A stretch of 63,699 nt of DNA, counting the filler, from Basidiobolus ranarum (Eukaryota): NCBI GenBank assembly GCA_040143965.1. It is 12 parts of 12 records of this genome, joined end to end, with 100 filler letters (N's around TTAATTAATTAA, not from the genome) between each part and the next. Parts side by side here need not be neighbours in the genome. Positions count along the whole stretch, not along the records: positions 47,881 to 53,089 come from JASJQH010001668.1; 11 more parts are not named here. One strand, written 5' to 3'. Every line of letters starts with the position of its first letter. Position 1 is the stretch's first letter. Made by a program: the position numbers and the translations under genes. Shown piece after piece: positions 1 through 63,699 of this stretch. Below the pieces are notes generated by a model. The model was not told where the DNA came from. It saw only the letters and a program-made list of their open reading frames with translations, and did not search any database.

Positions 1-1347
1 AGCAATGAGGGTGTAAACCGCCGCGCCACTACCCATCCAAATACCTGGACGCCAGGTATTGAGATCAACGCATCACAAGTGCTGCTGTGTGAGCAGTCCC
101 GGCATGAGTGGAAGGTGGGTCCTCCTTTGCTGCGGCTGCCCAGTATCGGCAAATCGATTTTAGCATATACCGGTGACGCTGAGCGCGGTCAACATTAGAA
201 ATTAGGACAACTGAGATATGCCAATCAAGAAAGTCCACGATTTCTGAGTCGTCACGCACAATACAGGGCAATTGGTATCCGAGAATCAACGAGGGCCCAA
301 ATCATACCCACCCAACATGCCTGAGATAGCGGTTTACTTTGAAACGAGTTTAGTATATTCGGAGCAGTCACAAGGACTCACGATCTAACACGTCATTGGC
401 CAAACCGACTTACCCTCTGAAGCTTATTAAAGTGCATCTAAATTGAAGTGAGCCAGAGAGGGTGAGACATACCGGCCAATATGGATTTGATAACGAAATA
501 GCCATGTATTTGCATGGACAGTACGGATCATGTCTCTTAATGTATCCTAATATAGTGATAGAAACCCAATCTAGAATGATGCAACCATATACGTATGGTT
601 GACAAGGCTCTGCTTCCGGGAATGGCGAGGCTAATGTGCTCATATTTTGCAATGCCGCTAGGTAAATACGAATTATACACGCTGTGCTCGTAGTCCAGCG
701 GTGTCCATATGAATGATGCATTGCTACGAAATGACAGAGGATCGGGCATCGGATAGATCTGTATAAGCTATCGCCTTTGACTTGGTGTCTTCGGAAAGGG
801 CTTAGCTTTGAGGTCCATTTATTGTTTGAATTATTCCGTATGGTATAAGGTCATGTAATTTATGGGAGGGTTAAGAATTATATATTCAGGGTATTCATTG
901 GAGGTGTGGTTTCGGAAATGGCTTAGAGCTAGTCGGGCGTAAGTCATTCATATACATCATTCTACGGTGCATGAGCCTTTCGTCTCGTATTCTACCAACA
1001 CTTACCTCGATTTGAAACACCATCTCATGATCTAAACTAATGCAATTCTCATCTCATCATGACTGGCTTTTTGCTGCAATTTGCCTCGGTGGCCCAAATC
1101 ATATCCGGAATTAGATACCCAATGTCGGAAACTAGTCTATTGGTCGAAACTCAAAAGATCTGATTTTCACGGAATTTGGTTAGTTGCTAAACATGAATCT
1201 TTGGTAGCTCCAAACTTTTTTTTACCAACTGAATAAGTTGCGATAATCTTGGCATATATGCGTACTCACCAACAATTACCCCTCTTGAGGGCTGGCTCAG
1301 TTTCTATTCACTCAACTGATTCACACTACAAAGAATACTAGTTACTA

Positions 1348-2469
1348 ATGCCGTTGATAATTATAAGTGGTATACCGTCTAGTGGTAAAACCACTCGTGC
1401 CTTAGAGATTAAAAAATTCTTGCAAGAGAAATGCGAACAAGAAAAAAAATCCTTTCGCATCCATTTGATCAATGATGAATCTTTGCATGTAAGTAAAGAA
1501 GCATATAGAGGTAAACATATTTCACTTCGACCTATTTGTAATATTCAATTGATTGAAACTAGAGTACACTTAATTAGCTGCTGTTGAAGAAAAGAAAGCC
1601 CGTGGAGCTCTCATGTCAGCCATTGAGCGTGTATTAACAAAAGACGATATTGTTATCGCCGATGCTATGAATTATATCAAAGGGTTTCGTTATCAACTAT
1701 ACTGCATAGCTAGATCTATGGGTACTCCACATTGTACAGTAGGTACTTCCTTATAAACTCATAGATTGCTCTGATTTCCACAACAACTTGTGGTTTTCTA
1801 ATCTTTATTTCAAGGTACACTGTGGAGTTCCTACGAATGAGGCCAAGAAGTGGAACTCTGAGCGTCCAGATGGGTATGAGGCTCAAATGTGAGTAATCAT
1901 TTTTTGTGCCACTTCTATAAATTCTAGTTTTTTAATTCTTCTTATGGTTAGCTTCGACGAACTTGTCACTAGATATGAAGAGCCAGAAGCTAGAAATAAA
2001 TGGGATTCTCCTTTATTTACGGTTCTATGGGACGATCCAACAGTTCCTGCTGAGGAAATTTGGAATGCACTTGTATTAAAGAAGGCACCTCCACCAAACC
2101 TCTCAACTGTGTCGGTAAGCTGAAAATCTGATACTCATAATCCAATCACCAGGAATTAACTTGCTCACTAACACATCAACATTTAACTAGAAACCCGCAA
2201 TAGAAACCAATTACCTCTACGAGCTTGACAAAGTAACCCAAGATATAGTGAATGCAGTTCTTGAAGAACAGAAAAGCAATTTAGGCTCTTACACAGTTAC
2301 TATACCAAACTCCACAATGAAGGTTAAATTGCCTGCGCGTTCGATTACTCTAGCTGAGTTACGACGTCTTCGTAGGCAGTTTGTTAATATTAACAAGATG
2401 CATACTATTTTAGATATCTCTAGAATTTCCGAATTATTTGTTCAATATCTGAATACCAATTTTTCTTAA
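1348..2469 (+). CDS. KTI12: KTI12, Elongator-associated P-loop protein. Exons 1348-1510, 1578-1738, 1815-1888, 1952-2114, 2191-2469
   Basis: MPLIIISGIPSSGKTT P-loop start. The spliced product contains DAMNYIKGFRYQLYC, RYEEPEARNKWDSPLF and NYLYELDKVTQDIV, all typical of Kti12. Four canonical GT-AG introns keep the frame. Confidence 0.95.
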
Positions 2470-3699
2470 TCATTGGAACATAAAGCAAATTGTTAACCGT
2501 TCATTTCTACCGATCACTATCACAACATTAGTTTGCTAATATCAATTCTGATCTGACATATACCATGCTGTTTGTCATAGTAAATGCTAGCAACAACAGC
2601 AGACTTGAGAACTGGGCAGGTATTTTCTATATATATTGCGATGGCATCCTCAAGCTTATCAAAAATACAGAACACTAGAAATTGACCGATGATCCCAAGG
2701 ATAACTAATGTGTTGGGATGAGAAGGGGTCAATGGAGCTTGAATATAGTATAGGAACTTGATCGTCTTCGGTTGCTGATGCGTACCAGCCACTAAGTTTA
2801 CCTTCCACTTCTAGTCTAGGGATACTTTGTTTTTGCAGTACATGTGGTCTGGTAACTTCCAATCTAGGTGTCTTGCTGATAGGAGCTTACGTACGGTAAG
2901 CTTAAGTGGGCCATGATTCTATCGATCGCTTGGTATCTGCAATGAGTGATGGCATCTAAGCTGTCAAGAACACTGGGCTAGTTTGTTATCTACAGAATCG
3001 CTATAGATTTGATTTCCATACTATGCTCTACTCAACGATCTTTGTCAGATAGTATTCTGATATGATTGGATGGACTTCATCTAGTAGCTCTTATGATAGA
3101 TCCCCAAAAACCATGTATTACTAGTATGCTAGTGCACCAACAACAGTCAACTAGATAGAGGATTTCCCCACCCTGTCGAATCTCTTCTCACATTGTATAT
3201 CTACGCCCCTAGATGTATTACTGATACTTGTATGGAACATATCCCCGACTTTGGATCAATAATCTGGCAGTCGTAGGCTGGATAGATGCCATATCACTGC
3301 TATTATTCATGGTGCTATTAAGCATCGCCTGCCCAGTATTGTGTATTAAGTGAAAGCGAGTCCGACAACCGAGATGATTAGCTATTCAACCGTAAAATTG
3401 AATGACACACTTTACGTTTCTTCCTTTGCCTCATTCGAAAGATAAAGAGTTACCAATTGCAGACAGCATTGATCCCAACCCAACTAAGTATTTGCATGTT
3501 TAAATAACTTTATAAAATATTGACAGCGAGTCCTGGATATGGACGGGTATATAGAGGTCACAGATTCATAGATAAGCAAGTGGATGTCTTTGTGATACAG
3601 AAGGCATGTTACAAGTAATGAGGTGGTGTTATTTGAGTGTATCTTGTTATAACTAACATTGCAATGAAGGTAGCATGAGTATGATACAATACTCTTCCA

Positions 3700-4374
3700 T
3701 TAAGGTTGAGGCAGTGGTTGATCTCCGTTTCCGAAAGATTTAGGGTCGAGACAGGCTGCACCTTTATTCAGCGTCAACACAATACAATCTCTTGGATTTT
3801 CAATAGGTCGATTGACGAACATCATCCCATTCCAAACCATCTCAGATCCCTCTGGTCGAGCCCGACCTGACTCTCGAGAATCTATGTCAGCGTCTGATAG
3901 CTGCTGCTCTCTAACTTGCTCAGATCTGGGATCACTATCTGGCTGATTGGGTCGTCTACGAGATGTTTCCTGCGGATTTCTTACTCCGGCTGCTCGCATG
4001 CGGTCTACTCTTCTATTTCTGCTAAAATCCAAAGATGATTCGCGGCTTGGTCGCCCATTTCTACCTTTCTGAGTAAAGGAGACACGATCATGTCTAAATA
4101 GAAACTCGTCATCATCCTCGTCCTCGTCCGCTACTGGGCGACGTCGAGGCTCTCTCCTTGCGTCTTCCTCTTCTTCTTCCTCGTCGTCTACATTGTTGAG
4201 TGACCCACGTCTTCTAAAAAATTCATCATCATTAAAATTGGCGGCATTGATACGAGCATTTGAGCCTTCTACATCATCTACTTCCGGTGTGAAGTCTTCA
4301 TCAAATGACTGTGCTACCACATACAAAGAAAGATAAGAAAAAATAAATAATAATAGGTATCTAAATTGGAACAT
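3700..4374 (-). CDS. Putative secreted protein (224 aa): signal peptide, charged low-complexity middle, conserved C-terminal two-Cys motif
   Basis: ATG at 4374 begins MFQFRYLLLFIFSYLSLYVVAQS, a signal-peptide-like stretch. Intronless ORF rich in D/E/R. The C-terminus WNGMMFVNRPIENPRDCIVLTLNKGAACLDPKSFG is shared with the neighbouring ORF. Confidence 0.8.
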   Translation of the reverse strand: MFQFRYLLLFIFSYLSLYVVAQSFDEDFTPEVDDVEGSNARINAANFNDDEFFRRRGSLNNVDDEEEEEEDARREPRRRPVADEDEDDDEFLFRHDRVSFTQKGRNGRPSRESSLDFSRNRRVDRMRAAGVRNPQETSRRRPNQPDSDPRSEQVREQQLSDADIDSRESGRARPEGSEMVWNGMMFVNRPIENPRDCIVLTLNKGAACLDPKSFGNGDQPLPQP

Positions 4375-4892
4375 TAGGTTTTTAATGGAAAAGGAAGAAT
4401 ATAGGAAAGAATGACAGAAAGGTGTTTGCTTCAAAGTATAAACTAGCCCTCCCCCCAAGCTTCTCACTTTTATATGTTTTCGACAATTCCACCATCCTTG
4501 CTAGGACCACGTGTACTTACAAAGCAATCCCCACTATGCCTCACTCAAATACAAACACATCTTGCATTAATCCCACGCTAGGATTGTGCTCTTGTGCATG
4601 AAGGCAAATTGATAATTTGAAGTGAGCTTGATCGTCTAAGCGGCTAGAGTTAGTTGGCATAGCATTCACAATTCTAGCTCTCATCATATGCCACACGAAT
4701 CAGCCTTTTCAAAACATTTTAGTGCCAAAGGCTCTTTCACTTGGCTTACTGTATCATCATTGTCAAGTAATATAGCTATACAAGATTGTGTTGAAAGTTG
4801 TTGATTTAAATCATTTATTTTATTTAGGAATCCCAAAGTAGAGATATATTTTTAGAGGGGATACAATATAGCTTTTCTACGTAGTAGGAGGG

Positions 4893-5234
4893 TTATGTAG
4901 CAATGGGTGATGGGTTAAAGTTAGGGCCAAATGACTTTGGATCTAGACATGCTGGGCCTTTCCCTAAACTCAAGACGATACACCTTTGAGGATTCTCAAT
5001 GGGTTTATTCACAAACGGCATTTTTGCCCAGGATAGAGTGGACTGAGTAAGCTCGTCTGCTGCTAAAACTGACTCTGTGGGTACCGCCTCAGTAGAAGCG
5101 ATTGAAGTAGTTTCCGTATCATTAACCATTGTGTTATTTTCAGGTGTACTGTCAGGTTGCGGTGAAGTAGTTGTTTCTTGAACTGTTTGATCATCACCTG
5201 ACTGTGATAGATCCTCGTTACCATTAAGATTAGA
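4893..5234 (-). CDS. Tandem paralogue of 3700-4374, 5'-truncated by the contig end; Ser/Thr/Glu-rich stalk plus the same C-terminal motif
   Basis: Frame is open from the contig edge to the stop at 4893 and ends WAKMPFVNKPIENPQRCIVLSLGKGPACLDPKSFGPNFNPSPIAT. Confidence 0.8.
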   Translation of the reverse strand, partial: SNLNGNEDLSQSGDDQTVQETTTSPQPDSTPENNTMVNDTETTSIASTEAVPTESVLAADELTQSTLSWAKMPFVNKPIENPQRCIVLSLGKGPACLDPKSFGPNFNPSPIAT

Positions 5235-5334
5235 NNNNNNNNNNNNNNNNNNNNNNNNNNNNNNNNNNNNNNNNNNNNTTAATTAATTAANNNNNNNNNN
5301 NNNNNNNNNNNNNNNNNNNNNNNNNNNNNNNNNN
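5235..5334. other. Artificial contig linker (N44-TTAATTAATTAA-N44). Identical linkers at 10565-10664, 15890-15989, 21210-21309, 26528-26627, 31843-31942, 37156-37255, 42469-42568, 47781-47880, 53090-53189, 58397-58496
   Basis: Eleven identical 100-bp spacers with stops in all six frames. The intervening segments shrink steadily from 5234 to about 5203 bp, as expected for size-sorted concatenated contigs. Confidence 0.99.
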
Positions 5335-5444
5335 CTAAGTGATATTTGACTAAATAATGTTGACTAACTAATATGTGATATATGAAATAGTTAGGTGTAT
5401 AAAGATAGGGATAACATATATGATAAAGACAATAAACTTCAACA
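5335..5444 (-). mobile_element. Copia LTR fragment (family B), nested in a family-A LTR
   Basis: The reverse complement matches the LTR that starts at 61497 after a copia RNase H and PPT. It ends in TTCAACA and directly abuts family-A LTR sequence. Confidence 0.75.
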
Positions 5445-5724
5445 GTTGTAAGCAGACAACTATGTAGAGTATGTTAGGGAAGGTCCCAGGTACATGTGTG
5501 CAAAGCTTGGGGCTTCTAGCACAAGCTTAAAAAACCTATCTATCTGAGAACTTCTAAGTTGGTAAAAATATTCCAAGTAAATTCCTCTTGAGAATAGTGG
5601 GATGATATCTTAGTTAAATATAGGATAACTAAAAATAATGGGTGATATCTTAGTTCAATAAAGGATAACAAAATACTAAGCTATATATGACTATATAGGT
5701 GTTTAGGCAATGCTTATTTCAACA
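5445..5724 (-). mobile_element. Copia LTR family A, partial
   Basis: Shares GGTCCCAGG...TTGGGGCTTCTAGCACAAG...GACTATATAGGTGTTTAGGCAATGC..TTTCAACA with the PBS-linked LTR at 37546-37887. Confidence 0.85.
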
Positions 5725-8130
5725 ATCTTGACAGGTAATTCCAGAGCATATCATCCTTACACATCCAACTGGCACATATAATAAAAGTTTGTTACCCTCA
5801 CTCATTGAATATCACTTAGTGAAAAATTGATATATATTTTTATAGTGCCAGATTGTGCTGTATATACGATATCAGATAAGTATTCTAAGAGCTATGCAGC
5901 ACAATTTAGCACTCTCCAGCATGAGTAATTTCAATCATTAGTACTTAATTGTATTGAGCTAAGGTTCAATAACCCCTGGCCCGATGGAACAAGTCAAAAA
6001 TATACATGAATTAACCAAGAATGAGTAGTTAAACTTGAAATTTTACAGTTGCTCAAATTAACCCTAAAACTAGCCTACTTCACTAACATAGACATTCTTG
6101 ATATCTCTTCTTGAGTTGAATTTAGTAATAACTTGACGTACATAAGCATTGTATCCGAGTAGACTGACATTTCATAATAAGCACTAGGTTTGTACCAGTA
6201 ATGATCGTTGTCACTTGGCTAAAGCAAGTGCATGTCTTTAAATTGCTTGTTTGGCTTAGCAAGTTGGAGGGTGCTTATCACTCTCTACTCGTACACAACA
6301 AACGGCGTAAGATAGCTAGCAATAGTGTTTATTAATTATAGTCAGGTATTAGTGAACAGAGAATAATATTTCTGCTAGTGAGCGATTATGGGTTTTTAGT
6401 ATCATTGGCCTTGTTCGGTGAAAAACCAGCCCATTATATAACTCTTATTTTGAACTAACTAATACTGCACGCAATGAGTAGCACCACGCATAAATAATGA
6501 TAACCGGCTTTTGGACTATTAAGAACGAACGAATTCATTACCTTAGTATACATATGATATGATTAGAAAACTCCAAGATTCATTTATACAATTTCGGAAC
6601 TCAAATCAGATGTCAAAGCAAATACAGCATAAATAAATTGGAATGCATGCTATTGTTGACCTCCCAGTCAAGTCTAGACTGTGTTAGGTGGGTAAAAGGT
6701 GTTTACACTGAGAACACTCAAGGTTCTACCAACTTGAGTGCTTATCACTACTCTCAGCAATCGAAGGTATGCTTCAGTCAGTGGCTGTTATATGTACACA
6801 ATCAGCGTTCACTAATTCTCCGAAAAGGAACGAATTGCTGGCTTCGGGTTCATGCGAATCGATGCACGTTCCCATTACATTCGCATTTATTTGATTTACC
6901 ACCAGCTTAGTATTCACTCACCATCACAATCACAAAGGAATACACGAAATGCGCCTGTGATATCGTAGCTCTGCCACGAGTTTAATGAAGTGTGAAGCAG
7001 TGGCTTATATCCCAGTGTCCCATCTGTATGGTTTTAGAAAGTAGCATTTATGGCCATTTGGATTCCTTCTCAAAGCCTTTCGCGATTAGTTATAAAACAT
7101 AGACAATTAGTCATGGTGATTGGATGGTACAAGATTAAACTAGTGTAACCTTGGGATGCCACAACCACTGTGATTGTTTCAGAAGTGATTGCACCCCATT
7201 ACAAATTCTTGAAGCTAGACTGGGCCTGCAATCGAGAGCTGATTGGATTGCGTACCACTGTATGCATGATAGAGAGACGATAGAACTCAGATCCGAGATA
7301 CTTGATTCATTATCATGGATGGCGAACCCAAACCATTGGCAAAACATGCATTCAGAGCCTATTATTGGGGAAAGAGCTAACACAGACTGGCTGTTGCATA
7401 GGTGTGAATATTCTCATGTATAGTGATGGCTTGAGCAAGATAAATCCAGTATTCAACCGAACGGGTGTATCTGACTCCTTCATTCTTTGCACAAGCTACG
7501 TATTTATCCGTTAGCACGAATGGTGAAGCGCAAGTTGGCACGAATCTGATGACCCTTCTAAGCGGTAGACTGCACACGCTTGTTGAAGTCAAGTGGGGCA
7601 TGATACATAGACAGTTACACCTCGGATATCAGTTTATCAAGGCAATGCGCTTGCGCTGTATATCTCCAACAAAAACTGATTCCTGGGCAAAATGCCCCAA
7701 ACGCTACAGATTTAGATTAGCTCGTCTTTATCCTTTCCCACACCACTTTACTATCAGTAGCAGCTCGGCTGAATAGATCCTTGCGTTATATATTCTTACG
7801 ATCACCCCAACTGCATACTCTCAAAAACCTCTCTGGGCGATCAAAATCTGCGGGATGGGTCAGATCGCGTCTGGAATCGCAATGATCGGTTTGCTGAAAG
7901 ATTGCATCTACAAAGCAGGTTTGATCGCGATAACCAAGATATTAAGAAGTACTCTATTCAATACCATTTAACAATCCATCTTTTAAGACACACTAAGTTT
8001 AGACTCTAACCAGTACCTATGAGAGATTTTTCAAGATTCTGTCTTTTGCTGTGAAACAGGCTTGGAGCCAATGCATCACCTGAGAGGATCTTTAACTACC
8101 TCCAATGCATCCATATGGGCCATCGTATGC

Positions 8131-8142
8131 GTATAAATATAA
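8131..8142 (+). promoter_or_regulatory. Putative TATA box of the C2H2 gene
   Basis: GTATAAATATAA about 100 bp upstream of the ATG at 8237. Confidence 0.45.
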
Positions 8143-8236
8143 GTAACGTCGTATGTTACAGAGTATTTCTTACTCAGTTTTCACGTTTACTCAATCCTCT
8201 ACATTTTGCGATATCTTGCGATCTCTACTGGTTAGT

Positions 8237-9139
8237 ATGAATATATCAACCGTTGATCCATACTTTCCTGGAGATGAATTGACTTTCTCATCATTTTGGT
8301 TTTCCGATGACCCCTATTCAATGTCTACTGTTCATCCTTCCTGTTTGGAGGGCCCAAAGGTTTCCCAGCATGGATTCCAAGTCTTTCCTACTATAGGGGT
8401 GACTACTCCACCCCTTTCATTAGACAACACAAAAGTGATAAACTCTTTTCATAACGATATCAGGCTCGATCTGGAACATGTACCTTGGGAGGCGTCAAGT
8501 TACACTATCCTACCCGAGCAATGCTTTGGATCTCTGGCGGAGTACTCTAATCTATCACCTGTTATTCAAGAGGGACATAATCATGGAATATATCCAGATA
8601 CGAATCACCAAATTGATCTTTCCCTTTTGTGCGTACATAATAGAGCACTCTCATCCAGCCTTCATCTTGGCGAAATCGAACAATCTGAAGATGTGCCTAG
8701 TGTAGATCCTTTTCAGTTTGTAAGCTATAATCCACCGATGCCTCCTTTAGATGAAGCACAGAGCCATATAAGGCGAGAGGATTTCAATTGTACAAGCCAT
8801 CCTGATAACAGAAATATCAAAGATATTGCATATAAATGCCCGTTTCCACAATGCTCAAAAACCTTCACTCGACGTCAAAGTTGGCAGCTACATCAGGTGT
8901 GTCATTCAGATGAAAAGCCCTATTCTTGTAAATATTGTGAAAAGCACTTCGCACGAAAGCATGATATGAAACGACATACAAGAAAACATACAGGGGAGCA
9001 ACCATACCAATGTACCTTCTGCAAAAAAGGATTTGCCAGACCTGATGCACGTAAAAGACATTATCAATACGAGAATGAGTGCTTGGAAGCCTTGAATGCT
9101 GTGCAAGCTAATAAGAAACAGAGGATAATTACTTCGTAA
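8237..9139 (+). CDS. C2H2 zinc-finger transcription factor (three fingers, the third ending H-x6-C); alternative start at 8153
   Basis: Intronless ORF containing CPFPQC..HQVCH, SDEKPY, CKYC..HTRKH, TGEQPY and CTFC..HYQYENEC. Confidence 0.9.
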   Translation: MNISTVDPYFPGDELTFSSFWFSDDPYSMSTVHPSCLEGPKVSQHGFQVFPTIGVTTPPLSLDNTKVINSFHNDIRLDLEHVPWEASSYTILPEQCFGSLAEYSNLSPVIQEGHNHGIYPDTNHQIDLSLLCVHNRALSSSLHLGEIEQSEDVPSVDPFQFVSYNPPMPPLDEAQSHIRREDFNCTSHPDNRNIKDIAYKCPFPQCSKTFTRRQSWQLHQVCHSDEKPYSCKYCEKHFARKHDMKRHTRKHTGEQPYQCTFCKKGFARPDARKRHYQYENECLEALNAVQANKKQRIITS

Positions 9140-10426
9140 ATGGGGTATCTAGTATCCTTATGCAATGCGGGGATAAGATTATCATATGAACCCATTCAAC
9201 ATGTTGTATGACATCTTGTGTTCCTTGGAGAAGGCTATGTACATTGGCTTGAATATTTTGTTTACTATCTAAGGATGAAAAGCCCCATCCGATTTGTATT
9301 GATTACTGAATATAGACCATCTTATTTTTACTTATATTGACACCACATGCAATGCCACTGTCGAAACTCTAATCCCATAATTATTCATGTATTTCATTAT
9401 TGGTAAGTAATTTTCATTGAATCCCACAAGTCCATATTATGGTGATTCATTTATAATATATATATTTAACCCAACGTGACTATTTGGATCAAGTATCCAT
9501 ACTTTCAGACAGAAGACGATTGGGAGAACTCTAGCGAGCCTCCGGATCAGGAACGGCCTTGTTGTGTGGGAAGCATAAGAAGCCAAATTTTTTTAATCTT
9601 CAAGATATTATCTGTATGTTCTGGGCGGGAAAGGTCACTACTTTTAGTAGCAGATGGTATTTTGAATTATGAAATGGAGTATTTCATTCTACATTCTACG
9701 TTTTATAACATTATTAGAGTGTTCGTTGGATTTTCCTTGAGTTTTTCTCAGTCTAGCTCTAAATAGGCTTGGAGTGGATAACACAGATGACCAGTCAAAT
9801 ATCAATACTTCACTAGTTTCTGTTATAATCCACTTCAGTATTATGGTCTTAAGTTTATGAGTAACAGTATAAAACTAATGAACGAAGCACTTCCTTCGGT
9901 ATTTCCAAGTTGTTTTAGATATCGAAGTAAGTATAATTCGGACTGTATTTAAACTTTAAAGTTTCAAAGTACAATATTTTTTGGGAGGATATTTTTATTT
10001 TGCAGACGAAATAAACTTTTTACTATATACACTTCAGGAGTACTGCTCTCTCCATTGTTCTAAAGCGTGATAAGATTGATAATCCTAGACCTGCTTTCGT
10101 CATTTAACGCAACTATAATTTAAATGATAGATCTACCCAATAGTGCAAGCCAATGATTTTCCTAAATGATATCTATGTTTGATTGAAATATATCAGCATA
10201 GCATGGTTAATATGTAATTTTCATTTCTTTTTTTAATATTGAATGATAAAAAAAGCTTTGTAAATGAATGTGGATGGATACGCAGTCTTTATTTTAATAA
10301 CATGCCAAAAATAATCAAGAAACCTCTTTTTAATATTATACAATGGTGAAAAAAATTCTTCATAGCTGAAAGAATGACTAGCGCAATGGAAAAGATGTGT
10401 ACATCACTGTTATACATAACATATGT

Positions 10427-10564
10427 TTAAGAGCTATTAAGAGTAGCTGAAGCTTCAGCTTGCTTCACCAAATTCTCAGGTGCATCCAACCAATCCATCA
10501 TCACCTCGACTAAATTGATCTTATCTTCATGCGACTCTACTTTCTTCAATATCTCCTCAAGTTC
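10427..10564 (-). CDS. PDC: Pyruvate decarboxylase, C-terminal 45 aa (truncated by the contig end)
   Basis: Translates to ELEEILKKVESHEDKINLVEVMMDWLDAPENLVKQAEASATLNSS*, matching the fungal PDC C-terminal pattern (IEVM..xDAPxNLVxQA...N). Confidence 0.75.
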   Translation of the reverse strand, partial: ELEEILKKVESHEDKINLVEVMMDWLDAPENLVKQAEASATLNSS

Positions 10565-10664
10565 NNNNNNNNNNNNNNNNNNNNNNNNNNNNNNNNNNNN
10601 NNNNNNNNTTAATTAATTAANNNNNNNNNNNNNNNNNNNNNNNNNNNNNNNNNNNNNNNNNNNN

Positions 10665-10955
10665 TTTTCACTTATTGATTTATTGAGTAGAAAGTTGACA
10701 TTTATAGTTTTGTCAAGATGTAAACAAACTAACATGTAGAATATGTTAAGGAAGGTCCCAGGAAAATGTGTGCAACGTTTGGGGCTTCTAGCACAAGTTT
10801 GAAAAATATATATATCTGAGAACTTCCAAGTTGGTAAAAATATTCTAAGTAAATTCCAATTGGGAATAATTGATAATATCTTAGTGAGTTATAAGATAAC
10901 TAATTTCTAAGTTATATATGACTATATAGGTGTTTAGGCAATGCTAATTTCAACA
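10665..10955 (-). mobile_element. Copia LTR family A, truncated by the contig start
   Basis: High similarity to 37546-37887; ends GCTAATTTCAACA. Confidence 0.9.
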
Positions 10956-11292
10956 GAAAGCTAATATTTATTGGTTTTCTTGGATAATCAACCATAATTC
11001 ATCATCTTTGAAAACTTTAGTTATGGTATATATAGCAGAAACAGAAAGTAGTGTATATAAGGCATGTATATTCTAATTAGGAATATCTCTATATTTATAT
11101 AACTATCATGTCCTATTACCCCTACTGATCTATTATATCCTGTTACAAAAACTCCTGAATATCTCCAACAATTGAGATACTTCGCTGTTATGGAGGTCAC
11201 CATATTCTCTTAAGAATGAAGTAACTCAAGCACTATGATATGTTGCCTCTAATACACAAAGTCTACCCCCCTTATATTAAGATCCTCCAACA

Positions 11293-11522
11293 GTTTTGTC
11301 ATGAGGTAAGTAAACAGGTATTTATAATGTGCTAACGAAGGACCCAGGAACATGTGTGCTGAGTTTGGGGCTTCTAGCAAAAGTTTGAAAAACCTATGCT
11401 ACAGAGGGCTTTAAAAGTTAGTAAGAATATTCTAAGTAAATTCCACTTTAGAGAAGTGAGTGATATCATAATGAAAGATAAAATAACAAATTAATAATCT
11501 ATATGTTACTACATAGGTATGT
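11293..11522 (-). mobile_element. Degenerate copia LTR family A fragment
   Basis: Retains GACCCAGGAACATGTGTG..TTTGGGGCTTCTAGC..AAGTTTGAAAAA and TAAGTAAATTCC. Confidence 0.75.
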
Positions 11523-12446
11523 AATTGAGTTGTTTACAATTAAAAATGAGCTTGAATTAGTTACAACATTGCTGAAAACCAAGACCAATTCATCATTACA
11601 TTGATGATATAATGATAGCAACTGTATTGGGAGTGTGTATGTTCTTTAAAGAATACATATGGCATATTTAGTGACCGGTTAGGTGCACAAAGATGATAAA
11701 AGCTCAGCATTAGTGAGGGATTTGTAGTCATATCTGTTAAGAAAGATAGTCTCGGTAGATGCAGATAGATTGAGCACTTACTGATTTCAACATGAACATT
11801 TGACATGCAGGAATAGATTCGACAAAAAAGCCACGACATTAATATACTACATATGCAGGCCATAAGGATTGCGCTTACCTCGCTCTATCTATAATTTCAA
11901 TATAATCTATCTATCACTCGGTTAAAATATGGGTTTTAGCGATGGATTCCTAGCTATACTTATTTTGTCCCTAAATAATTTCAAAATATAGCTAAATTTT
12001 TGCAACGGAAAATGATATGTAATTCCAAGGAGCAGCCTAGAATACCATGTGTTGAACGAATCTCTGCATAGGTTAGCATACATCTTGGATAAACAAGTTA
12101 TGATGCCGCGATGTATTCGGAATATTGCAGTTGCAGGTGCAGTTGCAGGTGCATTTGCAGATATGCGAATACTCCTCGAATTTGAAGACAATCGTAGATT
12201 AAAGCCTCGGTAATTTTGGAAAGTACTATCGGCTTTAGTGGCAATCGTAGATTAAAATATTATTGGAGTTTGGGAAATTTTGTATTACTCAAGGGTTACA
12301 TCAAAAGTATTAGAGGTCGCAGGTAGTACGAGATTCAGTTTTAGACAAAGGCTTCTATACGTTGTGAGGATATGAGCTTAGGATATGAGCTTAATTGAAG
12401 CTCATTGACTGGTTAGAATCAGACAGCTATTCTTACTTAGGATCAT

Positions 12447-12510
12447 ATCCTGGCAATGTCCACAACACACTTTCTGATCCTGGCGATGTCCATAACACAC
12501 TTTCCTCTAC
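12447..12510. repeat. 30-bp imperfect tandem duplication upstream of the kinase gene
   Basis: ATCCTGGCAATGTCCACAACACACTTTCTG followed by ATCCTGGCGATGTCCATAACACACTTTCCT. Confidence 0.8.
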
Positions 12511-12728
12511 TTTCCCTTCCATAACACTCTTTTCCTTCAATACGTACTTTCTTTATATTTTGGGTCGAGTTGCATTCCATTCTCTTGAATAGACTTACTG
12601 CTGTTTTCAATCCTTCACTGAGCTATTTATTTTACCGTATATTCTTGTTCTATTTTCAGTATATACTTGCTCTCCTTCAATAAACCCTTCCCCGTTCGTT
12701 TCAGACAAAAGTCCTTCCTGCCACCATC

Positions 12729-14657
12729 ATGATTCCACCCTCCTCCTTATCAAAAGGCTCCGTTAAATCCGGCAGTCTGACCCTGCCAAATGCTTCTGCA
12801 AATGACTTGGTGGTTCCTTCGGTTTCAGTTGAAGAGGCACCTCCCAAGTCCATCAAACTGACGAAACTTGGCATGGTAGATATTTTTGATAATTGCTCCA
12901 CCATAGACTTGAACTTACGGTAATAACCTAGGGATTCGCAGTGTTCTATGAGGACCGTAGTCAGATTGTGAAGCTCACTCGGTATTCTCAGGATTTCATT
13001 GATCTTGATCAAAAGGTGGATTTGAAGTCCTAGCAACCAATCATCTTCGCAATACTAAATGGTATTTATTCTTCTATAGATCAAGCAGAATTTCCCTAAG
13101 AATAGACCACCACTGCCTCCCTTAGATGAGCGAAAGAATATCATTTCTCGACAGTATATCATTAAAAAATCTAATGTTGGCAGGGTTGACGAATATCTGA
13201 ATAAAGTTGTGAACGACCCAAGGTTGAGGGCTTCGGTAATCTTCAAGGATTTCGTCACCTTACATCATGACGGAGATAGCAAGCACAAAAAAGAGTTAAG
13301 CGCACCTTCAGAGAGCTCTTCTGAGGAGAATCTACCCAAGACACCAACATCTAGCATTGGAAACAAGACCACATTGGAGGATTTCCATCTGATTAAGGTG
13401 ATTGGGAAAGGATGTATGGGCAAGGTTGGTTTTACAAGCAATTAGATGGTTCGCATGAACCTTGTTGAGTAACTGTATCTTCTTTGAAAGGTTCTGCTAG
13501 TCAAAGAGTACGGAAGTGGGAAGTTGATGGCTCTTAAAGCGATATCGAAGGAATGGGTAATTCTTCATCGAGAGATCGAGCATACGAATTCGGAGCGTAA
13601 CATCCTCGCCACTGTAACCTCAGTGCAGCACCCATTCTTAATTCGTCTTCATCATTCTTTCCAAACTAAATCACAACTTTTTTTGGTACTTGATTATTAC
13701 CCCGGCGGTGATATCGCCACCCAATTAGCCAAATGGCATTCCTTCTCCCTGGAAAGATGCCAGTTCTATGCTGCAGAAATTGTGCTTGGAATCCAAGAGC
13801 TGCATCGTCTTGGTATAGTCTATAGGTAGGTTTTCTCTTCTGCTATTATGTGTTACCTGTCTGACTTAGAATGATATACAATTGCAGGGATTTGAAGCCG
13901 GAGAATATTTTGATAGGCAACGATGGTCACATTGTTCTCACAGATTTTGGACTTTCGAAGCAAATCTCCGACAGTAGCTACCATTTCAATTCTCCAACCA
14001 CCAACACCTTTTGTGGCACCGCCGAATACTTGGCTCCAGAGGTGCTAAGGGCCGAAGACTATGGATTCCCGGTGGATTGGTGGAGCTTGGGAACCCTGCT
14101 TTATGAGATGCTTACTGGCATTGTACGTTTTTATGCATTGGTTGATAACATAAACACCCGCTTACCCTTTGATTATTAGACACCGTTCTGGGCGGAAAAC
14201 CATGCACATATGTACCATCGTGTTCTTCAAGATGATCTGGAATTTCCTGACGACCTAGACTTGGACGAAGACACAATGAGCTTTGTTGCTGGTGTAAGTA
14301 CTCAATTTATACTGAACATTATCTGTCCTGTCGATTAAAGGTATTTTCTAGCTGTTGCAACGGGATCCAGTAAACAGATTAGGCAGTGGAGCAAACGGAG
14401 CAGAAGATGTCAAGTCACATCCTTACTTTAAGGATGTTGACTGGGACTTGCTATACAGTAAACAGATCCCAAGCCCCTATGTGCCGCCACTAAATGACGA
14501 ACAGGATCTGTCTAACTTTGATGAAACATTCCTTGAGATGACACCTCGTCTTTCCCCACCCAAACACCACCTAAGCTCCAGTGTGCAAGACTGCTTCTCC
14601 GGATATTCATTTACAGCCAAACATCCATTAACGGTGAAAGATAAATTCCAATTTTAG
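12729..14657 (+). CDS. AGC-family Ser/Thr kinase (SGK/Ypk/Akt-like) with an N-terminal PX-like region. Exons approx. 12729-12919, 12961-13015, 13080-13424, 13491-13825, 13888-14122, 14180-14293, 14352-14657
   Basis: [35 protein letters not shown] and DWWSLG motifs, plus the AGC tail NFD..F and hydrophobic motif FSGYSF. The N-terminal [39 protein letters not shown] resembles a PX domain. The first intron is short (41 nt) and less certain. Confidence 0.92.
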
Positions 14658-15176
14658 ATGAACCCCTTTCTTCATAGGTTTTTGATGTATTTCCACCTCT
14701 TAACTCTCATGTATTTGTTCTCGGTCTGTAACATTCCCATCTTTTTATCATTCCATCTTTTACCCGTTAACTCTACTTAATTCGATTTTGATTATTTGGT
14801 TAACCTGGTGGACACGCCACAATCTGATTATATATGGCCAATGTTTCCCATTTATCTCTTCATTTCCTAAGTGGTTGTTTGCCCTTTTCTCCTCTATCCC
14901 TGGCTTTGTAAATCATCGTTTATAAACTGTTCAAATTGTCAATAATCTACGACTGTTAGTAGCCATAACGCACTGTTCAGATGAAATAATACTTGATAAT
15001 TATTATTCTAGACTAAATCAAAATTCTATCCCAGACATTTTCAAATACTATGTATTTATCTCTCGTTCGGCCAAATTCAATAATTTTTACAATGTTAAGA
15101 TTTTATTAATAACCCACATTCATTAGTTACAGCTTGGCATTTTTAAAATATTCGCCTAAAAATCTCCATTCAAGTG

Positions 15177-15889
15177 TTAATACTCTTCATAACCCATGGA
15201 ACGGCGCTTGTTCATGAAGTTACGTCCCTTACGATATTGGTTATTGTGACGACCATATTCCATATCTTGATCCTCGTCGTATTGCATATTTCCACGACCA
15301 TAGTTCATGCCCTCTTCACTACGACGGCCACTCTCATATCCTTGGCCCATGTTACCACGACCATATCTTTGACCCATCTGGCCGCGTCCATATTCCATAC
15401 CTTCATCATAACGACGACCATATCTTTGACTCATACGGCCACGACCATACTCTTCGCCACGACGTTCACGGCCATATCCTTGGCCCATACGGCCACGTTC
15501 ATACTCCATACCTTCATCATAGTGACGACCATATCCTTGACCCATACGGCCACGACCATACTCCATACCTTCATCATAGCGGCGACCATATCCTTGACCC
15601 ATACGGCCACGACCATATTCCATATCCTCATCATAACGACGGCCATATCTCTGACCCATACGGCCACGACCATACTCCATATCTTCGTCCTCCTCGCTAT
15701 GATGACCATGTCTGTGACCCATATGGCCGCGACCATATTCCATATCTTCGTCATAGCGACGGCCGTACCTTTGTCCCATACGACCGCGACCATACTCCAT
15801 ATCTTCGTCCTCCACACTACGAAGGCAAAGGCCAGTAGTTGGACCCATTCGAACGAGACCATAATCAATATCTGCGACGACACGAATGA
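15177..15889 (-). CDS. Tyr/Gly/Arg/Met-rich tandem-repeat protein, about 10 units of 19 aa (MEYGRGRMGQxYGRRYDEx); 5'-truncated or starting at 15848
   Basis: The frame is open from the contig edge to TAA at 15177. The 57-nt repeat units vary only by whole codons. Confidence 0.75.
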
Positions 15890-16670
15890 NNNNNNNNNNN
15901 NNNNNNNNNNNNNNNNNNNNNNNNNNNNNNNNNTTAATTAATTAANNNNNNNNNNNNNNNNNNNNNNNNNNNNNNNNNNNNNNNNNNNNCATAACTCACC
16001 TAATGTAAATCGAGGTGGGGGGGGGGGTGTTGCACAAAACATGGGCTTAGGTAAGCATGCGATCCCCAAATCTATACCAGAGAAGCAGGGGTCAGAAGGA
16101 CCAATTGTTACATCAATGTCCAAATTTAGAGAAGTCACTCTGGTCCAATTACTTCCCTCATTACTGGAGAGTGTGGTATTTGTATATATTAAATGAATCA
16201 ACGTCATGACAGGAAAAAAAAATACACCATTCAAATTCCTAAGGAACAATGAATGAAAAAATCCTTTGGTGGAGCCGTATTTAGTGGTTGTGATATGGTA
16301 TCCAATAATTATTATCGGCGATGACTTGCTGATACAGATGAAAACTCATTATCATTATTGGAGAAGTGATGATACCACTTTGGACAACTGAATGTAACCA
16401 AATTTATAAACGGTGCTCCAATCATCGCACGTAGCAATATCTCCAGTGCTTGCAATAAAGGTCTAGTTCAACTTAATGATAATTGGTTCCTAAAAGTGAG
16501 CTAAGAAAGTATTTTATAACCCTAAAAAAGATTTCATCTCTTTCCAGCTCGACTCTCCAACACTGAGGACAAATGAGGCTCTTAAGGCTGGAAATCGAAA
16601 GGTGATCATAAGAGCCTTAAATTACACTCAGTATATATTAACAAGCAACGCCATAATTTTAAGTATGTAT

Positions 16671-16959
16671 TGTTGAAGTATTTTGGGAGTTGTTGGAAGA
16701 GATTTGGAGAACTAGAAGAATTGGTACTTTTCACTTGCTGATTTATTGAGTGCAGGTTGACATTTATACTTCTTCAAGAAGTAGATAAACTTTTGGACAA
16801 GTTTTAGAAAATCATATAATCTTCAAACTTCCAAGTTGGTCCCAATATTGAGCGTCAATTCCTCGTGAAGATATTGAATAATAACATATTGAAAATGTCA
16901 TAGTGAAATTTAGGTAGCTAGCTATATGACTATATAAATGCTTAAACTATGTTACAACA
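16671..16959 (-). mobile_element. Diverged, internally deleted solo LTR, family A
   Basis: Runs from TGTTGAAGTATTTTGGGAG to GACTATATAAATG..ACAACA; collinear with 37546-37887; no clean TSD. Confidence 0.75.
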
Positions 16960-19900
16960 TATTGCTAGTACGCACTTGTAGTTTTGCTTTTGATTAGTTG
17001 CTTAAGCTGGTATTTTATCATTCAGGGATTGCTACATTGTATCTAATGTAATTCACAGGAGTTGCAGACGATATATGTGGAAAGTTCTCTTTCTTAGTTA
17101 TACCACGCAGAAATGGGCTCAACTTACTGCCTCCCTACATTGAGTTCATTAGCCAAAACTATATCTGCTTTTTTGGATGTGAGCATTGATTTTATTTTGA
17201 TTGAAATGTACACAGGTATTCTCAGCTACCTTAATGCATTTAGATTGATATTAGTTTTGGTTGAAAAATTACCAATGTTGGGATATTGAATTTAGATCAA
17301 CAGGAGTGGTATAAAAAATACACAGAATCAAGTTGGCAAACTGCTTATTTTTCATTCCAAAGACAATTTAACAAGAAATTCTACTTCGATATATGGCTAT
17401 AATGTAAATAAACACATTTCGGTTGAATTGAACAGACAACCAAGTAAAATATTATTTTACTCTTGACTTAGCCTTTCGATCAGTGGCGACATATATTAGA
17501 ATCTATCTAGAAGTATTTAGAGGTAGTATATTACGGAAAACTAATATATTAATTTCCTGAACCTGGGCAATGGTTTACAACTTATTCAATAGTTTCAATC
17601 TTGCAATAACAACTACATCCAAGTTTCATGAACCACAAGTAACCATACGCTCTACATAATAATGTTCAGAATGCTTCAAACGCAATAGCCTCAACGATAT
17701 TAGTTGGATCGAATTTAACGAAGCTCAATTAGAATGTTCATCGGATACTTTGAAGTTAACTGTTTGAAGGAAAAACAGACAGCCGGGGGTTATGAAGCTC
17801 TTCGTTTGGTTCATGGTGCTTTTTATTGTAGTGCTTATGTCGGCTGGTCAAATCTCACGATGAAGGTGACATCGATATGAATAAACCTGCAACGATACCG
17901 ATTTGAGAGGAATAAATATTATTGAGAACCAATTTAGTGAAACACTTAATTTCTGAGGAAAACCGAGCTGATATGAATTCATGTCTTGGGCAATTTTCAT
18001 TAACCTCAAATGATGTTTGACCATCCTAAGCTCATGCCTATTGGCTATACCATCGAGATCCCAGAAATTGATCACTCTTGCCGCTCTAATCCAGCTGGAT
18101 CCTAGCCAATGGCTACCCCTCTCCAGATGGCTACACATGATTGGAAACCAACGGATTTGACACATCGAACAGGACGCTATCGACGATAAATATTCATTGA
18201 AGCCAAGTCCCCTCGTCAGGTGATCTATTCACTCTAATCGCATTCAACCCAAGTCCTTGGGGTTTCAGAAAATACCTATTCTTACTTGATTAAAAAGGAA
18301 TTGAACAACGATGCAATGAGCTGCGCTTGAGTCCCCTACAACTAGAGTCATATGCTGAATCATTTTCCCACTCGATAGTAACTGAATACAAGTGGCTGTT
18401 ATCAAAAGCCTATCCTTCAGCTGGCAAAACCAGTTGGGCGGATGGGCTGATTGACGTTTCTAACGATGCTGGCGGAGATGGTCGCACAAGCGGCACCCCT
18501 TCTTCTGTCTTCCACTTAGATGGCCCGTTTCATTTTAAATCCTAAATCCTCATTTGATTTGAATGTTCTGACCAAACAATTCTGGATGAAGCGTTCTGAC
18601 GCATGTCAATCCATCATGCCTAAACTAGAGTCTCATCGATCCTACCTAAACCAATCTATCTTTGTGTTTCCGCTCAAGACACCCAGTCCGGCTAATACTT
18701 TTATCAAAGTATCGAAACACAACCAATACACCCATCTCAGCAAGCTACTCACGAGAGCCAGCGGGATCGGGAACCTGGCACTTGTGGTAGCCACTAGGCG
18801 CTAAGTGGTGAGCTATCTTAGGGTTTCATCAAGCTCAAGCCATTTGAGTTCCCAACTTTATGGTGGTTGAATCGTCGCTGATGACTATGCTAAGCGCTTT
18901 ATTGGCAGAGGGCTACTGTCAAGGGATGAAACGCCCTCGGAATCATGTCGACCCCTTATTTCCTACCGCGCCAAACCGAACTGGGCATCGCATATATCTA
19001 AATAGTACCAGTATGGATATGCCAGCTTGGAATGATCTGCGGAGATTAATTGCGATCTGGTAGACATACTTGTCTAATGGCACCAGAAAGCTGCTGAGCA
19101 AGGAATATCACCTACTTTCTAGGGTTATTTTCCAAACCGGTTATGCTAACTTCTAAATACGCTGAGAAGCACATGAAAATAGCAAGTGGCTGCCAAGTGC
19201 ACTGGCACATATTTCCATGGGATATATACTCTATTCTGCAATCAAGGCTCATGCCAGCAGCTGAGCTCGTGTTCGAATCCAAGTCAATATATTCAAACCT
19301 CCTTTTCTTGTTTGTTTCGTTGGTTTACAACTAGAGTTTCAGGACCAGATAATCTCTACCTGATTCAACTCACCAAGGAGGCGATATGTGTTAGCCAGTT
19401 TACACAGCATCTTTGCCAGTATTTCCTATTTCTTTGTAACTCGTCTCCTTTGTGAAGCAATTCGATAGTCTTTATTTGGAATATCGCTTTCGGAGCAATG
19501 CTGCTCAATTGGCTCAAACTAGACGTTCTCATTACACAACCATCTTTGATCTGTTGCCTTTGTTTTAGTCAAGAATAGATTATATGTTGAAGTAGACTGT
19601 TGTATGCTAGCAGTGTCCCACACAAGTTTTACGAGGTGCTGAACAATAAACTTCACCCCATTCTGCTTGGTGATACAGTAAGATCAAAATAGATGGACTT
19701 TGTGGTTCCCTACAATTGATTGCACAGATGAATCGGTTTACCCTTGGTGCTTACAAATCCGGTAGAATTCAGATATGAGCGCTTAACTTATGTTTATTTG
19801 GGTTATCAGTTTAATGGTTGCTTAGACTCCAACCAACCAGCCATGAGCCTACTCATAGAGTGGCAGTCCAAGACTAGTCACATGAGTCAAGTCCGTTCCT

Positions 19901-22900
19901 GCTGACAAGTGGCTCGCAGCCTTTGCCACGCAGTGACAGTGAATCAACTCAGCTTACGGTCTTGGATCACTAAATTACAAACATCTGCATGCTCAACTTG
20001 CGGCCCTCTTGAACCCAACGGTTTCTGGGACTTGAATTAGCATGACAGTTTTGAAAGGGGTATTGGTTATGAAGGGGATCGAGACTTGTATTGTTTAGTC
20101 ACTTAGTACCCATCTGTCTTGGAGATTAGTAATTGATGAAATAAGACATTCTATCAGGCATTTCTGCAGTACACAAACTCCTATTCCATAGAATAACAAC
20201 GCAGAAATCCTTTCAGCTCTGCTCAATTAGATTTAGCGAGAGGACCTCTGAAATTGTGTGCATCGATCTTGGCAAATGGAATGGTCACGTTTTAGCTAGC
20301 ACGTTGACATCATTTGGGACAGCGATTCACTGTATTGTCTGAATCATTCATATCCGCTCTACAAGCCTGATATTGGCTTTGGACGGGACGATGAGGGAAG
20401 AGTCATTTCACCCACGGACGAATCATACAGATTGTCCGTTGTATTGTCAGTACAAATAGTTTGGCTGAAGGGTATGGGTTTTTGTGCAAGCCTCGGTGCA
20501 TATTACTGGGCAAAGTAGCTCCCATATTATACTGCTTTTTTCGTACTGTATCATGATTAGGTTTTCCCTTCCTGCCTGTTGTATGTGGCCTTAAATTAGG
20601 ATCAATATGACATATCCTACCAAAAACGATGCATCCCTATTGCGCAGTTGAAATCACTGTTGAACTTTCCAGAGTCAGCCTGTGACTATGCTGAAATTTA
20701 GTAACGTGAAGTCCTTTCTTGATTGGTGATTCCTGCTTGTAAATTTAGAGACTTGTGCATCAGTTCTGTATGGATTTGTTACAAAATCTATTACAGATCC
20801 CAAATGATTGCCCCTGTTCCAAAACCTGACTATAATCAAATATGATCTTGTTGTTAGTCTAGAAACGCAGGTATCAGATTGGTAGTGGGTGAGCTGCTCT
20901 AATTCTATCCTTAATAATCCCGATCAGGGTAGAGCTCTCATTACTGACAATATAAAAGCAATCATCCCACCTCACTCAACCTTGATTAACACTAGTCTGG
21001 AATTCGGAAGTTAGATTGCTTCCACAGCTTTGATCATATCAGGAAATACGTCTATTCATTGAGACAAAACCTCACATTATTTGCCCTATATCTTACCTTC
21101 ACTGCAACCGCAGGTCAATCAAATCAAGCCAAACATGTCGGATGCCAATGGCCCAAGAGATAGAATCATCGCTACTTTGATGAACTCCTCAATCACTGAT
21201 GAAATGATCNNNNNNNNNNNNNNNNNNNNNNNNNNNNNNNNNNNNNNNNNNNNTTAATTAATTAANNNNNNNNNNNNNNNNNNNNNNNNNNNNNNNNNNN
21301 NNNNNNNNNCGATTTGAAATGGAGCATCCATTAAGCCTATTTGAACGCAGCTCACGTTGGGGTTGAAACAGTGCGAACAATCTTCTGCGGGAGTGCGACT
21401 CATGTACGGAACAACCAAGTAGGCGCCATGGACAATGCTAGCGACAAATGGCTAATTGAAGGCTGAAGGAGCCCATATCGCTAATGGCCAATGATATCCA
21501 TATTCAGAGTGTGACTTAATCAATTAGGCTTAGCCTTATTAACCAGATATCGCAACGGGAGTCGTCCATATAAATCCATCACAGAGTCGATTATACTCAG
21601 CATGCAATTACAACGATCCTGAAATGGCGACTTTTGAGACAATTTCTCATAGACACTATAAGCCATCCACGGAGTGAGAGCGGGCTTGAGGGTTCTGTGA
21701 GAGCAGTGAGGGATACAGTGGAGACACCTTTAACGACGAGGCGCGCCGTCGTTTATCGCACTATACTCACGGTGTTTGATTAGATTTCATTTGATCAGGA
21801 TGATCCCATCCATTTCGGATAGCATCTGACGCAAAGTCTTAGTTTAGGATAAGAAGCAGAGCTTGCTTCGAGAATCAAATCGTTCTCATTAAGTGCCATT
21901 TTAGAACATAGATGTTGGTTTGTTTGGTACAGAAGTCCCATGAAGTAGAATTGGTTTTGGATATCTTGAATGGGCAGCGGAATTCTATTTCCCGTTTGAT
22001 TTATGAGAACCGACCTAACTTTGGACCGAAATAATGAGTGGGATGATGTTTATGGCCTACCTAGGGAGACGGCCTGCGCCATTCCGGAGAGTGTAGTCTC
22101 CACTCGTCGAATCTTGGCAACCTAACCATCGATTTGGAACCACATTAAAACATACAAGAAACCATCATGAAAATGATCCTATTTGGCCGCTGATTCGCCA
22201 GCATCCACCTCTGAGCGATTGACATATCATTAAATTCCATATGGATGCAAATCTTGATTATCGCCTAAATTCTCTGATCAGAGCTGTATAATGCCGTAAG
22301 TGTTCGAGTGTGTACTGTACCAACCGATTTGAAACTTCCGAGGACACACTTCATTGGATCTCGAACTAGTATTGTTTTGAGCGATTCCAGTTGCTCACAG
22401 ACTACGCTCTTCTTTTGGGAATGTGGATGTTTTTCGGAAATATTCGATAATAACTAGGCAACGAATAGAGTTGTCGGCAACTAGTATCGTGATTCCTCAT
22501 CATCAGCATACAGTGCAATAAGTAATTACCAAGTACCACTAGGAATGTTCCTAAATCAGCTATTACTTATATTCTTGGCGCTCAAAAAGCAACTATAGTA
22601 TTTCGGCGCCATATACACAACGCCAAGTATATGTAATACATGGATTCCCTATAAATATTAATGATTGATTTTCATGATTGGGCTCGGATCCTACATGAGA
22701 TTATATTCGCAATGATATGGCGAAATCCGACTTACTAGTCATTTCATCATTTATTATAGTTAGTCACATTGATGCTAGACACAAGATTTAGAGCCTTTTA
22801 TTATGCACAGTACTAATTAGGCATTGATTGGACCTCTGAGAACTTGATTCAAAGTGGTTGGTCCTCCGAACGATATTCACGCCGACACCAGCCCTAATGC

Positions 22901-23584
22901 TGCCACTGACTCAATGATTAGTTGCTGTTGAGGATGAAAAGGATGCTGAATTAAGGGCGTTTTCTTGTCTACTGTTATGAGAGAGGTAGATGCAATAGAA
23001 TAAAGTAACACCAGAGTGTTTCTCACAGGCAGAGGCTGAACCGAGTTTTGGCTATTATCTCACCGTATAATAATAGAACGGCGCAATCAGCCTAATTGAG
23101 CTACTGCGATAAAGGAGCCCTTATAGCATTATCCAAATAATACCCTTTGCCCTTTTAAATCTTCATCGTCATTGAAACGACTTGAATGGTTACCAACGTA
23201 CATTTGATATATCCTCGGTTTTGGTGTTAAGGAGTGAATTCAAAACAATATTTGAAGCTAAATATATTACCTTTAAGAAGCTGAGTAATTAGTGGTAGCT
23301 CTTGCAAGGGATATTCTATGGGCTATGGAGGTCTGAATGGACCTCTGAAATAAATAGATGAAGTAGAGTTGTTACAAATACTTATTTTCAAGGAAGGGGA
23401 TAGATATGTAAAGTCTTCAGCTCTGTGTAAAAGGCTTCGAAAGTAGGCATATTTTTCAAACAGCCATCCACTTAGTCTTGCATCTAGTTATCTAGGTTTT
23501 GAATACTCTTTGTTATACTCTTTCACACTGGCTGAGCATGGAACAGGCAAACACAGATACTCAATTGGAATTTACTTATTGAAA

Positions 23585-23924
23585 TATAGAGTTACTAAAT
23601 ACTGAGCTATATATGACTATATAAATGTTTAGGCTATATTAATTTCAACAGGTAAGAATATTCCAAGATATCACCTCAAGAGGAATTTCCTTAGAATATT
23701 GACACCGGCCTAGAAGCTCTCAGATATACAGATTTTTCAAACTTGTCCTAGAAGCCCCAAACTTTGATCACATGTTCCTGGGACCTTTCTTAACACATTC
23801 CACATGTTTATTTGTCTATTGCTTTACAAAACTATAAATGTCAACTTTCAATTCAATAAGTGAAGACTACTAATTCTTCAAGCTCTAAAAATCACTTCCA
23901 ACAAGCCCCCCAAATACTTCAACA
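23585..23924. mobile_element. Two family-A LTR pieces in opposite orientations
   Basis: 23585-23650 is one LTR end (..TTTCAACA). About 23670-23924 is the reverse complement of the other part of the LTR (TAGAAGCCCCAAAC, CCTGGGACC, ..AAATACTTCAACA). Confidence 0.8.
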
Positions 23925-24056
23925 CATTATAATAAGAAATATATAGCAAGGATGCCACTTTTTAAGAGTTTTCATCTCTACTCTTAACTCCCCGAAGCAC
24001 TATTATGTCAAGAAGCTGAGTCTCATCAGTAAACACTAGAGTTGTAAAGAGATATT

Positions 24057-24385
24057 TGCTAAAGTATTTGTGAGCCGGTTGGAAGTGGTTTGGAGAATTA
24101 GAGAAATTGGTGGTTTTCACTTATTGATTTATTGAGTTGAAAGTTGACATTTATAGTTTTGTCCAGATGTAAACAAACAAATGTGTAGAATGTCTTAAGG
24201 AAGGTCGCAGGAACATGTGTGCAAAGTTTGGGGCTTCTAGCACAAGTTATCAAAATCTATATATCTTCAAACTTCTAAGTAAATTCCTTATGAGAATAAT
24301 GGATAATATCTTAGTGAATTATAAGATAACTAAGTACTAAGCTATATATGACTATATAGGTGTTTAGGCAATGCTAATTTCAACA
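24057..24385 (-). mobile_element. Complete solo LTR, family A, with 5-bp TSD ATATT
   Basis: TG...CA termini, with ATATT at 24052-24056 and 24386-24390. Confidence 0.93.
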
Positions 24386-25514
24386 ATATTTACAATAGAA
24401 GCAATGTGTATGGTATCCATAGCACTCTACCTTCTTTAATCATGACCAATAGTTCCTTGGTTAGCTATATTTAATCACATTGCTTAATTCTAATCAACCC
24501 GGTTTTAGTATAGCTTAATAAGAAGTCATCAGTACCATTTATGCATAAAACTGTGTGAAGTTAACCATGTGAAATTAGACGCAACGAGTGCGGTATCAAT
24601 TGATGGGTGTTTGATTGATAAGAAACCCAGTATGTTACATATCATCCATTCAGAGAATCCCATTTCAAATACTCCAAAACCGATGTAGGGGAGTAACTCA
24701 GATTGAGGAGTATATTAGGTGCATAAAGCAAGTTAGGATCGAGTATTCAAACTATTTCATTGAGGTTGTGGAAGTGGAGGAAGCGAAATCTCCGAAGTTC
24801 TAGTTTGTCACGAGCAACTAAGAGCAATAACTATCCAATTACACAAGCCACATCTTCAGTGGTTCGAGTCTGTACCACAGACAAAACTTCACCGACACGT
24901 TACCTTGATTAATCGTTTTAACAAGTCGAGATCAACGATTTATCATGTTAAAGGGGGGAAGGCCCACAGTCATCATACATACTGACCTGTGCTGTAGATG
25001 CCGCCATTTCATTCAGCCCAAGAACTGATAATTCTTTGAGAGGGTCAAGATGTATCCAAGTATACTCTAACTTAGCTTTCAACTATTCAACTCGAACGTT
25101 CATCTCGTCAATGAGGTAAAAGACGCAAGAACGTTGAAAACTGGCGAACAAAGTTATCGATCTTTGATCAATCTCTATGTTCGTGTAACAGAAGTACAAA
25201 GCTGTGAAGTGCGAGTGCTGTATGCAGTACAAATTTCTCACAAATTTTGGAAAACCTCAAATCTCTTGAAATCAACCATATCTACATTGTCTCATTAACA
25301 ATGCGAGGAATCTCTAGTTATACTTTACAATGAATTTAGTTTTATTCCTATCGGTTCATATATGGTTTTGATTTGCTTCAACTAGTAACTATTGGGGGTC
25401 TTTGTAATGCTGGTGACACATAGTTGACCTATTATGTTCAAGACTCCCCTTCTTGCGCCATTTAAATATCGGAGGTTCACCGCGTTACTTTCGTTCATCT
25501 TTCATCAGTCAACC

Positions 25515-26527
25515 ATGACTGTCAAAGCGAAGCAAAATCCTTCTCAGGGAGGGAAGGTCTGGGGAAGAGACAAAGGTAAACTTTAGATCACTCATTTTCA
25601 TACACAGAGCGAAATAGTTGGCTAACGCTGTCTTTCGATTTTATAGATGTCACTCCTCTAACAAACTTGATATGCGCTTGCATTTTCTTATTTTGCCCCA
25701 TCATGGTCCTATATTTTTGGTCCTCGTGCACCTATTATTCTTGCTCGCTCTCTGCACCAATCTATGAGCTGAGTGTCCAAAACTTCTCATTCGAGGCTGT
25801 CAAAAGCTTTTTCTGGGAGAAGTTAGTACCTGTTCCTACTAGTACAGGTTTCAAGCTGTTCTTCAGCTGGTTGTTGTTCCAAGCCTTCCTCAATGTCGTT
25901 CTGCCCTGTACCATTGGTTTCGGCCAAATGACCCCTGCTGGACATCTCTTACCTTACAAGGTTAATGGATTGTCGGCGTGGGTTGTCTCCCATGTACTTT
26001 TTGTTGGTGGGTCCTTGGCTTTGGGTTTGTTCCCAGCCAGTATCATCCATGACAACTGGGGAGGAATTCTCATAGCTGTTAATGTATACGGTTATTTTCT
26101 TACCATTTTCTGCTTCTTCAAGGCCCATTTCTTCCCATCTCATACCGATGATCGCAAGTTTTCTGGATATTTCTTCTACGACCTCGTGATGGGCATCGAA
26201 CTCAATCCTCGTTTTGGCAAGTATTTCGACTTCAAACTCTTCCATAACGGACGCCCGTGCACTGTTGCTTGGACTCTGATTAATTTCTCTTTTGCGGCTG
26301 CGCAATACCAAAGCATTGGCTATGTGACCAACTCGATGGTTTTATTGAATTTCCTTCATGCCGTATATGTGGTTGATTTCTTTTATCACGAGGACTGGTA
26401 TCTTCGTACCATTGATATTGCTCATGACCATTTTGGATTCTATCTTGCTTGGGGAGATTCGGTCTGGCTTCCATTCATGTATACTTTGCAGTCGCATTAC
26501 TTCGTTCGTAACCAAGTTGATCTCAGT
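25515..26527 (+). CDS. DHCR7: 7-dehydrocholesterol (sterol delta-7) reductase, 3'-truncated. Exons 25515-25575 and 25647-26527
   Basis: N-terminal WGR, then TPAGHLLPYKVNGL, GIELNPR, DFKLFHNGRP, AWTLINFSFAAAQ and TIDIAHDHFGFYLAWGDSVWLPFMYTLQ. These match the DHCR7 branch of the ERG4/ERG24/LBR family. Confidence 0.88.
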
Positions 26528-27504
26528 NNNNNNNNNNNNNNNNNNNNNNNNNNNNNNNNNNNNNNNNNNNNTTAATTAATTAANNNNNNNNNNNNNNNNN
26601 NNNNNNNNNNNNNNNNNNNNNNNNNNNCTCTAGATAATCAATTTCTTTAAAAAACGCAAAATGTGGTGGCAGTTTTCAGTTTGATTTGTTTATCAAAGCT
26701 GGTTTTTGAGATTTATAGGTTAAGGTGTATATAGTGCGTTGTGATCTTTACTCCATTAGATTCAGCGAAAGTTTTGATCATATAGATGGAAATCAACATT
26801 TATTCCAGTATATCTATCCATATAATTCCGTTGACCTGTCCGTTGACCAGTCCGCTCTGGATTCCATTTAACCTCCACTCATATTTAAGCCATGGTCTGT
26901 GTGGCTTAGGAATAAGCAAGATCCAACCCATATTCATAGCCAACATATCTTCTCTACTTACAGTTCGATTCCATGTGTTATATTGATCAATCCGTGCCGA
27001 TTTCCCCTGCTGAAAGTCGATGATGATTGGAAAGAATTGCATCATACTTTCTCTTTAATTTTTATCCGCAGATTTGAAATGTTCTTTATAAAATCTAAAA
27101 AGTCGAATTATACGCCATTTATTAGAGTCACCATTGAACCAACGCATTGTAGTTTTTACTAATCATAAGATTATTTCTTGATCTTCTTTTTGGAACTTAG
27201 CTTTCTGTATTAATCACCGTGCACGAAGAATACTTTCCTTTTAGTAATAGAAACTCGAAGAACAAACAAGATTATTGTTGGATGGCTGGAATTTGAATGA
27301 TTAAAAGCCTGGTGGTGTGGTAATCATTACTTGTTTATTAGCGAAATCCTGTGCAAGCAAGCTTCAAGTCTAGACCAAGAAAAATGTAATAATCGAGATA
27401 CAGTCAATTCATAAATGATCTCTGCTGGTTCAATTTATACTGTTATGAAGCGAAGAAAATAATATGAGTGCTGAGTGCTTTACAATAAGTACAACCATAA
27501 TGTA

Positions 27505-28513
27505 TCAAAGATATAAAACATTAGGAAACAATGGCAAATTTGCAATTGATGGGGAGTCATAAGAATTACAAGGATAAACATTAGAGTATGGGTTTGGAAA
27601 GTTCTCTTCTAAAGGGAAAGGAAAAAGGGCGGAGGAGGGTGTAGTAAGGTATGACATCTCTGATGACCGTGCCTCTGGAAAAGGTGGATAGGTTGTTGGC
27701 GTCCTTTGAGATTTTAACCTATCCAATTCTGAAGATTCACTTAAGATTGATGTGTAGTGTATAATCACTCTCTTCAAATTTGCAATTTCCTGCTCCAGAG
27801 CCTGACAACCTGGGCATGTGTTTGTTGAATCTTCGAAATACTTGGCTTCACCTCCTTGTATTGAGCTTGGTTGTGAGTAGATAGATGAGGTTGAGGTTGA
27901 TGCTGGCGAGAGTGGTGGTAATAGTGGGGGTGTTGTGGACTTGAAAACTGGATTTGACTTTGAGATTGGAAATCTGGATTTTGGTTGGGTATGCGGACCT
28001 GACATACGTTGAATGAGATGAAGAGAAAGTGGTTGGTCTCTTATGAAATGTTGATGTGAATAGATTATCGTAGAGGTATCGCTGCATTGCTTTGTTCTCC
28101 GTCGGTCAGAAACTCGATAGAAGCCATAAATCTATTCAAGATATTACTGAGTTGTCACTTTAACACAATAACTCAAATCATTACAACTTACGTTTAACTG
28201 ACGAGAAAATGAGGCAAATTTGCTAGTTTCATAGTATTGTGGGAGTACTTTCGAGGCAAAATTCAATTGATCTTTGACGATAAACCTAGTACCTGACTCC
28301 TCCCAGGCTATCATGTCAACATACTTTTGTTCCGAAAGTATTCTAAATAATTAGTCGAGTTAGCATAGGATGCCATGGTACGGAATAGTGGAGAGAGAGA
28401 GTAAACATATTGGGAGTGTAGGGAAGAGAGAAAAGTAAAGGAATTTACTGGTAAAGCTTCAGCACAAACAAAGGTATGCGAATGCTAAGTTTGCTGGTAT
28501 GACCTCGTAGCAT
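27505..28513 (-). CDS. HSF-type DNA-binding transcription factor. Exons 28513-28449, 28342-28192, 28131-27505
   Basis: The spliced product MLRGHTSKLSIRIPLFVLKLYQILSEQKYVDMIAWEESGTRFIV..FASKVLPQYYETSKFASFSRQLNIYGFYRV..YSHQHFIRDQP is an HSF winged-helix domain, followed by a short coiled coil (QALEQEIANLKRVI). The domain is absent from the ORF track because of the introns. Confidence 0.9.
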
Positions 28514-30458
28514 CGTGAAGTATCTTAACTTTCCACGATAACATCTGGCTTTATATATATATGTGGATCATGGACTCGAGATAATTTTTAGGAAGGTGCC
28601 ACTAAAATGTACTATGGATTCCTCTAACCAGATAAAAATATTTCTATACTGAATATTTATTGTTTTTGAAAGCACTGATGTAAAACCATAAGTTTAAGCT
28701 ATGATATTCATGTCTCACTGAATCAACTTACTACGATATTATGAAATGTGGGCTTATACAGTGGATTTATGATAAATAGTCGCCTGTAAGTCCGAATTAG
28801 ATGGGAAATCGGCGATTGCGGATCAGAAAATTATCACACAAAAGAAATGTTACATCGTCCAGCTGGAGGAACAATTGTGATGCCGATATGGAAAGTAAAC
28901 AGGAAGAGAATATCGTTAGAGAATGAATCGAGTGATTCGCCATACCGATTTGCTACGTAGATGTGACTTCCAACTTGAACATTTTACTTGGCTACTTGAT
29001 TTACCTTCTATCACAATGAGTAGATTTCAATATGATTGAATGATTGATGCTTTTATGTGAAGTTGTGATTCTTGTGCTTAGTTTTGTAGTTCCCACAATA
29101 GGGCGAATGTCTACTCGGCTACATAAAGCTCTTAATTCCAGAGTCCAGTGTATTGATAGATTCTTTTTGCTCGCCAATCTCACATATACACTGTCTTTGC
29201 AGTACGACTGTGATAAGTCTAACTCTCCAGTTTCGTAGCAAAGATACCTGCTAACTGACTTCTACTCACAATATGTTGACTATCAGAATAAGCGATACTG
29301 AGAAGAGTACACGCATTCGGATATTGGTGAATTCTTGCTTATAATCGAATGATCTTTGAAACATGTTCATGGTCTGATCATTGACTTGTGACAGAATATA
29401 ACTGAATGACGCACTACCATCAACTCATCATTATCGCATTCACTTGACCAATTTCGGATTGAAACAACCACTAAATAATTCGATCCCATGTTTTTCTGTT
29501 CCTATTTTGGGCTTACATATAAATCCAGTTTTGCCTCTTGATACCAAGTTACAGTAAAACTATGTGTGACTATAATTTGGTCAAATCTGGTACATTTTAT
29601 AACTGATCATGGGGATTTTTGATGATGAGTCATGATTTCTGTGATTGTTTCATATCAGGCAATATAATCCAACGTCAGAAAATGTAACACATCTTTACAA
29701 GAAAAGCAATGGTCTTCTTTTTTTAAAGCTTGCTGAGTTTGTAGTGAAACCATGGGAAGATCTTGATTTCATATACTTTCCATTATAAATGCATACTAAG
29801 CTTTGTTGGGAAAATTCATTTGTTTCATCCTACGTCAGAATTTTGTGCAAAATCCTTACTCAGCTTAGCCTTGGTGTCTGAGATTGGTTTCAACCCCTGA
29901 GATAAGAGTACCATATTAAGAACATCTATTAAATAAACAGAGAAGTCAGAAAAATATGAGCTTTTTTATCCAAGAAAAAACAATATTTTTTCAGATTACT
30001 TTTTTTTGTCAATGACAAGCTTCTATTATATGATTAATTATTCTATCAACCTGGAAATTCTAGAACATTCTTGTTGAATATTAAAGTGAAATAGATTTCA
30101 ATTACAATTCCAATATTAGTTGCATACCTGAAAGTATTATTTTACAGTAATCAAAAGAAATTATTATAATAAATCAATAACACTTTGTATATCCATGACT
30201 TACTTGATTTTGAACTGAGATCAACAACAAATTCAAGCATGGTCCATGAGTTACTGTTTAAAATATGGCGAGAACACTTGAGTTATGGCAGACTTTTAGC
30301 TTCCTCCAGCTAATAACAGCATTTATGGTATATGATTTAATGATCAAATAATGCAATCGAAGTAAATTTGAGATCAGTGATGAAATGGACCCAAAAAAAA
30401 ATAGAATAATTACATACATACCCCAACCCTAAAGTATCTGGAGTCTCTAACATTGATA

Positions 30459-30542
30459 TTGAAACAATCACCTCCACAAATCAACTAACACAGAACTTCC
30501 TTGAAACAATCACCTCCACAAATCAACTAACACAGAACTTCC
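30459..30542. repeat. Perfect 42-bp tandem duplication
   Basis: TTGAAACAATCACCTCCACAAATCAACTAACACAGAACTTCC occurs twice in a row. Confidence 0.95.
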
Positions 30543-30637
30543 GATCATTATTTAGGATATTGAAAATGTCTGTCCTACTGTTTGTATTAACATCGTGATG
30601 AATGATGTCATGTTATTTCTTTGACTCTTACGCTGAA

Positions 30638-30682
30638 TTAGGGTTGGAGTAAGGTGAGATAAGGGTATGGGTAGGGTTAGGT
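30638..30682 (+). repeat. Degenerate TTAGGG-like G-rich tract
   Basis: TTAGGG TTGGAG TAAGGT GAGA TAAGGG TATGGG TAGGG TTAGG. Confidence 0.45.
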
Positions 30683-31970
30683 GGTGAGGTTCATCATTGA
30701 CTCTAAGTCGGTATATGATAGAGTTTTACACATCTCTGACTTGAAGTTCAAACCGGTGTTTTTCCTATTTCATATCATCCATGTTTCGTCTAAGCTTGCG
30801 GCAAGAATGATCACAAACATGCACATGTAATATTCGGCCCCTTCACTTGACTTTTCTGGTTAAGATCCTTACCATTCGAACAGTTGTATAGTAAAGGATA
30901 CTTCACCTATCCACCATTTTTAGTAAATATGTAGTTCTCCTCACTCAATCAATTCACGTTTCAGTGTCGGTAGAGTCAAACATAAAGAATAATGTAACGA
31001 GAGTTCTACACATGGAATAAAAATGACTATGGATATCTAAATCAAGATTTATCCCCCCAAATTCTCTGATAACTAGTGACTTACCACACATCTTTTCACC
31101 AAGCTTACCGAAAGAATCATGTATGGTAGATTTATTACATTTCAATCTGATTAACAAGTTGTGATCAAGATTGAGGCTGGAATAAGTACTTTCATAGGAA
31201 CTAACTTTTTCCAATGAGAAAGGTAAAGTATTGGTCGAGTGTAGAGATAGTGACATATCAGGTGGCCAAAAATCTTAGGGTTACAATAGACTTACAATAC
31301 TCCATCGTCCTATTCGTATCTACTCTCTTTTGGGTAAGAATCTTGCAATTCAAACAAGTATGGGCTAATATCGTAGTAGATTTTACTAATCTTTCATGTT
31401 AGCAGATTAACAAGTTATCGCAATAACATCAGCACCGACCATTACGTTTCATTGATGGGAAAATAAAGCAAATTTGTTGGTTGTATAGTATTGAGGAAGC
31501 ACTTTAGAGGCGAAGTTGATCGGGCCTTTATTGACAAATCTGGTGTCTGGCCACTCCCAAGCTATTATATCAGAATAACATTTCTCTGAAAGTATTCTAG
31601 AAAATGAGTTGGTAAGCACCTTGAAATTTATTATATATATATGGATATTATCGCCTCAAATCATCCATTTGTTGATACAAAGATAGTATCTTCACGAATT
31701 TTCGAAATATTATTTTTAGTCTGTTATCAAGGATAACATTGACTGGCATGTTTATTGGGATATTATTTCCAAGATGAGAGGGCGAAGTAAGGAGTAACTA
31801 CATAACCGAGGATCAAACATCTTGATAGTAAGTGAATGCAAANNNNNNNNNNNNNNNNNNNNNNNNNNNNNNNNNNNNNNNNNNNNTTAATTAATTAANN
31901 NNNNNNNNNNNNNNNNNNNNNNNNNNNNNNNNNNNNNNNNNNGTACATCCTATCCTCACCAAGATTACTT

Positions 31971-32020
31971 CCTCCCCCCTTCTCTCTCTCTCTCTCTCAC
32001 CCCCTCTCTTCCTTCTCCCC
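31971..32020. repeat. Intronic polypyrimidine/(CT)n microsatellite
   Basis: CCTCCCCCCTTCTCTCTCTCTCTCTCTCACCCCCTCTCTTCC inside the kinase intron at the contig start. Confidence 0.85.
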
Positions 32021-32041
32021 ACACATCCTCACTCGACTTAC

Positions 32042-33077
32042 CAGTTTCAGATCTCTGTGGACAACATTCTTCTCATGCATATAGCTCACACCTAGAAATC
32101 ATACAAGAATAAATCAGCATTACTACATCCATATTGCTTGCTTTCACTTCTCGCCACTCCCTCTGCCACTCTCCTCGAGCAAGATCCTGCTAACTTACCA
32201 CTAATCAGTTGGGCAAACAGTCGGCACGCTTCTCGTTCTTTCAGGTATCGGTGTGCAAGGATATGATCGAACAGCTCGCCACCTGATGGATTGAGTAGAA
32301 AATCATTCAAAGAAATGAGTTAGTGTCCTGACTCCTCAAGTTAGGATATACAGCATAGCTCTCCATCTCTCCTCTCCACTCGACCTTTGGCACAAGGTGA
32401 GCCATGGAAAGTGTATCGAGAGAAATGCTGTTGTATAGATTGAATGTATCAAGAGGTGAATGTACATACCAGAGGCATATTCAATGATGATACCAATGTA
32501 TTGGTCAGTCTCTATCACTTCAAATAATCTGACAATATTGGGATGATCTAATGACTATTTTATAAACAATGGTTAATGTGTGTAATTAATGTGAAAATTA
32601 TCCACTAATCTGGATCAAAAAATCGTGAGTAAATTGAAGGAATTATTCTTACCCTTAGTACGTTAACTTCTCTTTTGATTTTAATCAGCCGAGTCTCAGT
32701 ATCCACCAGTGCTCTTTTAATGAGTTTGACAGCGACCTATTGGAAGGATAATAAGTTAAATGGTTGCTAAAGATACCCACGAATAGAGACATATGATGGA
32801 ATGTAACCAATGTATATAACAGAATAAGGGTAAAAGAAAGCTTCCTAGTTACCTGATGCCCAGTTTGAGTATGTATGCCTAGCTTTACTTTGGCAAATTC
32901 CCCTTCACCGAGTGTTCTTATCAGTACGTAAGGGCCGAATACCGTACCAGGAATTCGTTGTTTGTAAGCAAAAGAGTCTGGAAGGTCCATATTCATCAAA
33001 GAAGGAACTGACATACGACGACTTTTCACTTCAATTGGGTTGGAGAAAAGTTCCGGCTGGGTTATCGGTGGCGACAT
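32042..33077 (-). CDS. KIN4: Kin4/Ppk1-family kinase, N-terminal half. Exons 33077-32853, 32736-32653, 32554-32470, 32282-32199, 32091-32042; runs off the contig inside an intron
   Basis: [58 protein letters not shown] and VVHRDLKL, followed by a GTAAGT donor. Confidence 0.88.
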
Positions 33078-35062
33078 GGATTAATAATAACAATGCTAAT
33101 AAATACAATTTTATGGTTTGTGTGTGTGGTTTATGATAAGTTAAGTTAAAAGGTTCACTATTCACTTGTCAGAGAATGAGAGAAGGTTCGTTTCGAAAGA
33201 GACGAAAGTTTAGGAGATTGATATCAATTGGTAATGGAGTTAGGAAAAGAGAAGTTAATAAGATATTCGAGAACTGAGACCCTCTACCCACTACGATATT
33301 TACCCGATTTAATATTAATTCCAGAAAAAAAAGGTTGGTGCAAGTACAAATGGGGTTTATGGGGCCAAATGCATTGAAACCGAACCTTCCAACCAGTCAT
33401 AAATATAAGATCCATAGCTACAGTATATTGATTTAATCAAGTGATTCAAATCATTGCTGCTCAATCGGATAATCCGGAACAATCATATATATTAGATTTG
33501 ATGATCCGCATGTTACCATTTGGCGGTCCTCATTCGAGGAAGGCCTCGTAACGGAGTGAATTCTCAGGGGCCTAGCAACGCATTTGAGCGGTTCCAGCAG
33601 ATCGTCAAATATCTAGTTCAACCCATTGTTGTTAGAGAGCAACTAGCTATTGTGCTTTACGTCATGCTTTGTTGTAGCATCTCCGAAAATGGAAATAGAT
33701 GTTGGTAGGTCACTTTAGAGTGGGAACAAAACAGAATTCTCGGCAACTGACCAGACACAGAATATGGAGTTTGGGGACACAAAGGTAACGTCTGGTAAAG
33801 TGATAGAGAAGTGGTAGCCAACGGAATGCGCTTGACACCATGATGTGATTTATTTAAGTGCCAATTAATGGGTAATGAGGCGATTTGAAATCCTCGGCGG
33901 CCTCTCGGAGCCTCAACTCTTGAGCATTAGCTAATATAATATACGATACACTACTGATACTGATGTTGGTAGTTGGGGTCTAGTCACGCACATCTAAATA
34001 TGTGTGGTCGTAGTTTGAATTGTCGGTCCGGACATCGCAATGGACAAGGTGTTGATTTTAAATTGAATACAGATTTGTATTCTAGTTGTTTGTTCAGCAA
34101 AAATGTAACAACACTTCCCCTGTGTACTATACTGAAGAATTCTGCTGCCTGGTTCTAGGCAGTGGAATTTCCTGGGGCTCATCAGGGTACGATGGTGCTT
34201 GCTCAATGTTATCATTTGTTGTTTCCGATCGCATGTGGTTCCAATGATTCGACCTTAGAGACGGGATTAAAACAAATATAGTGCAGATGGTTCTTTACAC
34301 CATCAGCTGTGAAACCAACGTTCTTCCTCCGTTGAGGATCATGGCCACAGATCTTCCTTGAGACAAAGAATGTTTGGGTCATGCTCAACAATATATTCAT
34401 TAAGACTCATTCTTCGAAACACCATGAAAACTTGTTTCATTTAGCATCTCATCTCAAATTAGACAAGTCAACAGGCTCATTGGGAATTAAATGAAACGAT
34501 GCCCCCATTGAAAGGTAACACTTGCCTCACCTAGGCCCAGGGTTAACTTTATCATGTAGCAGATTAAGTGTTGTTATGAATGATAAGTCCTGATAATCAG
34601 GATAAGATTAAGAGAGTAAAAAGGAACGAGCAAGCAATTTATATCATTAAACGATAAGAAGTTCACTTCTTTGATTTGGGATATTCAAAAGGATTGCGTG
34701 ATGCAAGATGGTGTATAAGGTGGGTATACAGTAGGATGTGATGGTAAGCTCTCTTGGTGGTAGTAAAACAGAAGAAATGTGAATGAGGAGATAGTCCTAA
34801 GAAATAAACGGAGGAAAATATAAAAGGGATAAGCATATCCCATGAAAGAATAGATTCGGAAGTAAGGTTTGAGAATTAGTTGACGTTAGAGTAAACCTAT
34901 TAGATGGAGTTGAACGGGATTATCTTTGTTTAGAAAGTAGAAGGGCCACACGGTTGATAGAATATAGTGCCAGGTCAAGTGTATGTATGTCAGTATCGTC
35001 ATACAAGTCGAGAAATTTGTAAGAGCTCCTCAGGTTAGATGTAAACGTTAAAAAGGAGAAGC

Positions 35063-36985
35063 TCAGGCAGTTAATATATGATGATTTGAAGTAGGCGTGG
35101 CACTTGGTGGTATAATATTTCCGTTACTAAATTCGTTGCTTTGTAAATCCAAACGGTCCAGAATGGTGTGGTAAAGGAATTTGTAGGACCACAAGTTTCC
35201 TTTACGACGACGGATGTCAACAATGTATAAGTTTCCAAAGTCCTTTACCCGACATATTTCTACCACGAAGCTAATCTCATCGCCAGGGTCAACTGTTTCA
35301 TCACCGTATATTGGATCAGGTTGAATTTGCGGTGTTCCATAAGTACTCGCACTAGATGTGACAAACTCATTAGGGTAGTTATAATCTTCGTGGTGTGTTC
35401 CTAGCTTCAACAATCTACTAAATGCGCTGACTGTGCGTCTTCTGGCAGCATTAGATCCTGAGCTGTGCCCTGGAGTAGGGGAAAAGGCGTATGTGTTGTT
35501 TGTGTAACTGGTACGTGCTGTCATGTTCGTTGTAGCAGTATTGGCTGTAGTTTGAGTATCAGTGGATATATGTGAGATTGTGGACTTCATAGTGGCAACT
35601 GAACCATTTCGGGCCTTCTTTTTACGTCTGGTGCACTTGAGTTTCATGTCTGTTTCTTTTTTAATTTCAATTCCCATTGCAAAGAGTACTTGCTTAATAT
35701 CTTGGAAAACTTCAATCGGTGCACGAGAAGTGACAGCATTTTGATCAATAGCTCCACTATGAATTCGTAGTTTGTATTCTTGTGATACTCTAATGTTGCC
35801 ACGACGTCCAGGAGTTGGCAATGAATCATAGTAGTGTGTGCCACCTTGTGGTTTTCCCAGAGATTTTTTACGGAACCAATCCATGACCTTTCTAGCCGCA
35901 TTTGAGCTCATAGACTTTTGCTTAGCAGAAGCATCAGCATTCTCAAAGTTTCCAACAAGAGTTGAAGGGAATGCACTCTTCACTACTTTACGTTTTTCAG
36001 CCCTAGCAGTGAGTTCGTCCAATTTAGGAGTGCTAATATCTAAGGCGGCAAGAGTTTGAGAGGTGATAGTGGGTCTATCACCATTATCTGATTGCGAAGA
36101 TTCATTAACATTAGGTTCAATAAATTGTCCATGGCTTTCTTCACGTGTCAAGATAACAGAGGGCATATCGGCGGCTAATTGAGGAGTAGGTTGCGAAAAG
36201 TGAATGGTAGTGGGTCGAATACGACCATGGCTCTTAGGTTTTCGCATAGAGCTACTGGGCGTTCCCGTGAGGGGAGTACCATTGAAAGGGGTGGCAATCT
36301 TGGAAGGAGCCTTTGATGATTTTCTCGATATCACATCAGGGACCACTGAATCATCGCCTTCTTCTTCATCAGCCTCAACAATACCATTGAGATGGTTTTC
36401 TGGAGTCTCCGGACTAGATAGATTGGGGACTGGTGACTGATCATACTCGACTTGGATAGTGTGTCTCTTCGGGGGTCGCGCTGTCTCTGTGTATGTGGGA
36501 GAGTCGGAGTCTACATTGCTTTGATCCATCTCCTCTCCATCCTTCTTGCTCTCCTCAAAGATGTACGCATACGGTGTCAGCCAGTTATGTCCCATGATCG
36601 CTTTCATGTCACATCTCTGTGTTGGGTCGGGTACGAGCATTCGTCGGAGTAGATCACGAGCATCTGGACTGACATAGTCTGGGAACACCAGTGGTGTCGA
36701 GAGAATATATTTGTACAATAGGTTGATGTTGTCACCATCTGGGTTCTCTGGATCGTCGTCGAATGGCAGATATCCACACAACATGGCGTACAGAATCACT
36801 CCACACGACCAGATATCCACCGCTGTGCCAACATACATCCCCTCGCTCACCACCAACTCCGGTGCCGCATAGCAAGGCGACCCGCACGATGTAGCCATCA
36901 GGTCATTTAACGGGCTCGAGAACTGATTTGCAAATCCAAAGTCTGTGATGATGACATTACGGTTGCGATCGAGAAGCAGATTTTC
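35063..36985 (-). CDS. KIN4: Kin4/Ppk1-family kinase, C-terminal exon (from ENLLLD through a KA1-like domain)
   Basis: An acceptor TTGTAG is followed by [38 protein letters not shown] and [24 protein letters not shown]. The C-terminus [31 protein letters not shown] is KA1-like. Confidence 0.92.
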
Positions 36986-37255
36986 CTACAACATCATATC
37001 ATTTGTTAGTACATCCTATACTCACCATGATTACTTCCTCGCCGCGGGTGTCTCTCTCTCTGGCGCGGCCGGGGGGGGGGGGGGCGAGGCCTCCGGGCGT
37101 GACGGACCAGGGTGAGCTGGGTGGGGGCAGCAGTCGTGTCGGGCAGAGGGGGGCCNNNNNNNNNNNNNNNNNNNNNNNNNNNNNNNNNNNNNNNNNNNNT
37201 TAATTAATTAANNNNNNNNNNNNNNNNNNNNNNNNNNNNNNNNNNNNNNNNNNNN

Positions 37256-37887
37256 CAGTTTTACCCTTTGAACATTGAATTAGCAATTTGTCTTGAAACA
37301 TTAAGACAGATTATATTAAAGGCACTTTGTTCTTTTTAACCTGGAGTAAAACTTTGGTTTCAGATAGTTTTGCATTGTTTTCTTTGCCTACAACAGTGTC
37401 CCAAAGTCCTTTTTCTTGCAGCAGCATTTTCATTTTAATTTTGCAAACTTGATAATTGGTTCCTTCCAGTTTTACAGAAGAGGGAAAGGTTTCATAGATT
37501 TGAGAAGTAGACATTACAGAGAGTGCAAGCTTGGGGCTCATAACCTGCTCAAGTATTTGGGAGCCTGTTGGAAGTGGTTTTGGAGAATTAGAGAAATTGG
37601 TGGTTTTTACTTACTGATTTATTGAGTTGAAAGTTGACATTTATAGTTTTGATGTAAAATACTAACATGTAGAATGTGCTAAGAAAGGTCCCAGGAACAT
37701 GTGTGCAAAGGTTGGGGCTTCTAGCACAAGTTTGAAAAATCTATATATCTGAGAACTCCTAAGTTGTTAAAATATTCCCAGTAAATTCCTTATGAGAATA
37801 ATGGATAATATCTTAGTGAAATATAAGATAACTAAGTACTAAACTATATATGACTATATAGGTGTTTAGGCGATGCTAATTTCAACA
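37256..37887 (-). mobile_element. 5' end of a Ty1/copia element: LTR 37887-37546, PBS and degenerate gag start
   Basis: A 342-bp TG..CA LTR is followed by GGTTATGAGCCC and then gag-like KLEGTNYQVCKIKMKMLLQEKGLWDTV. Confidence 0.9.
37534..37545 (-). promoter_or_regulatory. Primer-binding site complementary to the anticodon stem-loop of initiator tRNA-Met
   Basis: GGTTATGAGCCC directly after the LTR's terminal CA is the complement of GGGCUCAUAACC. Confidence 0.85.
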
Positions 37888-40800
37888 TTTATAAGCTTAG
37901 GTATTACATCATAGATACTACCTACTTGAAAGCAGCATTATTGTGAAAGAGAGATATTAGTCGTCAAAGGTAGGGCATTGGCAACTGGTACAAGTTACCA
38001 ATATTTTGAACATATTGGTATTGATTGAGATTCTGACATATCTCTATACCTCTTCACTTTCTTGGCAAATTGTTAGCTCTCACATCATAAGCATACCGTG
38101 GGATACTTGCATGGGCCTGTATTGTCATTTGAATGGTTGATTCTATCCTTGTGTTGCGTGGATGTATTGCCAATTTTCCCTTTTTAATATACTATATCTG
38201 CTGCTGGCAAGAGCAGATTCAACTATCTTTTCGCGAACATACATATATCTTGATCTTTATATGTCAAGCTATGATTCCTCCCATATAAATTAGTTGAAAT
38301 ACTTATTCATTTTGTGGAATATCAAGGCATTTACTTAGGAGATACATTAATTAGCCAAAAACTAACAAAGTGATGAATATGCTGTATTATGGCTGAACTT
38401 CATGTAAATCGCCAATCATTGAGTTGTAACTAGAGTTTTCTTTTTTCCTGAGCTATGATGCATATGGAGAATACATCGACACCATGAGCGTACCTGAAAT
38501 ATAAAATAATCCTTCCAAATCGATACACATTTCCATAGCATAAAATTAAATAGCAAAATCATTGAATTGCTCAATGGTAGTGAGCTTATGACAATGAGAG
38601 TGAGTGATCAATCAGTGGTAAACTCCGGGCTTGTAGGTTATTGTAGGTATCTGAGACGAATAAGATGCGTGTTTCATTTACCCTTGCTACTTGCTTAAAT
38701 TGAAAATAAATATTAGAATAAATTACAAAAGGAAAAAATAGCAACGATGTACTCCTAGGATATGGGGGAGATTTGAATGAGGTTGGAGAATTTATCTTGT
38801 CTCAATAATTCAGAGATTTATGTTGGATAACTTTCCATATTTCACGGCAATCAGATGAATGCCTACTTAGGAATCAGTGAATATAATCTATCCTAATATA
38901 GATATTATGTAGATGAGCCATTGTTACACTTTTGTCAGTATTTCTCCAGTGGTATATATAGAAGCTTCTGAAGGAACATTGGATCTCACTCCTTGCATAA
39001 ATTAGGCATATGGCTCTTCTTTGTCTCCTTCAAGAACGAGGCTACTAACGCTTTTACTATGTGGATAAACTGGATATCACTGGTTCCAAGCCTACTCATA
39101 CAATTGTATTTGTGAGTGGGTAATAAAACGTACCGCTACATGAAGCGTATGAACGTGGTCATGTACAACTGTATTAAGAGAACATGACATATAAGAATTC
39201 TGGGCAGGGCGAGGCCGAACCAAGGTCAAAGTTCCAAAACGCGAGCCATCGTTTAGGTGCTGTCTGAAAGTAATATCAAGATTGGAGTCGATAGCCGTAG
39301 GTCATTAAGAGTGAATGGTAGCTAATACTTGTTGCTGGTGAACTGTTCTATAGCAATGCGTCACCTTGTAACCAGTTAGGTATGAGGTATATTCTTTACT
39401 ATAATGGCAATCACTTAGTGATCGGCGTATTTCTATGTGGCAAGGAGATAATATCTCCAATTCGGAGCGCGCTAGCATGTGAATAAGCATAAACAAATGA
39501 AGTGCTACAAGGTGCGATCAGTGAGAATTCCAAATATCGAGCTTGTATCATATTGTTCATATACATCTCCAATATTCTATTGTTGTGTAACTTAAATACT
39601 AGTGGCTACTTGACCTAATTTGGCGAATACATTTCAGGCATAATTATTATAGTGACTTGGCATCCTCATAGAACTAGTGTCTAGTGCTGTTACACTACTA
39701 GACAGCTTTGGCTCATAGTACTCGCCGCCAACTTGGCCATTTTATTGAACGGAGATTTTATTTGACTTGATTAAATCATTTTTATCATGGCGCGTTTAAT
39801 TGCGAGCAAGGTTATTTCTATTTAGGTGGAGCTGTCTCTTTTAGTAAGTGTCGCGTGGCGTATGACACAGTTTCAAGAAATGCTATCATGTGAACGGTAG
39901 ATAAAGTGCGTGAATCAGCTTATTACTAACAAGTCGTACGTTTTTAAGGAACCCGATTGAACTTGACTATCGTAATTGTTACAGCAACAAAATCATGGCG
40001 AATTATGAACTTCAGTATGTTGAAGAGAATTCCTCAGATATAAAACTAGGCCTATAGGGTATCGAAGTCCGTAGAATTCTACCAGTTAGAATCTCGCCAT
40101 TTATAGAAAACTGTGGTGTAAGTATCTTTATAGTGATTAAGGTTTGGTATGTATCTCACCGAGAAACCTTATCTCTCATCGATTCTGGCCACAAGCCTTA
40201 TTGTTTCAAGAACCATTAAAGTAAAAAATCCCAACTGGTACTAGTAGCAAAGTATGCCTAGAACGGCTATTAGCAAAGTAGTAAATGGCAAGTAGCCCAT
40301 TCCGTTCTTTAAGAACCTAAGGTATCCCATCTATTTTGGGTATGTATCGCGACAGTAATTCGCCCCTAACCACGCCAACAACGCCTATGTATTCATAAGT
40401 ACTCGCCAGTTAGACAGTATCTCCTTATTGTTAGTGCTATTGTTCTCAGGTTATACGAACTCTTCAAACCCACTATCGGCTAAATTAACTGTTAATAGAA
40501 AAACCGGTGAAGCATAGATGCTATTTCTAATGATAATCCCGATTTCAACAGTTGACGTCTTTTATTTTAATCTCCATCCTAAGTCATCATATTCGAAAGA
40601 AACGCAAATGTTTTGAATTTCTGGATGGAAAGTTCTTTCATCTCTCCATGACTAAGACGGACATACTATTGGTGATACCACTAATATATCACCATTTAAA
40701 TGGCATGTTTTGCCTGAGTTCTTTCCTTTTTCAATATCATCAAATGAATCACGTACTTATTCAATATTAGAGTTTGCCACGATCACTGTGTGGGACTCGC

Positions 40801-41781
40801 ATAGTGTACCTTTGAGCGGCGATGGATTCACTTTTGGCATTAACTCTAGTCATTTATTGGTTCAAACGACTTTCAGGTAGCTACAGAATAATAGACTGAG
40901 TAGGAGCCTTGGTTTGCAACAGTCAGCTCCTGTTGGTGACAAATGTACTTTTACAGCTGTTGGAGTGTTAGAACCACTTGGCTAACACGGAATTTGATTG
41001 CTATTGGAAAGGTATTGATGTCACTTGTATGACCAGCAACTCTTTAGTAGATGGCCTAGCAGCAAGGCCATACTGTATTGGGCCTATTTCTTTGTGTGGA
41101 GTGATCAGCAGGAGAAAATCAACTATTTTAACTATCTTGCCGTCAACTCTAAAAAGGAACTCCCAACTTATGCCGCTCAAGAAATACTACTTGAATATCG
41201 GATACATTCATACATATATATATTGATCAAGATCAGGGCCTGAAGTTACATTGACGCCCACCCATTGGTTGTATCCGAAAGGTACCTCTAAAGTATCATT
41301 TTAATTGATATTGTTCCATCCCCCCCCCATCAAATAGAACTGGGTTCTTCTATTATGACCTTCTTTGATGCAAGCACCGTAGAATTCGATGTAATAACGC
41401 TATTTAATACAACCACTACTTGATTAAGATTCTAATCACTGACTTGGATATTTTGGGTTACTCCAATTAGAAGCGAATCAAGTTATTATAGTCCATATCT
41501 CGTTGGTCAACCTAATCTTAAACAGCTTCGGTTGAGTGATCTCGGATACTAAGTTGAGATTACTGACGATAAAACAAGATCCTAACTGGTTCCAATTAAA
41601 GAAATAGCATGATTTTGGAAGAATTGGCTGATAAATTGGACAAAATAAGGAATGGGGAATTTGTACGAACAACATTTAAAAGAGTGCTTGGATCCTTTCC
41701 GAGTAGCTTACATTATCTCTACACATCACACTACACACTGCACACCCTTCCATCCTTCTTTAGTTGTTTCTATTAAATATC

Positions 41782-42468
41782 ATGAGTTTTCCTCATGCTT
41801 CCGTCAATGCCTTCTCACAACATCTCGACACCTCAGTCCACATTAACCAATCTTTATACTCAACAGCTAATTCTTCGGCCACTTCGGCTAGGTTAGCTGG
41901 CGATAATAATACTGCCACAACATCTACTCAGTCTAGCACCGATAGCCCTCCACCCGAGAACGAGTCTTCACAAGAGATACCTAAGCCTCATTCTGACAAA
42001 GCTTCTTTACAAAGTAAGATCATAAGTCGCAAATTAAAGGGTTATCTTTTTGAGGATTCAATTCGAGAATTCAATCCTGAAAAGCTATACAGGACAAAAG
42101 AGTCTAGAAAGCGTGAATCATACAAAGTTCACGGTGTTAATATCCTCAATCGTGATGATATTGATAGTAAAACAGCAATTGAAAGATTGCAAAAAAGAAG
42201 GGCTCAGCATAACCGCGTGGAGCGCAGGAGACGTGATATGATAAATGCTGCAATTGAAGAATTAGCGGAAATTGTTCCCAATGCACAGCAAGATAGGTTT
42301 GCTCGAAGCAACGTCCTTCGTCTTGCAATTGAATACATCAAAGATCTCCAAACTGAGGCTCACAATCTGCGTAATGAGAATGAAGACCTAAGAAGTAAGC
42401 GACCAGTAGCGCCTCGTCTTAATTCCGCCAAGAAGCCTCCAACTATCGTCATTGACCCTATTAGTAGC
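41782..42468 (+). CDS. bHLH-leucine-zipper transcription factor, 3'-truncated
   Basis: RRAQHNRVERRRRDMINAAIEELAEIVP..RSNVLRLAIEYIKDLQ followed by heptad leucines. The H-E-R basic residues are of the CACGTG-binding class. Confidence 0.9.
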
Positions 42469-42568
42469 NNNNNNNNNNNNNNNNNNNNNNNNNNNNNNNN
42501 NNNNNNNNNNNNTTAATTAATTAANNNNNNNNNNNNNNNNNNNNNNNNNNNNNNNNNNNNNNNNNNNN

Positions 42569-43130
42569 TATTGAAATTAGGTAAATAGCAACTCATTACT
42601 GAGTAGTTGGTTTATTCATACTCTGATTATTTAGCACTTAATTAGGCCTTTCAGAAACATATGCTTATTTCTCCAATTGATATTTCCATCAATTAGATGA
42701 CTTTACCTTTTTTTACTAAGTTCTCAAAACTTCTCCAAATCATCTCAGATTTTCACCCATGCTTAACAGGCTTGTTTGATGTGATTTAAGCATATTCAAT
42801 AGTCCTATTTCAAAGTAAACTATAAATGGGACATATTCAATGTATTAAAACCTAAGTGTCTAATTCACAAATTCAAATATTGCCCAAAACACTCCATCAT
42901 CCCATAAACACTATTATTAATACAAAATAAGTGTTGAGTAGGAATATTGAAATTAGGTAAATAGCAACTCATTGCTTATTAGTAAAATTGTTCATATTTT
43001 GATTATTTAGCACTCAGTTCTACGATTCAAAAATGTGTGTTTAATGCTCTAACTGGAAGAAATATCAATCAGATCACTTTAATCAATTTTCAAGAAGATC
43101 AACAACTGGGCACACTTTTTCTAAAGTAAT
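42569..43130 (+). mobile_element. Two tandem degenerate LTR copies (family C)
   Basis: TATTGAAATTAGGTAAATAGCAACTCATT at 42569 and near 42945; similar to the LTR at 43526-43937. Confidence 0.65.
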
Positions 43131-43139
43131 GGAGCCATA

Positions 43140-43937
43140 ACTTGGATTTGCAGCTAGCAAGCAACTGTAGCACATTCTGCTACAGGAGCAGAGTATTGGC
43201 AGACTCTGCTATTGCACTAGAAGCAATGTGGTTAACAAAGTTATTTATACAATTACAATGAATGCATCAACATCCTACTACTGTATTTGAAGTTAATCAA
43301 AGTTGTGTTTCATCAGCTGAAAACCTTATATTTCATGCTAGAATAAAACATATATATATTAGGCATCACTTTGCTAGAGGGGCAATAGAGATGGATGTAA
43401 TTGAACTCATATATGGAAGAAATGATTGATGACATGCTATCAGAACCTTTTGTTAAAGCACAATTTGAATCAGCAAGATATATATCAGGTGTTAGTGAAA
43501 CAATAGATAACTTGTTCAGCAAGAATGTTGAATATAGTAATAGAGCAACACATTATTTAGTAGTTGGTTCATATATATTCCAATTATTTAGTACTCATAC
43601 CACCATTCAAAAACATCTGTGTATTGCTCTAATTGATATAAGTATCATTTAGAACACTTCAACCAATTTTCATTTTTTTCTCAAAACTTCTCCAAATGAT
43701 CTCAAATTTTCAACCATGCATGACAGGCATGTTTTATATGATCAAAGCACATCTAATAGTTTTATTTCATAGTAAAGTATAAACAGGACATATTCATTTC
43801 AATAAAACTCAAGTGTTTATTTCACAAACCCAGAGCTAGTCTAAACTTTTTGCAAAACTCCTAAACACCTTATCAGTTGCAAAGTGGACTCAGCTTTTTC
43901 TTCCTGATTGTTGTCTGGCTCTGGCATTGTTTCAACA
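43140..43937 (+). mobile_element. Copia 3' end: decayed RNase H plus LTR 43526-43937
   Basis: Frameshifted VAHSATGAEY..EAMWL..NQSCV..FHARIKHIYIRHHF..DMLSEPF, then TGTTGAA...TTTCAACA. Confidence 0.8.
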
Positions 43938-43959
43938 ATGCTAAACTGTTCTCACTTTC

Positions 43960-44650
43960 ATTTGGCTTTCTGTCTTGACAATATCTGGAATAATATCCCT
44001 TCTTATGGGGTGTGAAGCACAATCACCTTTGCTTATATTCCTTCAAAGCAAGCTCAGTGTTGATGGAATCAATCTACGTGGGAGTTCCTTCTGTTGGACT
44101 CCTGGGGTAAATTAATGTTGTCTGTTCTCCATAGTGTATGGTCTTTCTTCTCTTATATGGCTGTGTCATAGGTGATTGCAATCTTAATTGGCAGTTCTAA
44201 GGTGTTTGGGGCTTGGTAGTTCTCTTCCAGCTCCATCCTTGCTGTCAATCCTTCAACAATGAGTAGCACTTTGGCCAGTTGATGCACACTGTTGATCAGG
44301 CCTATTATGCATATGAACTGGTAGATACATTCCTGCACAGTTTTTACTTGCTTCAACCATGTTAGTTTTCTCCTTAGTAGTTACTGTTAATGTGGTGGGT
44401 CAACAGCATTCTGATTCTCTAGGATAAACTGTTCTTAAGTGATGATTGGAGATAGTTCCCCTGTGCCTGCTGCTCTAGCATTGTTGTGATACCACTGAAG
44501 GGCTGCATAAGTTGGATATGAGGCTGCATAGTGCAGCTTGCTGGCATCTTGAACTTCTCTGGCTATAAATGCTTCTTCTAGCTGAAAGATCCAAGTTATA
44601 AGATTTTCATTGACTTTACCATGATACTGGTCAGCTTTTATACACAGTGA
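43960..44650 (-). mobile_element. Ty3/gypsy gag pseudogene
   Basis: YHGKVNENLITWIFQLEEAF..KLHYAASY...AALQWY, LKQVKTVQECIYQF..EGL and a decayed zinc knuckle, with stops and frameshifts. Confidence 0.75.
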
Positions 44651-45159
44651 CCTACTACAAGGGAAGGGACTTGATCATGTGACCTTCCATAGTTTAGATT
44701 ATAAGAATAACAAGTGGACAACTACAACCAACTACCAGAACATCATATGACTGCTGACTCATGCTGACTGAAATATAGATAACTGGTAACTAATGGGAGA
44801 GATAATATTGATATACTGGAATGGGCATTCTCTGATAACTTTGAAATCTCTTATCCAAAGAGATTCAAGCTTCTTCTTGGTGTTATCTCTCAAGATTTCT
44901 ACTTTCATGTGCCCAAGCAATTTTGGTTTGTTGTGTAGGCTTAATGATCTGAAATATATTCTGCTCTGCTAGATTGTCATGATGATTTCATATGTATGAT
45001 GTGAGACTGATTGAAATCCCATATGAGAATGAATGGAGGGAGCAGTTAATGCCTACCATCCATTATAGGAATTATCTTGTGAATCCCCTGATGACTCATC
45101 TGCGATGCCATCTCAAAATCAGCTGATAATAATGATGGTGTAGTTGTTCTAGGATATAA

Positions 45160-46553
45160 GAAGCAACTATAACTGCAATATCCTAAGGGTTTTGTGTGAT
45201 GTTTGACTGCCTCTTGTAGTGTATCTTGAGCTTCCTTTTCAAAGGTCTTGTAAGTGGTGATGAAAATAAGGGGTGATCACAAGTAGTAATTGTCAGTTGA
45301 AAACCAGGATGATTCTTATTTGAAAAGATATGGCCCCTACTTATACTTTTCCAATAGTAGAAATGGTTACCAATGAGAATTTCCGGAAAGTTTAAGAGAA
45401 TTCTATTGGTGGGGATCTGGGGTTATGAAATCACCATAAATCATAAGATTAGTAATCGATGGAATGTTCTGGAAGATTGTGGAATAATTCAGAATGTCAT
45501 GGAATGTTCCTGAAAAATCAGGCTTTGCTTAGTCAAAACTTAACCAATTATCAAATATTCCAGGGATCTTATGGAATGTTCCGGAAGATTGTAGAATTTT
45601 GCAGAAAATAATAGGGCTAATGTGGGTTAATACTGATAAATCTGAAATAGTAGTGGTAAATATTAATGGTCTGACACGATTGGCTAGAGAATATGGGTAA
45701 GTCAAATATGGATAATAAAATAGAAATTGTGCATTAATAATGATATGAGCTTGGAGTGAAAATAAGTCAGCCTGCCAGTGGGTAGCAATGCTGTCCCACT
45801 ACAATGGGATACATCTCAAATACTACCCTTATATAGGGGGTGTTCTTTTTTCTACAATATCCCACTCATGCTGCCATAGTTGTTTTATGATGTAAGCTGC
45901 AACTATAACTGCAATATTTTAAGGATTTTGTGAGATATCTGAATGGTGCAATAATCATGGTTGAATAACTCTGGGATATGCTGCAATATGGGTCTGTCTT
46001 AGTGTGATTTGATTGGCATGAAAAAATGAGTAAGTCAAATATGGAACATAATACAGGATTAGTGGGATAGTCATGACACAAGCTAGGAATGGAAAATGGT
46101 CAACCTGCCAGTGGGTAGCAATACTATCTCACTACATTGACCCCATCTAAATTTTTTAAATCCAGTGAAAAATCAAACTCAGTAGGTTGAGTCATTTCTC
46201 CAAGTCTTGAACAGCTTTGATTGGTTCCCTGTAAGTGGTAGTCTGAGTTCTTTCCTATCAAGTTTGGCTGTGTAAAAGCTTCCATTTTCTACAACCTTTA
46301 CAATTTTATATAGGCCTTTCCATCAGTTATTAAATTTCCTGCTCCATTGTTTGTACAGAGTGGAATTATATTCAAGTACAAGGTCTTTAACTTGTAGTGA
46401 CTTTGGGTGGAGGGGATGGTCTTTGTCAAAGTAGTCCATGTTAGCATTTCTGGCCTTCTTTAATCTTTTAGCATCTTTTTCTACATGACCTGCTTTAAAA
46501 GTAGTCCATGTCTTACACAAAAGTGATGGGCTTTCCTCCTGTAATTTCTGCAT
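45160..46553 (-). mobile_element. Ty3/gypsy 3' end: integrase C-terminus, PPT and two related LTR ends (at 46136 and 45803)
   Basis: LQVKDLVLEYN..KFNN*WKGLYKIVKV is a GPY/F-like region. A purine-rich tract precedes a TGTAGTG..TTGCTACCCACTGGCAGG terminus, which is present twice. Confidence 0.7.
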
Positions 46554-46599
46554 TGCTGGGGATCCAAGGTGAGGGTCTTTGTGACATGGTCAATTCATG

Positions 46600-46900
46600 A
46601 ACAACAAATCTCCATTCTTCAGGTATCTCTAACAAAAACAAATTGATTTGATCCAGATTGGATCAACCCTTCTAAAGTGCAAAATTGTTAGAAAACCATC
46701 ACAATATTGGTAGCTTTCATTCTGCCAGGGATTTTGATGGTGTGATGGTGGGTTCTTGATGGTATTTTGTTGGTATTTGTACATGTTAAAATATTGATCC
46801 TTGTATTTGGCATGAATTGTTAATTTCTGACACCATGATAATTTGTATGTAATCATAAGTAAAACTACAAAGTTGCTACACAGGCTGTGACAAGTAATAA
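46600..46900 (-). mobile_element. Fragment homologous to 59800-60000, probably CACTA-element internal sequence
   Basis: The reverse complement shares CATCAAGAA.CCACCAT.ACACCAT.AAAATCCCTGG..GAATG and GATCCAATCTGGATCAAAT with 59860-60000. Confidence 0.6.
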
Positions 46901-46919
46901 TGCCACAATATAGCAATTA

Positions 46920-47780
46920 ATGCAGCATTCAGAAGCAACTAGTCAACAGTCAGTGAGTCACTCAACAATGATACAAGACTTTCAGGATGCTGTACTTGAG
47001 CTACAGCAATATGCTGCTCCCTCCATCCATTCTCATACGGGATTTCAATCCATCCCTCAGCATACATATGAACATCACTATAACAATCAAGCAGAGCAGA
47101 ATATGTGTTGGACCATTAAGCCTATACATCAACCTGAAATTGCTTGGGTATATGAAAGTAGAGATATTATAGGAAAACTGGCAAACCAAAAGACTCTGAA
47201 TGTCAGAGCTGTCTTCACTTGCTCTGATGATGAGTTGTTTTACATCTTGGAAACTGTGCAGAATCTTGCTTAAAATCACCTGGATTTGAGCTAATTGGTG
47301 AAAAAACCACAAACCAGGCCTTACTATAAGGTTCTTAACTTAATTCATGTCACATGTCCTGGGTTTTTGCAAGCAAATGGCAATCAGGCTAGTATAGGCC
47401 AATTCATGAAACATCTCAAAAGTGTATGTAATTATTGACTTGGAAAAGAAAGAACACAGCTAAAGAAGTACTCAAGGTGCAGGAAGTTAGTAAATCTAAG
47501 GGAAAAGCAAAGGAGCCAGTGAACTTAGGCTCTACTGTCCTACTTACCAAATTCTTCACACCATTACAAAGATCTGCATTTCCAGTGTCAGATATACTGG
47601 CAAAAAAGCTTAATTTAACCATGGAACCAGGTACACCAGTTGGAAGAGTACTAAATTTGGAAGTTTATCCAACACCTGGCACCTCTCAACAAGCCAAAAC
47701 ACCAGCAAATAAAACTCACTGCTCTCCAACCTCAACTGGTACTTTTCAAAGTGTTGAAATTAGTCGCAAAGGTAAAGGCA
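46920..47780 (+). pseudogene. Disrupted ORF of unknown, probably TE, origin
   Basis: Two consecutive ORF pieces (117 aa and more than 110 aa) in CpG-depleted TE context; no recognisable domain. Confidence 0.35.
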
Positions 47781-48544
47781 NNNNNNNNNNNNNNNNNNNN
47801 NNNNNNNNNNNNNNNNNNNNNNNNTTAATTAATTAANNNNNNNNNNNNNNNNNNNNNNNNNNNNNNNNNNNNNNNNNNNNTCGAATGTGATTATGGCTAC
47901 GCCAAGATTCTCTTGTAACTTCACCAATCCTACAGGGTCTACGGGCGTGCTTTGCGATATGCTCCGAACATCATTTCCAAAAGGCAAAGTACTCGTATCT
48001 TGTCTCTTCCATCAGCTGGCAATGAGCCAGGTCAGTCCAAAAACAAAAGTGCGTTAAAGGCAATGAAATAGAGCCTTGCTTAACTTTTAGTTGCGAATCT
48101 TCAGCCGCAAGGATATAAACTTCGACAGTGTCGCTACCGTACTGAAAAAACACGTAGGTTGATCAAGTCTAGTCCAGCCTCAGGCTCAACTACTGAGTAG
48201 AAAGCATGCTCCTCTTAGTATACACCTTGCTGCATCATTCCACATGGTCAGAACAGTTACAATACTTCCGAGTGTATCGAGATGAGCCTAACTTCGCTTT
48301 GACAAGTGCAAGAGATATTTATTATTTAAGCTTGGATTAAAAATTGGTGGCTACACTGGGCTAAAGTAGGCGTGCTAACATAACAGAAAAGGTAAGAAAC
48401 CATCTATCATCCCCAACTCCTCGCCCATTTAAGGTATGGGTTTATCATCAACATGGATGGTGGGGGAATGAATTCGCATCAGTGAGGACTTTATTAAGAT
48501 GTGCTAAGTCACAAAAGCTCTGCAGACAATTCTTTATCATCACA

Positions 48545-48627
48545 TATAAGGAATGGTATCACTCTATTAGTTCAATATTCAACTATAAGGAATGGTATCA
48601 CTCTATTAGTTCAATATTCAACTATAA
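48545..48627. repeat. Perfect 39-bp tandem duplication
   Basis: TATAAGGAATGGTATCACTCTATTAGTTCAATATTCAAC twice, plus a further TATAA. Confidence 0.95.
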
Positions 48628-49117
48628 ATCCAGATATCATTCTACATTTTGGTCACCTTAGATAAATCAAGCAGCATCAAGCAGCATTATTGAGATCCCA
48701 TACCTGCGCTTGGTATCTTTCCAGAGAATATCTATTGTAGTGGGAGAAAATGCCATAGATGTATGTAGCTATGTTTAGTTTGATGATTTGTGATTTATTC
48801 TTTTGTTTGTGATTTATTCTTTTGTTTGTGTGATATGAGATGTATATACAAAGAACAAATAAGGTCAAATTCCTGATCAGAACCATATTTTCGCATTAAC
48901 ATTTCCGTCCTTAAGATTTCCATTTATATTTCGACGACAATTACTCTATTACTCTGACAATTACACTACCTACGAGAGGTGTTCTTAGCAAGCATAACTC
49001 TTGACCAAGCCTTGCCCATAATGGTTGGGAATTAATAACTCTTACAAAAGTTAATGTTATGTTTAAAAAATGAATATACTATCATGACCTAGGCTCATAT
49101 GGTACTATAACTGGTCT

Positions 49118-49893
49118 TCAATCGACTAAACACATAGCTCCAGTCTTGAACATTCCGAGATTAGAGGCAGTACCTTGGAACGTTTCAAAAGCATTCTCCT
49201 CATGTGAAATAACCTATTTCTTCGAGTTAGGTTTCATGAATGAACTTATTAGAACCTGATGAGAACTTACGTAATACTCCGTTGACAGTTTACTTTCCCA
49301 GCGATCATGGTACTTAACTTGAATGTGACCGACTTGGCCTCGATTTTCATGTTCTGCCTCCCAAATCACCATAATCCTCTTCATAGAAAAGTTAGTCAAA
49401 TGGACTTAAACTGTCATAGTATATAAAGAGAAAACGTACCTTTGGATCATCAAGGCCACAACTCTTCAATCCCCACTTGTTCGCCCATCTAGTCAACATG
49501 TCCTTGCTCGAATAACTAATCGTATCCAACGGTTCAGCGTTTCCAATGTAGCTATCGCCCTTCTTTTTCAATTTGGCATCGTCGGTTTTTTCAGCTTGAA
49601 TATAATGCAGCCTGAACAAGGCCCAATTAAGGCATAGCCATGGAGTGCTCATTTCATCGACGCGAGAAACGATGTCCCAGTTCTTCAGAGTACCCTTATC
49701 AAAGTTGATTTCTATGAATTCCTTTTCGCTGACTTTTGGTTTATCGCCAAAGATGTTGAGCATGGAAACATCGATGTTCGCCTCTGTGGAAGGTGGAACT
49801 GGAGGCTCGTAGATTTGGTAGGGCCTATTTTATGATTAGTCTGAGGCGTACATAAATTTTAGACTGGGTCCTCACTGACTTAACTGCGTCCAT
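49118..49893 (-). CDS. Uncharacterised 200-aa protein with a papain-fold-like Cys/His motif pattern. Exons 49893-49880, 49824-49440, 49378-49271, 49213-49118
   Basis: Three GT-AG introns with CTAAY branch points splice into an uninterrupted 603-nt CDS: MDAVKPYQIY...PWLCLNWALF...RIMVIWE..VGHIQVKYHDRWESKLSTEYYVISHEENAF...CLVD*. A TATA-like element lies near 50031-50038. Confidence 0.8.
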
Positions 49894-51494
49894 CTTGAAT
49901 TTGGTCTACGCTCGTAGTTTGTTTTTGTAATTAATTGGAAGGCGGTAACTTGAAATTGAGTAGAGTAGTAAAGGCGGAAAAGGTGAGTGATAAGGTGAAT
50001 GAGGGCATCTGGATACACGAAATATTGGATTTATATAGCCATTTCAGTATTTCGATTTTTTATTTGCTTTGAATTTAGCCCTCATTAATGAAATCTTCTT
50101 AATATAGGATCACATTATGTTTATCATAAAGACAGTTGTGAGAATAAAATCCTTCTTCAACATTAGCGATGGCTTCGCTCGTCAAACACACATTCAGAGG
50201 GCATGCAGAAGAATGTTTACATCAGCCATTATAGAACATAGCAGATCTCAACGAATTTCAGTAACATTCTTTTTAGGAAGGCATGTACCAGAAATATCTT
50301 ACTCAGGGCTAAGCATCTGAATCAAATTCAATATATCTGAGACAACGGCTTCTAGCCCCATCTTCGGTTTCAAGCGTTCGTTAATCTATCCTTACTCAAG
50401 GAATGTTACTACTTTGTCAGAAATTCAAGACCGAGAGACTAACACGAATTACTCCATTTAAGATACTTGGATTCTCATTCACCTTCTTCGAGAAGTTTGT
50501 ATCAAGCCACAATCAGGTTGCTGCATGAAAGCCCATATATGGTTAACAGGAAACAAAGCTCTAGCACATATGATCATATGAGAAGGTCGGAACTTTGATC
50601 GCATCCTGCTCCGCCTGGGCTTCGGTAATCGAGTTGGCATTCCAACCGTTCCCAACAGGTGCATACGATTCTAGTATCAGTATGGAATACGCTCGTAGTT
50701 TTTCAACTATAACAGGTGGCCATCATATATTTAGTTATATCTCGAAACATTTGGTGACCATTCCGTTATGTAACTAGCTACTGTGCAAGATCGGTGTAGC
50801 CTTTGAGAACGCTACCCATTAATACTTATAGAACTTGAGGTCCAACTCAAAGGAATCCATATAATCAGAACCATGAAAGTCTATCTATCTTCGCGTAGCA
50901 GAAACTTGATAGATGACGTACTACAGTTGTAACGAATAAGCAATACCTGAAGGTCGCAAAAAACAACTAAGCCATTTTTGATGATGTGTCTCAATGGGTT
51001 GCACAACATGTTCGATTCCCAGTAAGTTGTATAGGATTTGATAAATAAGAGAATATCATTTTGCTGCATATACGGTAGAGCTCGGGATTGGAGGGTATCT
51101 CGAGCTATTATTGATGTCCGGATTTCATGGCGTTGTGACTAGTCAACTTAAACAATAGCCATAGATTCGGCTAATTTAATTTAGTGTGAGAAATGGATAG
51201 AAATGGAAAGAACACGTGAAACCAGCGTGTAATCGTTCATACTTCGTTATGGATTTACAGTTGGAAAAGCACATTGATTGACTTTCTCTGCAAAACAAGG
51301 CACATTCACACTGGTAGAAGAATCGGCAGAGGAATCTTCAATTAGGACCAATTGACTCTCTGCAATATTGACATTTGGAGGAGAAAGTCAGATGTTGATT
51401 TCAAATCGAGCATGGATTGCTCAAAACAAGTAAAGATCGTCCAGATGAGATCTGCAAGGAGAAGCACTAAGAACATGGGCGGAGATCTTAGCAC

Positions 51495-53089
51495 TTAGGG
51501 TCAGGGGGAGACAGTTACCAAAAGGTGAAATCTTTATTTCAAACAAAACAAAGAAGCCATTGTTAAAGCATTTTGACAGCCTGTTGGAAATGGTTTGGTG
51601 AATTAGATAAATTGGTGGTTTTCACTTATTTATTTATTTAGTTGAAAGTTGACATTTATAGTTTCATCAAGATGTAAACAAATTAGTATGTAGAATGTGT
51701 TAAGGAAGGTCCCAGGAATATGCAAGCAAAGTTTGGGACTTCTTTGAAAAATAGCAACATCAATTTTCCATTCCATATAGAGCAAAACAAAATGGAGTTG
51801 CTGAGAGGATGAATAGAACTTCAGTGGAGAAAGCACATACAATGCTGATTGATTTAGCTCTGCCTAAGATCTATTGGGGTACAAGTTTGAAAAATCTATA
51901 TATCTGAGAACTTCTAAGTTGGTAAAAATATTTTAAGTATATTCTGAAATTCAATAATTGGTGCTCTCTTAATGAAATATAAAATGACTAAATATTAAGC
52001 TATTTTTGACTATATTGATGTATAGGCTATGCTTATTCCAACAATATATACTTGTCCACTGTTACTAGATGACTTGTTTGGAGTTTGTATATATATATAC
52101 TTAACTGCTATTACTATAAATGATGTTGCACAAGCCCACAATCCCATCTTTGGATGCATTAAATGTGGAAGAATAGGGGGATGATAAACACCACAGGGTA
52201 TAATATTTATTTAAAAAGTAGATAAACAACTATTAAATAAATAAGTTAATGTAGCATGAGATGCTTACAATGTATATTGAGTTTAAAATATAAAGAAAAT
52301 AAAATAGTATGAAAATACTGCAATTAGTTAAAACTCTTGGAGTTTGCAATATCCCATAGATGTTGAATGTCAAAGTCTAGCAGAGAATGAAGTCAACTGC
52401 TTGATCACTATAGTAATTTGTTAGAAAATTGGTGAATTATAGAGAGGGAGAGCTTAGGGGGATGAAAAGCACCACAAGGTGTAATCTTTATTTATCTCAA
52501 GTCATACAACATAAATAAACACAGAAGCCATATTGAAAGTAAAAGTCAAAGGTGTAGCTAACTAAGACTTATTTAGGGCAGCATCCTAAATCTCATCATA
52601 AAAGATAGAAGTGTGGAGTTAAAGCGCCTTAGCTTGGGAAATGTAGAAGTCTTTCAAGAGTTTTGTAACAAGTGGAGAGGGGGAATTTCTCATAAGTGAA
52701 GTAAATCTTTTAAGCAGAGTGTCCTTTGAAGAAAAGGGATCATAGAGTGGTGTTCCAGAATTTTTTTGGAAGCAATGAGCACCTGGCTGCCTGGGTTAAG
52801 GTTAGGGAGCATGAAGAGCACCAGAAAGTGTGGACTTTATTTAGCTTATATACTAATCTAAACAAAGTGACATTCAAGACATCAATATTTTAAGATATTG
52901 TGACAATTCTGTATCATATCCATACTTAACTTGATGACCAATGTAATCAAGCTCAGAGGATGTAAATATAGTGTTAAGGGGCAAAGGTGGTAGGCAGAAA
53001 GGAAGGTACTCAGTGCAAACCAGATGGACAATAGGACAAAAACCTGGAATAATGGGAATTAAGAAAGGTGTCTTGGAGGCAAGGTATTG
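51495..53089 (-). mobile_element. Chain of four truncated putative retroelement 3' ends sharing a ~39-bp terminal module
   Basis: Consensus TAGGGGGATGAAAAGCACCACAAGGTGTAATCTTTATTT at about 51503, 52174, 52455 and 52803. Each has a TTAGGG-like left junction and is followed by a decayed minus-strand ORF C-terminus. Confidence 0.55.
51561..52043 (-). mobile_element. Family-A solo LTR carrying a 137-bp copia integrase insert (51744-51880, + strand)
   Basis: TG..CA LTR collinear with 37546-37887 except for an insert encoding QHQFSIPYRAKQNGVAERMNRTSVEKAHTMLIDLALPKIYWG. Confidence 0.88.
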
Positions 53090-53189
53090 NNNNNNNNNNN
53101 NNNNNNNNNNNNNNNNNNNNNNNNNNNNNNNNNTTAATTAATTAANNNNNNNNNNNNNNNNNNNNNNNNNNNNNNNNNNNNNNNNNNNN

Positions 53190-53791
53190 ACTCATAGCAT
53201 TTATTCTCAGCCACCAATTCATAGCATTTATTCTAAGCTGTTTCTTTATATAAGCAACCCTTCCCCCTATTGAAAAAGCTTCTAGCCTTAGCACCATCCA
53301 AAACTACACCATATTCTTTATCCTTTCCTTAACTAGATATTCTACCCTGTATCATAGTAAGATAATAAAGATTCCTATTGCAACTCAACTAGGCTTGACT
53401 ATTGAAGATTGCAGTACAGATTCTTTCATAGTTATCTTCACTTTTACAGTCATAGAATATATCCAACTCTTAATCAAAGTCTTTGCCAATCTCAAAAGAA
53501 CTATATCTTTTCTTCAGACTTCAAGTTAGAGAAACCACCAGAGTTTTATCTACCCTTGTAGTATTGAGGATTTTTGATAGTTCTATTATCAGAAATAATC
53601 TTTTCTCATAAAGTCTTCAAGCTATTGACATACTGAAGTGTGTCTTTACCCTTTAAAGATAGAGTGAAGAATATATCTCCTATCAATATTTTTAAGCTTC
53701 CAGTATAAAAAATTCAGCTTTGCTGGAGATTTGTAGTGGGATTAAGCTTTATTACTGAATATTTAAGTTAACACCCCTATCCCACACTACA
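53190..53791. mobile_element. LTR family D (gypsy-like termini), truncated by the contig start, inserted in a copia RT
   Basis: About 590 bp closely matching 56255-56841; ends CCCACACTACA and is followed by ATGT. Confidence 0.85.
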
Positions 53792-56700
53792 ATGTACTTA
53801 GATCAAATCAGAGTATGGATTTGCTTAATATATTGATATGGATCTGCAGGCCTAAAAAATACATAAATATATCTAAATCAGTCAACTTGAATTGGACTAA
53901 TAGATGCCTATTGGCATTCCGGGGAGCTTCATCACTATTAGTAGCTATAATCAGATTATCTACATATATGGGAAGTATCACCTTACTATCCTTATTTCTT
54001 TTAATGTAGATCCCAGAATCTGCCACACTATTTTGGAAATCAAGTGATTCTAAGTATCTGTCTCTGTTAGTGTACCAGGCCCTAAGCAATTGTTCAAGTC
54101 CTTAAGGTGAATTTTGTAGATTTCACACATCCTCAGTATGCTCAGGAGCCACAAGAACCTCTGGTTGATCCATTAATATATTCTCTTCCAAGTCCCCATT
54201 CTAAAAAGCAGTTTTAACATCCATTTGATGGATTTTGAAGCTGTGTTTTGCAGCTACTGCTAGTATGGTTTTGATGGAGTCAAGCTTTGCTACAGGAGCA
54301 GATATTTCATTGTAGTCCACTCCTTCCATTTGAAAGTATCCTTTAGCAAAAAGTCTGGCTTTATATCCTTCTACAGATCCATCATCTTGCCGTTTATCTT
54401 CAAACACCCATTTGTATCCAATTCATTTTTGGTCATCAGGTAACTTAATAAAAGTCCAGGTTTGGATATCTATGAGTGACTGATACTCCTCTGCCATTGC
54501 AGCTCTCCAAAACATTGGTTTGGGACTCTCCATGTCCTCCTGTACTGATTTGGGTCTATCAGAAAAGGCTAAATTGGCACTAGGCTTCTTTTGGCTGGTG
54601 TGAGAGTAGTAATCAGGAAGAGATCTCATCCAACTGGATCTCCTAAGATGGAAAACTGGCACCACAACTTCTGGTACCAACTTAGGCAATAACACCACCT
54701 CAGGCTTGGTTGAGGAGACTGCAGATGAGGTATTTTCAATGTTTTTCTGACCGATCAGGATCTGGTGAGAGAAAAAAGAATTTTCATCAATTTTGATTGC
54801 TACTCTTGATCCTGGATTGCTTTGATTGAAAATTTTTTCTTCAGTAACTTTCATATCTCTTGATTTGATTAGCTTCTTATTATCTGTGTCATATAGTCTG
54901 TACCCTTTTGTTCCATTGCAATATTCTAAAAAAGACATTTCAGGCTTTTTTGGTCTGATTTTGATCTCTGCTGGTCTGAAATCATTGCATATGTGGTATT
55001 TCCAAAAACTCCAAGATTAGCCACATCAGGATTACTTCCAAACCAAGCTTAATAGGATGGCATAGCCAATAGGGACATAAAAGGACATCTACTCCTAATA
55101 TTTACTGCAGTTGCAATCCATTCATCTCAGAATTGTTTTGGTAGATCTTGATCATGAAGCATTGATCTTGCCTTTTCATTGTTGATCTGTTTGCACATTG
55201 TGCTACTCCATTCTGCATTGGGGAACTTGGTACTGTAGTCTGCTGTTTTTCCCATGTGTTGAGCAGAAGTTAGAGCAGAGTTTTGAGTTGTATTTTGCTC
55301 CATTAACAGTACTGTTGATCTTGATCTTTAGACCTGTGTTAGACTCTACCATAGCTTTGAATTTCTTAAAAGTATCAAAGGCCCCATCCTCACTGGCTAT
55401 AAAATGCACACAAGTATAATTTGTCTTATCACCAATAAAGGGCATAAAATACCTTTTTCCACCAAAGGATTTTGTCTGTATTTGGCCACACAGATATGAA
55501 TTTATCAGGCCCAATTTTTGATCCATTTTGCTCTTTCCAGAGCCCACAAACTGCTGTCTGTATTGCCTATCATGTAGGTAACCTTCATATAGCTCCAGAT
55601 CTGGGGGATTTACAATATTAAGTCTCAAAAGCATCTTGTTTTTGATTAAATTTCTCATATTTTCAGCTCCTAGATAACCCAATCTCCTACGCCAGATTTT
55701 CCAGTCTATCTCTTCAGCTGTGGCAGCTTTAACTTGTTCATATATTGGCCCAATATAAAAAAGTTTATACAAGTTGTTTGGCTTAGCTCCAGAAGCTATG
55801 TTGTAGTGTTGGAAATATTCCAACCATATCTTGCACATAATAAGTAGGAAGAATATTATATAATGCTCTCTTATAATATTTTACAGATCAAGAAAAAGAA
55901 CAAGAATGTTCAATCTCTGATAGTTATATCAATACTTAGCTTATTACAGTAACTCTAACAATAATCAAAAACATGAAATTAGAGCTTTGCAACCATGCAA
56001 TAATCATAAGATTTGATCAATTATTGGTGGAGCTACAACCATTTCAAAATTGCCAACACAAAAGTAACACTAGCATATATTCAGAACACTGGAATTCAGG
56101 ACCTCAAGATGCTCACAAAATTGGTGTTAACTCTTGAACCAGCTCATGGATCCTCTTCAATCTTTGCATAGAGCTGTGACAGTATTTGATGCTGATGTGG
56201 TCAAAGTTTCAAAGCCACAGCTGCTAAATTAGTGACTATTTTGGCGCTTCGATGCTAAGCCACCCATTCATAGCATTTATTTTAAGCTGTTTCTTTATAT
56301 AAGCAACCCTTCCCCCTAGTGAAAGAAGCTTCTAGCCTTAGCACCATCCAAGACTGCCCTATATTCTTTATCCTTTCATTAAATAGATATTTTACCCTGC
56401 ATCATAATAAGATAATAAAGATTCCTATTGCAACTCAACTAGGCTGGATTATTGAAGATTGCTGTTCAGATTCTTTCAAAGTTATCTTGACTTTTACAGC
56501 CATGGAATATATCCTACTCTTCATCAAAGTCTTTGCCAAGCTCAAAGGAACTGTATCCTTTTCTTCAGACTTCAAGTTAGAGAAACAACCAGAGTTTTAT
56601 CTACCCTTGTAGTATTGAGGATTTTTGATAGTTCTATTATCAGAAATAATCTTTTCTCATGAAGTCTTCAAGCTACTTACATACTGAACTATGTCTTTAC

Positions 56701-57835
56701 CCTTTAAATATCAATGAAGAGTTTATCTCCTATCAATATTTTTAAGCTTCCAGTATAAAAAACTCAGCTTTGCTGGATATTTGTAGTGGGATTAAGCTTT
56801 ATTACTGAATATTTAAGTTACCACCCCTATCCCACACTACAATGTAAATCGCTTTTTGATCCCTGATTTTACAGCCATTTTGATCAAAATAAAGGCTATA
56901 TCCCTCAGATGTAGCTTTACTCACTGATGACAATTTTTTGATATCCCAGGCACATATAGCGCATTTTTCAGTGTCAAATACATATCCCCAGAAATGCCCC
57001 CAAAGCCCACATGAACTTCTCCCACTCCCAAAGCTTCTAGTGGCTGGTCATCTCCTGTATAAACCTTCTTGTTTATGTCAGTTTTGAGTGTCTTAAACCA
57101 GTTTTGTTGATTAGAGAAACATTGAGCAACTCCAGAATCAATATACAACATCCTACTATTTTGTACATAGGTCACTGATAGGGCACAAATGAATAAAACT
57201 TTCTCTTCAATTAAACCTGATTTGCTTGTTCTGTCTTCTCATTTTTGTTGTAATGTCTTGATTTGCAATCTCTTAACTGGGGTCCTGGTTTGTTACAACC
57301 ATAGCATAAACCTGGTTTCCTTCTTTTGTAACCTTATACTTGCCAAAGCTACATTTTCCAGCTCCAAAAAGAGCCACTTCATCAGATTCTTTTTCAAAGG
57401 TTTTACTAGTGAGGTGTTGATCCATTAGTCTTGCCACAACAAGCTCCAAAGATAACTTGACAGATCTTGCTTCTCAAGCTGTGACCAAGTTTGAAGACTG
57501 TTCTGGCAGACTACTTAGAAGAGTTATAATGACATCTTCCTGTAAAGTTGCACCAGCTTTTTCCAGTTGTTTTGTCAAAGATCTCACATTTGCAATATGA
57601 GTAACCATGCTTTCAGACTTTTCCAACTTTATATTGAAGAATATTTGTCTGAGAAAGAGTTTATTTGTAAGACTGTTTCTTCATAACACTCTTCCAATAT
57701 AGTCCAAGCTTAATGAGAAGTCTTTGCATATTGAATATTCACAAGTTGTGAGTTCTTCAAACTTTAACAAATGACATTAAAGACCTTCTTGTCACTTTTC
57801 TTGTAAGCTTCCAATGAAGAAGGCTTGGAAGGTTT
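53792..57835 (-). mobile_element. Decayed Ty1/copia gag-pol (gag, protease, integrase, RT), interrupted by LTR D
   Basis: YIDSGVAQCF (protease), IWRRRLGYLG (gag-pre-integrase), LCGQIQTKSFGGKRYF (integrase), YKARLFAKGYFQMEGVDY and HQMDVKTAF, LPIYVDNLII (RT). Integrase precedes RT, as in copia; many stops and frameshifts. Confidence 0.93.
55802..56841. mobile_element. Complete 1040-bp solo LTR (family D) with 4-bp TSD ATGT
   Basis: TGTAGTG...CACTACA inverted termini; ATGT at 55798-55801 and 56842-56845. Removing the insert restores the copia frame ..DQKAIYI/ASGAKPNNLYKL. Confidence 0.92.
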
Positions 57836-57850
57836 GTTATAACCGTAGCA

Positions 57851-57866
57851 TAACCCTAACCCTAAC
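57851..57866 (-). repeat. Short telomere-type tract (TAACCC)2TAAC at a copia/CACTA junction
   Basis: TAACCCTAACCCTAAC lies between copia gag and CACTA-like transposase sequence. Confidence 0.5.
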
Positions 57867-58396
57867 ATCAAACTTGATATTAGCCATAAGCCTAAGATTA
57901 TATTGGTAAAGGGGATCAGCTGGAGCCAGAGCTTCCCTTTAGGCACTATGCACTTACTATTCAACAACATTCCAATACTACTTACTCAGCTATATAGTGG
58001 AAAATCAATATGAATGAGCCATTAAAGATAGGATCAAAGTTTGAATCGATTGGGAAAATGCTTGAAAACATCAAGATACCATCATATTTTACCAGGACTC
58101 CCATCAATATTGACTCATCTAGGCACTTATTCAAATGCAAAGACTGGAAGTATTGGATTTATATATATTCAAGTGGAATTTTGAAAAGATTTCTGCATGA
58201 TAAGTATTGGCAACATTGGGAGGTGTTTGTCGATATTGTTAATATATTCTTACAGCATCAACTCACATTGGCAGATCTCAGGCAGATACAGCAACTGTGC
58301 AAAGATTTGGTAATTCGACAACATAAACTTTATTACAGGTTTAAAGAAGATCCACTGAATCCATGCTGGTATTAGCTGCTATTCTTTCTTATCCAA
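57862..58396 (+). mobile_element. CACTA/EnSpm-like transposase fragment
   Basis: PLGTMHLLFNNI, IPSYFTRTP and FKCKDWKYWIYIYS; a close paralogue of 58770-59280. Confidence 0.75.
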
Positions 58397-58496
58397 NNNN
58401 NNNNNNNNNNNNNNNNNNNNNNNNNNNNNNNNNNNNNNNNTTAATTAATTAANNNNNNNNNNNNNNNNNNNNNNNNNNNNNNNNNNNNNNNNNNNN

Positions 58497-60000
58497 TAAT
58501 TGTTATCTAATGGGGTTTAGATGGGTGAATACTTTATTAAAGCTAATATCATTGTATGTATTGGTGACACTCCTGCCATCAGTGAACTTGGAGGTTTTTG
58601 TGGGCACAATGCACTACCTTGCTGTAGATTTTGTCAAATCAATGGAGTATACTCTAACAGGCATACACATTACTACCATCCAAATATAACACTAAACTTC
58701 ATGATTTTACCATCAAGAGCCTGATCAGATTTCAACATGATCACTGATATCAATTCACCAAATAGTCAGTCTAACATCAAACTTGGTGTTAGGCATAAGC
58801 CTACAATTATATTGCTAAAGGGGATCAGCTGGAGCCAGAGCTTCCCATTAGGCACTATGCACTTACTATTTAACAACATTCCAATACTACTTACTCAGCT
58901 ATATAGTAGAGAATTCAATGTGAATGAGCCATTTGAGATAGGATCAAAGTTTGAATTGATTGGGAAAATGCTTGAAAACATCAAGATACCATCATATTTT
59001 ACCACGACTCCTATCAATATCCACTCATCTAGGTATTTTTTCAAATGCAAAGACTGGAAGTATTGGATTTGTATATATTCAAGTGGAATTCTGAAAAGAC
59101 TTCTGACTGAAAAGTATTAGCATCATTGGGAGTTGTTTGTTGATATTGCAAATATATTTTTACAGCATCAACTCACATTGGCAGATCTCAGGCAGATACA
59201 GCAACTGAGCAAAGATTTTGTATTTAGATATGAAAAACTTAATTACAGGTTTAAAGACAATAGACTGAATCTATACTGGTATTCAATAATAATCTGATGG
59301 TATTTTTAGGAAAGCTCCAAGACAGACTTCTTGGTGAGATAGATCAAGATATGCAGTATTATCATTTTAGCCATGAGGTAATCTATTCAAGCAATGACAC
59401 ATGTACTTGTTGCAGGACATTTGTGGACTGCAAGTCAGGGATATATTCGCTGAATTCTGTATGGAAATTGCCAAAATCCAAGAGCTTATTCTCATTGTGA
59501 ACAGTAACAAGAGTCAGCTATTTGCCAAGTGTCAGTGCTATTCAAAATTACAGATCTTTAGCAATTTTTCCACCATTAGTTTGCTGGTAAAGCATATTGA
59601 TGTTGTTGAGTATGTCTAATCATTTAAGTATGTGCATATGTAGAGACTAAACACAACAAGATTCTAGTAATTTTTGATTCTCATAATGGCTGGAATACAA
59701 AGCCAAAAATATCTAAATAATGGCATGCATATTAATTCAAATTCCTACAGCAGTAAACCCAGCAACTTGCCATTTGAAAATTAGATTTTTGTAAAAATTG
59801 CTGGATATTGAATAATGTATGCCAAATTTGAGGATGAATATTTTAACTTGTATGTATACCATCAAAATATCATCAAGAAACCACCATTACACCATTAAAA
59901 TCCCTGGTGGAATGCAAGCCACCAATGTTGTGATGGTTCTCTGATGGTTTTACTATTTCAGAGGTAGATCCAATCTGGATCAAATTGATTTTATCTTTGT
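58497..60000 (+). mobile_element. CACTA/EnSpm-like transposase pseudogene and downstream element sequence
   Basis: CIGDTPAISELGGFCGHNALPCCRFCQING, PLGTMHLLFNNI and FKCKDWKYW fit the D.PA/GH/CxxC, MH and FKxxEW pattern of Tnp2-type transposases; contains stops. Confidence 0.75.
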
Positions 60001-60009
60001 TTGGTTTAA

Positions 60010-61720
60010 GTTACCTAATGACCAAATATCAATTGGATGCAAATGGGTGTTTACAGTTAAACAGCAAGCTGATGGCTCTGTAGAAAGATATCATGCTAGA
60101 CCGTGGCTAAAGGATACTCTCAAATGGAAAGAGTGGACTACAATAAAATATCGGCTCCTGTAGCAAAGTTTAATTCCATCAGAACTGTACTGGCAGTAGC
60201 AGCAAAACACAGTTTAAACATCCATCAAATGTATGTTAAAACTGCTTTTTTGAATGGGAACTTGGAAGAGGATGTATTCATGGATGAACCAGATGGTTTT
60301 GTGGATACTGAGCACCCTGAGGATGTGTGTAAGCTACAAAAATCACTTTATGGACTTAAACAATCACCCATGACCTGGTACACTAAGATAGACAAATATT
60401 TGGAATTATTTGATTTCCCAAAGATTACAGCAGATTTTGGAATCTACTTTGAGACAGATAAAGATGGTAAGTTGATCATTGCCTTATATATATATGATCT
60501 GATTATAGCTACCAATAATGATGAAGCTCTCAGGAGCACCAAAAGAGATATATCTGTCAAATTCAAGATGACCAATTTAGATAAGCTTATGTATTTTTTA
60601 GGCCTGCAGATCTATAAAAATATATTGAGCAAATCTATTACTATGAATCAATCTAAATATATCTCAGGCATTCTCAGATGGTACAGGATGGAGAATTGTA
60701 AGCCAGTAGCAATTCCAATGGATCCAGGTATGAAACTAGTCAAAAATCCATCAAAAATGATGAAAAGGCCAAATATGGCTCAAAGTAAGTTAATTGAAAG
60801 CCCTGAGTTCCCTTATCAATCCATGGTAGGTAGTTTGATCTATGCTATGACTGGAACCTGGCTAGATATCTCTTTTGCAGTAGGAGTAGTTAGCCAACAT
60901 GTGCAAAACTCAGGATCTGAGCATTAGGCAGCAGTTAAGCAGATTTTCAGATATTTGAAGAGGACAATTGATCTTGGATTAAGATATACATATTCTTATG
61001 AGAATAAGGATCTAATTGGGCTTAGTGATGCAAATTGGGGATGAGATACTGAGGACAGTAGATCTATCACTGGATATATCTTTCTCTATAGTGAAGCAGC
61101 CATATTTAGGAATAGCAAGAAACAACCCACCATAGCACTTTCAGCAACTGAAGCAGAATACATGGCAGCTTCACATACAGCCAAGGAGGCTATGTGGCTA
61201 AGGAAACTGTTCAAAGACTTGCGCATTTTTCGAAGTTCACCCTCCATAATTTTCAAGGATAATCAAATTTGTATTTCTTTAGCTAAAAATCACAAATTTC
61301 ATGCTAGAAGTAAGCACATTGACATTCCACATCCCTTTGTTAGGGAAGCCATTGTGAATAAGCATGTCCAACTAGAGTAATGTGCAACTGAGGACATGAG
61401 TGCTGACATCCTTACCAAACCATTATGCAGGCTAAAATTTGAAGAATTAAGATTTAAGTTAAGATTAGGATATATGAATATTTAGTTGAGTGGGAGTGTT
61501 GAATTTTATTGTCTTTATGATATTTGTTATATCTATCTTTATACACCTAACTATTGCATATATCACATATAAGTTAGTTCAGATTACTTAGTCAAATACC
61601 ACTTAACTGAAAATTGGAACATATATTATATATATGTGAATAATGTGAGAATTAGCAATTCCGTATTGGAAATTACAAACTCATCCAAACTGCCACAAAG
61701 ATAGCTCATTTACTCTCACA
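60010..61720 (+). mobile_element. Decayed Ty1/copia RT-RNase H, PPT (61485-61496) and LTR (family B, from 61497; right end uncertain)
   Basis: GCKWVF, AKGYSQ, HQMYVKTAFLNG, KSLYGLKQ, LYIYDLII, SDANWG, TIALSATEAEY, DNQ, RSKHIDI and ADILTK motifs, then GAGTGGGAG-TGTTGAA. Confidence 0.93.
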
Positions 61721-61899
61721 GATGTTCTGATACAACCCCAGTGTTAGTTTCCTGTATTTCCACCAAAATGTACAAATGCTTTATTTCTGGACCATAAATA
61801 ATTATCTTACAAAGCTATTCACAACTTCACTTTTCTAAAGTTCCTCCAAATAGCCCATATTTTCCCAATACAAAGATTACTTGTTCATACCTGCTCTAT

Positions 61900-63170
61900 C
61901 TACAACTGCCAACAAGGATTCCCAGATGAGGCATATTAATTCTAGATCCTGCCCACATTTTGCAAATGAAAAGTATTAACTTTTGAATTATGAAGAAATC
62001 CAATTTACAAAGGTTTTCATGGGGGATGACTGCACATTTGATGCTATTTGAATGGGAACAATTCAAGTCAATCTAGCTGGGGCTTCTGAGGCAAAAGCTC
62101 ATACTTTAAGGATGTGCAACATGTTTCAGATATTGCCAAGAATTCAATATCTATATGCAAGGCCACCTCACAAAGACTAATATTCAATTTTGATAAGTCA
62201 TGATGCACCATCACTGATCAAAATGAGAATTATTTAGCCTTGGGAGACAAGGAATAGAATTGATACAAACTTACATAGAATCCAAGAGGTCAATGTGGAA
62301 ATATAAGTTATTTGAGTTTAGAAACTAATCAATTATACCTACGAAAAATATTGGAAAGAATATCAGAGGAAAACAAGAGAAAACACAAATATAGGGGCAG
62401 AAATATTGTAAGAAAATGAGAGGAAAAAAAGACTGGTAGAGAAACCATTAGAATGTTGTTGCAATACCAGCATAGTACCATTATTAAACAGTCAGAAAAT
62501 AGTATGAAATTCAAACTTAAATTTTTTTTGTTAGGGTTATGGCTTAAGAGATTTGGCCATATTGGATTTGATTATTTGAGTAAAATGATCAAAAAATACC
62601 TAATATCTGGAATTCAAAATACGCCCCCAACCAAAATGGAAACTTCTGAGGGTTGTACATTTAGAAAACAAGCCAGGAATCCATTCAAGAGCTCTGGTTT
62701 AATCAAATATGTCAAAAAATTGGATCTAATTCATTCAGATTTGTGTGGACCTTTGCAAAATTTATCTCTAGGTGGAAAAGACACTTAATCACATTTATTG
62801 AGGACTATATAAGAAACACTTAGGTCTACTTTATAGGGAGAAAAGAAGAAGCTCTTTCTATCTTTAGAGATTTTAAAACATTTGTGAAGACTGAAACTGG
62901 AGCTAAAATCAAGAAAATATGTACTAATTATGGTGGAGAATAAACTTCAACACTATTTAAGCACTTTTGCAAAGTGCATGGAATTAAGCAAGAAACTACT
63001 GCCCCCTATTCACCTCAACAAAATGGAGTTGCTCAAAGAGCTAACAGGCCTATAATAGAAATGGCAAGATCTATGATAAATGCATAAAATATATCTTGTA
63101 ACTTTTTGGTAGAATCTGTTGCTACAGGTGTATATCTCAAGAATAGGAGTTTTACTAGAATTTTGTCTAT
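61900..63170 (+). mobile_element. Second decayed copia fragment (protease, gag-pre-integrase, integrase core)
   Basis: LWLKRFGHIG, LDLIHSDLCGP and TAPYSPQQNGVAQRANRPIIEMARSM, with multiple stops. Confidence 0.88.
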
Positions 63171-63699
63171 GTTGTGTCCAAGAGAAAAGTGGATAAAAAG
63201 TCTTGAACTTTACTGAACCAAAGAAACAGTTAAGTGCAGAATCTTAGAACTGTTTAAGCAGGATATATCAGCAGAGCAGATCTAACTAATATATGTCTTG
63301 GGTATAGCAATGGGTTGCTATGTTATGGTAGAGAGTAGGTTTGCTAGGCAGCTAGGGTTGGTGTTCTGTAGATGCTAGTGGATACTAGGCTTGGATAGAA
63401 ATGAGAGGGGAATATTGAATTTGTTGAGAAACATTGAGAAGTGTTGAGATCCTGTATTTGTTGAGACGCACACTAAACCAAAAGGTTCAGTTAGCTTTAT
63501 TTATACTTTTTGAATGCAAAGTGAATTAGTCAGTGCCAAGATATTTGATGACTATTTCTGATAAAAGATAATGTGATTGAATAGATATATAGATAGATAA
63601 GTGAGTCATGCATCAGCTGAAGTCTTGGCAGTGAAAGATCATTAGTTATGAATCTTGTGACTCATATTGACTTGTGTCTAGGCAGATGACTCAGAGGTT

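Follow-up and report, generated by a model that had tools for sequence, protein, structure and literature searches.

At the end of a contig from the early-diverging fungus Basidiobolus ranarum lies an array that, as read from its sequence, probably consists of four non-LTR (LINE-type) retrotransposon copies, all heavily truncated at the 5' end, which would have been laid down by target-primed reverse transcription (TPRT) on TTAGGG-like DNA. The four units have their last 40-70 nt in common and vary in their 5' truncation points, with units of about 190, 281 and 349 nt and spacings between the shared 3' modules of 281-673 nt. Apart from these 3' ends, the unit bodies are mutually unrelated and we therefore regard them as separate copies rather than as products of a tandem duplication. 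Their 5' ends are directed toward the contig end and their 3' ends are followed by C-strand repeats. An earlier note on this DNA had described truncated retroelement 3' ends of minus-strand sense, arranged head to tail with short telomere-like joints, and this geometry holds, as does its claim that a single 3' module is found on more than one ORF: unit 4 retains the C-terminus of a LINE ORF2, and unit 3 that of another protein family. By sequence, the shared module is assigned to the end of a LINE 3' UTR and is seen here on truncated copies only; one of the four units (unit 4) is linked to an ORF encoding a reverse transcriptase (RT). Taken by itself, the locus is ordinary mobile-element debris, mildly unusual for a telomere-looking tail that is common to two genes.

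The window, by which we mean the whole stretch of DNA analysed (63.7 kb), is composed of 12 contigs of ~5.2 kb each (5234 down to 5203 nt) joined by N linkers. The artificial linker (N44-TTAATTAATTAA-N44) recurs every ~5.3 kb, including directly after 53089. The array is on contig 10 of 12 (JASJQH010001668.1; 47881..53089, no strand assigned, 5209 nt, bounded by linkers) and runs up to the contig end at 53089, beyond which the sequence is not continuous. A literature search found no paper describing non-LTR elements or telomeres of Basidiobolus.

A shared 3' module with telomere-like ends

Alignment and an nhmmer profile both bear out the recurring ~39-bp module, which is ~40 nt long and present in four copies of direct orientation (cores at 51501-51540, 52174-52213, 52455-52494 and 52804-52843) that are 63-88% identical to the reference copy. 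The profile, built from these four copies, recovers all of them at E 2.7e-13 to 7.2e-10, and the left junctions read as previously stated. On the minus strand, copy 1 (51495..51545; E 4.2e-10), a LINE-type 3' UTR end, has the tail TTAGGGTCAGGGGG at 51495-51508; copy 2 (52168..52218; E 6.7e-10) has only ATAGGGG (at 52173); copy 3 (52449..52499; E 2.7e-13), the one nearest to the consensus, has TTAGGGG (at 52454); and copy 4 (52793..52848; E 7.2e-10) has GGGTTAAGGTTAGGG at 52793-52807. Searching all 63.7 kb with nhmmer revealed no further copies in the other 11 contigs (best match elsewhere E 0.29). We rejected a fifth, decayed copy at ~50929-50983, where 64.7% identity over 51 nt (E 0.07) and a 23-nt repeat at 78% go along with a region that the module profile misses; a C/D snoRNA reading of the module was weighed from sequence and dropped.

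On the minus strand, AAATAAA is followed in each copy by a possible stem-loop (stem of 4 bp, loop of 4 nt), then by a pyrimidine tract and lastly by CCCC(C)TA(A). This order of motifs agrees with the earlier description, while the hairpin, for which a recognition role and a stem kept by G-U swaps had been proposed, is backed neither by covariation nor by thermodynamics. Pairing is kept in 15 of 16 cells across the four copies with zero compensatory changes, so that the covariation check lends the hairpin no support, and folding adds none, as the z-scores are near 0 in three of the four copies (-0.83, -3.18 with a different fold, -0.34 and -0.01).

Counted in any phase with at most one mismatch, telomere-like 12-mers mark 6 loci of the window as opposed to 0.77 per shuffle, and junctions of the array make up two of these loci; the 12-mer in the tail of copy 1 has one mismatch to (TTAGGG)2. 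CCCC(C)TAA stands at three of the four module ends, with an extra unit at two of the four, and may be called telomeric only on the assumption that the host repeat is TTAGGG. With about 0.8 to 2.5 repeats, the telomere-like tracts between units are very short, and the conserved module itself supplies half of each. No long telomere array was found in the window or on contig 47881-53089, nor does an A-run separate module and junction in any of the four copies. At the leftmost junction, unique sequence meets two telomere-like units; thereafter each unit abuts the tail of the next one, without unique flanks. Target-site duplications are thus not definable, because each copy adjoins the tail of the next copy.

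Unit 4 and a predicted APE-type LINE family

Unit 4 (52874..53089, minus strand, open to the contig end) comprises the last 71 codons and the TGA stop of a non-LTR (LINE) ORF2, as indicated by phmmer and profile searches, and is followed by an 81-nt 3' UTR made up of module copy 4 and 52849-52873. Among 1.84 billion proteins, phmmer matched the unit 4 peptide to two, P0121 (E 6.6e-5, residues 820-869 of 890) and P0122. A C-terminal profile of the ORF2 family finds unit 4 at E 3.9e-17, and the full-length profile places it at positions 787-843 of 856 (E 6.8e-13). P0121 (890 aa) contains Pfam RVT_1 (E 3.5e-22) and just reaches Exo_endo_phos_2 (27.5 bits vs a cut-off of 27.4). Five more proteins, one of them from B. 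meristosporus, join the family at 44-52% identity before the next matches drop to E 1e-24. N-terminal matches to Exo_endo_phos or Exo_endo_phos_2 are seen in four of the six family proteins, the endonuclease domain being above the Pfam cut-off in one of the six only; GDLN and SDH motifs are present in the family consensus, and the N-terminal 242 residues of P0126, searched as a single sequence against the PDB, matched no nuclease. In a PDB profile search, the RT of the family is closest to L1 ORF2p (E 1e-21), then to R2 (5e-9), and no telomerase chain appears at E <= 1. A C-terminal endonuclease motif of CCHC/RHD type is absent from the last 160 residues of the six proteins and the consensus, with no Pfam match there either. 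The relatives of unit 4 are accordingly classed as a LINE family with an RT and a predicted APE-like endonuclease, of which the window has only the last 71 codons. A metagenome scan with the ORF2-family alignment kept 80 loci of 196 confirmed, all at most 38% identical, and neither the module (nhmmer E <= 1) nor the ORF2 C-terminal profile (E <= 0.1) was found in any of the 80.

These data bear on the element class that the earlier note had favoured, namely endonuclease (EN)-deficient Penelope-like elements (PLEs) of the Athena/Coprina/Terminon kind, which would have extended a chromosome end four times via its G-rich overhang. The geometry suits them well: the 3' ends carry C-strand repeats, the copies are 5'-truncated and of a single polarity, and the array lies where a contig ends; two papers describe EN-minus PLEs with exactly such 3' repeats (PMC8557442, PMC13159263). 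Against this, the sole RT-linked unit belongs to a LINE family with RVT_1 and an endonuclease/exonuclease/phosphatase domain, its RT matches L1 ORF2p and R2 with no telomerase chains at E <= 1, and a hammerhead ribozyme is absent (0 matches at E <= 10). The latter search covered both strands of 47881-53089 and returned two unrelated weak Rfam matches at E <= 10. Hence, with an RT of LINE type, an endonuclease-family domain in the relatives and no hammerhead, the Penelope-like assignment is abandoned as very improbable. As for whether longer copies lead into a PLE-type or a non-LTR RT, the relatives of unit 4 are non-LTR, and units 1-3 reach no RT.

Unit 3 and a candidate partner element

The coding remnant of unit 3 (52562..52789, minus strand) covers the last ~75 codons of an uncharacterised B. 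ranarum protein family (P0242/P0243), and includes two in-frame stops besides the natural stop at 52562-52564. It is 77% identical to residues 36-106 of P0243 (tblastn E 2.6e-31), is matched by the P0242/P0243 profile at E 2.1e-36 and reaches E 5e-19 in a protein database search. Its 5' end, at about residue 36 of P0243, is ~3 nt away from the unit 4 tail, and the unit 4 3' UTR aligns with the end of unit 3 over 71 nt at 73% identity. On these matches, unit 3 is identified as the pseudogenised C-terminus of a protein family distinct from ORF2.

The partner protein has no domain recognisable by Pfam, and its best PDB sequence match is at E 0.1. In the ESM Atlas it is found only in unnamed clusters of early-diverging fungi and bears a weak structural resemblance to folds of RNA-binding and prodomain type, the named entries having TM <= 0.43, and an AlphaFold2 model of P0242 (mean pLDDT 46.6) was too poor for a fold search. 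That the protein is ORF1-like would be a guess.

Units 1 and 2 and a later LTR insertion

The AT-rich body of unit 2 (52219..52448, minus strand) has no significant protein family match, including to P0242/P0243 (tblastn E 1.2-4.5, hmmsearch E 1.3). Homology between the spacer peptides of units 2 and 3, which had been suggested from inspection, is not sustained, as tblastx, with a few hundred bases as its search space, gives E 0.094 and the family comparison the E of 1.2-4.5 just mentioned. Neither ORF2 nor P0242/P0243 profiles detect a coding remnant in units 1 and 2. The proposal that the spacers are decayed C-termini of minus-strand ORFs consequently applies to units 3 and 4; it fails for unit 1, which is mostly a solo LTR, and unit 2 is left without an identifiable remnant.

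This solo LTR, which the first reading of the sequence had missed in the first spacer, is of Copia type (TGTT...CAACA; 51562..52044, plus strand) and has blastn matches of 72-88% identity to five other contigs (contigs 2, 3, 4, 5 and 8). Its flanks (GCCAT / ATATA) form no matching target duplication; the contig-5 copy has the duplication ATATT. Within the LTR lies a 137-nt insert (51744..51880, plus strand) with a fragment of a Copia-type integrase core, identified by Pfam rve_3 (ORF 51755-51904, E 8.4e-4) and by a tblastx match (E 3.8e-4) with the Copia pol on contig 12; in the other LTR copies, positions 51743 and 51881 are adjacent except for a gap of 3 nt. Upstream of the LTR, the remainder of unit 1 (52045..52167, minus strand) holds no identifiable coding remnant. 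The Copia-type solo LTR entered the leftmost copy later.

With all units described, a non-retrocopy origin can be weighed, in which the array would be a decayed local tandem duplication or the module the terminus of a Helitron, LTR element or DNA transposon. Direct repeats spaced at 281-673 nt might suggest as much, and Helitron 3' ends have a hairpin followed by CTRR and a host T, to which a minus-strand module ending in CTAA/CTGA downstream of a small hairpin bears some resemblance. However, the base after CTAA is G, C and G rather than the expected T, copy 2 lacks CTRR and the stem of only 3-5 bp is not stable; the regional LTR family has other ends (TGTT...CAACA) and lacks the module; and the unit bodies are unrelated, two of them with different protein C-termini. 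So to our minds, origins of this kind are scarcely credible.

Proposed origin of the array

In the scenario of LINE retrocopies that we consider probable, a CCCUAA RNA end would pair with a TTAGGG 3'-OH for target-primed reverse transcription. This 3'-OH may come from a nick that the element's endonuclease sets in telomere-like sequence, for which the tail of an earlier copy may also serve, or, alternatively, from an exposed chromosome end. The RT would then copy back and halt early, which would account for the 5' truncation, and the chain may be built by reuse of the same tails or by the RT jumping to the 3' end of the next RNA. The second ORF type would probably be a non-autonomous partner, copied in trans via the common tail; in other words, we infer trans mobilisation of a P0242/P0243-type element.

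If jumping were to account for the entire array, a single retrotransposition event in which the RT changed template several times would have produced a chimeric concatemer. Non-LTR RTs are known to jump between templates, and very short units with direct joins (~3 nt between the unit 4 tail and the unit 3 homology) would be in keeping with it. Given a module divergence of 12-37% and the two in-frame stops of unit 3, several diverged RNAs would be needed at once, an objection that lapses if all of the divergence arose after insertion. We nonetheless judge a one-event origin quite improbable.

Another option is that the same LINEs were added end-on to an uncapped or broken chromosome end without using an endonuclease, so that the locus would be a true fossil chromosome end or a present subtelomere. 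HeT-A/TART in Drosophila and endonuclease-independent L1 insertion at dysfunctional telomeres set precedents for this. The array does sit at a contig end with 5' ends outward, its leftmost join is between unique sequence and two telomere-like units, and the relatives show weak conservation of the nuclease domain. Set against these points, the contig lacks a long telomere tract and stops within a repeated LINE ORF, a place at which assemblies from short reads break in any case; the 1 to 2.5 units between copies are fewer than re-extension by telomerase would be expected to leave; and the LTR insertion tells of a locus internal enough to gather other elements. Hence, end-on addition seems unlikely, and priming of TPRT on telomere-like DNA is the reading we carry forward.

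Comparison with known elements

According to PMC7265360, TRAS1 and SART1 of Bombyx mori insert in one orientation into telomeric repeats by TPRT, using an APE-type endonuclease of ORF2; the 3' UTR of TRAS/SART elements matters for initiation, and SART1Bm depends on three or more TTAGG repeats and on a long poly(A) tail (PMC7265360). The Basidiobolus family resembles TRAS1/SART1 in being non-LTR with an APE-like domain predicted in the ORF2 of its relatives. Unlike SART1Bm, the Basidiobolus copies have 1 to 2.5 CCCTAA-like units at their very ends and no A-tail, and the host, rather than an insect, is an early-diverging fungus. Elements of the TRAS/SART type insert at a fixed position within long telomeric arrays; at the Basidiobolus locus, 1 to 2.5 units flank the 3' ends, and the contig has no such array.

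Among fungal elements, truncated copies outnumber full ones in MoTeR (Magnaporthe), FoTeR (Fusarium) and Cnl1 (Cryptococcus), and MoTeR/FoTeR have the 5' end toward the chromosome terminus and the 3' end followed by C-strand telomere repeats (PMC12857005). The Basidiobolus array has the same orientation as described there for MoTeR/FoTeR, and likewise a fungal host. In FoTeR, 3 to 7 repeats come after the 3' end (PMC12857005), as opposed to 1 to 2.5 in the Basidiobolus array, and MoTeR, FoTeR and Cnl1 are placed in the CRE/SLACS clade and carry, at the C-terminus, an endonuclease of restriction-enzyme-like type (CCHC ... RHD ... E ... R/KPD) (PMC12857005). Unlike CRE/SLACS elements, the Basidiobolus family has an N-terminal APE-like domain and a C-terminus without CCHC/RHD.

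EN-minus PLEs carry reverse-complement telomeric 3' repeats and form truncated chains of one polarity at chromosome ends (PMC8557442, PMC13159263), with the 3' repeats accompanied by a hammerhead ribozyme (PMC8557442). The array shares with Athena, Coprina and Terminons short reverse-complement telomere-like repeats at the RNA 3' end, if the host repeat is taken to be TTAGGG; it departs from them in an RT that is LINE-type and not PLE/TERT-like, in an endonuclease-family domain and in having no hammerhead.

The sharing of one tail by units 3 and 4, which differ in coding content, is like a LINE-SINE-type partnership, the tail presumably being recognised by the RT. Autonomous and non-autonomous partners with a shared 3' end are known from LINE-SINE pairs, from HeT-A with TART and from ORF1-only L1 derivatives. 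Different from these examples, the P0242/P0243 partner ORF is without a recognisable domain, and its mobilisation in trans is inferred.

Implications

In its present state, the locus amounts to decayed remains within a fragmentary assembly, and its value lies mainly in annotation: for Basidiobolus genomes, it provides a LINE family together with the 3' end of that family, and a probable partner. With one tail common to two ORFs, it is also a simple natural case in which to test how a LINE RT recognises a 3' end. A more far-reaching view sees an APE-type LINE of Basidiobolus and a non-autonomous partner (possibly with an ORF1/Gag-like protein only) whose poly(A)-less, CCCTAA-type RNA ends prime on TTAGGG, thereby building and perhaps even maintaining chromosome ends; this we put forward as possible, albeit doubtful. 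Were it true, it would amount to an early-fungal counterpart, in the APE lineage, of HeT-A/TART or TRAS/SART that is independent of MoTeR/FoTeR/Cnl1 and of Coprina. If the tail is functional, the family would be an APE-type LINE that dispenses with poly(A); among fungal retroelements that target telomere repeats, it would make up a third, independent lineage in addition to the REL-type MoTeR/FoTeR/Cnl1 and the Penelope-like Coprina, and it would inform the question of how frequently retroelements have converged upon chromosome ends.

Results

Piece 10 of the 63,699-nt window (47881-53089) carries a chain of non-LTR retroelement copies, truncated at their 5' ends and arranged head to tail, whose right end coincides with that of the piece. 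Since the window holds 12 separate pieces, sorted by falling length (5,234 down to 5,203 nt) and divided by linkers (N44-TTAATTAATTAA-N44; 5235-5334, 10565-10664 and onwards to 58397-58496), our reading of features stops at each linker, with no continuity across the joins. On the remaining pieces lie unremarkable fungal genes and elements of Copia type; piece 5 has a 7-dehydrocholesterol-reductase fragment with 87% identity to the B. meristosporus protein (next matches at most 72%), placing the source among fungi close to Basidiobolus.

Each unit of the chain (1-4 from left to right, minus-strand sense) ends in a ~40-nt module (51501-51540, 52174-52213, 52455-52494, 52804-52843), the four copies being in direct orientation and recovered by a four-copy profile at E 2.7e-13 to 7.2e-10 in a search of the whole window, which yielded no further module (best other match E 0.29). 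The junction sequences given by the earlier note are indeed present, and those at 51495 and 52793 are two of six loci in the window with telomere-like 12-mers, as compared to 0.77 per shuffle (at most one mismatch to (TTAGGG)2 in any phase, a repeat that may not be the host's). Outside the module, no likeness was found between the DNA of the units except for units 3 and 4 (71 nt aligned, 73%). Hairpin pairing is possible in 15 of 16 sequence-by-pair cells and compensatory changes are absent among the four module copies, three of which fold no better than shuffles; the fourth copy folds as a different, AU-rich helix.

A badly decayed stretch at 50929-50983 may be a fifth tail: it has a small ACC...GGT hairpin, matches the sequence immediately upstream of modules 1 and 3 at 78% over 23 nt, lacks AATAAA and a telomere-like unit and is undetected by the module profile. 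Further left in piece 10 lie two tandem repeats of a 44-nt unit (aggaatggtatcactctattagttcaatattcaactataagg...; 48541-48627) and, in the unique part, a 145-codon open frame (49395-49829, minus) without Pfam match, probably exonic sequence from an ordinary host gene. Elsewhere, contig 6 has a C-strand telomere-like stretch (CCCCAACCCTAA; 30410-30435) that faces, at a distance of 250 nt, a degenerate telomere-like tract of ~50 nt on the G strand (30637-30690), with two repeats of a 40-nt unit in between; the tracts are perhaps an interstitial telomeric scar, perhaps the ends of another element. Contig 11 has an exact (CCCTAA)2 (57849-57867, plus), adjoined by neither LINE module nor ORF2 remnant, near a Copia-type element whose SH3_retrovirus domain lies at 54423-55016 (minus).

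Unit 4 has a 71-codon ORF open to the contig end (52877-53089, minus) with stop codon TGA (52874-52876, minus). In a HMMER search of 1.84 billion representative proteins it matched two, P0121 (890 aa; residues 820-869 to query 2-51, E 6.6e-5) and the fragment P0122. P0121 contains Pfam RVT_1 (E 3.5e-22) and, at its N-terminus, Exo_endo_phos_2 just above cut-off (27.5 vs 27.4 bits). Six proteins, P0121 among them, form a compact family (44-52% identity; one member is from B. meristosporus), after which the next-best matches are LINE RTs of a generic type, at E 1e-24. N-terminal endonuclease-family matches occur in four of the six, the consensus has GDLN and SDH motifs, and the family profile finds human L1 ORF2p at E 1e-21, R2 proteins at 5e-9 and no telomerase chain at E <= 1. 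A C-terminal profile (last 78 alignment columns, five members) has unit 4 as its sole match in the 12 pieces (E 3.9e-17), and the full-length profile places it at positions 787-843 of 856. These profile and protein matches identify unit 4 as the extreme C-terminus of a LINE ORF2, whose complete 81-nt 3' UTR, judged from sequence, is the module plus ~30 nt.

Unit 3 has a different ORF (58 codons) that is 77% identical to P0243 (106 aa) and P0242 (174 aa, partial), both hypothetical proteins of B. ranarum. Its match to P0243 runs from residue 36 to the last across two in-frame stops (52789-52565, minus; tblastn E 2.6e-31, profile E 2.1e-36), begins at a distance of ~3 nt from unit 4's telomere-like tail and has its natural stop where the earlier note had put it. 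The family has no Pfam domains and no PDB relatives, finds no counterparts in the ESM Atlas beyond unnamed clusters of early-diverging fungi, and its predicted structure is too low in quality for use. Even with very small search spaces, the likeness of unit 2 to unit 3 or to P0242/P0243 reaches only E 0.094 to 4.5, which leaves the proposal that spacer peptides are diverged homologues unsupported.

Most of unit 1 is a solo LTR (TGTT...CAACA, 51562-52044), leaving ~190 nt. Its dispersed family (~350 nt) has copies on five other pieces: contig 5 (~23563-24393), contig 8 (~37545-37887), contig 3 (10665-10955), contig 2 (~5444-5726) and contig 4 (~16669-16789). Contig 5 has two inverted copies ~130 nt apart, the plus-strand one with a 5-nt target duplication (ATATT). 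The LTR in unit 1 is interrupted, exactly where other copies run on, by 137 nt that include a fragment of a Copia integrase core (51744-51880, plus); such a scrap of pol within an LTR is an odd arrangement.

Discussion

The ORFs of units 3 and 4 differ, which rules out tandem duplication as the origin of the chain. The idea of telomere-primed, endonuclease-deficient Penelope-like elements at a fossil chromosome end holds for its geometry and not for its element class, as none of three defining features (PMC8557442) was found: the P0121 family has RVT_1 and a profile nearest L1 ORF2p, it has endonuclease-family matches, and an Rfam scan of the contig at E <= 10 gave no hammerhead ribozyme, which in these elements lies beside the terminal repeats. 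The surviving geometry is one that all G-strand-priming retroelements share: the element RNA would terminate in CCCUAA, a TTAGGG-3'OH would start cDNA, and 5' ends would be directed to the chromosome end. With one contig, three scenarios fit alike: serial, endonuclease-mediated insertion into earlier tails, end-on growth of a genuine chromosome end, and a single event with template jumps. We favour the first or a mix, and the version with a true chromosome end seems rather unlikely.

FoTeR and MoTeR are reported to share with our chain both orientation and C-strand repeats at the 3' end (PMC12857005); they and Cnl1 have a C-terminal restriction-like nuclease, unlike the P0121 family. The latter is APE-type, as are insect TRAS and SART; however, SART1Bm depends on poly(A) and on three or more target repeats (PMC7265360), whereas the chain lacks an A-tail and has just 1 to 2.5 units. 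We found no relevant paper on Basidiobolus telomeres or non-LTR elements.

The same 3' UTR terminates two element types that differ in their last ORF (units 3 and 4), and the simplest reading is an autonomous LINE with a putative partner that would be copied in trans via 3'-end recognition. Precedents for such partnerships are LINE/SINE pairs, HeT-A/TART and ORF1-only L1 derivatives. Overall, the structure is real and of an ordinary kind; what would be modestly unusual is a telomere-like, poly(A)-less tail on an APE-type LINE, its nuclease being predicted, in an early-diverging fungus.
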